From: Paramoeba atlantica
Lineage: Eukaryota > Protista > Discosea
Direction: 5' to 3'
NCBI GenBank assembly: GCA_977017575.1
Contig: CDRNVI010000041.1
Coordinates: forward strand, 62,001-126,000
Length of the DNA: 64,000 nt
Each line of letters starts with the position of its first letter. Position 1 is the first letter of the stretch. This document shows, one piece after another, positions 1-64,000 of this stretch. The notes under the pieces are model-generated. The model did not search any database and was not told the origin of the DNA. It saw only the letters and a list, made by a program, of their open reading frames with translations. The position numbers and the translations under genes were made by a program.

Positions 1-5
1 GTAAA

Positions 6-620
6 ATGGACCCATTCACTTTCGATTCAGCTTACGGTTTGCCAATGAGTATATTTCCGCTTTCTTTGCGACGGCTGTGTTTTGGTTTAGTTTGGAACGC
101 GTGCATGCAATGTGATGGTGAACTGAAACATTTGTCGAAACATGCCCCAACTTTAAATACAAGACCTTACGATACTCAAGCAACTTGGACACATTCTTCT
201 CATCACGCGCATGCCGTCCAAGACTTTGGAAGCTCTCGAAATAAACAACCTGATTGGTTGATTTTTAGATCCCATTCCACGACGATATTGAGCCCTACGG
301 AATTTCACTCTCCTTCTACCTTTTTTGTTGCTTTGGCTGGAATAGTAGACAAAGATATACGAATTATGCTTTTCGCGTTGTTTGCATCGTGTCTTGAAAA
401 GAATTCTACAGTGTTGTTCCACACTTGGATTCCACACTTTGGCACTGATGAACTATTGCTTTGCCTAGGAAATGATTCACTGATGAAAGTACTTATACTT
501 TTAGGTCGTGGAGATGACAAACGTGCATACGAAATCGCTAAAAGGGACGACAATGCCACACAATCCGAAGCTGTATGTTTGCGTAAGGTGGTAGAGGAAT
601 TGGGGAAGAGATTCTCTTAA
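6..620 (+). CDS. hypothetical protein, probably the C-terminal part of a gene starting upstream of the window
   Basis: 204-aa ORF at the window edge, co-oriented with all downstream genes; no motif recognised. Confidence 0.55.
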   Translation: MDPFTFDSAYGLPMSIFPLSLRRLCFGLVWNACMQCDGELKHLSKHAPTLNTRPYDTQATWTHSSHHAHAVQDFGSSRNKQPDWLIFRSHSTTILSPTEFHSPSTFFVALAGIVDKDIRIMLFALFASCLEKNSTVLFHTWIPHFGTDELLLCLGNDSLMKVLILLGRGDDKRAYEIAKRDDNATQSEAVCLRKVVEELGKRFS

Positions 621-855
621 AGACTTTGTGTCGAATGTGTATTTCGGAGTGTGCAATACGTGCACTGTTTTAGTTTTTTACTCATTTTTCCTTCGTGCTT
701 GTATGGGTTCATTACATGTGTAGATTCTAGAATTAATTCAACGGATGAGGATTTACATTTTATTCCTGGGCGATAATGAAAATTACAGAAATTTAGATAA
801 TCAAAGTTTATCTCATATTTCTATTCTTAATTTTCAGTAATCGCAGGGTAGAAGG

Positions 856-3105
856 ATGATGACGTTGCGCCTAATCACGAACGCTGCCACATACCACAGC
901 TTTCGCTGTTTGTTAGTCGCGCTGGAGACGAACTGCCAACTCAGCGTATCAGTGTTGTCCCATGAACAAAGCTTTCATTACTTGCTTAGATTGAATTTAC
1001 CAACATCATTCCCCTTGGAGGAAGTGTGGCCTGTCCTTGAGGAGGGTGAGGAAGACGTTCGTACGATAGGTTCAAAAAATGTATATCACCGACTCGCAGA
1101 ATTGAACAGATATTCGGGCAATGAAAATTTACGTCGTTTTCTGGAGTGGGATTCTGAAACCTTTCGAAATACGACTGACGAGGAGTCACAATATGGGAAA
1201 TTAGATTCTAATAATGCGGCGACGATAATTAAAGACCTAGCGGTGAAGTTTCCGTCTGTTTTACAGGATGACACAACCGTTATGAAGTGCTTGCTGTTCG
1301 CCTCCGTGATTCCTCTTGTACCTACACTAGAACACACGAATGCATTGCAGAATGAGGAAGGACACTTTGGTGGGAATCTTCATTCTTGGTTTGAGGCCTT
1401 TTTCAAGACGAATCAAGCATCAATTCGGTCCGGGTTATCTCTTCTGGGAGTGCCAGAGCTTTCCAAACTGGAGTTTTCGCAAAAAGTCCCTCGCTCCCTA
1501 TCCGTGGCAAACTATCCCTTCTACGTCACAACACCCATCTACTATGTTAATGCTGCGCCCCACATCGGTCACATTTACTCTACCTTAGTAGCCGACTGCC
1601 TTGCGCGTTACCATTCTTTAATAGGTGAGGAAAGTTTTTTGTCTACCGGAACGGACGAGCACGGGCAGAAAATTGCAAAAGCTGCCGCAGATAAAAATCA
1701 AACGCCGCAAACGTTTACCGACGACGTCGCGCGCTCCTTCCGGGACTGCTTCGATGAGTGGGATTTTAAATACAACCACTTTGTCCGCACAACCGATCTC
1801 GAGCACGTTTCCCTCGTAGAGAAGCTATGGGAGAGGCTGGTCGACCAAGACGACATTTATCTAGGCACCTATGAGGGCTGGTACTGCGTCTCCGACGAGT
1901 CATTTCTAACTGCCACACAGGTGCGTGAGGAGGCATTACCCGAGGGGACGGGTACGCGCTATCTCTCTGTAGAATCCGGTCACCCCGTACATCGTGTCTC
2001 CGAGCAGAATTACCTGTTTCGACTCTCGAAATATGAAAAACAGCTTTTAGAATGGCTACGCAGCGGTCCGGTAATTTACCCCGAGTTCCGACGACAGGAG
2101 GTTATCCAACTCGTACAAAACGGCCTCTCGGACCTCTCGGTTTCACGAAAGAAATCCGTCTGTGATTGGGCCATTCCCTGTCCAGGAGATCCCGACCACG
2201 TGATTTATGTCTGGCTGGACGCTTTAACCAATTATCTCACCTCGGCGATGCTAACGGATTCGCAAACGTCGCACCGAGAACTCTGTGCGCACCCGAGTGG
2301 TTTCGCTCGATGGCCCGGGACCCATGTGCTGGGGAAAGACATTTTAAAATTCCATGCCGTCTATTGGCCAGCGTTTCTGTTCGCCCTGGGCTACGCCCCC
2401 CCTCGAAAACTGATTGTCCACGGCTGGTGGACCAATGAGGGTAGGAAAATTAGCAAGAGCCTCGGGAACGCCTTTGACCCGCGGGAAAAAGTCGAGCGCT
2501 ACGGTCTGGACCCGATCAAGTACTTCCTGCTCCGGGAGTGCTCGTTTAAGGATGACGGGGACTACTCCGATGGTGCCATGGTCTCTCGGTTGAATGGAGA
2601 ACTCGCGGATACGTTAGGGAATCTGGTGTTACGATGCGTCAGTGTGAAGCTTGTGCCCCAACGTGTGGTCCCAACCCCCGGGAGCTACACCCCCCATGAT
2701 GTACTGATGCGTGATGAAACTGAGAGGCTTGTGGGACGCTTTGATGGGGCTTTCCGGATGGGGGACCTGCAGACGGGAGTGAAGGTCGTGTTTGAGGTGC
2801 TAAGATGTGTGAATGCGTATACAACCCATATGGAGCCTTGGAAAGTGATACGGAAGGATACCGCGAGGGCAGGTACGATACTCTACGTGATGCAGGACTG
2901 CCTCCGGATCAGCGCACTTCTGTTGGGGTGTGTGATGCCTGACGTTTGTGATCGTGTGATGCAACAGCTTGGGGTTTCGGAGAAGCCAGAGTTAATCCGA
3001 GGACGTGACGCACTTCGGTTTGGCAAACTGCCTCCTGGAACTCCGTTGGGCGAAACACAGCCACCTTTGTTTCAGAAAATTGTGGAAGGCAAAGTTCCAA
3101 AGTGA
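856..3105 (+). CDS. MARS: methionyl-tRNA synthetase with N-terminal extension
   Basis: YVTTPIYYVNAAPHIGHIY (HIGH motif), GTDEHGQKI, YVWLDALTNY, GKDILKFHAVYWP and KISKS (KMSKS-type) motifs. Confidence 0.97.
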   Translation: MMTLRLITNAATYHSFRCLLVALETNCQLSVSVLSHEQSFHYLLRLNLPTSFPLEEVWPVLEEGEEDVRTIGSKNVYHRLAELNRYSGNENLRRFLEWDSETFRNTTDEESQYGKLDSNNAATIIKDLAVKFPSVLQDDTTVMKCLLFASVIPLVPTLEHTNALQNEEGHFGGNLHSWFEAFFKTNQASIRSGLSLLGVPELSKLEFSQKVPRSLSVANYPFYVTTPIYYVNAAPHIGHIYSTLVADCLARYHSLIGEESFLSTGTDEHGQKIAKAAADKNQTPQTFTDDVARSFRDCFDEWDFKYNHFVRTTDLEHVSLVEKLWERLVDQDDIYLGTYEGWYCVSDESFLTATQVREEALPEGTGTRYLSVESGHPVHRVSEQNYLFRLSKYEKQLLEWLRSGPVIYPEFRRQEVIQLVQNGLSDLSVSRKKSVCDWAIPCPGDPDHVIYVWLDALTNYLTSAMLTDSQTSHRELCAHPSGFARWPGTHVLGKDILKFHAVYWPAFLFALGYAPPRKLIVHGWWTNEGRKISKSLGNAFDPREKVERYGLDPIKYFLLRECSFKDDGDYSDGAMVSRLNGELADTLGNLVLRCVSVKLVPQRVVPTPGSYTPHDVLMRDETERLVGRFDGAFRMGDLQTGVKVVFEVLRCVNAYTTHMEPWKVIRKDTARAGTILYVMQDCLRISALLLGCVMPDVCDRVMQQLGVSEKPELIRGRDALRFGKLPPGTPLGETQPPLFQKIVEGKVPK

Positions 3106-3376
3106 GATACATTTGTGTCCATACTTTCCTGACACCAACGGTGTATAGCTCATACTGAAAGAAATTGAAAGCCCTTCTGTTATACTCGAATATTTTAAAG
3201 CTTCAAAATTTTGCTTTTATTATGATGACCTGTAATATGCAGCACTGGAAAAGACCAGAACGCAATGTATTCTCGTTGTAGGAAGAACTTGTATTCATGG
3301 TGATCTTCTAGCATTTTCCATTACAAACCTGTACAAATTATTGAACCTTTACTTTAAATGCTTGAAAAGGCAAAAA

Positions 3377-4192
3377 ATGGATATGCTAACCGAATCGTCG
3401 CCTGCAAACTGCGATTTGTGCATATGCGTTTTGTTTCCTAGTTGTCGACCCGATCCTTTTAGACTTGTCCTGCCACAACTTCCTTCCGGCGACAGAATAA
3501 ATGAAGTGATCGAAGGAATACAAAAACTCGTACCAACCTCTGGCGATGCCAAATTGTGGAAAATATTCATTTGTCTCTCGATTTCAAATCTTCGCCTCTG
3601 TACGTCAGCAGATATCGTACATGGATGTCGTTTATATGTTACCACGATACAGGAGGCGGAAAGCAACTTGATGCTACGAAACCTTGTAAAATCAGGAGGA
3701 CCTCCCGAAGCATCCGAGGCTTCAACTAAAACTGGTGTAATTGAGAGCATAGAAGACGTGAATTCGGAATCTGTAAAGAATGCAGAGTCCCTCAAAACGG
3801 CAACCACGCATCTATCGATTCCCAAATCAATGATCCATGCCGTGGCATTAGCCCATCGGATGCCTGAAATGAAAATGACGGATCGTCCAGAGGACATAAT
3901 TGCTCGTCTCACAACTCTGAGTGATGTGATAAAAGCGATACCGTCTATTTCTGTTGCATCTCTTCCGGGTCGCTTTCTTTGTGTGCGATGTCGTTCCCTC
4001 CGAATGGATCCGTGGATCGCACATTGTTGTGGTGCCTTTCTGTGCCGTCCATGTGTGATGCTCTCAAAATCATCTTGTGTGGGATGTGAACAAACGAACG
4101 TACCGCAATATGCTCCCACTAGAGACACAGTGAGTCTTAGACAGTTGTATAATTGTCTTCTTGAAAAAGTAAAGTCGATAAATGTAGGGTAA
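3377..4192 (+). CDS. C-terminal RING-like zinc-finger protein, possibly RBBP6/Mpe1-related
   Basis: CVRC..MDPWIAHCCGAFLCRPC..CVGC Cys cluster; first ATG at 3377 (the track start at 3341 is TTG). Confidence 0.55.
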   Translation: MDMLTESSPANCDLCICVLFPSCRPDPFRLVLPQLPSGDRINEVIEGIQKLVPTSGDAKLWKIFICLSISNLRLCTSADIVHGCRLYVTTIQEAESNLMLRNLVKSGGPPEASEASTKTGVIESIEDVNSESVKNAESLKTATTHLSIPKSMIHAVALAHRMPEMKMTDRPEDIIARLTTLSDVIKAIPSISVASLPGRFLCVRCRSLRMDPWIAHCCGAFLCRPCVMLSKSSCVGCEQTNVPQYAPTRDTVSLRQLYNCLLEKVKSINVG

Positions 4193-4407
4193 TGACCTCT
4201 TACGCTTGTGTATGCCTTATCCTAGGTTCATGTAGAGTCTCAACTACGTTAGGGTAACTGTAGGGAAGACGTAGTTGTATGTCAAAAAGAAAGTAATTTA
4301 CTTCTGTGGTACTAGTATGCAGTTGTACAGGAATTGATTTACTCAGATGTGTTTATGTGTATGCTTATGTAAGTGAACCTCGGACGTATTTTCCTACGTG
4401 GCAGAAA

Positions 4408-5991
4408 ATGCGCGGCTTCCGTCTTCTTTTTCTGACTCTTGTCACCAGGACGTCACTGCTGTTTTTTGCGATCTTGTCGCACAAGGTGTTGGATGACTAT
4501 GACTTGTCTACAGCGATGACAATGAGAGAGATGCAACAGGCTCCACATTCGTTTCTTGAAAACGATCCTAAAGAAGATAACGTTTCGGGAGACGTACCTG
4601 CATTGGGCTATGTTGAATTACTCGCCCATACTTTTAACTGGGACAGTGTTTTCTTTACCGATATCGCACATCGAGAGCAGCACATGAGATTGAACTATGA
4701 GAAAAATCAAACCGTTTCTTCCCGTTGCAAGGTCTCTGTATCGACTCTGTATAATTTCTGTTCGCATTACACAGCACCCTACCCGTTTGTACACTACTTT
4801 GCCTTCTATCCAGGATACCCTGCCTTGCTCTCTCGCCTCTGTTCATTCACTTCTTGGTTTCCAATCTGTGCTCTGGGACTCAACATAGGGATGTATTTCT
4901 TCTCTGCACTGGGACTTTTCAAACTAACCAGTTTGATCTTTCACAGTGAACCAATGTCGGATTTATCAACTCTTTTTTACCTTCTCTCTCCCGCGGGTAT
5001 ATTCACACAAGCAGCGTATTGTGATGTCATGTACGCATGTCTTAGTAACTGGGGATGTTATTTTTTATTGCTTTGCTGGGAGGCCTATTTTCATCGCTCT
5101 ACAAGACGACCCCCAAACAAATGGCGTAAACCTGTGCAATACAGTATTTTTGCTAGCGCGGCTACACTTTGCTTTTTAGGTGCTAGTACAATACGATCGA
5201 ATGGAATGCTGAATGTGTTATATTTCTTCTATGGCGGATATTTAATCGGTACCGAAACGCTGTACTGCTTTTTTCGGTGTCGGAAGGATACGTTTCAGAA
5301 ATGGAAAGAGCTCCTTTCTGGGGCTACGGCTATGATCGTCATGGGTGTATGTGCCGCAATTACGACTATTCCTTTTTTCCTGTTTCAGTATTGCGCACAG
5401 CGCGAATGTTGTCCAACAGATGATTTAGTAAATTACAATTCTACAGTTTTCGGAAAGGATGATAGCCACATGCCTTGTGGTGTTCCCTTTTATGCTTTCT
5501 ATTCCTCGATACAGAGCCAATATTGGAATGTTGGTTTCTTGTCTCAATTTCAATATTCACAATTGTTAAATTTGGTCATTGCGTTGCCCACCCTCTTCGT
5601 GGTTGTGTGGGGCCTCAAAAGAAAGGGCTTGAGTCTCCCGTTGAATCCAATTATTTTACTATGGAATAGTGTCTGGCGAATAGAAAAATCCAGCATCCCT
5701 AATCGAGTGGTTATCAAAAATCAGGCACATCTGATATCAGAAAAGGACGTAGAGCAACATTATCACTTGGCGTGCAATCTTATGCTTCTTGTTAACACTG
5801 CGATAGCTTTATTTCTAGTACACTTTCAAGTCATTCCCCGTTTTTTGTTTAGTTTGCCTTCCGTACAGTGGATCTTATCAAATTTGTACATCGGGTCGCC
5901 ACCACGTGCAAGACACGTGTTGTTTTCATATCTTTTGCTATGGAACATTTTGGGGATTGTGTTGCATAGCAATTTTTACCCATGGACGTAA
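4408..5991 (+). CDS. PIGV: GPI mannosyltransferase 2 (PIG-V/Gpi18)
   Basis: WDSVFF, FAFYPGYP, RSNG, YWNVGFL, QVIPRF and C-terminal NFYPWT motifs; multi-pass hydrophobic; first ATG at 4408. Confidence 0.9.
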   Translation: MRGFRLLFLTLVTRTSLLFFAILSHKVLDDYDLSTAMTMREMQQAPHSFLENDPKEDNVSGDVPALGYVELLAHTFNWDSVFFTDIAHREQHMRLNYEKNQTVSSRCKVSVSTLYNFCSHYTAPYPFVHYFAFYPGYPALLSRLCSFTSWFPICALGLNIGMYFFSALGLFKLTSLIFHSEPMSDLSTLFYLLSPAGIFTQAAYCDVMYACLSNWGCYFLLLCWEAYFHRSTRRPPNKWRKPVQYSIFASAATLCFLGASTIRSNGMLNVLYFFYGGYLIGTETLYCFFRCRKDTFQKWKELLSGATAMIVMGVCAAITTIPFFLFQYCAQRECCPTDDLVNYNSTVFGKDDSHMPCGVPFYAFYSSIQSQYWNVGFLSQFQYSQLLNLVIALPTLFVVVWGLKRKGLSLPLNPIILLWNSVWRIEKSSIPNRVVIKNQAHLISEKDVEQHYHLACNLMLLVNTAIALFLVHFQVIPRFLFSLPSVQWILSNLYIGSPPRARHVLFSYLLLWNILGIVLHSNFYPWT

Positions 5992-6243
5992 TCACGCCTT
6001 TGTATATCACGCCTGTGTGACATCATCTCCAAAGAGCGGTATCCACTTGAGTATTATTTATTCCTTGTACTGTGCTGACGAACTCGCAAGTGTGAACGTG
6101 GGGGACATGGGGCAGGAATGACCCACCTTCGTTAGTTTCGCCATTTTTTACAAGTTCAGCGTCATGTAAAACATTAATTTTTCTATCGTCGATGCTCTTA
6201 TTTGTTATTTTCTTTAATAAATTTTCATAAGAATTTTTTTTAT

Positions 6244-6525
6244 ATGATGCTGCCAATGGCACGTCGTGAAAGCCATCGTGAAAACGAGTCAGAGAATATA
6301 GGAATGGCTGGAATTCAGTTGGGCCAGCCGAACGTAACAGGATTAGACCCAACGAGAACAATATACGATTTACGTATGCAGGACAGACTAGGGCAGTGCG
6401 GTCGCCGAGGCGAAAATCGCGTTTCCATAGCACTTGAAACCCATAACAACAGCCTAATCGATATTGAATGGAGCGATTATCAAAATCTTCCGGACGAAGT
6501 AGATCATCCGGCACACCTTGTGTGA
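6244..6525 (+). CDS. proteasome maturation factor UMP1/POMP-like, short form
   Basis: SIALETHNNSLIDIEWSDYQNLP..PAHLV resembles the POMP C-terminal segment (NLSLDVLRGNDETIGFEDILNDP..PHLMV, recalled from memory); follows a U-rich tract. Confidence 0.55.
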   Translation: MMLPMARRESHRENESENIGMAGIQLGQPNVTGLDPTRTIYDLRMQDRLGQCGRRGENRVSIALETHNNSLIDIEWSDYQNLPDEVDHPAHLV

Positions 6526-6853
6526 TTACTTTTATACGAATATTACGTAATGCAAGGAATACAAACATGCGATCATATTATATGGCTATGGTGCATACAT
6601 CTATTCAATTTGTGTGCTCTTTTAATTCTGATTTTGTTGCGCGCACGCTACAAGACGTCCCCTGTGCGTCGGGAGGATATACTGTAATATTCATGCTGTA
6701 GCTCACCACAATAGATAAATCTGTATCAAGTGATGTACCTCCATAATGTAGCCCAAAGGTATGATACACTTCACTTACGTGATGAGCGACTCACTTTTAT
6801 ATAGTAAAAAAAATATTAATCTTTTTCGTTGAGATGCAGGCTTTCGAGAGTAA

Positions 6854-9223
6854 ATGGATCTTAGCGATCTCGCGAACTCGATAGAGCGATGCGCGTTCGA
6901 TTCGTTGAGGAACTGCTTGCGACCTCCTTGTGCCGACTTAATAACGAAGTTACAGGAGCAATATTATGCGAACAGCTCACTATTTCTGCAGGATAGTTCC
7001 GGAATTTTATGCGACCTTTCTCTTGTGCTTTTTCCCATTGAAGATAATGTTCCGCTTGATATATTATACGAAACTCTCCAAGTCCAGTTGAAAGATGAAT
7101 ATTCTAGTTCTAACACAGCCTTCAGTTGTCCAGTGAATGGCATTTCGAGAGCAACCAGGGAAAGAATGCAGTCCCTATATGACGTCATATTTCCACCACC
7201 TTCGAAGATTAATCAGAAAGAACTGTCTTATCGTATAGCGAGAGAGAAATGCAAAGCAGCCTATGGGGGGAAACGGCGCAAAATCGTAAATCAAGATTTT
7301 TCAATGAATCGTGAAAACTGTCATTCGCCGAACTCTGAAAAATACAATCAAGATTTTCTCTTTGGATCTTCTCAAAGACTTCGCCGATTTGATGTGAAAT
7401 CACGAGGTTTGCATTATCCTATTGGCAACCTCTCCTCTCTATTTATGTGGGACGTGATTTCTCAACAAGAAAGTAGTGAGCAGCTTCAACACATTGTATT
7501 TTTAGACGCTTCTAAGCATGAGGATTCTGTGTTCTATTTTCTCGAGTTCCTAAGGCATATCCAAGAGCTCATAACGCTTTGTAGCCTTCAAGGCATCCCT
7601 ACACCTCCGCTTAAGTTACAATTATGGATCTCACAAAACTCATCCCAGACGGCTGGATGTAATACCAAGTTAGATTCCTATTGGCACATATTTGCTCCTG
7701 TTAAGACACCGAAAACCATCCGTACTCGGTTTCCATCACCTCTATCGGTCTTCCCTCTTTCGTCAATCGTACGTTTTGACTCCTGTCACTTTTTATGTGA
7801 ATTTCTGGCCCATTGGGTATTTCACAGCCCTGTGGTGGTAAGATTTTCCCATGATCTGCTTCGCCACCTGGGCATTACTTTACAGCTCCATGGGGTAACT
7901 TCCTTTATTTCACTTTGTGTGTCGTGTATTTTGACACATGCATCGGTCTACGGAGTGGTCAGTGGGACCAATGACTCTGAAGCACACAAAAAGCATTCCA
8001 AAAGCAGGAAGAAAGGCAGTAAGGGTAAACAATCACCTTTTAAGAATTCGAATGTCGCTGCGGCGCAAGACAAAAGCCAAACGGACGATGGAACAGAGTC
8101 TCTTTGGCTATACACGTTTCACTACTTTCGCAACAGAGAAGTATCCTTACAAATGATGGGTAAAATTATTCTCTGGATTACAGCAAGGGAAAGAGAAATT
8201 TCATCCTATTTGGAAGACAAAGACTGGGATCTCTCTATGTTGGAACAAGAATTTCTTCAGTCTTTCGGTGAACAGCTGATTGAGAACGTAGACTTCAGTC
8301 ATCTAGCACAGTACGAGCGCACAAGTACTCAGCCTAGGATGCCATCGAGTAACGAACGCCGACAAGCTCAAGATTACAACGAGAACGATACATATTCTGC
8401 AGAGGATACGCTTTTGCACGACTTTCTTGCCGAAGCCGCGACGTTGTGCTCTAGGCTGTGCCTGTGCTGCAAACGAACATTATCAGAAAACATTCCTCAA
8501 CGCTTTACCATTCGGTGCGATGCGCTACGTTTGCTTTGCCGTCACAGTCACGCCGCCTTTCCCTTTCCTACTGGTGAACCTGAGATGAACACAATGGCAG
8601 GTGTAAATGCAGGACCAAGCAGAAATCCCGATTTAGTAGAATCCTGTCATGACTTTCACGCTCACGGGATCGGATCCGTTCACTCTACTCGAGGAAGCCG
8701 GTCCACTTCACACATACGCGATATCAAACAAATGCTGTGGGAGGGCAACGAACACTATGCATTAGAGGCATTAAAGGATTCTTCGCATAAGGAGGAAGAA
8801 GTCTCGTGGTTAAGATACGTCATCATATGGTTGATTCACAAGAGCCAAGGTTGGAATAGCGCTGCGGGTCAATCGTTCTCTGTAGGTTCTGAAGCAAAAA
8901 CCGGAGTAAAAGTTACACACATGCCCTTGGTAGAACTTTTGAAAGCGATCGAAACCGATTATAGTAGTCTGAAACAACGCGAAGACAAGCCAAAAGTGGG
9001 ACCAAAGAGCAGCGTGGGAAAGGTTGCTCGGGCGACACGGAAAAAATCTTCAGATCTCAGGAGTGAAACAAGTTTCAGCAATTGGCTGTTTGCCTTGACG
9101 TATCTCAGCAAGGCAATGGAGGGCCTCATAACATGGAGTAGTACAGACACTTTTGTAAGTTCCGAAACTGATCTTGAGAGTGTTGCAGTAGATTGGTCTG
9201 CTCTTGCATTCCATTTTAGCTGA
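6854..9223 (+). CDS. origin recognition complex subunit 3-like protein
   Basis: DLSLVLFPIEDNVPLDILYETLQVQL and VFHSPVVVRFSHDLLRHLGITLQLHGVTSFISLCVSCILTH resemble, in order, two segments of the ORC3 N-terminal region; by-eye only. Confidence 0.55.
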   Translation: MDLSDLANSIERCAFDSLRNCLRPPCADLITKLQEQYYANSSLFLQDSSGILCDLSLVLFPIEDNVPLDILYETLQVQLKDEYSSSNTAFSCPVNGISRATRERMQSLYDVIFPPPSKINQKELSYRIAREKCKAAYGGKRRKIVNQDFSMNRENCHSPNSEKYNQDFLFGSSQRLRRFDVKSRGLHYPIGNLSSLFMWDVISQQESSEQLQHIVFLDASKHEDSVFYFLEFLRHIQELITLCSLQGIPTPPLKLQLWISQNSSQTAGCNTKLDSYWHIFAPVKTPKTIRTRFPSPLSVFPLSSIVRFDSCHFLCEFLAHWVFHSPVVVRFSHDLLRHLGITLQLHGVTSFISLCVSCILTHASVYGVVSGTNDSEAHKKHSKSRKKGSKGKQSPFKNSNVAAAQDKSQTDDGTESLWLYTFHYFRNREVSLQMMGKIILWITAREREISSYLEDKDWDLSMLEQEFLQSFGEQLIENVDFSHLAQYERTSTQPRMPSSNERRQAQDYNENDTYSAEDTLLHDFLAEAATLCSRLCLCCKRTLSENIPQRFTIRCDALRLLCRHSHAAFPFPTGEPEMNTMAGVNAGPSRNPDLVESCHDFHAHGIGSVHSTRGSRSTSHIRDIKQMLWEGNEHYALEALKDSSHKEEEVSWLRYVIIWLIHKSQGWNSAAGQSFSVGSEAKTGVKVTHMPLVELLKAIETDYSSLKQREDKPKVGPKSSVGKVARATRKKSSDLRSETSFSNWLFALTYLSKAMEGLITWSSTDTFVSSETDLESVAVDWSALAFHFS

Positions 9224-9385
9224 ATGCTGACATATCGACCTATCGTTTAACAGCAGCAGCAATCTATATCGCAACATAATTCTACTTTCTTATATATTCC
9301 GCACCCCTTTTATTGGATCACTAAGTGGTTGCCGTTTTACACACCAAAAATATGCATTTGATGCCATTTTTTTCTCTAATCGGTT

Positions 9386-11554
9386 ATGATGAAAGCAACG
9401 ATTCAGAAACGCTTTAGCTTGTATTCCACAAACAACTCTGAGAAATCAGAAGGGAACAGATTCTCCGAAGTCAAAATGGTAGTGATTTTCAACAAAGAAA
9501 TAGCTCCTCAATCCTGGGAATGCTTGTTGTCAATAACGCCACGGGCGTGGGCTTACGCTCTTCAAAATCAGGTACGAGTACTTACTCCAAAAGGTAACCA
9601 GTTTACTTATACGGATCATTCCGCCCCGATAACGTTTGTAAAGCAGCTTTATTTCCCAGACTCGCGTTGCTTCCCGAGTAACACGTGCATAGTTGTAAGC
9701 TGCGACAGCTCTTCAAGCTTGCATATCTGGGGATATAATGAAGCTACAGGAAAGCTACACGTTTTTTGTCGACATGTTCTCCCTTCTGCTGCTGCGCTAG
9801 GAGACTATGCAATCCAAGTAAGAGTTTTGTACCGAGATGAGACGTTGTCGTTGTTTATATTGAGCTCCGAAAGTGGAATTCAGTGCCTCAGATTCCCGCA
9901 ATCGACTTTGCAGAATGAAACGTGGGTAATTGACGACATTAAAAGTGTCTTGGAGTTCTACAAGCCGTCGGCGTTGGGTCTGTTGTCTCAATATGTCGCA
10001 GTAGCTTCACCCGGTGTTTTAGGATTATGGTCCTTGGAGACATCCATGACCGACTGCATCGGACTACATGGAACAGAAGGCATGGAGTACAACATAAAAG
10101 ATATTATACCGCTAAATGAATCCATGTTTCTTCTGCGTAGTGTTGAGAACTTACAAGTTTGGGACATAACGTCGCGCACATGCAATCAGAGATTTTCTAT
10201 AAGCTCAGGTAATGATCTGATGAGATTGGTGTGCATGTCTCCGGACAAGTGGCTAGTTGTGCTATGTCCTCATATCCAAGAGAAGCGAACTGTGCGGCCC
10301 ATTCTCCGTGTCGTGGGAATAACTTGTCAGGAAAACACCTTTCACTTTACCGGAGAATGTAATTATTATGAGCTTATGGACCCCGTTGTGAGCATAGAGA
10401 GTGTTCGAGTTTCGGATGATGAGGTAGACGTGTACACTATGCATTCCTTCTATATTCTTCGATCTCGATTCAAGGTATCTAATTTTAATCAAACAGAAAT
10501 TTCGTCTTTCAGCGTACTCGATAGGGCGGTTCTGGAGAGAGGCCTCGACACAGCCAGCCGAGGTAACTCAATTGTTGGTGAAAAAATTGAGGAGCTTCAC
10601 CATATTTTAGAGTTACACGAGCAACAGCTAAATGCTATTAACGAGCAGGTAGTAAAGCATTCTGTTTTGGTTCAAAGCATTGCGTCAAATGAAAAGACTT
10701 CTCACGAGATAATAGACATTGATAACGTTATTACTGCTATTGAGCGTCGACTCACCGGACTTAAGAATCGAATTGCGCAACGGGAATCGAGGGACGAAGA
10801 GATAGTTAAGAAATGCATTGAGGAATCGACAAGTTTCTTAGTACAGACTTTGCCGGGGGCTATAGCCGAGCTCTTGCGGGGAAATATCGGGCAGGGTGTC
10901 GACAATGCCCTAAGTAAGACTCTTGGGGAATTCGGAGAAAATTTGGACGACAAAATAGGGCAGCACGTGCGGAATTCAGTGGAGTTGATTCTTGGGAAGT
11001 ACACTGAATTTTCGGAAGCTTTGCTTAAGAAAGAAGCGGACAAGGTGCAGGTAGAGCGTAACGTCTTAAATGATCAAATTTCGCAGCAGATTCGAAGCGT
11101 GAAAGATTATATAGCGTCTACAAATCCGAAGACGCAAAAAGTGAATAAAGAAATTTTCTCTGAAACAAAACTTCTTCTTCTTTTGCAGGAGAAAAAATAT
11201 GCGGAAGCAATCGCGTTGTCATGCGAGTCGCGTGAGACGCTATGCTTAGGACTTAAGATAATAACGAGCAGCCTCTCTGATGACTTTCTATCTGTTATAC
11301 AACCAAGCGATTCTCTGTTAAAAGATATGATAAACATTCTAAGCGACTTCTCCGAGTTATCCAACGAATCTATCGCTGATCAAGTGAGCTGGTTACAATC
11401 AATAAGTATGTCGGATATTTTCCTTGCTAAAAGAGACTCTTTGACACAGGTTCGATGTACGTGCTCAAGGCGATTATGCGAACTACAAGATGCTGAGAGC
11501 TGGAACAATGTAATGCGACACCAAATTAAACTTGCAATTAGAATGTATAATTGA
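9386..11554 (+). CDS. EDC4/Ge-1/VARICOSE-like protein (WD40 + coiled coil + C-terminal helical domain)
   Basis: N-terminal AWAYALQNQVRVL..DHSAPIT..LHIW resembles the Ge-1 WD40 start; long coiled coil; C-terminal LLQEKKYAEAIALS..QVSWLQSI resembles the Ge-1 C-terminal domain. Confidence 0.62.
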   Translation: MMKATIQKRFSLYSTNNSEKSEGNRFSEVKMVVIFNKEIAPQSWECLLSITPRAWAYALQNQVRVLTPKGNQFTYTDHSAPITFVKQLYFPDSRCFPSNTCIVVSCDSSSSLHIWGYNEATGKLHVFCRHVLPSAAALGDYAIQVRVLYRDETLSLFILSSESGIQCLRFPQSTLQNETWVIDDIKSVLEFYKPSALGLLSQYVAVASPGVLGLWSLETSMTDCIGLHGTEGMEYNIKDIIPLNESMFLLRSVENLQVWDITSRTCNQRFSISSGNDLMRLVCMSPDKWLVVLCPHIQEKRTVRPILRVVGITCQENTFHFTGECNYYELMDPVVSIESVRVSDDEVDVYTMHSFYILRSRFKVSNFNQTEISSFSVLDRAVLERGLDTASRGNSIVGEKIEELHHILELHEQQLNAINEQVVKHSVLVQSIASNEKTSHEIIDIDNVITAIERRLTGLKNRIAQRESRDEEIVKKCIEESTSFLVQTLPGAIAELLRGNIGQGVDNALSKTLGEFGENLDDKIGQHVRNSVELILGKYTEFSEALLKKEADKVQVERNVLNDQISQQIRSVKDYIASTNPKTQKVNKEIFSETKLLLLLQEKKYAEAIALSCESRETLCLGLKIITSSLSDDFLSVIQPSDSLLKDMINILSDFSELSNESIADQVSWLQSISMSDIFLAKRDSLTQVRCTCSRRLCELQDAESWNNVMRHQIKLAIRMYN

Positions 11555-11813
11555 GGTTTTCGTTACATGTCTACTACACAGTCTGCTACACATACAGTCT
11601 GTGTGACATACACAAGACTGCTTTACAGTCCTTAGTATTTTTAGTACGTGCTCTGTTAGGTCATTGTGACTGTAAAACATACGATAAGAGAGTGTTTTAT
11701 TATGGGAGTTCTCTAGAGGTGATAACTTGCCTATGATGTCCATCTCTCCGACCTCTAGCTTCTACACGTATGTGTTATCTTTGTACTTTCCTATTATCTG
11801 TACACGCGATCTT

Positions 11814-12689
11814 ATGAGTCGAAAAACTGTTTATTTGGATCGATTGGCGAAAAATATACTTACGGAGCGAATCTCCTATGTGAGTCAATCTGTGGCAAAT
11901 CTTATTGATTCGGAGCTTATGGGTCCTGCATGTCAGTACAGTCTTGATCAGTTAATGGAGCTCGCTGGGTTAAGCGTTGCTACCGCGATTGAGACGGAGT
12001 ATGGGAAATCTGGCTTGGACCATCCGCTTAGAATCCTTTCTGTTTGTGGCCCAGGAAATAATGGCGGAGACGGACTCGTCGCCGCCCGGCACTTATCATT
12101 ATTTGGTCACGTTGTGGATGTGTGGTACCCAAAACCGTGTGCAAGGCTTCCACACATCCTCACTCAGCTACGGGATGTATTTTCATCGAATTCCGACAAA
12201 AGTATGCCTTGCGGAGTCATAAGCACTAATCCACTAGATCCGCCAGGCACTTTGGAATCATACAATATTATTATTGATGCAATATTCGGGTTTAACTTCC
12301 ATGGAGAAGTACGGGAACCTTTCTCTTCGATCATCACACAACTTGCAAAAGTTTGCAATCCTTACTGTGGATACGGGAGGCACGTACCGAAAGGCAACAC
12401 TCATCCCGTAAGACTTGTGAGCATCGATGTGCCGTCAGGGTGGGAAGTAGACAATACAAAATGTAGGTCAACCGCGGTTAAAACACCTTTGGAGACTTCA
12501 AGTGAAGCCGAACAAGATCACACACTGCTCCCCCATATGCTTATCTCTTTAACCATACCGAAGAAATGCGCTGAAAGGTGCAGCGCTATTCATTACCTTG
12601 GAGGAAGATTTATTTCTACTCGAATCGCTTCGAGCTTTTCTTTGCAAATTCCAACGTATCCGAATAGTGCGCAGTGTGTTCATCTCTAG
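11814..12689 (+). CDS. NAXE: NAD(P)H-hydrate epimerase (YjeF N-terminal family)
   Basis: QLMELAGLSVA, CGPGNNGGDGLVAARHL, DAIFGFNF, SIDVPSGW, HYLGGRF; likely ATG at 11814. Confidence 0.95.
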   Translation: MSRKTVYLDRLAKNILTERISYVSQSVANLIDSELMGPACQYSLDQLMELAGLSVATAIETEYGKSGLDHPLRILSVCGPGNNGGDGLVAARHLSLFGHVVDVWYPKPCARLPHILTQLRDVFSSNSDKSMPCGVISTNPLDPPGTLESYNIIIDAIFGFNFHGEVREPFSSIITQLAKVCNPYCGYGRHVPKGNTHPVRLVSIDVPSGWEVDNTKCRSTAVKTPLETSSEAEQDHTLLPHMLISLTIPKKCAERCSAIHYLGGRFISTRIASSFSLQIPTYPNSAQCVHL

Positions 12690-12941
12690 CGAAGTCTAAT
12701 TGGAAAGTTCGGTTTATCAGTTTCTTTAGGTGTATGTCACTTGCCGCAGCCCTCTTAGCAAGATATAATAACTGCATACATAAATGGATGTTCTGTATAT
12801 GTTTTATCAGTTTTGATCAATATCTTTTTAAAGATTGGAGATACAGCAGTAATGTATTTCATAAGGAAATTTTTTTTAATGCTAGGTTGTGATTACATTA
12901 TATTAGTAATGCTTTTCTAACAAGCCTAACGTTTACAGCGT

Positions 12942-13196
12942 ATGTCTAGTACCATTTCTGGGAAGGCTTTCACATGCGCGATTTTCTCAATCTGCAGTGC
13001 TCTAATACTTCTCTTTTTGGGTATGCTACTGCAGACACGCTCTGTACACATGGAATTACTGTGCGAACATCATCACTGGGAGTGCACGAAGAAGGCAAAA
13101 TCTTGTTTTCTGGCTGCTGCGATGTATTCTTCTATTAGCGCCCTTTCTGTTCTGGCTCTTGGCGTTTCAAGATGGCGTCAGAGTCGTAGAACGTAG
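12942..13196 (+). CDS. ribonuclease kappa / V-ATPase subunit f-like two-TM protein
   Basis: 84 aa with two hydrophobic helices; KSCFLAAAMY matches the RNASEK nCfiAa.lY pattern. Confidence 0.55.
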   Translation: MSSTISGKAFTCAIFSICSALILLFLGMLLQTRSVHMELLCEHHHWECTKKAKSCFLAAAMYSSISALSVLALGVSRWRQSRRT

Positions 13197-13579
13197 TCGC
13201 AGTAGCAGTTCCTTAGATTTGAATTGAAGTGTTTTCTTCTCAAGAGCTTCATCACTGAATACCTCGTTTGTGGGCTGCCACGAAGTACGATGCTGGGATT
13301 AGTGCAGCAGGGAATTGTGCGTATAGATGGGTTCACGTGTTTTAGATGATTATATCGGTTAATGTATAGTATTCCACCACAACAATTAGATGCATCACCT
13401 TTTTCTACACGTAATTACTACTTCGTAATTACGGTGTACTTGGTAAAGTTTTAACTTTTTTGATGCGCGAATAATAAAAGATCTACCAACGTTATCATAA
13501 GAATCTAGCAGAGTTGCCTTTTTTACGACGTTTTCGGTACTGACCCTACTGGGCAGCCAATGATTCACACTGTACAGTA

Positions 13580-15883
13580 ATGTTATCTTCCACAGGACTC
13601 GTTCTCTTAGTGCTTCTGGACGTGTCAAATTGTTCACGTGCACGTCCTTTTGCAGGTGAAGCTCTTCCGTTCAATGTGGATTCGTTGCCTCGAGATTCTT
13701 CCTCAAGTCTTTCCACCGCACCAGAAAGCGACTCTCCAATATTTTTTAATTTTCGAAAAGCATATTCAAGGCCTTCTGCTTGCTCGGAAATTTTGCCTTG
13801 GGAAACTGTAAATCAGGTAGATTTTGTACTTCTTGCTGCCCATAAAAGCTTTGCACAGGCGTTAAATACCACGTCTTTTCAAGCGGCGGATTCAACAAGA
13901 TACACAGACATGGCCCAATTAAGTAAACAAGTACAATGGATGTCATCCACAGCAAAAGCTTTGCATGCGCAGCATGTTACATTTCTTGCAACCTTGTTCA
14001 CTGAATGTGAGTTGGACGACGACGTTTTGAATGACGTTCATTTCGGTGCAAAATCTATGAATTTTGGCCTGAACGTTCTGCAAGAGCATCTTTTACAAGT
14101 ACGTGAGACGCTGATGCGATCCGTATCTGACAATGGTGAACACGACAGTGTAAATATAACTCAAATCCTCCGAGTGCTTCACCAGGGTATACAAATGGGC
14201 ATGACGGAGATTTACCTGCAGCACGCAATGTCATTTCGAATGACTGGAACGAGGCTAACGTGGAAATCCATTTCTGAGCAATCTGAATTATATTTTCAGA
14301 ATATTTTTGGGGACCTAGACCAAAGGCTTCGATTTTTCGGGACAGACAAGCATTTTGATGATCGTGATGTTTTGCATCCGCACGTGATACAAAGAGGTAT
14401 GAACGCTGTTATGATCGCTCTTATCCGAATGTATATCGGTGGGGATTATATTCGTGATCATTTTTACCGGCATGAGAATGTCATTTCGTTATTCTTGGAT
14501 TACATTGAAGTTTTATTGCAACGATATATTGCAGGTAATTGGAAAGAGAATTCGGCTGTGCGTGATCGTAGTGAGCGGTTAATGACCAGTATTTCCAAGC
14601 CGCATTCCAATGCAAAAACAAGTGAGACGTGGTCTCATTTAAAGAGGTTCTTGATACCAAAGAGTATGGGGAAACTCGCAAATGTTCGTCAAACCACTAC
14701 GACGCTGTACCCACATTCCTTTGAAGGTACTGTGGATGATAGATTGTTGCAGCTGATTACCGATTTCACGGAGCTACAGGCAACTATAAATTTTGCTCTC
14801 CCTATTGAGAATACTTTACAAGGAGCCATGCAACAAACGTCCTTTAACCTTCTTGAGTCTTACGAATCTGATGCGCGAGATACAGTAGAAAATCTTCTTC
14901 TTCAGTTCCCCATAGTTCACGCGGCATTAGAAACGTATGATCTGCCTTACATACGGTGCAGTATTTGCAATGTCCCAGTTCCTTTTGAGGTGTTCGATTC
15001 GATGCAGCAGGAAATTTTAAATTCGGAAAGTGTTCTACCAAATGTAGAATATCAGTGTTCATGTTCCCATCACTTTGGAAGATTTTTGCTAAATAAAGCA
15101 AAAAAGAAAAGAGCATTGTTATCATGGTCCCAAATGGTGCAAATCATCAACGCCGTGACCCATGACATGCGGATTCTGTGGAACCTTCATGTTAGTTCAC
15201 ACACCCCTCTAAAACTCGATAGCAGAATTAGTAGCAGAGAAGATAGACTTATAGATTGGTTAATCCTTTGTGAAGTCCATGAGCAACATATTGATGATAT
15301 TTTGGAGACAATGAGATCCACATCGTCGTTCGAGAACGCCTCATACCACCGTGAATGGTGGCGACGTACCCTCGAAGCAGTAATTGGAAAGGTAATTTAC
15401 AATGCGATATTGCACTTCGACTTCGGAAGCCTTTTTGTTACAAAAGCCGAAGTCGAAAAGAAATTTTCATTGTGCATTCGCCCGTTCCAGCAGAATTCGA
15501 GCATCTGGGCTCGTATAATTCCGAAGAATTTTAACACGGAGGTATGGGGCGAATTTCAGGGTGAATATTCTTTTGTACACTGTACCCTGCAGGACTATCT
15601 GCATGTCTTGTTGGACATTCGCAGTCCAAGAAAGGAGAAAGCACAAATGTTGCACTCGATTCGGGATTCTTACTTAAACTCTGTGGAACGATGGAACGAG
15701 AATACTGATCGTATCGCCCTGAATTTGCAAGCACTTCTGATGGAGTACGCTGGCTTAGTGAGACAGGACGTTATTTTTGAAACCCACGTGCGAGGTGAAT
15801 ACCAAATTTTGGCTGATGTTTTCACTGAGTGGGTCTTGCTTTTGTTTGAACAAGGTACTAACGGAAAGGTCATCACCGGATAA
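13580..15883 (+). CDS. hypothetical all-helical protein, weak resemblance to CATCHR (RINT1/TIP20/ZW10-type) tethering subunits
   Basis: 767-aa ORF, co-oriented; the family suggestion is weak and by eye. Confidence 0.6.
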   Translation: MLSSTGLVLLVLLDVSNCSRARPFAGEALPFNVDSLPRDSSSSLSTAPESDSPIFFNFRKAYSRPSACSEILPWETVNQVDFVLLAAHKSFAQALNTTSFQAADSTRYTDMAQLSKQVQWMSSTAKALHAQHVTFLATLFTECELDDDVLNDVHFGAKSMNFGLNVLQEHLLQVRETLMRSVSDNGEHDSVNITQILRVLHQGIQMGMTEIYLQHAMSFRMTGTRLTWKSISEQSELYFQNIFGDLDQRLRFFGTDKHFDDRDVLHPHVIQRGMNAVMIALIRMYIGGDYIRDHFYRHENVISLFLDYIEVLLQRYIAGNWKENSAVRDRSERLMTSISKPHSNAKTSETWSHLKRFLIPKSMGKLANVRQTTTTLYPHSFEGTVDDRLLQLITDFTELQATINFALPIENTLQGAMQQTSFNLLESYESDARDTVENLLLQFPIVHAALETYDLPYIRCSICNVPVPFEVFDSMQQEILNSESVLPNVEYQCSCSHHFGRFLLNKAKKKRALLSWSQMVQIINAVTHDMRILWNLHVSSHTPLKLDSRISSREDRLIDWLILCEVHEQHIDDILETMRSTSSFENASYHREWWRRTLEAVIGKVIYNAILHFDFGSLFVTKAEVEKKFSLCIRPFQQNSSIWARIIPKNFNTEVWGEFQGEYSFVHCTLQDYLHVLLDIRSPRKEKAQMLHSIRDSYLNSVERWNENTDRIALNLQALLMEYAGLVRQDVIFETHVRGEYQILADVFTEWVLLLFEQGTNGKVITG

Positions 15884-16729
15884 AATTCATAGTATGACTA
15901 CGTCAATCATATAAGCCGAATAGTACGAATTGCCCAGCACATTGGGAAAACCTTTTTGGGAGAACGCGGTCGTGTTCAGCAATGTAAATTATTGATTGTG
16001 CGCAAGATTGCGAATTGAATTCGCTGCATTTGATTTGCCTGATGGTAAATTTTGTTCATCTGTTGATGTTTTTTGACTGCCGTTTATGACAGTTGCATCT
16101 CGTTCTGTGCCCAACAGCACTGACACTGCTCTGATAAGATACTATTCCAAAATTACCGATACATCAATTGAAGAGTATTGGATCGAAACAATTGCTTCTA
16201 AAAATAAATAGACGTGTGTGCGGGATCAATGATTTGCTAAATCGAAATTTGTACAAAAACAATAACCGGCTCAAGTGTGCATTGTGTGTAATACGTGGTA
16301 CCGTATGTATCACGACCTGTATGTCGACGAGCAATTATGGGAGAGAAGTGTCTAAAAGAGCAGAGTATTTTTTTAATATTTTTCAAGAGGCGCCGTACTT
16401 GGCTGCGAAACGTGAGACTGTTTTGCAATTTCACTATTTTTCCAAATATCATACAGTTAGAATTGTATATTGTACTTCCCTTCTATTGTAATTGCATATT
16501 GTCATTCATGTTTTCGTTTGTATGCAACTCCTAGAACAGTGCCTTAAACCTTCTAAGAGCGTTTTTGATATTTTTTTAAAAGAGGGATACTACATGTATA
16601 GCACGCATGGCGAATATAAACTTGATAACGTATGCATAATATCAATACGAATGTAAGAATAACAGGTTTTAAAGTGCGCAAACAAATACAAGTACTGCTT
16701 GTATATCATTCATTCCTTATCAGTTAAAA

Positions 16730-18010
16730 ATGAAAGATAAAAGTGGTGCTGTTCAATCACAAAGACAGACTGAGAAAAATACACATACAAAAGAGCATTG
16801 CAGCATATCTACTAGTCACGATGAGGATACTAATAGTGACTATGGCGCGCCGTTACGATTTTTTGAACATCCCCTTCTTGTGCTACAATTCAGCGCCTAT
16901 TACCTTCATAGTGCCCTCCGTCTTCGCCTGGAGTCGATCCTTCAACATTCACTTACCTGGTATCTAATATGGCCCCTATCTATTGCGTACATTTGTATTC
17001 CGAGTCTTCGAATGCGCGAGTTCGAACTAATTCTTTGGGAATGTGCGCGATGGGTGGCGCTTGGTGTGGCGAGCTCCATTGGGTTCGGTACTGGACTGCA
17101 CACCGGGATGCTCTTCATGTTTCCTCACATTTACCACATCTGCCGAGCCGTAGAGAAGTGCGAAGGATACGGATTTGACACATACGGCCCAGTGGCTTTT
17201 CAATGCTACACGCACATTCCTTCTTCTGTTAATTTTCTTGCAACATGGATGAAAGTGCTTCCGTGGTTAGTCCTATGGGGAACTGGGACTGCGATAGGTG
17301 AAATTCCTCCCTATGCTGTTAGCTACGCGGCGGCACGAAATCGCCCAAAATTGGCACAGAAAATTAGTGCATCTGAAAACGCGCTCTCTGGCGCGTGGAG
17401 TGCGTTGGACCAGATGAAGGATTGGATGGTGAAGGTTGTTCGCCGATTCGGATTCTGGGGTGTACTTCTCTTTAGCGCGTACCCAAATGCTGCTTTCGAT
17501 ATGTGCGGCATGGCATGCGGGCAATCCCTTATGCCTTTTTGGGTATTTTTTACAGCTACATGGCTCGGCAAGGCTGTCATTAAGGTGGCGCTGCAAGGCG
17601 CCTTTTTTGTGGCGCTGTTTAGCGGAGAAACCATTGCTGTCGTTTTGCGCTTTTTGCGTGAATGCTTTCCACTTGCTGGGAAATATATAGATGTCACTGA
17701 GCGCGTCATACTAACCACACGTAACAGCGTGATTGCAAACGCCAAATTCAATGCTAGTGAGTCACTAGATAGTGATGCGAGCGGTATGGCTTCCTTCCTG
17801 CTCTCCCATCTTTTCTCGATCATAGTTACGATTTGCGTCATCTCTTTTATGATTTCAATACTAGAAGGCTGGGCTCACGAGTATCAAACGCAAAAAACCA
17901 CTGAACGATCACACACGATGAACCTCACACGTGTATGTTTCTTTCTTGCACTTCTGGTCGCGCCATTCTTATTTTTATTTGCGGACCCACGCATACCTTG
18001 GTACAATTAA
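16730..18010 (+). CDS. VMP1: vacuole membrane protein 1 (VMP1/TMEM49)
   Basis: LGVASSIGFGTGLHTGMLFMFPHI, WGTGTAIGEIPPY, PNAAFDMCGMACG, FFTATWLGKA. Confidence 0.93.
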   Translation: MKDKSGAVQSQRQTEKNTHTKEHCSISTSHDEDTNSDYGAPLRFFEHPLLVLQFSAYYLHSALRLRLESILQHSLTWYLIWPLSIAYICIPSLRMREFELILWECARWVALGVASSIGFGTGLHTGMLFMFPHIYHICRAVEKCEGYGFDTYGPVAFQCYTHIPSSVNFLATWMKVLPWLVLWGTGTAIGEIPPYAVSYAAARNRPKLAQKISASENALSGAWSALDQMKDWMVKVVRRFGFWGVLLFSAYPNAAFDMCGMACGQSLMPFWVFFTATWLGKAVIKVALQGAFFVALFSGETIAVVLRFLRECFPLAGKYIDVTERVILTTRNSVIANAKFNASESLDSDASGMASFLLSHLFSIIVTICVISFMISILEGWAHEYQTQKTTERSHTMNLTRVCFFLALLVAPFLFLFADPRIPWYN

Positions 18011-18201
18011 TAATTCGCTTGAGCCATGGGCTGGTTCTTTTCAATCGTTCTACTTACTGCTACTGTTAGGCATGACTCGCTCTAGAACTGAAATTCAATC
18101 ATCGCAATATCGATTCTCCAAAAACCTGTATTCTCACAAAACACTTTCCTCGTCGTTCGTCGATCCTTCCTTTTCCTACCTCTTCCCCTTTCCCCCCTTC
18201 C

Positions 18202-19683
18202 ATGACCACCCCCACCCCTCCTCCCGTCACCATCAACCCCCGCGTACTCCAAGCCCAGTACGCCGTCCGCGGTCTCCTCCCCACCCGTGCTCTCGAGATC
18301 GAAAACGAAATCAAAGCCGGCAAACCCTACCCTTTCCAAAAACTCATCTACTGCAACATTGGCAACCCCCAGGCCCTACAACAACCCCCCCTGACCTTTC
18401 CCCGCCAAGTCATGGCCCTGGTGGACTGCCCGAGTCTCTTACAAAACCCCCCCGAGGCCCTCCACGCTCTCTTCCCCCCCGACGCCCTCACCCGGGCCCG
18501 GGACTACCTCTCCGGTCCCATCGGAGCCCGCACCGGGGCCTACACCCACTCCCTGGGCTACGACGGGGTCCGGACCGAAATTGCGCACTTTATCTCCGCA
18601 AGGGACTCTTCAGGAGATCAACCCGACAAGAACCACATCTTTCTCACCGACGGCGCCAGTGCGGGGGTCAAGCTGGTCCTGCAGTGTCTCGTAAGTGACC
18701 CCTCCGATGGGGTCATGATCCCCATCCCGCAGTACCCGCTGTACACCGCCTCGTTGGCCCTCCTCGGGGGCACCGCGGTGGATTACTACCTCCAGGAGAG
18801 CAGTGGGTGGAGCGTGGAGGTGGGGGAGATGGAGCGGATCTATGAGGCCAGTGTGCGCCGCGGGGTGACCCCAAGGGTGCTGGTCGTGATTAACCCGGGT
18901 AACCCCACGGGGCAGGTGCTGGAGGTGGGGGTGATGGAGGGGTGCGTGCGGTTCGCGCACAGGCACGGCCTGGTGGTGCTGGCGGATGAGGTGTACCAGG
19001 AGAATGTGTACTGTAAGCCGGGGAAGGGGTTTCATAGTTTTCGAGAGGTGACGCTGGGGATGGGGGCACCGTATGCGCAGGAGACTATGGTGGCCTCGCT
19101 GCACTCGACGTCGAAGGGGATTCTCGGGGAGTGTGGACGACGAGGGGGGTATATGGAGTTGTTGAACTTCCCGTCGGAGTTGTATGCGCAGATTATGAAG
19201 CTCGCGTCGATTAATTTGTGCTCCAATGTGAATGGGCAGCTGATGACGGAGTTGATGGTACGACCCCCGCAACCCGGGGAGGCGAGCTATGAGAGCTACA
19301 CCAAGGAGTACACCACGATCTATGACTCGTTGGTTCGCCGGGCCGCGTTGCTGGTACGGGAACTGAATGCTATCCCTGGGATTCGTAGCAATGAGATCGA
19401 GGGTGCGATGTACGCCTTCCCGCAGCTCATGCTACCCCAGTCGTTTATTGACTACAATGCACGGGAAAACGAACGCAACGGGACGAGCATGCAGCCAGAT
19501 GTACGATGGTGCCTGCAGCTGTTAGAGGCTACGGGAATCGTAGTGGTACCGGGATCCGGATTCGGTCAACGTGAGGGCACCTATCACTTCCGTACCACGA
19601 TCCTTCCCCCAGAGGAAGACATGGTTTTGTTAACCAAGAGTCTTCGTGTTTTTCAAGGAGATTTCTTGAAGCGCTTTTCTTGA
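18202..19683 (+). CDS. ALAT: alanine aminotransferase (PLP class I/II)
   Basis: AQYAVRG, CNIGNPQ, PIPQYPLY, INPGNPTGQV, ADEVYQENVY, SLHSTSKGILGECGRRGGY, GSGFGQREGTYHFRTTILP. Confidence 0.97.
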   Translation: MTTPTPPPVTINPRVLQAQYAVRGLLPTRALEIENEIKAGKPYPFQKLIYCNIGNPQALQQPPLTFPRQVMALVDCPSLLQNPPEALHALFPPDALTRARDYLSGPIGARTGAYTHSLGYDGVRTEIAHFISARDSSGDQPDKNHIFLTDGASAGVKLVLQCLVSDPSDGVMIPIPQYPLYTASLALLGGTAVDYYLQESSGWSVEVGEMERIYEASVRRGVTPRVLVVINPGNPTGQVLEVGVMEGCVRFAHRHGLVVLADEVYQENVYCKPGKGFHSFREVTLGMGAPYAQETMVASLHSTSKGILGECGRRGGYMELLNFPSELYAQIMKLASINLCSNVNGQLMTELMVRPPQPGEASYESYTKEYTTIYDSLVRRAALLVRELNAIPGIRSNEIEGAMYAFPQLMLPQSFIDYNARENERNGTSMQPDVRWCLQLLEATGIVVVPGSGFGQREGTYHFRTTILPPEEDMVLLTKSLRVFQGDFLKRFS

Positions 19684-20140
19684 TGGTGCCTTGATGTGGG
19701 CATGCCTTGATATGGATTCTACAAGATGTGAGAATAATGCGTAATGCGGCGTAATGTAATAAAGAATAGACTTTGAGCGTGATCAACCAGTGACGAATAA
19801 AAGAATATGGGCGTTCTCGTATCTCAATCAGAAAGTTCGCTTAATTTTCGCAATCTTAATTAATGTTTACAGAAACTATGGAAACCTATACATAAAATAG
19901 TTATGTATGTGCGTTCGTATCTAGCGTGCGTTGGTTATCTATGGGAGGTTGCGTTTGCTATTTTTGGTTAATTGGTAATTATCCAACCAGTGTTTATCAA
20001 GAGTGGCGTACTATGTTTTAAGTTTCGTGTGCTAAAATATGAAATCGGGGTCTGCAGCAGCTGTCTTAATGGATGACTTGCAGCTGAATCTTACGAATAG
20101 AATAATCCTTGTCTTTTTGTTAGTATCTTAATATAGCTTC

Positions 20141-20401
20141 ATGTCTTTGACGTTTCACGCAGAGTTTGCGATGCCTTGCGAATTCTACGCTTACGTAGTG
20201 AGAAACGCTCTTCTCCTGCCGAATAAGGAAGAAAACGGAACGTATTGGTCATGTGATGTCCTTCTGAACACCGCTCTACCCAAAGTGTATGTCACGATTA
20301 CAGCGAACGACGCACGGGCACTTCGCAACACAGTTAATGGTGCATTGGAGCAAATACGTTTGATCGTTCGAACCATAAAGACGTTTGGAGATCAGCATTA
20401 G
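20141..20401 (+). CDS. PCC1: KEOPS/EKC complex subunit Pcc1 (LAGE3-like)
   Basis: 86 aa; VTITANDARALRNTVNGALEQIRLIVRTIKTF matches the Pcc1 C-terminal pattern. Confidence 0.7.
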   Translation: MSLTFHAEFAMPCEFYAYVVRNALLLPNKEENGTYWSCDVLLNTALPKVYVTITANDARALRNTVNGALEQIRLIVRTIKTFGDQH

Positions 20402-21064
20402 AGTAACATTCTAGTGGTGTATCAGTATGCCAAAGTGCAGAAACGGGATGAAAGCCTGCTTCAGATACTTTTCGTTAAACTGCGTTCGCTGAATAGTTCG
20501 TGTTTCTCTGCGTTTCTCGATGACTCTTGTGGAGACACCCTGCCTCAATGAAAAATGCACACCGTGTATCTTTCGGGCTGGGGAGCAGTGCATAATGTAT
20601 GGGAAAGGAAATACCCCCTGAGCTTTGTACTCTTTAGCTTGTCTACCTTGAACTCCCTTTTATTGAATGGAGCAGATCCTTGAATGCTCATTCAATCTCA
20701 ATGTAAACTCAATATTCTCACGAATACTCAATATTCTCCGCACGTACTGAGGAAGAAACATTCCTTTTGTGAAGCTGTATGACGCAAAAATTACGAGAAA
20801 GTATTCGATCAGAGGCGTTTCACAACCTTTTTTCCTTTCAGATTCACGTCATTATCTCCTTCGTAAGCCAACTTTAGTGGTTATTGAAGGGAAGTGAAGG
20901 GATAGCATATTAAAGCCGGATAGCACTAGCTTCTTTGTTCTTTTTTAAGTTTGTATTGTGACACTCGCTTCATTATACCTCTTACTGCATTATACGTCGT
21001 ACAGCATGGTATTTCATGCACCAACTCTAACCACTAAAATTTTTGGAAGTACTTTTACTGCCTC

Positions 21065-21604
21065 ATGGTGGGAAAGGAACGGAAAAAACTGCAAACGGCA
21101 TTTGATTGTCCCATGTGCGACGGGAGTCAAACCATTGCAGTGCGCCTGCGTCGAACCCAGGGAACTGCCGCGTTGAAGTGTACGCAATGCCCGCGTGCCA
21201 AGTACGACACTCATATTACTCCCTGTATGAGAGAAATCGACGTTTTCGCTGAGTGGTACCAAAAGTTAATTGTTCCCGGGTTCAATGCTGTACCAAGCGG
21301 CGAACTTGGACGTACAAGTAATACCTTTGGAATGTTTCTTCCCGAGGATAGTGCACCTGTAGAGTCCTTCTCGAATGACAGAGACCCGCTATTGCGACAA
21401 GGCGTGGAATCTAAACCAGCCTTTGTTGCAAATCCCCAGGTCGGTATCTTTGGCGAAATCACAACGACGACACTAAACCCTGCTTGGGATGATATAGCGA
21501 AGAATAATTCAGGAACGTATCGCAGCATGGACCATGATTCCGACTTCCAGGTACCCGACCCAGGTGACCTTGTGGACAATTATTCAGAGGATGTAGATTT
21601 CTAA
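21065..21604 (+). CDS. ELF1: transcription elongation factor Elf1 with acidic C-terminal extension
   Basis: KKLQTAFDCPMC..ALKCTQC..EIDVFAEW zinc ribbon. Confidence 0.88.
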   Translation: MVGKERKKLQTAFDCPMCDGSQTIAVRLRRTQGTAALKCTQCPRAKYDTHITPCMREIDVFAEWYQKLIVPGFNAVPSGELGRTSNTFGMFLPEDSAPVESFSNDRDPLLRQGVESKPAFVANPQVGIFGEITTTTLNPAWDDIAKNNSGTYRSMDHDSDFQVPDPGDLVDNYSEDVDF

Positions 21605-21778
21605 AATCATCACCATTTCACGCGTTACAGTAGATACAAAACCAATATGTGGGACACACTTAAATAAATGATAAATTTCTGGTTCCCTACCCAGTTTTAC
21701 AGAAACAAAATTGTACGTTAACCTGACAATCAACCTAGTTCCCACTATATTTCATCATAACGACTCTCCCCTCCCACA

Positions 21779-23050
21779 ATGCTACGTTTATCACGTAAAT
21801 TCACCCGGGCACTGCAATTTTTTGACGACGCCGCACGTACCCCTGGAACACTCCCTCGGCAAGCGGATCTTCCTCTTTCACGACGAGCCCGGGAGCAACT
21901 CGCCATGACACGGGTCCAGGAGGTGGATCGCGGCACCACACCCCATCACTACCGCGTACAAGATCCCTGGGTGGGGTCCCGACTAGACGCCTTCCTGAGT
22001 CATCACCACCCGGAGTGGAACCCCGAGGTGGTTTACAAGCTCGTGCGCGCGGGACACATCTTTCGTATGAAGTCTCACACGGGAAACACTGTACGAAGCT
22101 CTAGTGTAGGAGATCGCCTGGAGCGTAATGATGTCGTAGTGCTGCCTCCTCATCTTCCCATGGGCTACGAACGCTTTCTTACCCCCTCCATACCGGAGGT
22201 AACTGAAACGGCAAGAGAGAAGTTCTCCTCCCGCGTACGGAACCTGGCCCAGTCCTGGGTGTTGTTTAAGAATGCCCACGTGATTGTAATTAACAAACCC
22301 CCCGGGGTGCCGGTGCATCAGAGTCCAGACTCTACCGCAGTGAACATTCAGGATATGCTTCCATTGTGGCGCTACACAAACCCTCACCGACCCTCGCTGG
22401 TTCATTTGCTCGACAAAGAGACGAGCGGATGTTTAATACTGGCACGTACTCCCTCCGCGCACCGTATGTTACACCCCATGTTTGTCCGACGCTGTGTGCC
22501 CACAAATGTATATTGGGCATTGCTAAGCTCAGCCCCGAAGGCTCGTGTAGGTCGCATCCGTATGCATATGGAGTTCACCCGTCCACTCCAGCACGACGAT
22601 AAAGGAAACCCAACCTCGAAGACAACGCGGCGGGAGGGAGAACGTATTATAGTGCGGCCCATTCCCTCGGAGCACAGCAAAGCAGCCATTGCGGAGTACA
22701 CGGTGAATGAGACGCTGAGTCAGTATGGGGCATGGGTTTCCTTTTACCCACTCACAAATCACCGACATCAGATACGTATCATGGCGGCCCACGCGCTTCG
22801 CTCTCCGATTTTAGGTGATGCGAAATATGGGGGCAATGCAGCCTATCCTGGAGCTTTGCGAACGTTCTGGGATCCGGAAGATCGGGGCATTTCTCTTCAT
22901 TTACACCACAGACGGATTCAGCTCCCTTATAAGCATAAGGCAAGTGGGGAATGGATCTGTGTCGATGCCCCGCTTCCACCTCACATGGAAAGAACCTGGG
23001 ACACTCTTGGGTGGAACAAATCAGCACACGACCCCTTCATACAACCTTAG
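21779..23050 (+). CDS. RluA-family pseudouridine synthase, probably mitochondrial
   Basis: MLRLSRK presequence-like start, S4-like RLDAFL, INKPPG, VHLLDKETSG (catalytic Asp), HQIR, PILGDAKYG. Confidence 0.9.
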   Translation: MLRLSRKFTRALQFFDDAARTPGTLPRQADLPLSRRAREQLAMTRVQEVDRGTTPHHYRVQDPWVGSRLDAFLSHHHPEWNPEVVYKLVRAGHIFRMKSHTGNTVRSSSVGDRLERNDVVVLPPHLPMGYERFLTPSIPEVTETAREKFSSRVRNLAQSWVLFKNAHVIVINKPPGVPVHQSPDSTAVNIQDMLPLWRYTNPHRPSLVHLLDKETSGCLILARTPSAHRMLHPMFVRRCVPTNVYWALLSSAPKARVGRIRMHMEFTRPLQHDDKGNPTSKTTRREGERIIVRPIPSEHSKAAIAEYTVNETLSQYGAWVSFYPLTNHRHQIRIMAAHALRSPILGDAKYGGNAAYPGALRTFWDPEDRGISLHLHHRRIQLPYKHKASGEWICVDAPLPPHMERTWDTLGWNKSAHDPFIQP

Positions 23051-23243
23051 GCAATCCGTCTCCAATCTAATTCTGAGACTGGTGAAAGGACGCTGTACAT
23101 GACACTCATATGCAGCGTAAAATTCAAATTCAATTTTATTCACGGTTTCTTCACTGACCGATTCTTCCCTAGTACTGACTGTACCCGATTCGATGATTTT
23201 CTAATATTTTGAAGAAATTACGTACGTTATCACGTTTCCTATA

Positions 23244-24893
23244 ATGGACTTAGTCAGCGGAGTTCGAAAGAACCTGCAGGACATCTGTGGCGCAGTCGAA
23301 GGCATGAAAATTCTGTTTTTGGATCGCGACTCAAGCGGATTGGTCTCTTTAGTGCTTACACATACTGAATTACTGGAGTACGAAATCTATCTTATTGAAA
23401 GCTTTGGAGAGCCCAGAGAAGCTGCCTTCATGCCACAACTCAAAGCAATTGTTGTTCTTTATCCCTCTGATTATGCCATCGATGCCTTATGTGTGGAGCT
23501 ACAATCCGCAAGATTTGGAGAATACCATATTCATTTCCTCAGTCCACCCTCTGCTGAAATGCTTCAAAAACTCGCCGAGGCAGACACCGGTTTTTTAGTT
23601 CTGACTCTACAGGAGCACTGCTTAAGTATGTACCCTCTTCGCACCGACCTATTCGTTCTACGCGCTGATCCGAGAGCTACTTCCACGACACGAGCAAAAG
23701 ATGGGTTACTTTCCGCCCTTCTCAACTGCAAGGTTCGTCCGGATGTAATTCGATACCAGTACAATTCTCCTGAAACGAAAGAGGTAGCCGAAAACTTGAA
23801 GTCTAGTTTACTGGGCTCTTCAGGGATATACAATTTTCCCTCTCATATCTCTGGCGAAATCCTTATTATTGACCGACTCGCCGATCCCTATGCTCCGTTG
23901 TTGCTTCCTGTGAATTATGAAGCACTGATTTACGAATTTGTCACTAAAACACCATATTTAGATCTTCCCGCTTCTTTGCACCATGAACTTTCGCCCGATG
24001 GAGGACGAAAGAACGAAGTAGATATTCTTCGAGACAATTTTTTTAGTGTACATGCCAATGATAGCTTTGTGGAAACATGTAAGCAAATAAAAGAACAAGT
24101 GATTGATTTGAAAGAGGGGAAATTAAACTCCAATTCATTGATCGACGCGAAAGCTCAGTTAAAGGCTCCCGATACCAATAGAAGTAGCAAGGTATTCTCC
24201 AAACATCTCGATCTCATTAGCAATTTATCAAAAGAACTTGAACACACAAGCAACACCCGTAAAGTCCAGCATGAGATACTGAATAACTTTAAATCTGAGG
24301 AGATTCTCCAAAAGATTGAAGAATTGTGCGCCTCATGTTCAATTACTCATCGCGACGAGCTTGCGTACATTATTGTATTGTACAGTCTGAGGTTGGACTG
24401 GCAAGGACCCAAGCTTCATGATTCTCATCGAATAGCGTACCACAACAGACTAAGGGAAGCATTGAAGACATTAAATGGTCCGACCGATACACTCCAACGT
24501 ATCCGCAGCTCGGGCATCGTTGGACGCAGAGCTCCAAAATCGCTATTGTTTCCTTCTCATACGCTTTCTAAAACTATTCAGAGTGCAATTTCGGGACTAA
24601 GTCGGAAGAATGGTACTCAATATGTACCGCTTGTAGAGAGGTTATTCGCGATGCTACAAGCCGGAACACTATCCTTAGAAACGTTTCCAATGACCGAAAA
24701 GAGGAGCACTCCGAAATGCTCTACGTTCCTTATTTTTGTAATGGGTGGTCTTTCCTATAGAGAAGCTCATAGCGTACATGAGCTAAATAAGCGTTCTGCT
24801 GCCACAGTACTTGGAGATGAAAAGGATGGAAATTGTTTTTTACTCGGCTCGAATTGTATGTTGAGGCGCCGAGACTTTCTGAACACTCTCTAA
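23244..24893 (+). CDS. VPS45: Sec1/Munc18-family protein, VPS45-like
   Basis: GMKILFLD, ARFGEYHIHF, LQKLAEAD, ILIIDRLADPYAPLL, FVMGGLSYREA. Confidence 0.82.
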   Translation: MDLVSGVRKNLQDICGAVEGMKILFLDRDSSGLVSLVLTHTELLEYEIYLIESFGEPREAAFMPQLKAIVVLYPSDYAIDALCVELQSARFGEYHIHFLSPPSAEMLQKLAEADTGFLVLTLQEHCLSMYPLRTDLFVLRADPRATSTTRAKDGLLSALLNCKVRPDVIRYQYNSPETKEVAENLKSSLLGSSGIYNFPSHISGEILIIDRLADPYAPLLLPVNYEALIYEFVTKTPYLDLPASLHHELSPDGGRKNEVDILRDNFFSVHANDSFVETCKQIKEQVIDLKEGKLNSNSLIDAKAQLKAPDTNRSSKVFSKHLDLISNLSKELEHTSNTRKVQHEILNNFKSEEILQKIEELCASCSITHRDELAYIIVLYSLRLDWQGPKLHDSHRIAYHNRLREALKTLNGPTDTLQRIRSSGIVGRRAPKSLLFPSHTLSKTIQSAISGLSRKNGTQYVPLVERLFAMLQAGTLSLETFPMTEKRSTPKCSTFLIFVMGGLSYREAHSVHELNKRSAATVLGDEKDGNCFLLGSNCMLRRRDFLNTL

Positions 24894-25307
24894 AGTCATT
24901 ACCTTTAGGGAGAAGATTGCTGATGAGACCCGAATATATTTTCTTCAAATTTTACTACTGCATTTTTATTACTCCATTGAATGGAGTCTATTCTCTAACG
25001 GTTCTATACACTGTATACGCGACGGGTATTGAATCAGAACCAGAATCATAACCAAACTTTGGTTCCCAAACATTGTAACTAGAACATTGCAACCATCACA
25101 CTGGTCTTTGTCTAATTTCATTATATTTCATTATATTCACGCGGCGACGTAGGCATTGAACAAGAATTTCATTTTGACTTTCCATGGATGCGCCAATAGT
25201 AGGTTCATGTGACGAGACGAGTCAATACGAATACAAGGTACCAGAATTGACCGGGAGTAGAGCGTTACAAGCACAGTAAATATAGAATCGCTTTAATAAG
25301 TGAAATC

Positions 25308-26837
25308 ATGCGGTTCTGTGGTAAAATTCATTGTCGATTTCGATGGAAAGAGAACGTCAAGCCACGCGATCCTTTTCGTCACATCACCGAAGAAGGCTAC
25401 GGAACACATCTCAGTGCTGGCAGCAATAGGGGTCCGATGTTTTTTAAACCACAAGTCCCAGAACCCCTACGTGAAATAGAGCTCAGTCAGGTAGAACTCA
25501 CCGATGGTCAGTGGGTCTCGGAAAATGACGTCCGTGAGCAAGCGCTGTGTGCTACGCTTGACCCCAACCGAATGGGGCTACCCGAACCCTTGGTGCAGAA
25601 ACTCGCCTCACGAGGGGTACGCACTCTAACTCCTATTCAGGCTCGCATCCTACAAAGTGCCTATGCCAGAGAGAATTTTGCGCTATGTGCTGCCACAGGA
25701 ACTGGAAAGACATTGGCGCTGTGCGTCGCTTTGGTGGCACGATTCATGCGAGAGGGACCACCGACGACAGGGAGTACGCTCGTGTTAGTACCTACCTGTT
25801 TGCTTGCGGAACAAGTCAAGGAGTGGATTACGGCCCTATGGTGGTATCCCCTTTCCGAGGACCCGCAGCTGGTTCGGATCTTTCGGCACAGTTCCGATGT
25901 GACGCGCTACGTAGAAGACCTTGCAGGACCGAACCGACGTGAAGCCTACGCAAGGGACCCTTTGCCCTACATTACGATCACTACCCCACAAGTCATGTGG
26001 AGTGGACTGGAGATGTTCACGAGTATGAACACGGGCACTATCACACACAGTCTCTGGCCTTGGTACGACACCCTTGTGATGGATGAGGCCGATGAGATCT
26101 TTCCACTTCGAGGGACAGTCCCCGATTCCACTTCCCCAGGTAGCCGACTGTTTCAATGGCTTTATATCCCCGAGCCCGCTGAGCCTGCACCCCATTTAAT
26201 GCTAACCTCTGCAACTCTCACACCATGTGTAATCAGCCACATGCGTCGTTGTACGAAGAAAAACATTTTTAATACTTTCGGAGAGCAATCCGTTCCATTG
26301 GAGTACTCAGGAACGAGCCACGCTGGCACGCCACGCTCCAACCTTCGCTGTCATTCTCCACCACAAGATATCGAGTTCACATTTAGAATGCTGTCCCCCC
26401 AAAGTTCAATGCAAGAAAGCTTGGCAACAGTAAAGGCTTATGTACAAAAGGAGCGCGTGAGCGGGTCTGTCCTCGTTTTGGTTCCTACAAACAGCATTGT
26501 CACGGACCTCATGAATCAAGAGCTGTCCTGGTCAGACCTTCCATCGGCTCGCTTAAGCGATATTCGGAAGCAAAGCGATGCGATTACGACATCAAGGAAG
26601 GGCAATGTATACGTAAGCACCCCGTCACAAATTCGGGGAATTGACATCCCATTTCTCGCTGCCATGCACGTCATTTGTATTCCAAGTAGCGTTCGTGAGT
26701 TCGTGCACTGGAGTGGTCGTGTGGGGCGACTTGGTCGAAAAGGGTCTTGTTCTTTTTACGTGCGACCGGAGAATTGCAGGATTATGCAGGATTTTGCGTC
26801 CTTATGCAACCTTGAAGTTAGCTGGGTACCATCGTAA
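25308..26837 (+). CDS. DEAD-box RNA helicase, probably mitochondrial
   Basis: LTPIQ (Q motif), AATGTGKT (I), PTCLLAEQ (Ia), DEAD (II), SAT (III), RGIDIP (V), HWSGRVGR (VI). Confidence 0.88.
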   Translation: MRFCGKIHCRFRWKENVKPRDPFRHITEEGYGTHLSAGSNRGPMFFKPQVPEPLREIELSQVELTDGQWVSENDVREQALCATLDPNRMGLPEPLVQKLASRGVRTLTPIQARILQSAYARENFALCAATGTGKTLALCVALVARFMREGPPTTGSTLVLVPTCLLAEQVKEWITALWWYPLSEDPQLVRIFRHSSDVTRYVEDLAGPNRREAYARDPLPYITITTPQVMWSGLEMFTSMNTGTITHSLWPWYDTLVMDEADEIFPLRGTVPDSTSPGSRLFQWLYIPEPAEPAPHLMLTSATLTPCVISHMRRCTKKNIFNTFGEQSVPLEYSGTSHAGTPRSNLRCHSPPQDIEFTFRMLSPQSSMQESLATVKAYVQKERVSGSVLVLVPTNSIVTDLMNQELSWSDLPSARLSDIRKQSDAITTSRKGNVYVSTPSQIRGIDIPFLAAMHVICIPSSVREFVHWSGRVGRLGRKGSCSFYVRPENCRIMQDFASLCNLEVSWVPS

Positions 26838-27594
26838 AGACGTAACCGTGTGAGTACTCCGTGTGTACTCGGAACCGTGTGTATGGTGTGTCCCTGTGCC
26901 AGCGCAGTAAAAAATGTACACTACAGTACGGTATAGTACAGTAGTAAGTAAAATGTACTGTACAGTAGTAAAAATGTATATACAGTACGAATTAGGGTAA
27001 GAAAAACGAATAAACGGGATTGTGGCGATTATTCGAGTTTTGAACTCTTACTTGCACTATTTTTACTTCACTTTCTTTACTTCGTCTTTGAAGTTATGGC
27101 TTCCATAATTGGCCAATAGAGACTTTTCTTCGCAATATTATAATCGCTTTCATAGCGTATCTACATGGGTAATCGGCACCTTCTCCCTCCACCAATATCC
27201 TCTTTAAGACTATTCTGTCTTTGCGTTTTCGTGGGTATTGAATGTCTCCCAGTAGCCATTTGGTGGGCGGGCTTTTTAATGTACCCTCCGACTCGTGAAT
27301 ACGGAAAGAAAATAGCAAGTTCACACGTTGAAATTACAGTACCTGAGGTTAAAGTAGAGTGCACTTCTCCAGAAGTTGCTCAGGTTGGCTGATCATGTAC
27401 ATTTCACGGGTTGCTTCGATCACATTTTCAATTACTCCTATTGGGTGATGCATTCTCTTTACCTGGTTCTTTTTTAACACAGTTATGATACGGTATGTTA
27501 TTTTTAATTTCACGAAAGATTGCTTTCGTTCTTCGAAATGTGCTACAAAGGTCACTTTTAGTGGAATTCTATAGTTTTACGCCGCCTTCCTAAA

Positions 27595-30500
27595 ATGGTG
27601 CACTCGTTATCGCGCATGTGTATTGGAGGCGTGACGCGAGGTTTTGAGCTTCAGGCAAAGCGCAACATTCCGGAGCTCAATCTTGTGGGGTATACTTTTC
27701 TTCACGAGAAAACGAAAGCCACATACTATCATTTGGCAGCAGACGACTCTCACAACTCATTTTGTCTTGGATTCTGTACTCCCAATCCCAACCACAAAGG
27801 AGTTCCTCACATTCTGGAACACACGACATTGTGTGGAAGCGATAAGTTTCCTGTACGTGACCCCTTCTTCCATATGACTAGACGTTCTCTTGCCACCTTT
27901 ATGAATGCCATGACGGGCACTGATTACACCATGTACCCCTTTAGTACTGTAAATGCTGCTGATTTTCGCAATTTGCTTCGCGTCTATTTGGATGCGGTTT
28001 TTAATCCTTTACTACGCGAGATGGATTTTCTTCAAGAGGGGCATCGAATAGAGAAAAACGAGGACGATAAGCTATGTATCAAAGGTGTCGTATATAACGA
28101 AATGAAAGGATCGCGGGCTGATCCTTCGAATTATTTCTTTTCCCAGTTGATGCAGTACGCCTTGGTTGGAACGTCCTATGCCAATATTTTGGGTGGATGT
28201 CCTAAGTATATTCCTGACCTGTTACATTCCGAATTAGTTCAGTTTCATCAGCAGCACTATCACCCTTCAAATGTAACCTGTGTATCGTACGGCAATCTAT
28301 GTCCTGTAGAGAACATGGACCTTCTAGACGATGTTTTCAGTAAATTCTCACCGTCTACTCGTGTAGCAGTTCCATTTCTTGAAGAGAAGCTTGTGAACAC
28401 GAACCCTTCAAAACCTATGGTAGTAGAATATGGGCCTCCAGATGCCACCGACGATCCTACAAAGTGTACTCGTATTCTCCTGAGTTGGGCAGTACCAACA
28501 CATTACTATCAAGGTTCTCATGAAGAGATTTTACGAAACATTGTTGAATTGGATGTGTTAAGTACGTTGTTGACAGATGGACCCGCTAGTCCAATGTATA
28601 AGGCACTTATTGATTCCCATTTAGGGTCAGATTACGCGCCCGGGTGCGGCATTACTACAGAATTTAGAAATGCGTTGTTCTCATTCGGAGTACAAGGCGT
28701 TGATTATAATCATATTACAGAGAAGGAAGTTTCGCAAGCTGTCCTAACCGCTCTTGAGAGCGCAGCAAAGGACGGTTTCTCAGAGTCCCGTGTAGAAGGA
28801 ATTTTGCATCAAGCTTCGTTAAGCCGACGACATAGGGGAAAGAAGTTTGGCTTACAATTATGCATGGGGACGACAACGCAGAATATTCATCAAATGGATG
28901 TGCTAGCACAGCTTGAAACTGGTCACATCTACAATGCGATCGGCCAAAGGCACAAGGAAGACACTAGGTGTTTCACCACGTTAATAAAGAATTTGTTCCT
29001 CTCTCGTCCTCCCCAAGTTACTCTTGTTGTACACGCCGATCCGAAACACAATGAAAAGTTAGCGGCTGTAGAGAAGATTCGAACAGACAACCTTGAGCAC
29101 TTGCGAAACAGTAATGTCATTCAGAGTGCACTTGAAAAAGCTGAAGGCCTTAAGAAGTTCCAAATGCAGGAACCGAACGTATCGGTTCTTCCCACTTTGC
29201 GCGTGTGCGATATTCCTGACAAGGTGGACGGAGAGCCGCTAGGCAAACTCCACAATGTTGGGAAGAATACTATCGAAGTGATTATAACACCCTGCAATCA
29301 ATTGATTTATACGAATGTGTTCATACCACTTAGCATTTCGGAATTTTCACCCGAAGAGCTGTCTTTACTTCCCGTGTATGCTGCTGTCTTAACGGATGTT
29401 GGTACCGAATCCATGGACTATGAAGCGCTTTCCGTGGCTACGCGTGCACAATGTAGTGGTTTCTCATGTGAGGTCCACCTAGATGTAGACCCTGATCTGA
29501 CAAAAATGCTCTTCGGCATCTACCTGAATTTTTATGCCCTCCCAGAAAAATACGACACCGCACTCAAACTATTAGAAGACATACTAGGCGGGGCAAAGTT
29601 TGACCACTCGGACGACAAAGTGCGTACACAGTTGTATAGCCTGCTATGTGCCAATGCTTCAGGTGCCATGCAGTCGATCCCACGACAAGGTCACGTATAT
29701 GCTATGACATCGGCCGCCAGTTTACTGTCTCAACCAGCTGCCGTTGCAAATAAAATCGAAGGACTTGCGCAAGTAGAGTTCCAACGCACTATTCGAGAAA
29801 AATTAGTTGAATTTCCCGATGGCGAAAAAAGGTCAGAATACCTCACAGGTCTTATTCAGAAATTAAGAATATTGCACGAGAAGGTATGTTTGCATTCAAT
29901 GCAACTATGGGGCATTTGCGAGGCGGAACAAGAAGCTGCATGCCTTTCCAAGCTACAAAAGTTTTGCCATCAACTTAGCGCTACCTCCACACACACGAAA
30001 AACCAAACACTCGTTGGTAGCAATACGCTAGAAAATTACGGTCTTCTACAGCAGCGATCTCATGCTCACTATATTGATCTCCCCGGGGAGGTGGGCTACG
30101 CCGCTATGGCCATTCCCACCTCTTTGTCTCTCCTAAATCCAGAATCCGCACCGCTCCAGGTAGGGCTCCGCATTCTAAGCAATGAGTTTCTCCATAACAA
30201 GGTTCGAGAACAGGGAGGAGCTTATGGCAGCGGTGCAACGCTGTCTCCCTCCGGCCTGTGCTGTGGGATCACTGGGATGTACAGTTATCGCGATCCCACT
30301 CCGATGTCATCTCTTACAGTTATGCAACAGGCCGCACACTTCCTTTCGGCGCCAGATAACGTTGGTGAACGCCAAGTGCAAGAGGCACTGCTTGGGCTCT
30401 TTGGCAGTATTGATGCCCCGAGGACACCGCAAATGTACGGCCGTCAGCGATATCTTCGCGGTCTTGACGACGAGAAGAGAGAAGCCATGCGCCGCCGATT

Positions 30501-30633
30501 ACTGCAAGTGACCGTCCAAGATGTGGTACAGCGCGTCCCGAAAATATTGCGCGCAGCCGAAACTGCACGTGTGGTGTTGGGTGACCCCCAGCAGAAGCCG
30601 CAGTCCGAGGAGTGGGATTGCTCAAAGTGGTAA
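27595..30633 (+). CDS. PITRM1: mitochondrial presequence protease (M16C; PITRM1/Cym1)
   Basis: GVPHILEHTTLCGS (HxxEH), RDPFF, FMNAMT, KGVVYNEMKG, VREQGGAYG, YSYRDP. Confidence 0.96.
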   Translation: MVHSLSRMCIGGVTRGFELQAKRNIPELNLVGYTFLHEKTKATYYHLAADDSHNSFCLGFCTPNPNHKGVPHILEHTTLCGSDKFPVRDPFFHMTRRSLATFMNAMTGTDYTMYPFSTVNAADFRNLLRVYLDAVFNPLLREMDFLQEGHRIEKNEDDKLCIKGVVYNEMKGSRADPSNYFFSQLMQYALVGTSYANILGGCPKYIPDLLHSELVQFHQQHYHPSNVTCVSYGNLCPVENMDLLDDVFSKFSPSTRVAVPFLEEKLVNTNPSKPMVVEYGPPDATDDPTKCTRILLSWAVPTHYYQGSHEEILRNIVELDVLSTLLTDGPASPMYKALIDSHLGSDYAPGCGITTEFRNALFSFGVQGVDYNHITEKEVSQAVLTALESAAKDGFSESRVEGILHQASLSRRHRGKKFGLQLCMGTTTQNIHQMDVLAQLETGHIYNAIGQRHKEDTRCFTTLIKNLFLSRPPQVTLVVHADPKHNEKLAAVEKIRTDNLEHLRNSNVIQSALEKAEGLKKFQMQEPNVSVLPTLRVCDIPDKVDGEPLGKLHNVGKNTIEVIITPCNQLIYTNVFIPLSISEFSPEELSLLPVYAAVLTDVGTESMDYEALSVATRAQCSGFSCEVHLDVDPDLTKMLFGIYLNFYALPEKYDTALKLLEDILGGAKFDHSDDKVRTQLYSLLCANASGAMQSIPRQGHVYAMTSAASLLSQPAAVANKIEGLAQVEFQRTIREKLVEFPDGEKRSEYLTGLIQKLRILHEKVCLHSMQLWGICEAEQEAACLSKLQKFCHQLSATSTHTKNQTLVGSNTLENYGLLQQRSHAHYIDLPGEVGYAAMAIPTSLSLLNPESAPLQVGLRILSNEFLHNKVREQGGAYGSGATLSPSGLCCGITGMYSYRDPTPMSSLTVMQQAAHFLSAPDNVGERQVQEALLGLFGSIDAPRTPQMYGRQRYLRGLDDEKREAMRRRLLQVTVQDVVQRVPKILRAAETARVVLGDPQQKPQSEEWDCSKW

Positions 30634-31010
30634 GAGAACTCTTCTTTACTGCAGGGAGGATAAGATATATCCCTTTATTATATCTGGGCTCATGCTTCCT
30701 GATTCAGCAAGCAATGTTGCATTTTGTTTTTTACTGTTTTTCGTACAGTATAGCATGCTTCCGAGAATTCTATTTGGTTGGGTTCTATTAGAAATTTGTT
30801 TTCGCATTTCACATTTTTAATGGATGCTTGAATAGTTTACCTACGTACTTATTTTTTTTTTGCTCTTCAGAATATACAGAACAATATTCAGAACAAATTT
30901 TTGAATGAGCGCTGTAACTCTAATTAGATGATGGGGTATGACAGCAAAAATTGGTGCTATAATGCTATAATTTTTTTCTATAATTTTTTTGCCCTAGAAG
31001 ACAAAGACAC

Positions 31011-31847
31011 ATGAACCTTCAGAGCGATTTTTCAGACAGCGTGAAAACAGTGTGTCAAATTTTGAATATTGATTATGCAACCACATTGGACTCTTTATTT
31101 TTCCATCTTAATTCAAAGGAACGTAGTTCCGGAGAAACACGTTTATCCCAGCCCGAGAACGATGTCACATTTCTAGCCCACATAGATGACTACTTGGATG
31201 CTACGCTCCTCCACCCCAAAGCCACAACGGAGGAGTACGCAAAGCTATGCAAGGACGCTATTAAGCACCGCATAAAAACCGTGTGCGTTCCAAGTTCTCG
31301 CGTTGCTGAGTGCCGCGCCCTTCTGTCCTCCACACCTGTTGTTATTGCCGCAGTGGTAGGATTTCCACACGGCACGGCTCACCTCGCTGCAAAACTTTGT
31401 GAAGCAAGACAGTGTGTGCTCGATGGCGCCCGTGAGATTGACTTTGTGCCGAATTTAGCCAACATCGCTGAGGGTAACCTTGGGGGGCTCTTTGATGAGG
31501 TGACACAAATCGTACAAGCGAGTTCCCCCGCCAATGTCAAGGTGATACTTGAAACAGCCTGGTGGGATACACCTCAGCTCGAGCGCTGTTGCGTGACCTG
31601 CGTACTTGCGGGATGTGAGTACGTTAAGACCTCCACAGGGTATAATACAGAGGGGGCCTCTCGTAGTGCAGTGCAAACTATGGCATCAATAGTCGGAACC
31701 TCCGCTAAGGTAAAAGCAAGTGGAGGAATTCGAGACCTTGAAAATGCGCTTTCTTACCTCCATCTTGGTGCAAGTCGGATTGGCACCAGTGCAGCTGTTT
31801 CCATTGCATCCGAGGCTCAGAGCCGGCTGTCTTCTTGTGAGAGATAA
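31011..31847 (+). CDS. deoC: deoxyribose-phosphate aldolase
   Basis: DATLL, VVGFPHG, GAREIDFV, VKVILET, YVKTSTG (catalytic Lys), VKASGGIR, GASRIGTS. Confidence 0.95.
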   Translation: MNLQSDFSDSVKTVCQILNIDYATTLDSLFFHLNSKERSSGETRLSQPENDVTFLAHIDDYLDATLLHPKATTEEYAKLCKDAIKHRIKTVCVPSSRVAECRALLSSTPVVIAAVVGFPHGTAHLAAKLCEARQCVLDGAREIDFVPNLANIAEGNLGGLFDEVTQIVQASSPANVKVILETAWWDTPQLERCCVTCVLAGCEYVKTSTGYNTEGASRSAVQTMASIVGTSAKVKASGGIRDLENALSYLHLGASRIGTSAAVSIASEAQSRLSSCER

Positions 31848-32145
31848 AGTGTATCTTTGTGGAAAGTAGAGCGCGGTTGAATCATCCAGTTCATACGTCT
31901 CCAATCCTTGCAAGTACGTCTTCAAAAGCAGGACTTAAAATGGCGTACCATCTTTATGGACTTACATGATCATTTATTTAGTCTTAGCATTTATTATAAT
32001 GCTGAAACGTTAGTAGGCGTACCCTGTCTCAATTTTCACATACAGTAGCTCATTCGCCCTATTAATCGCTTCTTAGCGTACTACTTTACTAACAATTATT
32101 GCAATTAAAATAAAAATCATTTTTTAGGTGAAAGGACGATTTTTA

Positions 32146-32688
32146 ATGCTGCGGAGTCTATGGTTCCGACAAGCGTTCGCTGGTACCCCTACACAATATC
32201 CTTACAAGCCCAAAAATACCAAATGGCATGTCACAGAAAGGTACCGCAAGCAGCGTTTCTGCTACTTGAAGCCCGGAAAATTCATGAGAAATACATGTCC
32301 ACTACAGAAACAAGCGAAAGTGTACTGCGTGGATAATTCAAACTGCAGGCAGTTCTACCTGTTGGAACAAATTGATGAGGCGACACATAATCACCGTATG
32401 GTGCCCGTTGTCGTACGTCGTGTGGCTGTGCTTCGTTTTAAGAGTGGAGAAGAAGCGCAGCCGCGACAAAAACTGATTCCCGGAACTATTATGTATGCAG
32501 TTGTATTGACCAGACGCCAAATGCAACTGAGGCACAGTGGGCTTGGTATTCAATTTGACCGCAATACAGGTATTCTACTGAACGATAAATATGCCCCTTT
32601 AGGGACTCGCATTATGTACGCCGCTGGGCGGCACATCAATCATAGGTTTTTTCTTAAAACCGCTGTTATGGCTAATCTTATTGTATAA
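32146..32688 (+). CDS. mitochondrial ribosomal protein uL14m
   Basis: KVYCVDNS and AVVLTRR..IQFDRNTGILLN..PLGTRI match the L14 fold; MLRSLWFR presequence-like start at 32146. Confidence 0.8.
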   Translation: MLRSLWFRQAFAGTPTQYPYKPKNTKWHVTERYRKQRFCYLKPGKFMRNTCPLQKQAKVYCVDNSNCRQFYLLEQIDEATHNHRMVPVVVRRVAVLRFKSGEEAQPRQKLIPGTIMYAVVLTRRQMQLRHSGLGIQFDRNTGILLNDKYAPLGTRIMYAAGRHINHRFFLKTAVMANLIV

Positions 32689-32857
32689 TGTGTTGGATGA
32701 TTCTTCGATTATTGTGGTAGGTTATCGTGGACTTGTGTTAGGCGTTGAAGTACCTTGTTGAAATATTCTGTGCTTCACACCAAGTGCTAAACTATTCCCG
32801 TAGCATAGTTCATCAACTACTAGGCCTTTAAGTTGCTTTTAATTTTTATTGTCGTAC

Positions 32858-33682
32858 ATGGACGAGGAAAGTGTTCCATCTACTCGTGGAGGCAAAGTTT
32901 GTGGAGCATCGCTACCCCAGGAATATTCTATGGATCTTTTTCTTCGCAATGTCACTAATCGTCATTCATCGTGGTCTACCTTGACGCCTGCCTGTAAGTG
33001 GAACCTTGTTACTTGCGCACAGGAAAATCATGTTATTGAAATTGAATGGGACGATCGCGATCTACAGGGGACACTTTCGTGGTCCCACTTACCGATAACC
33101 ACTACGTGGCTTACTCTCGGAACGATGTGGGACAGTGGTGCTCACAATATTCTTGAAGGTGCAATACCGGTCGAAGTCCTTCCTCCCTTTCTCTCGCGGT
33201 TAGATTTATATAATAATGCATTTAACGGTGAATTTTTATTTACGAAACTTCCTCCAGGTCTCACATGTTTAGGACTTTCGGATAACGATTTATGTGGTGT
33301 CGTTGATTGTACCGGACTCCCACAAGGTCTTTTCTCGCTTAGGATCGATAACAACTCATTTTCAGGCCAACTTGTTCTGACTTCGCTTCCACCACACCTC
33401 ACCACTTTTTCTGCAAGGAATAACAATTTTGAAGGTCCGATTATGCTTAACAACCTTCCGTCCGGGTTGACCTACTTAGACGTTTCAAAAAATAATCTCT
33501 TGGGAAAGCTTGATTTCCGAGGATTGCCTTCCCGATTGACGTATCTATATCTAAATGAAAATAATTTTAGCGGACAATTAGATCTTTCACTTCTCCCTCC
33601 ATTTATTAATTTTTTTAATATAAAGCACAACTCCTTTGAACTACTGCTAAGTCCGCCAAATGGCTGCACTTTAATTGTTTGA
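32858..33682 (+). CDS. leucine-rich repeat protein with N-terminal LRRNT-type cap
   Basis: SSWS..ACKWNLVTC cap, then about seven 23-aa repeats LPxxLxxLxLxxNxFxGxLxLxx. Confidence 0.88.
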   Translation: MDEESVPSTRGGKVCGASLPQEYSMDLFLRNVTNRHSSWSTLTPACKWNLVTCAQENHVIEIEWDDRDLQGTLSWSHLPITTTWLTLGTMWDSGAHNILEGAIPVEVLPPFLSRLDLYNNAFNGEFLFTKLPPGLTCLGLSDNDLCGVVDCTGLPQGLFSLRIDNNSFSGQLVLTSLPPHLTTFSARNNNFEGPIMLNNLPSGLTYLDVSKNNLLGKLDFRGLPSRLTYLYLNENNFSGQLDLSLLPPFINFFNIKHNSFELLLSPPNGCTLIV

Positions 33683-34209
33683 AATTCAAACATTCTAAAT
33701 AGCCCTTTTTTTAAGTGATCATTATGGTCAAATCTCCCCTTTTTTCCCCCGAATATTTAAACGTTTTGAACGGCACTCCAAATACTAAATTTTTAATTGT
33801 ATTTCATCAGCTCATCTTCTGAGGCTGAAATAAAGGCCATTCGTGCTTTCAATTTCCCATTTCTCTCGTTCATGTGTTGTCCATACAGTATCGACACCCT
33901 ACAGAACTTTATAAGTGTATCACACCTTTTGTCAACCTGGTGTACCACAATTTGAGCCGTAGAACTCTTATTTTCTATACAATATAATTTTCTATACTCT
34001 TATTTTCTATACTATAATGTCCCCGAATGTCTTGGTTTAAATAAGTCAATGTCTTCTCTTTTGTCAATACCAATCTAGAAGGCTTGTAAAATTGCTCAAC
34101 TCGAAAAAACTTCGACGTATTTTTTTTCGGAAAAAAATGGGGGATAAAAAGGGAGATTCCACCATCATTATCAGTAATTGTTTATTAATAGAAACTTCAA
34201 TTAAGGGTA

Positions 34210-35355
34210 GGCACTTCCTCCTGCAGAATAGGTTACAGTTCAAATGTATTGATTTATGTATTGAGTTCGGTGGGGTGTAGCAAAAATTCCCTTTTCATAG
34301 ATGGAAGGTCATTAAAGTGATGGATGAAGATAGGTGGAAGGTCAGTGGGAAAATGTGGTTCACCTACGGGAATGGGTGAAAGCAGTAAAGCGTGAGAGGA
34401 GTGTTCTGGGGGGAAAGGTGGAGGAGAAATCTCAACAGGTACGCTCTTTAACCGAGAAGTGCAACATAAAGTTGGAATTGCAACGGAAAGGTGAACGACA
34501 ACGACGTGCTACTAATATTTTTTGAAGAAGTCACCTTTAATTTAAAGATGGGAAGTGGCGTTGTATTTTAGAACGTACTGTGCAACCGCTGTCAACATAT
34601 AAACCGTTTATTTATAACCATTGCTTTTCTTCCTGGACGTGATACTATGTTTGAAAGAACATTATGCAAAGTGTCAAAACTTTCATTTCGAGTGTATACG
34701 GCAGCCAAAATCTCACCAATTTCATTGTGAACCACAAAGTGAGAACGAAACGGTGCTTCTCCACGTAGCCGAATGCACTTTGCGGTCTCGAAAGTATGAT
34801 ACATTGCAAGCACTGTACTAGTAAGCTCGGACGTATGATTGTCGCACTCCACCTGGCGCTGCTGGAGTAATGAAATCAAAACATCCTGAAAATGATCCAC
34901 TGACGGAGTCATCCATTCTTGTGAAATTCGATTTGAAATCGCTTCCACGCAATTAGGATCCCAGCGAAATCCATATTTTTCCGTGTGCTTTAATTCAGAA
35001 AAGTATCTTTCATCGCGCTTATTACTCAGATATTGCAACATCCACTGATGGTACCATGAAATTCACTCATATTAGAACCACTAGTTCCTATTTCCATAAT
35101 GGCCATCGAAAGTCGTCTAGTCATCCCCAATTTCTCAGTTTTAATAATAGGAAATATGAAGTTCAGGCTCAATAGTACACAACTTTCATAGGAACTACTA
35201 AGTTCAGACTCAATAATAGAAACACATTTCAGTTACATGTACTACTGAGTTTACTATTGAGTTTTTGCAATCCAGATGCGTACAACTCAATAGAGAACTC
35301 ACTAGTGACTCTTCCACTCAATAGTTGCTGTCATTATGGCGGAACAAACACACAC
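34210..35355 (-). mobile_element. internally deleted second copy of the Mutator-like element, head-to-tail with the full copy
   Basis: 34210-34525 repeats 35356-35670; ~34545-35150 repeats the transposase (37718-37771 and ~38529-39097); 35153-35355 repeats 39911-40106. Confidence 0.9.
34545..35150 (-). pseudogene. Mutator-like transposase fragment
   Basis: about 10 substitutions in ~142 aa versus the full copy, including catalytic MDHTF->MYHTF; frameshifted at the AMVI site; truncated at both ends. Confidence 0.88.
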
Positions 35356-35961
35356 GGCACTTCCGCCGGCAGAAGAGGTTACAGTTCAATTGTATTGATT
35401 TATGTATTGAGTTCGGTGGGGTGTAGCAAAAATCCATTATTTCATTGATGGAAGGTCATGAAAGTCAAGGATGAAGATAGGTGGAAGGTCAGTAGGAAAA
35501 TGTGGTTCACCGACGGGAAAGGGTGAAAGCATAAAAGCGCGAGAGGAGTGTTCTGGGGGGAAAGGTGGAGAAGAAATCTCAACAGGTATGCTCTTTAGCC
35601 GAGAAGTGCAACATAAAGTTGGAACTGCAACAGAAAGGTGAACGACAACGACGTGCTACTAATAATTTTTGGAGACATTCATGATTTTTGCGATTGCACT
35701 TAAAGGAAGAACATGTATATTAAGTTTTTTAGTAAGTACCAAGTTTACTGAGTCAAAAACCGAAAAAGAGGGAAAAGTCAGGGGGCGGAGATCAGTCAGG
35801 AAGGAGGTGTAGCGTTGATGAAGGTGCAGAGTCGTGCGTATTTTTTAAACTATGAAGACAAAATTAGGAACCTAATCTTTAATTTATCCTTTACGTATTC
35901 CTTTAACTACTGTTTTTACGAAATGTTTCTTAAAAAGCAAATTCTCCTTTGCCTCAACGGA

Positions 35962-37771
35962 TTACAGAGCAACATTTTCCGTATTCTCAAAGCCGTCTAC
36001 TTCTATTCGCGAATCTCTATTCGGACATTTGCGTCCTCTCTTTTTTCTAGCATCCTCTTTTGCGCGAAGCTCGCCCATTATCTCATCATGCGACTTCACG
36101 TCCTCCGCGCATTCCTTGTAGCAAAGTCTGTTCTGATACGCAACCCGTAACTGATTAAAATCTCGAGGAAATCTATACTGGTCCTCATTTTCTTTGACGA
36201 CGGAGCTGAATCTTGATAAAACTTTCGGCCAAGGTATGTGCCTCGAAGATTTGTCGCGCACTTCATCGATGACACATTGCAGGAGCAAGCGCACTTCAAG
36301 GGGATTGAATTTCACGATCACGTTTCTTTGGCGAGGATCAATTCTTGGAGCATGTAAATGTGTTGCCAGGTGACATGCGTTGCTATTTCCTGTCGCGGTA
36401 AAATGTTGTACAGGTAAGTCATCAAACATTATGATCTCCTCGTGCGCCCCCAAACTTACATCAAAATCTGTATCAAAAGTTTTAAATATTCCTGCACCAG
36501 GGATATCAAGTACGCAAACACCGCATATTCTGTGCCTCTGCGGAGTTGGTGATACGGAATCGAAAGGAACCACTAGATATGGTACGTGTGAAAGCTCGTG
36601 CAAAACGAGTACAGTGCTTGAAATGACATTGGCAAGAGAGCGAACTAGGGGAAGAAATAATTGCCCGTGCGAAACCTTGGTTATAACTTCCTCGACGTCG
36701 TTCTCGGGCTTGCTCAAGTGTTCAAGAACTCGTTCGAACGTCGTATCTTTGTCCACCCGCGATGTATCGCACCGCAGAATACAGGGATCTCCCGCACACA
36801 AGTATTCAAGTGTGCTCATCATTGACGCTGCGGTGCACTCTCCACCTAGGAAACGCACCTTTTCCTCGTGCTTAGTTGGTGTAGCCGAAAGTGCGAAGTT
36901 AAATTCCACATCGTCTTTGCCAAGAAATACGGGCTCGCAACCAAACTTATTTTGCGCCCAGCTGCGAACATTACTCAGCTGATTGTCAGACAAGGAATGT
37001 GGGATAAGTGCATATCCATCCCCAGATTGAACAGGGTGAACATATTGTGTGAAGAACAGTTCATGAGTCGTTAGTTGTTTCGCCACAGGGAGAAGTGCAA
37101 AAGGACTATTACATAATCTTGCATCGTCCGCCCCCAGGAAGAGAGAAGAGAAGGTTTCTTTCAAGGTTCGAAACAACAGAGCGTCGAAACACATCGTATC
37201 CGGCGCTGATTTGAATCTCACAGCACATTTCACATTACTTCGATAAATAAAGCTCCTTGTCAGCGCGTCTACAGTTTCTGCTGAGCTACGCGCGCGAAGC
37301 TTCACTTTAGCTTTCAAACGAGAATGAAAACTTTCACAAATGTTGGTTCCTCGGCTGGAACGATACACCATATTCTTATCCACGCGCGTCAAATTCACAT
37401 CTGTAGGGTCACTGAGGCAGTCCCGCTCGATGTGGGCTATTGCGTACGGCCAGAGAGAAGCTAACTTGGGGTTCCATGTAAAGATGTCCGAATATTTTTC
37501 CTTCAGGAGTTCCATTTTGGAAAGTAATTTTGTCGGACGTGGAATAACTTTCTCATGCGCATCAAGATGTTCCTTTTTTGACAAAGCGATAGTAAGAGGC
37601 TCTACTACAGATCGGCAAAGCTCGGTGTAAAACATTTTCTGCCGATTTGATGCTGAAGTGCGTGGGATAACAGCTGCGAAACGGTGCAGCCAATGCCATA
37701 AATCGCATTTAATATGTGCAGATGGAAAGTGGCGTTGTATTTTAGAACGTACTGTGCAACAGTTGTCAACA
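35962..37771 (-). CDS. Mutator-like transposase, C-terminal part
   Basis: 37770 downward reads VDNCCTVRSKIQRHFPSAHIKCDLWHWLHRFAAVIPRTSASNRQK in frame into the 557-aa ORF at 37635 (HIERDCLSDP, RGTNICESFH). Confidence 0.85.
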
Positions 37772-37773
37772 TA

Positions 37774-37877
37774 CAGGGGTGGGCGCCTTCAGAGTGGGGG
37801 GGTCTAAAATTCGTAAAACTTGACCAATTTTGGAAAGTAATAGCGCATTCGAGAGCTCTCAAGTAGTCTGGTGTAAT
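37774..37877 (+). repeat. left terminal inverted repeat (104 bp)
   Basis: CAGGGGTGGGCGCCTTCAGAGTGGGGGGGTCTAAAATT...GTCTGGTGTAAT is the reverse complement of 38423-38526. Confidence 0.95.
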
Positions 37878-38001
37878 GGCAACATCCGTTTCCCGTTTTT
37901 AGACATTCGAGATAAATGACAGAAAAACAAGGAATTTATTTTTCCCCGAAGATGCAATTTTTCAGTTTTTTTGGCTTTTTTTTAGTTTTTTTGCGCCGTT
38001 A

Positions 38002-38308
38002 ATGCCTCAGAAACGTGTACGATCGCGAACATCACGGTTTCCCTTCCAGAGAGATGCTTATTCACCACCTGGGAAGGTAAGGCCGTCGCATCGCATGCTT
38101 CTCGTAGACCATTACTTTCGTTCTGGGTCCTACAATGCTACAGCATTCTCTCTTCTATCGAGAGATAGAAGATCTCCTCTCTTCTATCGAGAGTGCATAC
38201 GAGGCACTTCAAACCGATCTCAAGAGTACTTGCGTGAAGACCATAAAGAGTGTCTCCAAGCGCTTTCAAATCGTTATTGAGAAAAAAGGGGGAAATTGTG
38301 GGTACTGA
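38002..38308 (+). pseudogene. Tc1/mariner transposase stubs (HTH start joined out of frame to the extreme C-terminus)
   Basis: HRMLLVDHYFRSGSYNAT resembles a mariner N-terminal HTH start; 38165-38308 reads IEDLLSSIESAYEALQTDLKSTCVKTIKSVSKRFQIVIEKKGGNCGY*, like the Tc1 C-terminus (SM.kR.qavI..kGG.TkY*). Confidence 0.75.
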
Positions 38309-38422
38309 GATTTTTTTTGGAAAAAAAGGACTTTTTCGCTTAAAAAATAAAGTTGCAATTCGTGTTTGGGACCATTCTAGTTTTCTTTGATTCCCGTAAA
38401 CTTTCGCAGAGTGCTTTTTACG

Positions 38423-38526
38423 ATTACACCAGACTATTTGAGAGCTCTCGAATGCGCTATTACTTTCCAAAATTGGTCAAGTTTTACAAATTTTAGACCC
38501 CCCCACTCTGAAGGTGCCCACCCATG
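38423..38526 (-). repeat. right terminal inverted repeat (104 bp)
   Basis: ATTACACCAGAC...CCCCCCCACTCTGAAGGTGCCCACCCATG pairs with 37774-37877. Confidence 0.95.
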
Positions 38527-39713
38527 TATATAACCATTGCTTTGCTTCCTGGACGTGATGCTATGTTTGAAAGAACATTGTGCAAAGTGTCAAAACTTTC
38601 ATTTCGAGTGTATACGGCAGCCAAAATCTCACCAATTTCATTGTGAACAACAAAGTGAGAACGAAAAGGTGCTTCCCCACGCAGTCGAATGCACTTTGCG
38701 GTCTCGAAAGTATGATCCATTGCAAGCACTGTACCAGTCAGCTCGGACATATAGTTGTCACACTCCACCTGGCGCTGCTGGAGTAATGAAATCAAAACAT
38801 CCTGAAAATGATCCACTGATGGAGTCATCCATTCTTGTGAAATTCGATTTGAAATCGCTTCCACGCAATTAGGATCCCAGCGAAATCCAAATTTTTCCGT
38901 GTGCTTTAATTCAAAAATGTGTCTTTCATCGCGCTTATTACTCAGATACTGCAACGTCCGCTGATGGTAATCGACGGCATACACTTCTTGCAGAATACCT
39001 TGAAATTCACTCATATTAGAACCACTAGTTCCTATTGCCATAATGGCCGTTGAAAGTCGTCTAGTCATCCCCAATTTCTCAGTTTTAATAATAGGAAAGG
39101 AATTTCGTGCCTTGTGGGACAGGCTGGAAATTAAGCTCTTTTCATCACTTGATATTACCTTACGACACTCAGTGCTACGACATTGATACACTTCACAAAG
39201 ATAGTACATTGGTGTCGAAAGATCAAAAATCCGACGCACAGGAGAAAGCTTCATGAAAGTCAATCGCTCTTTGCAATGAAGACAGTGTAGGTTTTCTTTT
39301 TCGCCTTGGCGCATGGGCGCCCATATGATCCATGGCAAGGTAAAAAACGTTTCCAATGAACTCCTAGGCTCCGGAGAAAAGAACCAAAGGGAAGTACATG
39401 TAGTTTTTGTTTTTAATTCTTCGTATGCCCTTCGAATTGCCGTGACTTGATGTGAAGACATTCCTGTTTCGAGCAAATGCGTCCAATATTTTGTCACTTC
39501 TGTTCGTTCGTGTGTGGTTTCTTCTGGGCGAGAAGCGAACCGACAAAGCTCCGAATTTTCGGCTACTACACGCGAAAGGGTGGTTGAAAGTTCGTTGTTC
39601 CTTTTTTCCATTTCCTCAATTTGTGTTTCTAGCTTTTTGATGCTTCCCGTAAGTTGCTTCTTTTCCTTGGCCATTGTTTGGATGACGTTCAGTAGGTCCG
39701 TTTCACAAGACAT
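38527..39713 (-). CDS. Mutator-like transposase, N-terminal part (coiled coil, Cys-rich DUF6729-like domain, first catalytic Asp)
   Basis: PWIIWAP..HCLHC..VRRIFDL..YQC..EC; VLAMDHTFETAK; HNEIGEIL; the track ORF runs 10 more codons into the inserted TIR (stop at 38493). Confidence 0.85.
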
Positions 39714-39924
39714 GACTTAAATAATCAGAAATCTAGAAATGATTTTTAGAGTACCAGGAAAGTTCAATAGTTTTGTTTGTAAAGTGATCATCTTGAACAG
39801 TCAGGGTACAATAGCTGAGGCTTTAAACTCTCAAACATGTACTAGAAATCGTTTCTGGGAAAACAATTTTGACGAAATCAAAAAAAATTATTGGACTACA
39901 AAAAAATTAGGTATGAAGTTCAGA

Positions 39925-40043
39925 CTCAATAGTACACAAGTTTCATAGGAACTATTAAGTTCAGACTCAATAATAGAAACACACTTCAGTTACTATTGAG
40001 TTTACTATTGAGTTTTAGCAATCCAGATGCGTGCAACTCAATA
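39925..40043. repeat. cluster of five CTCAATA/TATTGAG subterminal motifs at the transposon 5' end
   Basis: copies at 39925, 39966, 39994, 40007 and 40037; five more at 35168-35323; single copies near the other end (34259, 35405). Confidence 0.75.
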
Positions 40044-40121
40044 GAGAACTCACTAGTGACTCTTCAACCCAATAGTTGCTGTCACTATGGCGGAACTAAC
40101 ACACACACTAAAAGTAATTAA

Positions 40122-40155
40122 AATTAAGGCAACTTTAATTAAGGCAACTTTAATT
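40122..40155 (+). repeat. 15-bp tandem repeat AATTAAGGCAACTTT
   Basis: two perfect units; related copies at 41803-41835 and 34193-34206, inverted part-copy at 41857-41866. Confidence 0.85.
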
Positions 40156-40930
40156 TCTTTTTTAGGCTCTTCGTTAAACGCGGTGGTTGTTTTCAACTTA
40201 GAAGTCACTCATGCTGCGCGCTTCGCGTTGAAAACTACCACTGCGTTTAACGAAGAGCCTAAAAAAGAAAATTTAGCCTGGAAAGCTGAAGAAAACGGAA
40301 AGATTATAGCCAAAAATAGCCGATTTTCGGATAAAAATGGGGTCATTTCGCTCTCAGAGCACTGAATCCGACATTTGCGTGTGGGAAATTCGTCGCTTTC
40401 TTTATGTTCTGACGATGGACTTCAATCGGAAGCATCACCAAACCATTGCTATCAGTAAAAACGAAATCAGTTTCTATGTCAGGGCGTCGACGTCGTCCTC
40501 GCGGTCTGAAGGATCTTGCGTGATTTGAGGACCTGGGCGATTTTCAGTGTTTAGGACCTCGGCAAGAGTTGCTCTACTTGGGCCAAGTCTTGTAGATCTC
40601 GTTCTAGAGCTCGTTTTCGGGTAGACGTTTACGTTTACTTTCGTTGTAGTGAGATAAGTATTTTGAAAAAAAGGGAAACTGAGTGAAACGCACCATGAAC
40701 TCTTTCCCATTCGCGAGAAGCTCTGCTCAGACCTAAGCTTTTCGCCATTTGCGTCATCATGACCTTTTCCGCTAGGGAAGAACGGTACTGCTTTGGGGTC
40801 TCTATATAATTTAGGTCGCCCAAGACCTTCGCTTCAAGGATGGTGAGCAAATATGCATCCATTTTTAAAAAAAAAACGAAATCTACTTTGTAACATACTT
40901 TTGTTCCTCACCATCTTTTTCGCATTAATA

Positions 40931-40983
40931 CGACTTTTGTTGACACAACTTTTGTTGCCTCGACTTTTGTTGAGATAACTTTT
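40931..40983 (+). repeat. 15-bp degenerate tandem repeat (C[G/A]ACTTTTGTTG)
   Basis: CGACTTTTGTTGACA / CAACTTTTGTTGCCT / CGACTTTTGTTGAGA / TAACTTTT. Confidence 0.8.
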
Positions 40984-41468
40984 TCCCCCCTGTATTGGGC
41001 AGGGAATGCGACTCCAACCACACCATTCTTCCGACCCAAAAAGACCCCTTTTTTGTCCCCGAAAATTACGTTTTCGCATTTTTTGGTCAAAAATGGGTCA
41101 TTTTGGGAGGCGTATCACGGCTTCGGGAAGCTATATCTCGCTAAAGCAATGGCGTAGAAAGCTAGAATAGGTCCCAAGCTATCAAAATACAATAGGCGAA
41201 ACAATTTTAGAAAAATATTTTAGATTAATGCCATCGAAAGTGTACCCCAAAATTGATTTTTTTGACTTTTTTATAGTTTTCATTTCTTCACCCCAGATTC
41301 ATATTCTGGTGCCTTTGCAACGTTTTTTCACCCATTTTTACATGCTTTCGTATACCTAGTTCAAACCTTCCTCAGTGACCCACTGTCGACGGTGGTTCAC
41401 GCTTTCCCATTTGTAGTCCCTCCCAAAGACGAAAATTGTGACGAGCGCATTCTGTCCAAATTCTGGTA

Positions 41469-41520
41469 CTGTGACCCCCCCCCCTTTAATATGGACAGGA
41501 GGTATCCCCCCCTTTATTTA
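41469..41520 (+). mobile_element. solo MITE-like terminus related to the 49810-50136 element
   Basis: TA|CTGTGACCCCCCCCCCTTTAATATG followed by a second CCCCCCCTTTA; partner end not found in the window. Confidence 0.55.
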
Positions 41521-42231
41521 ACAATAAATATATTTCTATTTCTAACATCAAAAAATTTCTACAACCAGAAAAATTGATAGAAAAAAATAGAAAATACCTA
41601 AATTTGCTTCAGTTTCACCCTTTTCTCTCACACGTTGAACTGGTTGAAGACCGTAAAGGTAGGCGAAACATGCGAAGCTCGTCTAGAAAAGTTCGAAAAA
41701 CATGAAAAATGATCAGAAATTGAACACTTTTAGCAGAAATGTGATATTTATGCTACAAACGACAATATTTAAATAAGAACTGTTTTGGGCTTTTATCAGC
41801 ACCACTTTAATTAAAGCAACTTCAATTAAGGCAATAATTAATTTTTAAAACTGTTCTGCCTTAATTACGTTTATCCTTAATAACCGTTTCACCGGTAATT
41901 ATTATTAAAAAAATATTAAAACAGCTTTGAATTGGATAGGTCTGTTTCGCACTGAATTTTATGGTCAATACTTCATGCCGCTGTACAACTGAACTGAAAA
42001 TACATCATGTTGCCTATAATCCTATTTATAACCGGTCGAACTGTATTACTTCGTCTAATTATGCGTATTTCCTTACTACGAACTAGGCTTTCAAAGATGT
42101 GCTGTAGTTCAACTATAGGTTTAGAAAAAAGTTTCGCGCAAATTAAGTGCGCAAATTAATTATCAAAAATAATTGCAATCGTATTTCTAGAACATTGTTT
42201 AAATTACACATTTTTTATGAATTTGCAATGA

Positions 42232-43197
42232 ATGAGGCTTCGGACAAGCTTGGTGTCTGTCTCCATTTTTTTACTTCTTCATTTGGGGTTTTCCGTATCC
42301 ATTGGAGTGCAATGTTATAGTTCTTCTCTATGTAGGTTCCATCACATTGGGTGTGCTCCAAACAGAACAGTTCTTAATAATGGATTCCCAAAAGCGGATT
42401 CCAGTCACAGTTCAAATGCATATATCATTGTAGACAATTCTCCTCAGACTGCGGACCTCACTGAACCAAATACAATCGCGAATTTTCGGCAACGACACGG
42501 CAGAGTCGGAGGACATCGAAAGGGAATCTTATTCAAGAACAATGAAACTTCTCCGAATTGTATATTGCTTCGTAATGCGGCAGACGATGTGCTACGTGAA
42601 TTGGTACTAATGCAAGATACAATTCAGAAGTATTCAACCTTTGTGGAAGTATTGGAGAGTTTTTCGTCTGAACGTATTCTTCTCTATGGCATAGATTTTG
42701 AAAACTTACTTCGATGGATGGTGAAATGGTTGATTCTATTTGAAGTTACGCGACTATTTCTTGATATGTGCATCTCGTGCAGCACCTCTAAGAGACAAAA
42801 TGCTTTGGCCCTATCTGCAAAAAAACCCTCTACACCAAAGTTTTGGTTCTATCTCTTCACACATTACTGCCACAAAATTCAGCAACGTGAGCGCAGGTTA
42901 GATTTTTGCCTGTACATTGCCCAGTTCGTTCCTTTTTGTTTTTACATCATAGCTCTGTACCTCGCGATAAACACTTTGCAAAAGCAGTATGTTACTCTGT
43001 CTATTTTTACTATGAGTACATCCATCTTTCTCGGAGATTCCTCATTGTTACCGAGTTTTCTTGTTTCGATATTTGGTACCACTCTTTGGCTGATTAAGGA
43101 TAGCATTGGCAAGTTCTTTTACTGGACTCCTCATAACGAATTCTTGGCCTGCGAGCTTATTAACCCCGTTGAACACAACGGGATTCACTGGAATTAG
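42232..43197 (+). CDS. hypothetical membrane protein with predicted signal peptide
   Basis: 321-aa ORF with a hydrophobic N-terminus and several C-terminal hydrophobic segments. Confidence 0.6.
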   Translation: MRLRTSLVSVSIFLLLHLGFSVSIGVQCYSSSLCRFHHIGCAPNRTVLNNGFPKADSSHSSNAYIIVDNSPQTADLTEPNTIANFRQRHGRVGGHRKGILFKNNETSPNCILLRNAADDVLRELVLMQDTIQKYSTFVEVLESFSSERILLYGIDFENLLRWMVKWLILFEVTRLFLDMCISCSTSKRQNALALSAKKPSTPKFWFYLFTHYCHKIQQRERRLDFCLYIAQFVPFCFYIIALYLAINTLQKQYVTLSIFTMSTSIFLGDSSLLPSFLVSIFGTTLWLIKDSIGKFFYWTPHNEFLACELINPVEHNGIHWN

Positions 43198-43440
43198 ATG
43201 AATTTGTTATTTATAGAATTCCGTGAATACCATGAAGGTCAGTGAAGTATCATGAAGGTCAGCCGATATGCATTTATTGATAAGTGGTGAGCTTAGCACA
43301 GAAATTATCTAATGCACAAATTTTTCAAATGTTTGATGGCCACGCTTTCGTAGTTTCGTGGCATATTCATACCACTAAATCATCTAATTGTTCATAGAAA
43401 CATATTTTAAGTTTGTTGTTTCACCCGACATGAATTGCAT

Positions 43441-43794
43441 ATGCTGAGATTATCTTCAGTCCTTTTAAAAGCGCGTGGATATAAAAATTTGCGATCCGGG
43501 CAGAACAATTGGCGAATCGTTAAACGTCGCAGAGAGCTGGAAAAACGTCGCATTGAGCAAGCCCAGAATCATGTTCCCCCAACAGAGCCGACTAGAGCTC
43601 AAGCTCGTGCGCTTTATCGTTCTTTGCTGCGATATGCTTCAAAATCCCTCCGTCACACATCATTAAACTTCTTTCGTTCAATGCTGCGCCACGAGTTTAG
43701 CGTTACGGCTTCAGCAACATCAGGCCGTGTGCGAGGTATCATGTACGAAAAAGGGTGCTGGTTATTGAGGAACAAACTAGGCGGACTTCTTTGA
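43441..43794 (+). CDS. LYR-motif mitoribosome large-subunit assembly factor, L0R8F8/AltMiD51-like
   Basis: ALYRSLLR..LRHT..FF...LRHEF..EKGCWLLRNKLGGLL parallels human AltMiD51 (SLYRALLR..LRYT..IRREF..EKGLVFLNGKLGRII, from memory); MLRLSS presequence-like start. Confidence 0.75.
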   Translation: MLRLSSVLLKARGYKNLRSGQNNWRIVKRRRELEKRRIEQAQNHVPPTEPTRAQARALYRSLLRYASKSLRHTSLNFFRSMLRHEFSVTASATSGRVRGIMYEKGCWLLRNKLGGLL

Positions 43795-44259
43795 GATACG
43801 TGTCCACCTCATTCCTGTCATTGAGTAATGCTACTTTTTCCATGTGAAGGGTAGTTATAAATTATTTCTTGCTTCACCAGGAAAAAGAGTAAAACAGAGT
43901 AGCACAGAATATACTGGCTATCTAGTATACCATGTTCTTCGAGATACTTCTGCAAGTTTCCGAATACCTTGTTTTCAAAATTCATTTTTTGAGTGACACG
44001 CAACCCAGGGATGACACGCACGTACATCAATGTATTCATTATGCTTTCAATTCGTACATGTTTTAACGTGCAACACAGTCGTTTAGCTGCCTTTTTACGG
44101 CTTTATGATATTCCCTAAAGTCCTTTTTGTATTAGTTGGTCTCTTAAGTTATGCACAACTCATTTTCTTACAGTGTTGATCACATCATTTAGTCGTACGG
44201 CGCTTCCAAATAATGGTGCCTAGCTAATGTGAGCTTATTCATCAGTTCGTAATTATTTC

Positions 44260-45375
44260 ATGCTTCTAGAGACACTTCTGGACAAGCTCTCTAGGTTTGA
44301 GAACCATTTTCCAAAGAGAAAAATGTTGTTGCATCTTCAATTCAATGACTCGGAAGTAAATGATACGAAGCATATTCAGTGGAAACTAATTAGTACAGCC
44401 CCTGATGTAGCAAACGCCACATTGAGTTCTTCGATTCTTGAACAAGGCTGCATTGGTAATGATGGGTTTTCCTTTACCTACGTAGAGCAATTCGTCGCAC
44501 TACTGCGAAGTTGGCTAATGAAAATGCTCATAGTAACATCTGAGAAGAGAGAAGTACGAGGTTCTGTATTTCGCAGTATTACTCAAATAGAACTAAGCTT
44601 GTTACGGAACCTTCGGAAAGCCATAAACTTTCGAATCAATGTTGAGACTACACTGTGTGGCGTTTTTGAGTATACATCAGAAGATTTCATTCCCGATCGC
44701 ATTCACACAATGTGCGACATTTCAAATTTCCGTTCCGACAACATTGATTGCTCTACAAACACCGAAAATGATGCAGGAAGAATAAGTGCAGGGCATAGCG
44801 TGACCTCAGATTATTCAAATCACTCTGGAGCGGCTTCACTTGAGAATCTAATCTACTATTCTTTGGCTTCTTTTCCCACTACAAGAAATGGTTCACTTTG
44901 TTTTATGCTCGATTGGGACGCTGTAAAACGGCATACTTTCCAGTCTCAAAACGCTCTCTCTGCGGTGTATGCCTCACCTTCTTTTACCCTCAATCAAATA
45001 CTTAAGCCAACTGGCTTTGTATTGGCAGATGGGGACGTCAACAAGACATACATTATTACTCTCAGCGATGGAACAGTTTTCGATGCTCAAGAACGTTCTA
45101 TGTCCTTTCCATGCTGGATAGCCTCGAACTTTGAGAGTCTCATGTACTTGCTTGAGCACGCTCAATTTCCCCCAGTGATATGCAAAAAAGATCACACGGA
45201 GACACATAAGGCTTTGCGCCTAATGTCAAAATACATTAGGAATCTTCTTTTCCGGACGGGCAAGGCATCATACTTTCTTGCGAATGCCACAGAGTTACTG
45301 AATACGAATGACCGTGACAAATATATCCAATGTGATGCAGCTATTTACTCTTTTTTATGTAGTTTGCTCTTTTGA
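44260..45375 (+). CDS. hypothetical protein
   Basis: 371-aa co-oriented ORF; no motif recognised. Confidence 0.65.
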   Translation: MLLETLLDKLSRFENHFPKRKMLLHLQFNDSEVNDTKHIQWKLISTAPDVANATLSSSILEQGCIGNDGFSFTYVEQFVALLRSWLMKMLIVTSEKREVRGSVFRSITQIELSLLRNLRKAINFRINVETTLCGVFEYTSEDFIPDRIHTMCDISNFRSDNIDCSTNTENDAGRISAGHSVTSDYSNHSGAASLENLIYYSLASFPTTRNGSLCFMLDWDAVKRHTFQSQNALSAVYASPSFTLNQILKPTGFVLADGDVNKTYIITLSDGTVFDAQERSMSFPCWIASNFESLMYLLEHAQFPPVICKKDHTETHKALRLMSKYIRNLLFRTGKASYFLANATELLNTNDRDKYIQCDAAIYSFLCSLLF

Positions 45376-45853
45376 TAACGTGGTATACCTTGCAACTTGC
45401 CAATTGAAGTCAGTCTCTGAGTCAAAAAATCCGACCAATAATTATATTGCAGTATTTGCTCAAAAGAATCATTTTACGTCCGCCCCGGACGTATTGTCTT
45501 GTTTCAGTCATATTCCAACACACACTGGCCTTGCTACGAACACGTCCACGAAAGCTCGGAAGGAGTCGTTGTAGGATTGATAAAAAACTGGTAGTACAAG
45601 TGAAGTGGATTGGAGCAATTGACTTCCATTCTTTTGAAAATAACACCAGTAATTAAAATCTCTCGTGCAAAAACTATGCTGGGTATACCAGCTACGAGTT
45701 TGAAGTCTTTAGAAAATAAATGCAATACATCTGATACGCATCTTATATACAGGCCCTTTTGTATACGCTCTAACTCAAGCATGCACCTCGAACATTACAA
45801 AAATGTATGTACATTATACATTTGGCTTATTACTATAATCTAATGCGCAATAC

Positions 45854-47344
45854 ATGAGCCGTGCACTTGTTTCACTTATTTCCAATACGCCAACCTGTTC
45901 TATTTTAGTTACACTTTCGTCTGAATACCACGCGAGACCTACTGAAGAAGAGCTTGGTCGACATTTTGGACTGTACACTAAAAGACTGTTTTTACCTTCC
46001 CGCGATGATGCTATGTTCAGTATTCTTTTTGACTTTTCATCGCAAGAAGAAGCCATATGCAGCGTCGACAAATGCAGAGAGTCAATCAGCGTTTCTTCTG
46101 TTGACTTGATTGAAACTGCTTTCGTAAATATGCGCGTAATACAATTTTTAGCTGAAGGCGGGGCAGAGTTACTTCTCAAAGAGAAAGTACAGGTTCCATC
46201 AAGCTGGGCTAATGTTGGTAAAAGTGACGAATTCAGAAATCCTGAGCGGATTGAAATGAGGTGCGTGAAGTTTGGTGAACAAAAGTGCGAATCGGAGCAA
46301 ACGTCTTGCTATCGCGAGAATTCCTCGGAACAAAGCGGGCAATCTACTAATAATTCCCCAGCAACTCAAAGTACGGCAGAGGTAGGCTGCTCAAATTCCG
46401 ATGCTACAAACATTGACGCTCCCAGATTCAAAAGGCCAAAGAAGCTTTCAAAACATTTACTCTTGGAGAGTATGCCGATCTTATCTCTGGAAATGCGCCC
46501 TAAAACACCTACAGTTCGACCTATCGGAACTGGTATGCCCTACCTTATTGTTTTTTACGTACCTCTCAAGCTCAGTCTTGATCGATTATTTCGATTTTTT
46601 TCACTCTACGGCGATATTCTCACAATTAGACGGGTTACATCTCCTCTCGACCTTGCCTTGTCAGCTTTCAAGGGAAATATTGGCTCATCACGGGGTGAGG
46701 TGTCGCCCGTCTTGCTGAGGTATGTGACGGCGGACCAAGCGTGTTGCGCAGCAAATATGCTTCGCAGCTTTCCTGCTTCTCTTTCTCATCTGGGCATACG
46801 CTCCCTCTCTTGCATACAGGCACCTTCGAGGTTTCTGGACCGTTTTCGAACTGTAGCTGAAAGCTCAAGGAATGGTTTAGAGCGTTCCGCATCAGTAGCG
46901 TCCGAGGTGTATTCCATTGAAAGCGATCCGCGAGATACTGAGTGTCTTTCGCACGACTATTCAGTATCACATATCGATCACCGCTATGAGATGTCACCGC
47001 TTCACCCGCGGTTGGAGGCGCATCGCTGCCCTCCCACACGTTTCCTCTATGCTCTGAACCTTGCACCCGAGACCACAGCAAGCGACTTGAAAGAATGTAT
47101 TGAATTATCGGAATCGATGAATCAAGCGCTTAAGGTTCATTCTATTCGTATGCTAGAGTTCGAATCACAACAAACTCTTGAATCGTGCTCTATCGAATCG
47201 GAACGTGCGGCGGAACTTGAGTTCGAGGAAATATCGTCTGCCGTTGATGCCCTTAGCACGATTCATGACTTTGTTCTTAATTCACAGCCCTTAAAAATTG
47301 TCTTTTCTGCGCCCACTATACAACCAGCATGGCATCTGAGATAA
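45854..47344 (+). CDS. RRM RNA-binding protein, PTB/hnRNP L-like
   Basis: LSLDRLFRFFSLYGDILTIRR and PTRFLYALNLAPETTASDLKE resemble PTB-type RRM3 and RRM4. Confidence 0.6.
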   Translation: MSRALVSLISNTPTCSILVTLSSEYHARPTEEELGRHFGLYTKRLFLPSRDDAMFSILFDFSSQEEAICSVDKCRESISVSSVDLIETAFVNMRVIQFLAEGGAELLLKEKVQVPSSWANVGKSDEFRNPERIEMRCVKFGEQKCESEQTSCYRENSSEQSGQSTNNSPATQSTAEVGCSNSDATNIDAPRFKRPKKLSKHLLLESMPILSLEMRPKTPTVRPIGTGMPYLIVFYVPLKLSLDRLFRFFSLYGDILTIRRVTSPLDLALSAFKGNIGSSRGEVSPVLLRYVTADQACCAANMLRSFPASLSHLGIRSLSCIQAPSRFLDRFRTVAESSRNGLERSASVASEVYSIESDPRDTECLSHDYSVSHIDHRYEMSPLHPRLEAHRCPPTRFLYALNLAPETTASDLKECIELSESMNQALKVHSIRMLEFESQQTLESCSIESERAAELEFEEISSAVDALSTIHDFVLNSQPLKIVFSAPTIQPAWHLR

Positions 47345-47664
47345 TGAATCTTCCTGGGGGAGTTCATATTGAATGTGAACATATTGAACATAAAGGAATA
47401 CAATGTACGACATATTTCATTACTGTGGCACAGCCTTCTTTTCTCTATATTAGAAACCTATGCCTTTATATTAGAAGCCATACATGACCTCTTTGTATGC
47501 CTTAATTTTCCCAAAAGGGGGGAGTATTATGATCCAGTATTATTGTACTTGTGGTCACGTAATATTCCAAATATCCCAATATAGAATATTCTCTAAATAT
47601 TCCAAACATAGAATGGACAGGCAGTAACATTTATTTCACATAGACCTCTATCAAACATTGCCCC

Positions 47665-49677
47665 ATGCGAACTCCCATTCGAGGTCCAGAAGAAACAAAA
47701 ACGTATGCCCCTGTAACCCCAAAAAGTCATCTGCGTAATTCGGAGGAGAGAAAGGCGTTGTATGAACGGTCCATTCGGAATAAGGCCGAATTCTGGGATG
47801 AAATGGCGCAGGGTTTCTTTTGGCAAACTCCCTACGACAAAGACAACATTTTCACCTATAACTATGACTACCGCCGGGGCAAAGTTCAGCAGCAATGGTT
47901 TCCCAAGGGAATGACAAATATGTGTTACAACTGTTTAGATCGTCACATTGAAGGTGGCAATGGGGCACGCGTCGCGTTTTTCTGGGAAGGTAACGAGGAG
48001 ACGGAGGCGGAGGTCTGGACCTACGCCCAACTCCACGAGGCGGTCCTCCAAATGACCCGGGCGCTCCGTTCGCACTACCAAGTCTCCCCCGGGGAGGTCG
48101 TCTCGGCCTATCTCCCCATGACCCCCATGGCGCCGGTTCTGATGCTCGCCTGTGCGCGCCTCGGGGCCGTCTGTAACGTCATCTTCGCCGGGTTCAGTGC
48201 CCACGCCGTCGCGGGTCGTCTCCTCGACTCCCGCAGCCGTCTTATCGTCACCGCGGACCGCACCCACCGCGGGACGAAACCCATTCATCTCAAACCCATC
48301 ATCGATGCGGCCGTGGCGGAGTGTGAGGCCTCGAATTGGTTTGTCCACACGTTGGTCCTCTCCCGCGCCCCCGCTGCGGCCCGGGGGGCTGTCCCGATGA
48401 CCGCTGGACGGGATCGCTGGTACGATCGGCTTCCCCACCGGGGGGAGGGGACAGCTGACATCCACTGGGTGGGGTCGGAGCACCCGCTGTTCATGCTCTA
48501 CACCTCCGGGAGTACCGGCCAGCCGAAGGGGGTTGTCCACACCACCGGGGGGTACATGGTCTATGCCGGGACCACGTTTCGGTTCATCTTTGATGTCAAG
48601 CGGGAGGGATCCGATGTGTATTTCTGTACCGGGGATGTGGGGTGGATCACGGGCCACACCTACGGGGTGTTTGGACCGCTGCTGTGCGGGGCCACGAGTG
48701 TGATGCTGGAGGGGATGCCGTTGTATCCGGACCCCGGGCGGTGGTGGCGGGTGGTGGATCGGTACGCGGTGAGTATTCTGTACACCGCACCCACCGCGAT
48801 ACGGGCGTTAATGAGGGAAGGGGATGGGTTTCTGGAGAAAACACATCGGAGGTCGCTGCGGTTGCTGGGGTCCGTGGGGGAGCCGATTAATGTGGCCGCC
48901 TGGGAGTGGTTTTATCACAAGGTGGGGAACGGACGGTGTGACTTGGTGGATACGTGGTGGCAGACAGAGACGGGGGGGATTATGATTACGCCATTGCCTG
49001 GGTGTACCGAACTGAAGCCCGGGTCCGCCTCGTTGCCGTTCTTTGGAATTGAGCCTGTGGTTCTGAACGCGGCCGGGGAGGAACTCCAGGGCCCCGGTGA
49101 GGGGTATCTTGCGATACGCGCACCGTGGCCGGGCCAAGGACGCACGATTCACCGTGACCACGAGAGGTACACGGAGCTCTATTTCCAGCCGTTCCCGGGG
49201 TATTATTTCACTGGGGACGGCTGCCGTCGTGATGATTCCGGCTACTACTGGGTGACGGGACGTGTGGACGACGTTTTGAATGTGAGTGGTCACCGTATTG
49301 GGTCCGGGGAAGTGGAGAATGCCATTAACCACCATGACGGGGTTGTGGAGAGTGCGGTGGTGTCCGTTCCCCACCCAATCAAGGGGGAGGGGATCTATGC
49401 CTTTGTGACGTTTGTCCCCGGGATTGAGGTCACGTCCGGGGCTGTGCACGCGGTGAGGCAAACAGTGCGGGATAAGATTGGCCCGATTGCGACACCCGAT
49501 GCAATTCAACCGGCTCCGGGGCTTCCAAAAACACGCTCCGGTAAGATAATGCGACGTGTACTGCGATGTATCGCACAGGGACAGGAGGACAACTTTGGGG
49601 ATGTTACCACCTTGGCTGATCCGAGTGTTATTCCCTGCCTCGTGTCATTACACCGGGAGTGGGTGTCGGAAAAGTAA
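47665..49677 (+). CDS. ACS: acetyl-CoA synthetase (AMP-forming)
   Basis: LYTSGSTGQPKG, GDVGWITGHTY, SVGEPIN, DTWWQTETGG, GRVDDVLNVSGHRIG, LPKTRSGKIMRR. Confidence 0.98.
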   Translation: MRTPIRGPEETKTYAPVTPKSHLRNSEERKALYERSIRNKAEFWDEMAQGFFWQTPYDKDNIFTYNYDYRRGKVQQQWFPKGMTNMCYNCLDRHIEGGNGARVAFFWEGNEETEAEVWTYAQLHEAVLQMTRALRSHYQVSPGEVVSAYLPMTPMAPVLMLACARLGAVCNVIFAGFSAHAVAGRLLDSRSRLIVTADRTHRGTKPIHLKPIIDAAVAECEASNWFVHTLVLSRAPAAARGAVPMTAGRDRWYDRLPHRGEGTADIHWVGSEHPLFMLYTSGSTGQPKGVVHTTGGYMVYAGTTFRFIFDVKREGSDVYFCTGDVGWITGHTYGVFGPLLCGATSVMLEGMPLYPDPGRWWRVVDRYAVSILYTAPTAIRALMREGDGFLEKTHRRSLRLLGSVGEPINVAAWEWFYHKVGNGRCDLVDTWWQTETGGIMITPLPGCTELKPGSASLPFFGIEPVVLNAAGEELQGPGEGYLAIRAPWPGQGRTIHRDHERYTELYFQPFPGYYFTGDGCRRDDSGYYWVTGRVDDVLNVSGHRIGSGEVENAINHHDGVVESAVVSVPHPIKGEGIYAFVTFVPGIEVTSGAVHAVRQTVRDKIGPIATPDAIQPAPGLPKTRSGKIMRRVLRCIAQGQEDNFGDVTTLADPSVIPCLVSLHREWVSEK

Positions 49678-49809
49678 TTGAGGAGAACATCACATGTAGT
49701 AACTCCTGGAGACGATTCATTGACCACAAAAACCGGGTGAGACAATAAAGAAGGCTATTGTTTCGTGTTGTTATACATCCGCTATTTACATGTACGTCTT
49801 ATTTGCGTA

Positions 49810-50136
49810 CTGTGAACCCCCCCCTTTATACTTCGCTGGTCAGGGCCCCCCTTTATACTTCGTTTTTCGTTTGCCCCCTCCGAAAGGGGGGCGATTGCTT
49901 TGAAAAAAAAATGTAATTTTTCTAAGAATTTTAGAAAAAAACAAGACCGTTCTAAGTCTTCCCTTCTAGAAATGGAAGGTGATATAGAAGGAAAGACTGG
50001 AAAACAGGATGAGCCGCGCCGCGAAGTGGCGCGGCCTTTTTTTACACTTTTTTTTACAGCGGGGAAAAAATTCAGACCCCCCCCTTTATACTTCGTTACT
50101 GCTCAAAATGGGCGAAGTATAAAGGGGGGGTCACAG
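49810..50136. mobile_element. 327-bp MITE with TA target-site duplication
   Basis: TA|CTGTGAACCCCCCCTTTATACTTCGC ... GCGAAGTATAAAGGGGGGGTCACAG|TA; the core CCCCCCCTTTATACTTCG occurs four times; no coding capacity. Confidence 0.88.
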
Positions 50137-50456
50137 TATGTCTATTTACATGTATATCTTGACTCGTTGCGAAGTCAGGCACCTGCATATTTCTCTGTTT
50201 GGAGAAGCACATACCCTTGAGCGGAAGATTTTGAGTAGCATTGGATAACGATAGGGAAAATTATTTCTATTTCTCCAGGAGATTTCTAATCAGTGGTTAT
50301 AAGGTGTGGGGTATTGTATGGTCACCATACCTACTACGCCATGCTACTACACCATACTGTGGTGTAGTATGTGTATGAAACACGGTCTGTCGCATAAATA
50401 TGTCGCATTGTAATTCTTATTCTTATTGTCATCTTTTCGTAATCCATACTACGACT

Positions 50457-50720
50457 ATGGCGTCTTTCTTTAACGGAGTGATCGAACACATAACAACTCA
50501 AGGTTCAACACAGCATGCCAAATCGGGAGTGCGAGTTCTCTTAAATCTCACTACATATGCCCTTTTCATTTTTTGGTTCGTGACCAGTGTCATTACGTGG
50601 AAAGTACATGAGTTACGGTGGCCTATGGCAGGTTTCGGAGCGCTTTTGCTATGTTTTATTTACACGTCCCGTTTCTTTCTCCGCCATCTAGATGAAGAAC
50701 AGACTACGAAGGAAGATTAA
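50457..50720 (+). CDS. small two-TM ER protein, Pkr1-like V-ATPase assembly factor
   Basis: MASFFNGVIEHITTQG start, two TM helices and an acidic tail resemble Pkr1. Confidence 0.5.
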   Translation: MASFFNGVIEHITTQGSTQHAKSGVRVLLNLTTYALFIFWFVTSVITWKVHELRWPMAGFGALLLCFIYTSRFFLRHLDEEQTTKED

Positions 50721-50968
50721 TGCGGATATTCTTGATTGTCCGTTATCGACACTTATTAGGACTAGGTTTCATCACTGTTTACAGATAGGGGGTACTTTCG
50801 CACAACGCCGTACTCAAAGAAATGTAATAAATGTGTTACATCACTCGTCACAAAGAGATTGAGAGTCAAGTACAATGTTATTGAGTTTTTCATTACGTCC
50901 GAGAAAACAATTTTATAGTCTTATTAGCTTTTCTTAAAAGAATCTCTGAACTTTTTGGACGTTTCATC

Positions 50969-51547
50969 ATGTTCAGCTTGCGCTATGGATTATTTTGCGT
51001 GATGTCGGTGCTTACCCAAGAGAAAGTTGAATCCGAGGCGAACTTACAAGCTGCTCATCCGCACGCACTTCGAGGCATTGTTACTGGGCTTTCTAGAAGT
51101 GAATTGAAAGAAACCAAACTTGACATCTTCCCTACCAATGAAATTGTCCTACCAAGAGAGGACGGTTCATTTATCTTGTGGAATTTGTTAGAAGGGTACT
51201 CGTATCGAGTGTTCATCAGTACACCAACACATCGATTTTCCATCTATCGCGTAGAAGTGGCGCCTTCGGGAATTCGAATTGTCGTAAACAATGGCACGTA
51301 TAGTACATTTTACGAGTCGCGTGGCGACAGTACAACTCTGCATAACATTCTTGTACCATTTCAGCCCGAAAGTCGCATCAGCTATGCGAACGAAACCCCT
51401 CTGTGGGATCCCTTAAGTTTCTTACGACAGCCTCTTGTTCTTTTGATGCTTGTGTCCTTGGGGATTACGTATATTATTCCTAAATTAGTTTCCGAAGAGG
51501 AAATGAAGGCTTCTTTAGATGAGATCAGGCAGAGAGCACAGGGATAA
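50969..51547 (+). CDS. EMC7: ER membrane protein complex subunit 7
   Basis: EDGSFILWNL, FSIYRVEV, DPLSFLRQPLVLLML..PKLV..EEMK. Confidence 0.82.
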   Translation: MFSLRYGLFCVMSVLTQEKVESEANLQAAHPHALRGIVTGLSRSELKETKLDIFPTNEIVLPREDGSFILWNLLEGYSYRVFISTPTHRFSIYRVEVAPSGIRIVVNNGTYSTFYESRGDSTTLHNILVPFQPESRISYANETPLWDPLSFLRQPLVLLMLVSLGITYIIPKLVSEEEMKASLDEIRQRAQG

Positions 51548-52158
51548 TGGGCCACGTTTAAGTGTACATTCATGCCCGTGACGCTGAATCGCTTTGACGT
51601 TGGTTCAAACAGCTTAAGAGGAGAGTTAATTTTTACCTAGCTCCCCGACTCATTAGAAGGCATGAGCATCAAGAATCATTTCTCCGATGAAGTTGACTCA
51701 GGCGAACCGGGCGGGCTGTACTCTTTAAATCTTACTGGGTCTTTCATAGAATCCCAACTTGAGTGGTGTGTATCGTCCATCGCGTATGACTCAGAAAATG
51801 CGGCAAAAAGAGAAATCCTTTCTTATTACTGTCTACAAGATTAACCTTCATTTACCTAAGGAAGATAAATTTATTACCTTTATTTACCTTCATAGTAAAA
51901 AATATGCAATTGTAGTATTACAAGGTATTATTACAGGTAGTTGTGTACATTCTTGTCTCTGGTTTCTTGTGCTTCTTGTTTGTTACTCTAACCTAGGTGT
52001 ACTCACCTAGCAGACTTTGCGGTGAAAGTGAAGCATTATTGCGCCAAAATTATATTTTTATATATTTTTCAAATATTGGTTTAAAACGAGTATGTTTTCT
52101 TTTAGAGTGTGTCAGATTATTAAAAATACAAACTTTTTTCACGGTTTATCACTATGAA

Positions 52159-52398
52159 CTGCGCACAACAACACAATTAATTAAGTTATGTGCTGGAAGC
52201 CGAACCGTAACCTGCACTGATTGCTGGCGAACGAGTCGCTCGCTGGGAAACGGCTTGCGGCATGAGACAGTTAATCATCAACGATCTTTGGTACACTCCA
52301 ACACTGTTGAACGCATGAATGAGATGCTCAAGAGGGCAGTACGATCCCATGGAAATGGGACCCTTGTGTGCTTTGATGAAGAAAGAAAGAAACACTAA
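52159..52398 (+). pseudogene. Merlin/IS1595 (ISXO2-like) DDE transposase remnant
   Basis: TDCWRTSRSL..LRHETVNHQRSLVHSNTVERMNEMLKR matches the TDxW..Y..L..H.tVNH..HTN.IE..LK signature; no N-terminus. Confidence 0.75.
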
Positions 52399-52588
52399 AG
52401 TTCAGCGGAGAAGTCGTCAATGATCTGAAGATCGGAAATAGCGAGGGAAATCCTTTAAAACAGCTGTGCGAAGATCTCTAATTAATGTGAAGACTCAGCT
52501 TTCTAGAAGCGAAATCAAAAGAAACAAGTAGTAGCGGCCCATAAACCAAAAAAAAACTTCATTTATTTTTTTCAAAAAAGGCGCAATA

Positions 52589-53317
52589 ATGCTTCACTTT
52601 GACCGACTTTGCTTCTTTTTTTATTACACTTTGAACTCTATGGAAACTGTGAACACTGCTCTCTCAATTCCCTTGCAATTCGGATATTCTGTCCTGCACA
52701 CGTGTAGTGCTTGTGGGACGGTATACGGACCTGCAGTTTCTTCCTGCCTACTCTGTTCTGAATCGATCGAAAGCTCAAAGGAATCGTCGCGTCCACCTGA
52801 TAATAGTGCTGTTCCTCATACGTCCTCAGGAATTCAATTTGACATATCCGCGAAGAATACGTTAAATCAACAAACATGGATTGCCTTGGCGTCTCAAATA
52901 TATCATGGTGTCGTGTCTCGCCCCGGTGACTCGGATCCGAGCCCTTCACTATCGACACTAATTGACGACGCGATTGAGAAGGAAATAGTGGAATTTATTC
53001 TTCCAAGACAGGTTTCTGACTTTCTGTTGCCTTCACCGGTTTCTTATTTTTGTGAGCGCTCGAGGTTACAACAGTCTAGTTCCAAAACGGCAGTAGTTTG
53101 TCGTGAACTCAAAGAGTACGAGTGCTTCCGTCCCGTAAAGCGTGTCATGAAAGAAATATGTCAAAAAAAGAGCACAGTGTCACAGGAAGAAAAATCTGAT
53201 ATATGGGAATGTACACATTGTACGTTTTATAATAGCTGCAAGAAACAACGGAGATGTGAGTGCTGCAATGCCTTGCGCGCATTTGAATCAAAGATCATCA
53301 GCACGATCCCGTCCTAG
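52589..53317 (+). CDS. RanBP2/NZF-type zinc-finger protein
   Basis: WECTHCTFYN..RCECC at the C-terminus and CSAC..CLLC at the N-terminus. Confidence 0.65.
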   Translation: MLHFDRLCFFFYYTLNSMETVNTALSIPLQFGYSVLHTCSACGTVYGPAVSSCLLCSESIESSKESSRPPDNSAVPHTSSGIQFDISAKNTLNQQTWIALASQIYHGVVSRPGDSDPSPSLSTLIDDAIEKEIVEFILPRQVSDFLLPSPVSYFCERSRLQQSSSKTAVVCRELKEYECFRPVKRVMKEICQKKSTVSQEEKSDIWECTHCTFYNSCKKQRRCECCNALRAFESKIISTIPS

Positions 53318-53783
53318 CACAACTTGCAAAAATTATTTTTCGTACCTGTTTAGTTATTTTCACTTGCTTTGAACGAATTAGAAATGTAGCATAATTTGTT
53401 TTCTTGGAGAATATCAAGATTTCGAAGAATCCTCGAGGAACCAATCTAGATTGGTGTTCTGTCCTTTAACTTGCTGCTAAGTCTCTATACTTGCCCTAGT
53501 TCGCATTCCTAGCTTCAATCTCTATGCACAATACCAGATTACATGTACATGAACCTTTTTAATATGCACCCCCCCCCTTTTTTAAATATGCACGTGAAGT
53601 CTTTTAGTTACTTCCTTGAATAACTAAGGGGGTAACGTTACAATACCGTAAATACAGTAAAATCACGCAAAATATGCAATTCATGCGATATCACACACAG
53701 TGTTTAATTTTGCAGTAAGAAACCCTTTATGATTCCGCCCACACGTTCACGCTAGTCTATATTTCTGTGCGACCTCCAACATC

Positions 53784-56717
53784 ATGCTAGAGCCTTATGT
53801 CCGCGCGTGTATGACGCGCCTGGCGCGTACCTGTGCGCAACGTCGACTTCTGGTCATCTCCTTCGCGCTTACTATTATCGCACTCACTGGGATTGGTATC
53901 CGTTTTATGGTACTTGAGGAAGATCCCGCGAAGCTTTGGGTGGAGTCTCACTCCCAGGTGGCGCAGGAGAAGAAAATATACGACGAGACATTTTCCCCTT
54001 TTTATCGTACAGAACAAATTCTTCTAACCCCTAAGAAAGGGCACAACACCACAACCAATGCAGCTGTGCTACAAGAGTTAGGGACCTGGCTCACACGGCT
54101 GCATAACGAGAAGACTTCCCGGAAACAGAATCTCGGAGACTTTTGTTGGCGTATGATTCCGGGAAAAGGTTGTTTTGAGCTCAGTCCTTTATCCTATTTC
54201 CAAGGCAACGCGACGAAAGTGTCAGAAGTCGAACAAACCTTCCCGGGAGGCACGCCTGGGTTTTTTCACTACTGCACGACGGCACTGCACAGTGACTGCT
54301 TCAGTGAGCTCGGCATCCCGGTCCAGCACTACACCGTTTTTGGGGGCGAGCATATCGAAGAGGACGCGGACACAAATGTGGGGCTTCACGCCCAGGCCTC
54401 TATGGTTACGCTGCTCCTGAATAACAGCGTCGAGGGGCGTTACCTCGCTGATGTTATGGAATGGGAACGCGATGTGTTTGTCCGACTCATGGAGGCCTAC
54501 GCCGCGAGTTCCGAGCTCGTGAATGTGTTTTACATGTCCGAGCGCTCCGTGCAAGATGCGTTAAAGGTACAGGAAAGTTCGAGTGCGGCAAACATTGCGA
54601 TTTCTTATATTGTCATGTTTTTGTACATTACTTGTGCGCTGGGTTACTTCCACCGTGTGCACAGCAAGGCAGCCGTCGCCTTTTGCGGGGTTGTTCTCGT
54701 GCTATGCTCTCTGATTTTCGCCACAGGTCTGTGTAGTTTTGCTGGTGTGTCTCTGACGCTCATTATTACGGATGTGGTGCCCTTTCTTGTTTTGGCCATT
54801 GGAGTAGACAACATGTTTATCATTAGTAGCGCGTACTGGAATGCTGCACAGCGACTCAAATCAGAGCGCGGAGTTCGCACCTTGTCTGAAATAGAAGTGA
54901 TTGATGTCATGTCGAAAGCAGTTGGAGAGGTGGGGGGCACAATGCTTCTTGCTGGAATGGCAGAATTTCTGGCATTCTCCTTAGGGGGGCTGACGTCGAT
55001 GCCCGCAGTACGCGCCTTTTCTTTCTATAGCGCTGCCTCTATCGGGTCAAATCTCATTTTGCAGTTGACCGTTTTTATTGCTATACTAACCATGGACGCG
55101 CTACGTGTTGAACGTAGAACAAGTGAGATACCGTGTTTGCCCCCAGGAAAAGATGACAGCGAAGAAACCACTGAGCTTCGTCAGATTCCGTTTACAGAAA
55201 AGGAAGACATAGAAGAGGAGTTGGATAGGAACTATTGGGGAATCGGCGTGATATTGCGACGGTTCATGAGAAGAATCTATTGCCCTTACATTTTGGAAAG
55301 CCTTCGCATCCGAACCGCTATTATTATAGCTTTCCTTAGTCTGTCTTGCGTCCTTCTTCTAGTCGGAATACCTCAGGCCAAACTCGGGTTGGATATCAAA
55401 GATCCTGTCCCAGAGAATCATTATCTGATGGACTTTTTTGTAAATTACGAAACGTATGGTCAAAGTGGACCCCCGCTCTACTTTGTAAACAAACCCAAGA
55501 AAGATCACACAGGACGACTGCGCGCCATCAACTACACTGATCCCCATACCATACACCACCTTAGCCAGCTGAACTCTGTGCTACAAAACGAGACCCCCTT
55601 TGTGGTGCCCCAATCTGTGGCCTTCTGGTATTCTGATTTTCGTCGTTTTCTTTGTCACAATGCGAATGCAACGGTGGCTGAGTTTCGTCCAGGAAACGGC
55701 TGTGTGAACTACACCGTCCCAGGTAACCCGGAAGCTGATCTCTTTGCCTACTTTCAGTGTGATCCCTACACCATGATGGCGGACTATATCCCCCCGGATG
55801 ACTTTCCTTCCCTGCTGCGTCAATTTCGAGACTCCCCCCAGTGTTGTCTCTCACGTGACCGAGAAACCGGACAGGAGGGGAATACCGGAATCTGCGGATT
55901 CCAATACACCTCGGAGATTGATTTTGGAAAGTGCTACACCGACGCGCATGACAACCACGTCTATCTGTTGTCCGAATCCGACAAACCCTCTGTCGTCCCC
56001 GAAAACACCACCGAGTGCGTTCGCGGGAGTCGGATCCGCACCCAAACCACGAAACTCACCACCAGCGAGGACTACATCGGTAGCTTTCTCTCCGCGCACA
56101 ACGCCACACGCTGGTTCAACCACGAAATCGAAACCGACGGGGGCAACGCCTTCACCGTGTTCCCCTACTCCATCTACTTTCTCTACTACGCCCAGTACGA
56201 GAGCCTCGCGAACACCGCGGGGTGGCACGTCGGGACGGCACTCACGGTGACCGCCCTGGTGAGTTTCGCCATGCTCGGCTCGCTCAGCACCACGGTGTTC
56301 GTGCTGCTGACCCTGGTGATGATTCTGGTCGACCTGGTCGCGGTGATGTCCCTCTGGGGGGTACGGGTTAATGCCATCAGCGTGGTGAATTTGGTCATGG
56401 CCGTGGGGATCTCGGTGGAGTTCTGTGTGCACATGGCGATGGGGTATCAGCTGGTGCGGGGGAGTGCGGGCGAGCGTATGCGGCGCACCATGGTTGATGT
56501 CGGCACGAATGTGTTTTGTGGGATCACGCTGACAAAGCTTTTGGGCGTTTGCGTGTTGAACTTCTCCCCCAGCTTGGTGTTTCGTATTTACTATTTTCGT
56601 ATGTATCTCGCAATTATTGTATTGGGCGGGTTACATGGCCTGTTGTTCCTACCCGCGATGCTAGCCCAGTTTGGGGCTCCTTCGGTGAAGCAAAGGGTCA
56701 GGTGGTTCTCGTGGTAG
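53784..56717 (+). CDS. Niemann-Pick C1-like / Patched-family sterol-sensing transporter
   Basis: DPAKLWV, PFYRTEQI, VVPFLVLAIGVDNMFI, MPAVRAF, FPYSIYFLYYAQY, GISVEFCVH, FRIYYFRMY, HGLLFLP. Confidence 0.93.
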   Translation: MLEPYVRACMTRLARTCAQRRLLVISFALTIIALTGIGIRFMVLEEDPAKLWVESHSQVAQEKKIYDETFSPFYRTEQILLTPKKGHNTTTNAAVLQELGTWLTRLHNEKTSRKQNLGDFCWRMIPGKGCFELSPLSYFQGNATKVSEVEQTFPGGTPGFFHYCTTALHSDCFSELGIPVQHYTVFGGEHIEEDADTNVGLHAQASMVTLLLNNSVEGRYLADVMEWERDVFVRLMEAYAASSELVNVFYMSERSVQDALKVQESSSAANIAISYIVMFLYITCALGYFHRVHSKAAVAFCGVVLVLCSLIFATGLCSFAGVSLTLIITDVVPFLVLAIGVDNMFIISSAYWNAAQRLKSERGVRTLSEIEVIDVMSKAVGEVGGTMLLAGMAEFLAFSLGGLTSMPAVRAFSFYSAASIGSNLILQLTVFIAILTMDALRVERRTSEIPCLPPGKDDSEETTELRQIPFTEKEDIEEELDRNYWGIGVILRRFMRRIYCPYILESLRIRTAIIIAFLSLSCVLLLVGIPQAKLGLDIKDPVPENHYLMDFFVNYETYGQSGPPLYFVNKPKKDHTGRLRAINYTDPHTIHHLSQLNSVLQNETPFVVPQSVAFWYSDFRRFLCHNANATVAEFRPGNGCVNYTVPGNPEADLFAYFQCDPYTMMADYIPPDDFPSLLRQFRDSPQCCLSRDRETGQEGNTGICGFQYTSEIDFGKCYTDAHDNHVYLLSESDKPSVVPENTTECVRGSRIRTQTTKLTTSEDYIGSFLSAHNATRWFNHEIETDGGNAFTVFPYSIYFLYYAQYESLANTAGWHVGTALTVTALVSFAMLGSLSTTVFVLLTLVMILVDLVAVMSLWGVRVNAISVVNLVMAVGISVEFCVHMAMGYQLVRGSAGERMRRTMVDVGTNVFCGITLTKLLGVCVLNFSPSLVFRIYYFRMYLAIIVLGGLHGLLFLPAMLAQFGAPSVKQRVRWFSW

Positions 56718-57005
56718 GTATATGATTAGGGGTTACTATGGTTTGGTTTCTTGCATGGGCAACTTACTAATATCGAATTACTGTAGTATGTACGAGTAGG
56801 CCACATGAACTTCTTTTTCGATTCTAAGTTTGTATTCATTTTCACCCTTCTGAACATAATACAGAATGTAGTTGTGTCTACTAGGGCATCCAGCACCATT
56901 TTCTCTTTTTCTGAGGGCCGTTGAAGTAACTTTACTGTACGCGTCTGGCATTCAAACAAAACAAAGAAACTTTTATTTATTACAGTTTTCTCAGTATTTT
57001 CGCCC

Positions 57006-58418
57006 ATGTACACCCATTTTCGCACCCCCTGGCTCTGCCTTCGTCGTGCCTCCACCGAGCCCGCTCCCCTTTTCACCTCCCTACTCCGCACCTACGTAAT
57101 CGGGAGCGCGGCCTCCCATTCGCGTGTGCTTCCTTTCCCCGAGGACGTAGCCCGAGCACTCAAGACCCTCGGCATCTCCCACTCTCGCGAGGCCAATTCC
57201 GCGAACGTGAAGAAACGGTACAAACAGCTTGTCGCGACGTGTCACCCCGACGTCCCGGGGGGCAGCGATGCCCGCATGAAATGCGTCAACACGGCCTATG
57301 ATGTGATCCGGCAGTATGAGGAGAAGAATGGCGGGACGCTACGTCCGGAAGCCACGGCCTCGACGCAGAATCCAACCTCTGCAGAATACTATGACCCACA
57401 TGAGACATCACTCTACCCCCCGGGGTGTGATCAGGATACCTATGAGGCGTTCATGCAGTATGCTTCACAATCCTCACGAGGAGGTCCGTTTCGCCGGGGA
57501 GATTTTGAGATACACGAGGAAGCAGAAGATATTCGACCGCCTTTTTCAAAACGAGGACGTAAAGGACAGTCTATTCTTCGTGGGATGGGGTTTAACGTGG
57601 GCTATGATGAGGATTTTGCCTACGAGCCCGAGGGTTATGTTAATTTTAATGACAAGCCAGAGACGGAGTGGCAGAGGGCATTTTGGGAAATGTCCGACGG
57701 GGAAGAGGAGGTCCCGGATCCCAGTCTGTTTACCAGCCGCCGACAACGTCCTGAGCGTCAGGGGATGGATCAGGGCTCGTTCTTTAACCATGTAGATGAA
57801 TTCTTTTATAACCCCGAGGATCGACGACGTAGCACGCAGAGAGACAAACGTGGCAAGGCGGAAAGAGGGGGCGAAACGCCTGTTGCTGGAGCATGGAACG
57901 CACATGAAGCAGATGCTTTTGAAAATATGTTTCACAAGGAAGGTAAATCTTTTCGTGAAATTGCACGAAAGCTGAGTCGTCCCGTTCAAGAGGTGATGGA
58001 GTACTACAATAAGGTAAGTGATCGAAAAACGGGTACATCGGATCAGAAAAATGGCCAAGATCGCACACCCACCAAACCACAAACGAATTCGACTAATCGG
58101 AACACGTCAAGCAGTTCACGTTCGACGCCTAGCGATTCTCGATCCTCCAAACTGCCACATGGGATTGACGAAGATGATATGTTCTATAGTCCTAATCGGT
58201 ATTATGGCACTCGAGGCATGAGACAAGATCGTCGCCCGCATACCGATAGCAAATTTTCTTATGGCAAACAGACCGAAGAAATTCGCAGGACATGGTCATC
58301 AAACAGGAACTCGGATCGTTCGAATCTCCCATTTCGGGGAAGGCATCGCCAAAACCAGAGCAATCGGAAGCATCGAAATGGTCCATATGAGTACGATGAG
58401 CCGGATGACTGGGTTTGA
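57006..58418 (+). CDS. DnaJ-domain protein, probably mitochondrial
   Basis: VKKRYKQLVATCHPDV..MKCVNTAYDVI J-domain (HPD) after a presequence-like N-terminus. Confidence 0.88.
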   Translation: MYTHFRTPWLCLRRASTEPAPLFTSLLRTYVIGSAASHSRVLPFPEDVARALKTLGISHSREANSANVKKRYKQLVATCHPDVPGGSDARMKCVNTAYDVIRQYEEKNGGTLRPEATASTQNPTSAEYYDPHETSLYPPGCDQDTYEAFMQYASQSSRGGPFRRGDFEIHEEAEDIRPPFSKRGRKGQSILRGMGFNVGYDEDFAYEPEGYVNFNDKPETEWQRAFWEMSDGEEEVPDPSLFTSRRQRPERQGMDQGSFFNHVDEFFYNPEDRRRSTQRDKRGKAERGGETPVAGAWNAHEADAFENMFHKEGKSFREIARKLSRPVQEVMEYYNKVSDRKTGTSDQKNGQDRTPTKPQTNSTNRNTSSSSRSTPSDSRSSKLPHGIDEDDMFYSPNRYYGTRGMRQDRRPHTDSKFSYGKQTEEIRRTWSSNRNSDRSNLPFRGRHRQNQSNRKHRNGPYEYDEPDDWV

Positions 58419-58810
58419 AAACGATTCACGGTGCTAGAAGCTGCAATCTCTAACTATTGCACACCACTTTTGATTGTACTACGGGTTTTTTGCTCAAATC
58501 GTTGGAAGGATATCTTTCCCTTACGTAGGTATAGACTTTTCCCCAACGTAGGTACGGGGGGCGACATCTTGCTAATTATCAATTACTTTCAGTTACGTAT
58601 CAATTATCAATTACTTTCAGTTACATATTACGTCTACATACGAATTCGCAAATTAAGAAATGTTTTCGACATAATTTATTTATTTATAAATTAATTCCTG
58701 AATTATGCTATCTACGATGAATTGCAAGCTCTTATACTTCTTACATATTTTGTAGTATTTTCGTTTCAAAAACTTTGATTTATTGATATCTTGAATAATT
58801 TATTCTTATA

Positions 58811-61072
58811 ATGTCGCGAAAGAAAAGCAAGGCGAAGGCGAAAGACCGCTTGGATCAGTACTACGAGCTTGCAAAGCAGCAAGGTTATCGCGCTCGTAGT
58901 GCTTTTAAGTTACTCCAACTTCACCGGAAATACGAGTTTCTTGCCAATGCTCACACTTTAGTGGATCTCTGTGCCGCTCCAGGGGGATGGCTTCAAGTTG
59001 CCGCTAAGTATATGCCCATTACATCGAAAATTGTGGGTGTGGACTTGGACCCGATTCGTCCTATTCCCGGTTGCAAATGTTTGACAGGTGACATCTATCA
59101 CGACCGAACGTTGAAAAATATCACCAACTATTTGAAAGGAGCTCAAGCAGATATAGTCCTACATGACGGTGCCCCGAATGTGGGAGGGGTATGGAGCAAG
59201 GAGTCGTTTGCTCAAAATCAACTTGTGTTGCAGGCGTGTAAGGTAGCCACACAGTTGTTGTCTCCTGGAGGATGGTTTGTGACGAAAGTTTTCCGCGGAG
59301 AAGACTTCAACAAAGTTTTATGGGTGCTGAAACAGTTTTTCGGTAAAGTGGAAACCACAAAGCCACTGGCCAGTCGGATGGAGAGCGCTGAGGTCTTTGT
59401 CGTTTGTCATGAATATAAAGCACCACGGAAGATTGACCCGAGGTTTTTCAAAGTAGGTGAGGTGTTTCGAGAGACAACTGAAACGGATAGTGGAGCTGCA
59501 ATTGCATCGAAGAGTGTAAGCAAAGTCCCACAAGGGTTTGAGAAAATGGGCCCTCAGTTTACGGCGGCAACGATAACGCAGTTTCTTCGCACGGAGGATC
59601 CAAAGGAATTTCTCCACTCTGTTAGTGAGATACGATTTGATCCGACCTTGGAAAATGAAACAGAGTACAAACGTAGCACATGTTCTATTAAGGAATTACT
59701 CTACTTATGCACGGACCTACGTCAAGTAAGTAACGCCGATCAAAAACGCCTGCTACGCTGGCGAGAGAAACTTTTAAAATTGAATTTGCACAAGGATTCC
59801 GTAGAAAGTGTGCCCAACTCTGACGGAGGGCTTACCGATGTAAAGGAAATTGAACTGCAATCTCTGCATTCATCAGACGAGGAAGCAGCTCTCGAGGATG
59901 AAATATCACAACTTCGTCGACGTCGCGAAAAAGAACAGAAGCGAAAGGAGCAACAAGTAGTGGATCGTAAACTGCGACATCTAGGCCGAGTACTGCACCA
60001 TGACCCTATGTGGGTGGACGCAGATACTACCCCTGTTTCTTCTTTTCAATACCTGAAGTCAGACGACTTTGATGCAAACTGTGAGGTGGGGCGTGAAATC
60101 TCGCCGGAGAGGATTACAGGTAAACTACGACCCCAGGATTCGGAAAACTCAGACACCGACTCTACAGATGAAAGCGAAGAGATTGATGAAACTCAGGCGT
60201 ATCCCATTGGAAAATCGGCACGAAATTACCACCGACGTATGGAACAAGTTTTGGATAGTACTTTTGTCCCTCAAAAGGAAAGCATGAAAAAGAAACGCAA
60301 ACACGAGGATAATGATAACGAAGTTGTGGTAAAGTACACTGAAGAGCTACGCGACACCGATGCGTACACTGCCTCTGAGAGCTCGGATTCCGCCTCTGAG
60401 ACAGAGAAAACGGAGGCGAATGATTCGGGTTTTAACCTCATCCATGCGCCACGCAGTTCTGCCGTCCCATTGAAATCTGTCACAGAAGCCACTTTGCAAG
60501 AATTGGTCCGTCGAGATCGCAAGGATCAGTCGACGCAAGCTAAGAAAAAGAAAAATGCGTCATCTGGAGCGGTAGCTTTCGAGGAAATTCCAATGGCGTT
60601 GACAGACCCGGAAACTCGAGCACGCACTTTGGCAATTGCTACGAAAATGCTCGACAAAAAGGCACGGCGAGAGATTTTGGAGGGGGCGATTCACAAGTAC
60701 ACCCATGGACCCGAGGAGGGACTACCCGAGTGGTTCGTTAAGGATGAACGACGACATTGCTTTCGCACTCTGCCGGTTACAAAGGAGGAGATTGAGCTTC
60801 AGCGTTCACGCTTCAGAGAAATAAATCTGCGACCATGTAAAAAAGTGGCAGAGGCCGTTGGGCGGAAAAGGAGAAAGGCAACTCGAGTGCTCCACAAACT
60901 TCAGAAGAAAGGACGAACAGACCCGAAGGCACGACAAAAGGCAGAAAAACTTTCCGTTCGTCGACTCATGAGATCTCAGACACTGAGGTCACAGAAGAAA
61001 AAGCCTCTAGATGATAAATTGAAAGGGGAAAAAATGCGAAAACACCAGGCTGCGAAACGACGCAGAAGGTAA
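58811..61072 (+). CDS. SPB1: rRNA 2'-O-methyltransferase Spb1/FTSJ3
   Basis: YRARSAFKL, DLCAAPGGWLQV, HDGAPNVG, KVFR, SRMESAEVFVVC, C-terminal PEWFVKDE and KKVAEA. Confidence 0.97.
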   Translation: MSRKKSKAKAKDRLDQYYELAKQQGYRARSAFKLLQLHRKYEFLANAHTLVDLCAAPGGWLQVAAKYMPITSKIVGVDLDPIRPIPGCKCLTGDIYHDRTLKNITNYLKGAQADIVLHDGAPNVGGVWSKESFAQNQLVLQACKVATQLLSPGGWFVTKVFRGEDFNKVLWVLKQFFGKVETTKPLASRMESAEVFVVCHEYKAPRKIDPRFFKVGEVFRETTETDSGAAIASKSVSKVPQGFEKMGPQFTAATITQFLRTEDPKEFLHSVSEIRFDPTLENETEYKRSTCSIKELLYLCTDLRQVSNADQKRLLRWREKLLKLNLHKDSVESVPNSDGGLTDVKEIELQSLHSSDEEAALEDEISQLRRRREKEQKRKEQQVVDRKLRHLGRVLHHDPMWVDADTTPVSSFQYLKSDDFDANCEVGREISPERITGKLRPQDSENSDTDSTDESEEIDETQAYPIGKSARNYHRRMEQVLDSTFVPQKESMKKKRKHEDNDNEVVVKYTEELRDTDAYTASESSDSASETEKTEANDSGFNLIHAPRSSAVPLKSVTEATLQELVRRDRKDQSTQAKKKKNASSGAVAFEEIPMALTDPETRARTLAIATKMLDKKARREILEGAIHKYTHGPEEGLPEWFVKDERRHCFRTLPVTKEEIELQRSRFREINLRPCKKVAEAVGRKRRKATRVLHKLQKKGRTDPKARQKAEKLSVRRLMRSQTLRSQKKKPLDDKLKGEKMRKHQAAKRRRR

Positions 61073-61346
61073 GATTTGGTCAATACTTCATATTCATATT
61101 GTTATTGTAGCGCGTTAGAAAGTTTCACTCTACATGTCTTGTTTGCAATCTTTATTGGGTTTTACACTTTGTCTTTTATGGTACAGCATTAATTTAATTA
61201 ATGTGCTTTACGGCATGATTATTTTATTCGATTGACTTTGCCTAAGTAAGTATAAGTATCCCGGAAGTTTTTTTCCCATATGAGAAAAACCACATGTGCG
61301 AGTCACAAATTGTAGTGTACATAAAGTACTTTTCGTATGTCTTTTA

Positions 61347-62471
61347 ATGATGCTACGAGCCAATCAGTTTAGGAAAAGTCGACGCTACCATTTTCAAAGT
61401 CGAGCATTTTGGACTCGTACATCTATGGTAGCTAAAGAGCGATACACATCCTACGGAACATTCTTGGCGCATTGGGCGTCCCTTATTCGTTTTCGTAGTC
61501 CTACAGGCACTGCTTTGCTTTTACTTCCCTGTTATGCAGGTATGGCAGCAGCTGCCAGCTCAGATATTGCTCGACTCGGAGTTCAGAGTCAATTTTTCGC
61601 CCTTCCATTCTATCCTGTCGGTTTTAGTGTACTGTTTGCGGCAGGAGCCTTTACTATGCGAAGTGCTGGGTGCATTGTAAACGACATGTGGGATAAAGAT
61701 ATTGATCGACAGGTATGGAGAACACGATATCGCCCCCTAGCTTCGGGTTGCCTGTCGTTTACTCAGGGATATGCTATTTTATCCGTTCATCTTATACTTG
61801 GTATGGCAGTGGTACTTTGTCTCGACCCGCTGAGCCTTGGGCTCGCCCTGGCATCGGTTCCTTTGGCGGCTCTGTATCCTCTGGCAAAACGATATCTCAA
61901 TTGTCCTCAATTCATACTTGGGTTATGCTTCAATTCTGGCGTCTATATCGCTCACACAAGCGTGCTGGGAGAGATTAGCTGGTCTACGAGTGTTCCAATT
62001 GTTCTTCCCTTGTACTCCGCGTTTGTGATATGGACCGTGATTTACGATACCGTGTACGCATTTCAGGATGCGAAGGACGATAGAACTCTTGGAATAGGGT
62101 CGTTTGCTCTTTACTTGGGATGCCGAAAAACATTTCTGTATTTTCTTCTGTTGCCAATGGGGTTCTTGTTCATGTTGGCCGGATGGAATGCGAATCAGCA
62201 CAGAGCATATTTTGGAATCCTTCTTTTTTCTATGGCGTACTTGACCTTTTTGCTTTCATCTGTACGTGCAGGCAGTCCTGGTACGTGCTCATTCTTTTTT
62301 CGGCGTATGCCTCTCGTGGGAGCGCTTTTCGTACTTAGTTGGACAATTGGAAATATTTTGAATGTTTCACCAGTCACTCATTCCTTTTTGAAGTTAAATA
62401 TATTAGGCAATTCTACGGATGCGGATCAGGTTAAATTGACAGAAAACGAAAAGAAGGATTTCGAGAAGTAA
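61347..62471 (+). CDS. COQ2: 4-hydroxybenzoate polyprenyltransferase
   Basis: MRSAGCIVNDMWDKDIDRQVWRTRYRPLASG, YPLAKR, YDTVYAFQDAKDD; first ATG at 61347. Confidence 0.95.
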   Translation: MMLRANQFRKSRRYHFQSRAFWTRTSMVAKERYTSYGTFLAHWASLIRFRSPTGTALLLLPCYAGMAAAASSDIARLGVQSQFFALPFYPVGFSVLFAAGAFTMRSAGCIVNDMWDKDIDRQVWRTRYRPLASGCLSFTQGYAILSVHLILGMAVVLCLDPLSLGLALASVPLAALYPLAKRYLNCPQFILGLCFNSGVYIAHTSVLGEISWSTSVPIVLPLYSAFVIWTVIYDTVYAFQDAKDDRTLGIGSFALYLGCRKTFLYFLLLPMGFLFMLAGWNANQHRAYFGILLFSMAYLTFLLSSVRAGSPGTCSFFFRRMPLVGALFVLSWTIGNILNVSPVTHSFLKLNILGNSTDADQVKLTENEKKDFEK

Positions 62472-63075
62472 TAACTCCGACTTAATCTGCATGCATATGG
62501 TGTTAATACGAACCAACATTCCAACATACTTCGTCATGAAAACACATTGTAGTGTTAGTTACTTTTCATGTGGAATATACGACGAGAATATCAGATTTGT
62601 GTATCTGTAGTTCAGAACGTGATCTAGTCTGAATTACGCTCTTTCATATTCCACAGTTTGAGTTTCCACAGTTCAGTTTTGAGAGAATCTCTGTCTCACC
62701 CATGCACACTTCAATTGTATACTGTACGTCTAATCTCTCTAAAGTACCGATAACAGCGACCCGACATTTGCTCTGACTGACATATTTTGGTCGTTCCAGA
62801 CTTTGCGACGTGGTCGTTCACTTCCGAGTACGAGAATTTATTAGAAAGAACCTAGCAGCGTATTCTGTAACTTAGAAAAACAGGGCAAATGACCAAAAAT
62901 AAGTCATTCTTTATGTAAAATTTACCATCTATTCATACATATCCCTAATACGGATAGTCGTCTCGCAAAAAAAGTATCTTTTACTAGGATAAGGTTTAAA
63001 ATCTTTTGTGATAGCACTTCCATATTACTGTGCTCGCAAAAATTAATAAAACTTTTATTGTAAATTAATAAAAAC

Positions 63076-63723
63076 GTTTTACTAATTAAAAATTCAGTAA
63101 TTTTTGTTTTACTAATTTTTGCACTGCCCCCAAAAAAATTGCCAACTTGATAAAATCAATTTTTACAGAAACGGTATTTCTGTCGTTTGAGTAGGTTGTC
63201 TCCTCTAAGGTCGGCGTTAGTACCATCTGCAAAATGGTAATGCTAGGGAAGACCGCGAGGAGGTCCCGACCATGCTTTCCCATGCTGAGTGTGTCAGGCT
63301 TCAGTGAAGCGTATTACAAAGAAAATCCTTACAAAGAATATTCCCCAAAAAGGGATTGACTTTTACCCCCTCCCTTACAATGTCCCTACATGAGCATTTT
63401 CTTAAATATGAAAAAAATCTCTTAAATGCAAGAGAGCGATGTTTCGCGTTCGCGGAGCGAAGAAAGTCTTTTAAGAATAGGAGTATAACGAAAAAGAAAG
63501 TCAGAGATTCAGAAAAAAATCAGGAGCGGGGAAAGTAATATGTGTCTGTAGCACAGAGTAAAAAACACCCCAAAAAAATAATATTAATAAAAATTTTGCT
63601 CGCTTTCGTGCGACATAGTAATCTGAAAACTTTTCGTAAAAAAAAATAGAATTCCGAAAAAAATGTAAGGTGTAAAACCTGAATTTTGCAAAATGTTTTA
63701 CTAATTAAAAATTTACTAATTTT
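63076..63723. repeat. AT-rich segment bounded by a 19-bp direct repeat
   Basis: GTTTTACTAATTAAAAATT at 63076 and 63695, each followed by a second TTTACTAATTTT. Confidence 0.6.
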
Positions 63724-64000
63724 GGTTTCACGAATTATTGTTACACTAATAATTGTGTGCACTGTACTTTATGTATTCTTTTCATATCTTTTCAGTAAGC
63801 TGCGCGTCAACTTTGGTACTTCCACATACTTACGGTATTTGTAAAGCCCTAATGCAGTGAAAACTATATCGAAAAAGTAATATTAATTCAGCTAAGAAAG
63901 ACGTTTTTAAGGACCAATTCTAGTTCGCAAGAAAAGCGATTGCACAATTTTGCTCAATGACGCGAAATTGAAAACATCCATCATGCGTGGCACCCTTTTA

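What the first reader, a model, noticed from the sequence alone, without database searches (positions are those of the whole stretch)
35962..39713. 998-aa Mutator-like transposase split at its catalytic Asp; removing one TA-bounded element restores it exactly
Seen: on the minus strand the gene reads ...GCA ATG GTT ATA TA|[753-bp element]|TA T GTT GAC... Deleting 37774-38526 plus one TA gives AMVI-Y-VDNCC...CDLWH... and joins two track ORFs into one stop-free frame of 396+45+557 = 998 codons. Established: D (DHTF), D (YVD), C/DxxH and E (TN..ESFH) is the Mutator/IS256-type catalytic layout. Inference: this is a large DDE transposase family with a Cys-rich DUF6729-like N-terminal domain, in what looks like a kinetoplastid. 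Trypanosomatid mobilomes are essentially retroelements, and to my knowledge only Merlin has been reported as a class II element in Bodo/Perkinsela. It may be a new DNA-transposon family for this lineage.
Basis: partly seen in the sequence, partly recalled or inferred. Interest (0 to 1): 0.85.

Follow-up and report, generated by a model that had tools for sequence, protein, structure and literature searches.

The report
Mutator-like transposon broken by a Tc1 insert
A 4-kb cut-and-paste jumping gene in a kinetoplastid-like protist, whose 998-residue enzyme is a distant relative of Mutator/IS256 transposases, has been broken in this copy by a small Tc1/mariner element; only one other DNA transposon type (Merlin) turned up in the papers I searched for this group.

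Summary
A minus-strand gene (39713..35962) is interrupted inside codon 396 by a 753-bp element (37774-38526) with 112-nt inverted ends and a TA on each side. I did not build the joined frame. At least five uninterrupted copies elsewhere in the genome read through the site exactly as predicted (AMVIYVDNCC, 996-998 aa), and a duplicated or allelic locus (C36) keeps the empty site.

The host element is a real transposon:
- It is about 4.07 kb with fixed ends.
- It has perfect 8-bp target duplications at five different loci.
- It has clustered subterminal CTATTGAGT repeats.
- Differences between copies show pN/pS of 0.2-0.4.

The protein has a coiled coil, DUF6729 (62.6 bits) and a DDE core (D333, D398, E542, DxxH). 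A confident model (pLDDT 92) matches the IS256-family transposase ISCth4 best (Z 15.3, next 9.5). Pfam MULE stays below threshold (16.6 against 27.6 bits). I therefore call it a divergent Mutator/IS256-like clade, not a canonical MULE.

The insert is a deletion derivative of a 1558-bp Tc1/mariner element.

The host carries KMP-11 and a spliced-leader-like sequence.

First readers in this scan noted the same family on other DNA of this genome (s1-396112, s1-396159).

The parts
35356..40100 (-). Full copy of the ~4.07-kb DNA transposon (4745 bp here because of the 755-bp insertion and an ~84-bp shortfall near 35753). Its ends read GTTAGTTCCGCC...GGCGGAAGTGCC, an imperfect ~12-bp inverted repeat.
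   Evidence: blastn against nine other copies places both boundaries at the same bases.
40101..40108 (-). Upstream 8-bp target-site duplication (GTGTGTGT on the minus strand).
   Evidence: Identical to 35348-35355. Four other loci have their own perfect 8-bp duplications: ACAAATGT, ACAAAAAT, GTCACACT and GATATTAC.
35348..35355 (-). Downstream 8-bp target-site duplication. It overlaps by 2 nt the first bases of the neighbouring older derivative copy.
39924..40075 (.). 5' subterminal cluster of CTATTGAGT repeats in both orientations (8 matches in 150 bp). These are the likely transposase-binding sites.
   Evidence: Pattern search: 33 matches against 14.5 expected. All 7 exact matches in the 64-kb window lie in the subterminal regions of this element and of its derivative. 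One copy (GTATTGAGT) sits at each 3' end.
38529..39713 (-). Transposase codons 1-395: coiled coil (1-100), DUF6729 (residues 105-263 = 38925-39401) and the start of the RNase H-like core with D333 (38715-38717).
37774..38526 (.). 753-bp non-autonomous Tc1/mariner element inserted in codon 396, with ~110-nt inverted ends CAGGGGTGGGC.../...GCCCACCCATG.
   Evidence: There are five other 751-756-bp copies at 98-100% identity, and a 1558-bp parent encoding a 285-aa protein that matches DDE_3 and HTH_Tnp_Tc3_2.
38527..38528 (.). TA target duplication, upstream side of the insert in gene sense.
   Evidence: All eight other copies examined (L002-L008 and the 1558-bp parent in L046) are also flanked TA...TA.
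37772..37773 (.). TA target duplication, downstream side of the insert.
35962..37770 (-). Transposase codons 397-998 plus the stop. It holds D398 (37765-37767), CDLWH 418-422 (37693-37707), E542 (37333-37335), a poorly modelled lineage-specific region, and a helical Myb/SANT-like tail at residues 876-965 (36064-36333).
34210..35349 (-). Older (88-92% identical), internally deleted, non-autonomous copy of the same transposon, lying head-to-tail against the full copy.
   Evidence: blastn pieces match the 3' end (34210-34528), an internal gene segment (34546-35154) and the 5' end (35155-35350). The same arrangement occurs at C36.

Best explanation
Window 35356-40100 is one copy of a recently active cut-and-paste DNA transposon family of about 4.07 kb. 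The family has about ten full or partial copies plus a five-unit tandem array in this 45.7-Mb genome. It makes 8-bp target duplications, has short imperfect terminal inverted repeats and carries clusters of a 9-nt subterminal repeat. It encodes a single intronless 998-aa transposase. The protein has an N-terminal coiled coil and a DUF6729 region with a conserved Cys cluster. Its RNase H-like DDE core is of the IS256/ISL3/Mutator structural type: D333 on strand 1, D398 after strand 4, DxxH at 419-422, an all-helical insertion domain, and E542 on the following helix. It ends in a Myb/SANT-like helical tail. Inferred mechanism: the N-terminal region and/or the tail bind the subterminal CTATTGAGT repeats, the DDE centre cuts and transfers the ends, and staggered cuts 8 bp apart give the duplication. 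This copy was inactivated when a 753-bp internally deleted Tc1/mariner element, mobilised in trans by its 1558-bp autonomous relatives, inserted at a TA inside codon 396. That separates the first catalytic Asp from the second Asp and the Glu.
For: Shown:
- The interruption and its TA duplication.
- Natural intact copies of 996-998 aa that read through the site.
- An empty site in the duplicated or allelic locus C36.
- Identical element boundaries with five different perfect 8-bp duplications.
- Subterminal repeat clusters.
- pN/pS of 0.21-0.43 between copies that differ by 0.2-1.9%.
- DUF6729 at 62.6 bits against a cut-off of 27.
- 510 HMMER relatives sharing D333, D398, DxxH and RGTxxxExxH.
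- An AlphaFold2 model of residues 95-660 with pLDDT 92 and pTM 0.88.
- All five significant Foldseek PDB hits are ISCth4 (E 4e-8 to 2e-5).
- VIA-align gives Z 15.3 over 270 residues for ISCth4, against 9.5 for the next hits (integrase, P element, Hermes).
- After the DUF6729 clusters, the ESM Atlas shape neighbours are MULE, IS256 and ISL3 transposases, with TM 0.62-0.73 by the target over 330-370 residues.
- The only sub-threshold Pfam hits on the core in 50 relatives are DDE_Tnp_ISL3 (5), MULE (4) and ZSWIM1-3 RNaseH-like (2).
- The insert's parent is Tc1/mariner, and TA flanks occur at all eight other copies examined.
Against: - Pfam MULE does not reach its gathering score (16.6 against 27.6 bits).
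- No WRKY/FLYWCH or SWIM zinc finger and no long inverted ends, which are typical of many MULEs.
- An 8-bp duplication is also produced by hAT, Zisupton, P and Merlin elements.
- No RNA data and no transposition assay, so activity is inferred from copy similarity and intact frames.
- The DNA-binding roles of DUF6729, of the tail and of the repeats are inferred.
- The C-terminal 358 residues modelled poorly (pLDDT 48.7).
- The insert junctions were not bridged by any listed independent contig.
Confidence: 0.85

Rival explanations
1. The element belongs to the Kyakuja-Dileera-Zisupton (KDZ) group, most likely Zisupton, rather than to Mutator proper.
For: Zisupton makes 8-bp duplications (PMC12730594). 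The closest relatives P0003, P0020 and P0118 end in a Ulp1-like Cys-protease tail (weak Peptidase_C48 hit). One of 50 relatives has a weak hit to the KDZ-associated CxC3 cluster (E 0.0026). The protein is large and has conserved Cys clusters.
Against: The Pfam-A scan at E up to 10 listed no KDZ-associated family for this protein, and the scan of 50 relatives at E up to 0.1 listed none among the 25 families shown except that one CxC3 hit. All core-level Pfam, PDB and Atlas neighbours are MULE, IS256 or ISL3. The window protein itself has no Ulp1 tail.
Confidence: 0.08
2. It is a divergent hAT-type element. This reading was suggested by the 8-bp duplication and short inverted ends, and by another first reader's 'hAT-like ends'.
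For: 8-bp duplications and ~12-bp imperfect inverted ends. The DxxH motif and the helical insertion domain also occur in hAT (my own knowledge). Hermes appears among the structural matches (Z 9.4).
Against: Hermes scores far below ISCth4 (Z 9.4 against 15.3; Foldseek E 2e-2 against 4e-8). No BED finger or hAT dimerisation domain appears in Pfam at E up to 10. No hAT family appears among the Atlas neighbours.
Confidence: 0.03
3. The gene family is a domesticated or host multi-copy gene spread by segmental duplication, not a mobile element.
For: Some copies were indeed spread by duplication. C26a and C26b are identical and 12 kb apart. C59 shares their flanks. C36 duplicates the window locus over more than 7 kb. 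C12 holds a five-unit tandem array with a 6485-bp period.
Against: Five loci have unrelated flanks, the same two end points and different perfect 8-bp duplications. An internally deleted derivative keeps both ends. The element carries subterminal repeat arrays.
Confidence: 0.02
4. The interruption is an assembly artefact: a Tc1-type repeat wrongly placed in an intact copy.
For: Both sequences are multi-copy. Every short-read contig listed shows the uninterrupted form, and none bridges the junctions.
Against: The insert has complete ends flanked by an exact TA duplication at a TA of the target, as at all eight other copies examined. A chimeric join would not create that. The uninterrupted contigs are explained by the intact paralogues.
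Confidence: 0.02

Closest known systems
IS256-family transposase ISCth4 (PDB 6XG8, 6XGW, 6XGX), the prokaryotic relative of eukaryotic Mutator
   Same: It is the best structural match over 270-320 residues (Z 15.2-15.3), including part of the N-terminal region as well as the RNase H-like core and insertion domain. Both have a DDE triad.
   Different: Sequence identity is only 11-16% and there is no sequence-level hit to any PDB chain. The protist protein is 2.5 times longer, with a coiled coil, a lineage-specific region and a Myb-like tail. It sits in a eukaryotic element with 8-bp duplications.
Eukaryotic Mutator-like elements (MULE; Pfam PF10551, PF20700)
   Same: Both have a DDE core with a (C/D)xxH motif about 20 residues after the second Asp. 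The target duplication falls in the 8-11 bp MULE range (PMC6446971). There are sub-threshold full-length MULE profile hits in this protein and three relatives. MULE clusters are among its structural neighbours. Relatives carry Ulp1- or OTU-type protease tails, as some MULEs do (my own knowledge).
   Different: It is below the Pfam gathering score. It has no WRKY/FLYWCH or SWIM finger and no long inverted ends. The N-terminal region is DUF6729. Kinetoplastids and Euglenozoa are not mentioned in the 2019 survey of MULE diversity.
DUF6729 proteins (Pfam PF20499) of chordates, cnidarians and fungi, often fused to a 3'-5' exonuclease or OTU protease
   Same: They share the DUF6729 domain and the same core. 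The Atlas model of a chordate cluster superposes at TM 0.81 over 525 residues. Of 50 relatives, 35-36 carry DUF6729.
   Different: Identity to these is only 16-25% over the aligned sequences. The window family has no exonuclease or protease domain. No paper in the searched library mentions DUF6729, so these proteins are not described there as transposases with known ends.
Zisupton/KDZ transposons
   Same: 8-bp target duplication (PMC12730594), a large Cys-rich transposase, and Ulp1-like tails in close relatives.
   Different: Apart from one weak CxC3 hit in a single relative, the Pfam scans listed no KDZ-associated family. No direct comparison with Repbase entries was possible.
Merlin elements of Bodo saltans and Perkinsela
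   Same: Both are class II elements in the kinetoplastid lineage. Merlin is the only one reported in the papers found (PMC8101967, PMC12278014).
   Different: Merlin has an IS1595-type transposase of a different superfamily. It is described there as few and apparently inactive copies. This family has several intact, near-identical copies.

Membership tests
Mutator/IS256-like transposases (superfamily level) | RNase H-like DDE core whose nearest solved or modelled relatives are IS256/Mutator-type transposases | tested here: met
   ISCth4 is the top hit by Foldseek (E 4e-8) and VIA-align (Z 15.3 against 9.5 for the next). Atlas neighbours are MULE, IS256 and ISL3.
Mutator/IS256-like transposases (superfamily level) | Conserved D, D, E triad with a (C/D)xxH motif shortly after the second Asp | tested here: met
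   D333 97/97, D398 98/99, D419 78/99, H422 80/99, E542 73/90. Spacing is D-65-D-144-E. The residues sit on the expected strands and helix of the model. The motif is not unique to Mutator (my own knowledge).
Canonical MULE (Pfam PF10551) | Match to the MULE profile at or above its gathering score | tested here: not met
   16.6 bits against a cut-off of 27.6 (E 0.011), although the match covers profile positions 2-98 of 99. Only 1 of 50 relatives reaches E 3.5e-5.
Canonical MULE | Target-site duplication of 8-11 bp | tested here: met
   Perfect 8-bp duplications at five loci. Range taken from PMC6446971.
Canonical MULE | Long terminal inverted repeats and a WRKY/FLYWCH or SWIM zinc finger (typical, not universal) | tested here: not met
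   Only about 12 bp of imperfect inverted ends. No such Pfam domain at E up to 10.
DUF6729 (PF20499) | Match above the gathering score | tested here: met
   62.6-63.8 bits against 27, residues 105-263. All 14 genomic matches belong to this transposon family.
hAT | hAT-type core and C-terminal dimerisation domain, usually with a BED finger | tested here: not met
   No Pfam hit. Hermes scores Z 9.4, well below ISCth4. The 8-bp duplication alone fits.
KDZ / Zisupton | KDZ transposase domain and CxC clusters; similarity to Repbase Zisupton entries | tested here: inconclusive
   The scans listed no KDZ-associated Pfam family for this protein or among the families shown for 50 relatives, apart from one weak CxC3 hit. 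Repbase is not available, so a direct comparison was not possible.
Tc1/mariner (the 753-bp insert) | TA target duplication, terminal inverted repeats, and a parent encoding a DD(E/D) transposase with paired-type HTH | tested here: met
   TA flanks at all nine copies examined, the window copy included. 112-nt inverted arms. The parent ORF matches DDE_3 at 37.6 bits (cut-off 28.6); HTH_Tnp_Tc3_2 is just below its cut-off, 27.0 against 31.5 bits.
Kinetoplastid host | Lineage markers in the same genome | tested here: met
   Two full-length KMP-11 genes at 150-151 bits, none in 14 control genomes. Three loci carry ...ACAGTTTCTGTACTTTGTTG|GT, which is spliced-leader-like. ORFs are long, intronless and on the same strand. 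The paraflagellar-rod profile found nothing, but that search rang nowhere and is uninformative. The species was not determined.

The most novel reading that the evidence does not exclude
DUF6729 proteins may be the transposases of an unrecognised, eukaryote-wide clade of IS256/ISL3/Mutator-like cut-and-paste elements. They are found in chordates, cnidarians, fungi and kinetoplastids, and often carry exonuclease or protease modules. On this reading, the kinetoplastid family is the first with defined ends, 8-bp duplications, candidate binding repeats and apparently active copies. That would make it a working model for the whole clade and a possible genetic tool for bodonid-type protists.
Probability: 0.35. 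Interest if true: 0.7.

Novelty: new variant of a known kind. Interest (0 to 1): 0.58.

Why it matters
The papers I found describe trypanosomatid genomes as free of DNA transposons and report only Merlin in their free-living relatives. This family has several intact, near-identical copies, clear target duplications and a non-autonomous derivative. Together with the Tc1 element that hit it, it shows that cut-and-paste transposition was recently active in this lineage. It also assigns a likely function (transposase of the IS256/Mutator structural class) and a complete element anatomy to a Pfam 'domain of unknown function' found across eukaryotes. Finally, it offers a natural candidate for a transposon-mutagenesis tool in kinetoplastid-like protists.

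Tried and rejected
- No sequence search of solved structures gave a hit, with either the protein or the 99-sequence profile.
- Rfam on the window and on the spliced-leader-like loci found nothing.
- The paraflagellar-rod profile search was uninformative.
- The word-index search with the C-terminal 359 residues found only the protein's own cluster.
- The C-terminal model was too poor (pLDDT 48.7) to search. Only residues ~880-975 form a confident helical bundle, so 'Myb-like' remains a suggestion.
- Literature searches for DUF6729 and for the spliced-leader variant returned nothing. A search on Novosib gave nothing usable.
- Sequencing runs are held only as contigs. There is no RNA holder and no contig across the insert junctions.
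The downstream flank of the C36 copy and the ends of the C12 array were therefore not examined.
- A family-wide Pfam scan of the 99-sequence alignment exceeded the size limit, so it was run on the 50-sequence alignment instead.
- I considered reading the 13-bp extra sequence at the homologous site of the older derivative as a Tc1 excision footprint. I did not accept this, because it holds no CA...TG end letters of the insert.
- The two pieces were searched apart, and natural intact copies were used by reference.
Full report
**1. Observation**

On the minus strand an ORF starts at 39713 and reads through 395 codons to ...GCA ATG GTT ATA (38529). It is followed by TA (38528-38527) and then a 753-bp element (38526-37774). 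After the element come TA (37773-37772) and T (37771). The frame then continues as GTT GAC AAC TGT TGC from 37770, open to the stop at 35964-35962, which is 602 codons.

The element has 112-nt inverted arms that are 95% complementary. The break is in Tyr396, two codons before Asp398.

The genome itself supplies the test:
- At least five uninterrupted copies have open frames of 996-999 codons: C70, C59, two on C26, and C51.
- The C70 copy reads ...SKAMVIYVDNCCTVRS... across the site.
- The C70 copy differs from the window's two pieces at 17 of 2991 nt.
- Contigs from four public runs of one study also carry the uninterrupted form.
- None of the listed contigs bridges the insert junctions. The junctions therefore rest on the assembly and on the exact insertion anatomy.

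**2. The host gene lies in a true transposon**

blastn of the window against the other copies gives the same two end points everywhere. The element reads GTTAGTTCCGCC...GGCGGAAGTGCC and is about 4.07 kb long.

Five loci with unrelated flanks carry five different perfect 8-bp direct repeats at those end points:

| Locus | 8-bp repeat |
|---|---|
| Window (and its duplicate C36) | GTGTGTGT |
| C70 | ACAAATGT |
| C47 | ACAAAAAT |
| C26 / C59 | GTCACACT |
| C51 | GATATTAC |

The ends form only a ~12-bp imperfect inverted repeat. The subterminal regions, however, hold clusters of CTATTGAGT in both orientations. All seven exact matches in the 64-kb window lie there (33 matches with one mismatch allowed, against 14.5 expected).

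Directly downstream (34210-35349) lies an older, internally deleted copy that keeps both ends.

Some spread was by duplication rather than transposition:
- C26a and C26b are identical.
- C59 shares their flanks.
- C36 duplicates the window locus at 98.2% over more than 7 kb.
- C12 holds five tandem units.

Differences between copies are 0.2-1.9% with pN/pS of 0.21-0.43. This fits copies descending from functional transposase genes.

**3. The protein**

- Pfam finds DUF6729 at residues 105-263 (62.6-63.8 bits, cut-off 27) and weak coiled-coil families at residues 1-100.
- On the intact natural copy the MULE profile matches residues 330-425 over its whole length, but below threshold (16.6 against 27.6 bits).
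- An exhaustive HMMER search found 510 relatives. Only three are full-length at 34-36% identity. The rest form a large cloud at lower identity (mostly 22-35% in the HMMER table) over residues ~100-600.
- Of 50 relatives, 35 carry DUF6729 and 12 carry a 3'-5' exonuclease domain.
- The only sub-threshold hits on the core in those 50 are DDE_Tnp_ISL3 (5), MULE (4) and ZSWIM1-3 RNaseH-like (2).
- Conserved columns are C144, C147 and C178; D333 (97/97); N358/E359; D398 (98/99) followed by CC; D419 and H422; and RGTxxxE542xxH.

AlphaFold2 on residues 95-660 with 99 aligned relatives gave pLDDT 92 and pTM 0.88. D333 lies on the first core strand, D398 just after the fourth, and E542 on the helix after an all-helical insertion domain.

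Structure searches agree on the fold:
- Foldseek against the PDB returned five significant hits, all ISCth4, an IS256-family transposase (E 4e-8 to 2e-5).
- VIA-align gave Z 15.3 and 15.2 for ISCth4, against 9.5 for the next group (retroviral integrases, P element, Hermes).
- ESM Atlas shape neighbours are first DUF6729 clusters of chordates and cnidarians (TM 0.81 and 0.60). After them come MULE, IS256 and ISL3 transposases, aligned over query residues ~10-495. DUF6729 therefore corresponds to the N-terminal part of those enzymes.
- The feature-based Atlas search agrees.

The last 358 residues are lineage-specific and modelled poorly. The exception is a helical bundle at residues ~880-975 whose conserved pattern resembles a Myb/SANT domain. 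The closest relatives P0003, P0020 and P0118 extend further into a Ulp1-like protease tail that this protein lacks.

**4. The insert**

The 753-bp sequence has five near-identical full-length copies. Its two halves flank an extra ~830 bp in 1558-bp elements. One of these elements encodes a 285-aa protein matching DDE_3 above its cut-off and HTH_Tnp_Tc3_2 just below.

All eight other copies examined are flanked TA...TA at unrelated sites. The insert is thus an internally deleted, non-autonomous Tc1/mariner element. The C36 copy keeps the uninterrupted target GGTTATATATGTTGAC. The insertion therefore postdates that duplication, or is heterozygous if C36 is the other haplotype.

**5. Host**

- The genome (45.7 Mb, 248 contigs) has two full-length KMP-11 genes at 150-151 bits.
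- Three loci read ...ACAGTTTCTGTACTTTGTTG|GT, resembling the kinetoplastid spliced leader as I recall it.
- The window shows long intronless ORFs on one strand.
- A relative of the transposase comes from the Apiculatamorpha spiralis transcriptome, a free-living prokinetoplastid by my own knowledge.
- I did not determine the species.
- The element sits antisense to its neighbours in the window, C36 and C70, but in the sense orientation at C51 and C47.

**6. Comparison and novelty**

The papers found state that Merlin is the first and only DNA transposon reported in kinetoplastids (PMC8101967). They also state that 57 trypanosomatid genomes hold none (PMC12278014). MULE-like ORFs are merely mentioned for Diplonema (PMC10161547). 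The 2019 survey of MULE diversity does not mention Euglenozoa and gives 8-11 bp as the MULE duplication length (PMC6446971). No paper in the library contains 'DUF6729'.

Zisupton also makes 8-bp duplications (PMC12730594). Apart from one weak CxC3 hit in a single relative, the Pfam scans listed no KDZ-associated family, and Repbase could not be consulted. I therefore file the element as a divergent clade of the IS256/ISL3/Mutator structural class, defined by DUF6729, and not as a canonical MULE.

Other notes of this scan report Tc1, IS30-like, hAT and MULE elements in the same genome. Two first readers noted this same DUF6729 family on other DNA of the genome. In this genome DUF6729 occurs only in this family.

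**7. Verdict**

This is a new variant of a known kind. It is of moderate to good interest for transposon biology and kinetoplastid genomics.

Noticed in passing
window 34591-34624 (older derivative copy): At the site homologous to the TA hit by the Tc1 element, the older derivative copy carries 13 extra bases (GGTTA TAAATAAACGGTT TATATG) that include the near-palindrome TAAAC-G-GTTTA. It contains none of the CA...TG end letters of the 753-bp insert, so the origin is open.
   Followed up: partly
G000:C12:139080-168708 (L042, L043, L014, L019-L022): Five tandem units with a 6485-bp period each hold a copy of the transposon gene with an in-frame TAG near codon 150. Four of them are truncated after residue 486. 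A transposon copy has been amplified as part of a tandem repeat.
   Followed up: no
G000:C36:128000-137999 (L040) against window 35287-45941: The whole locus, with the full element and the adjacent derivative, is duplicated at 98.2% identity, without the Tc1 insert and with a frameshifted transposase (600 + 424 aa frames). It could be a segmental duplicate or the alternative haplotype.
   Followed up: partly
window 38146-38193, inside the 753-bp insert: The internal deletion junction of the Tc1 derivative (element positions ~373-396) holds a 17-nt direct repeat CTCTCTTCTATCGAGAG 29 bp apart. This looks like filler made during interrupted gap repair.
   Followed up: no
window 40153-40390 and 40992-41221: Just upstream of the transposon lies a ~115-bp sequence that recurs in both orientations on C36, C47 and C80 (77-96% identity). 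It is probably another small repeat or MITE family.
   Followed up: no
window ~35753: The window copy lacks about 84 bp that all other full copies have in the 3' untranslated part (for example C26 460335-460419).
   Followed up: no
flanks of the Tc1-type copies (L002-L008, L046): Insertion sites show an extended palindromic preference around the TA: mostly ATA|TAT or CATA|TATG.
   Followed up: no
G000:C143:293138-293422 (L051): This is the only above-threshold Pfam MULE match in the genome (41.3 bits, a 700-aa frame with one TGA). It is a canonical MULE distinct from the DUF6729 family.
   Followed up: no
L047 (ENA ERZ24900291 ctg3677l): A contig from an ENA assembly record (ERZ24900291) carries an intact 998-aa copy next to Rpc34 and ABC-transporter genes. 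The Rpc34-sized (297 aa) and long (1449 aa) neighbouring ORFs sit in the same order as at C70, so the same or a very close organism appears to have been assembled independently with this insertion.
   Followed up: partly
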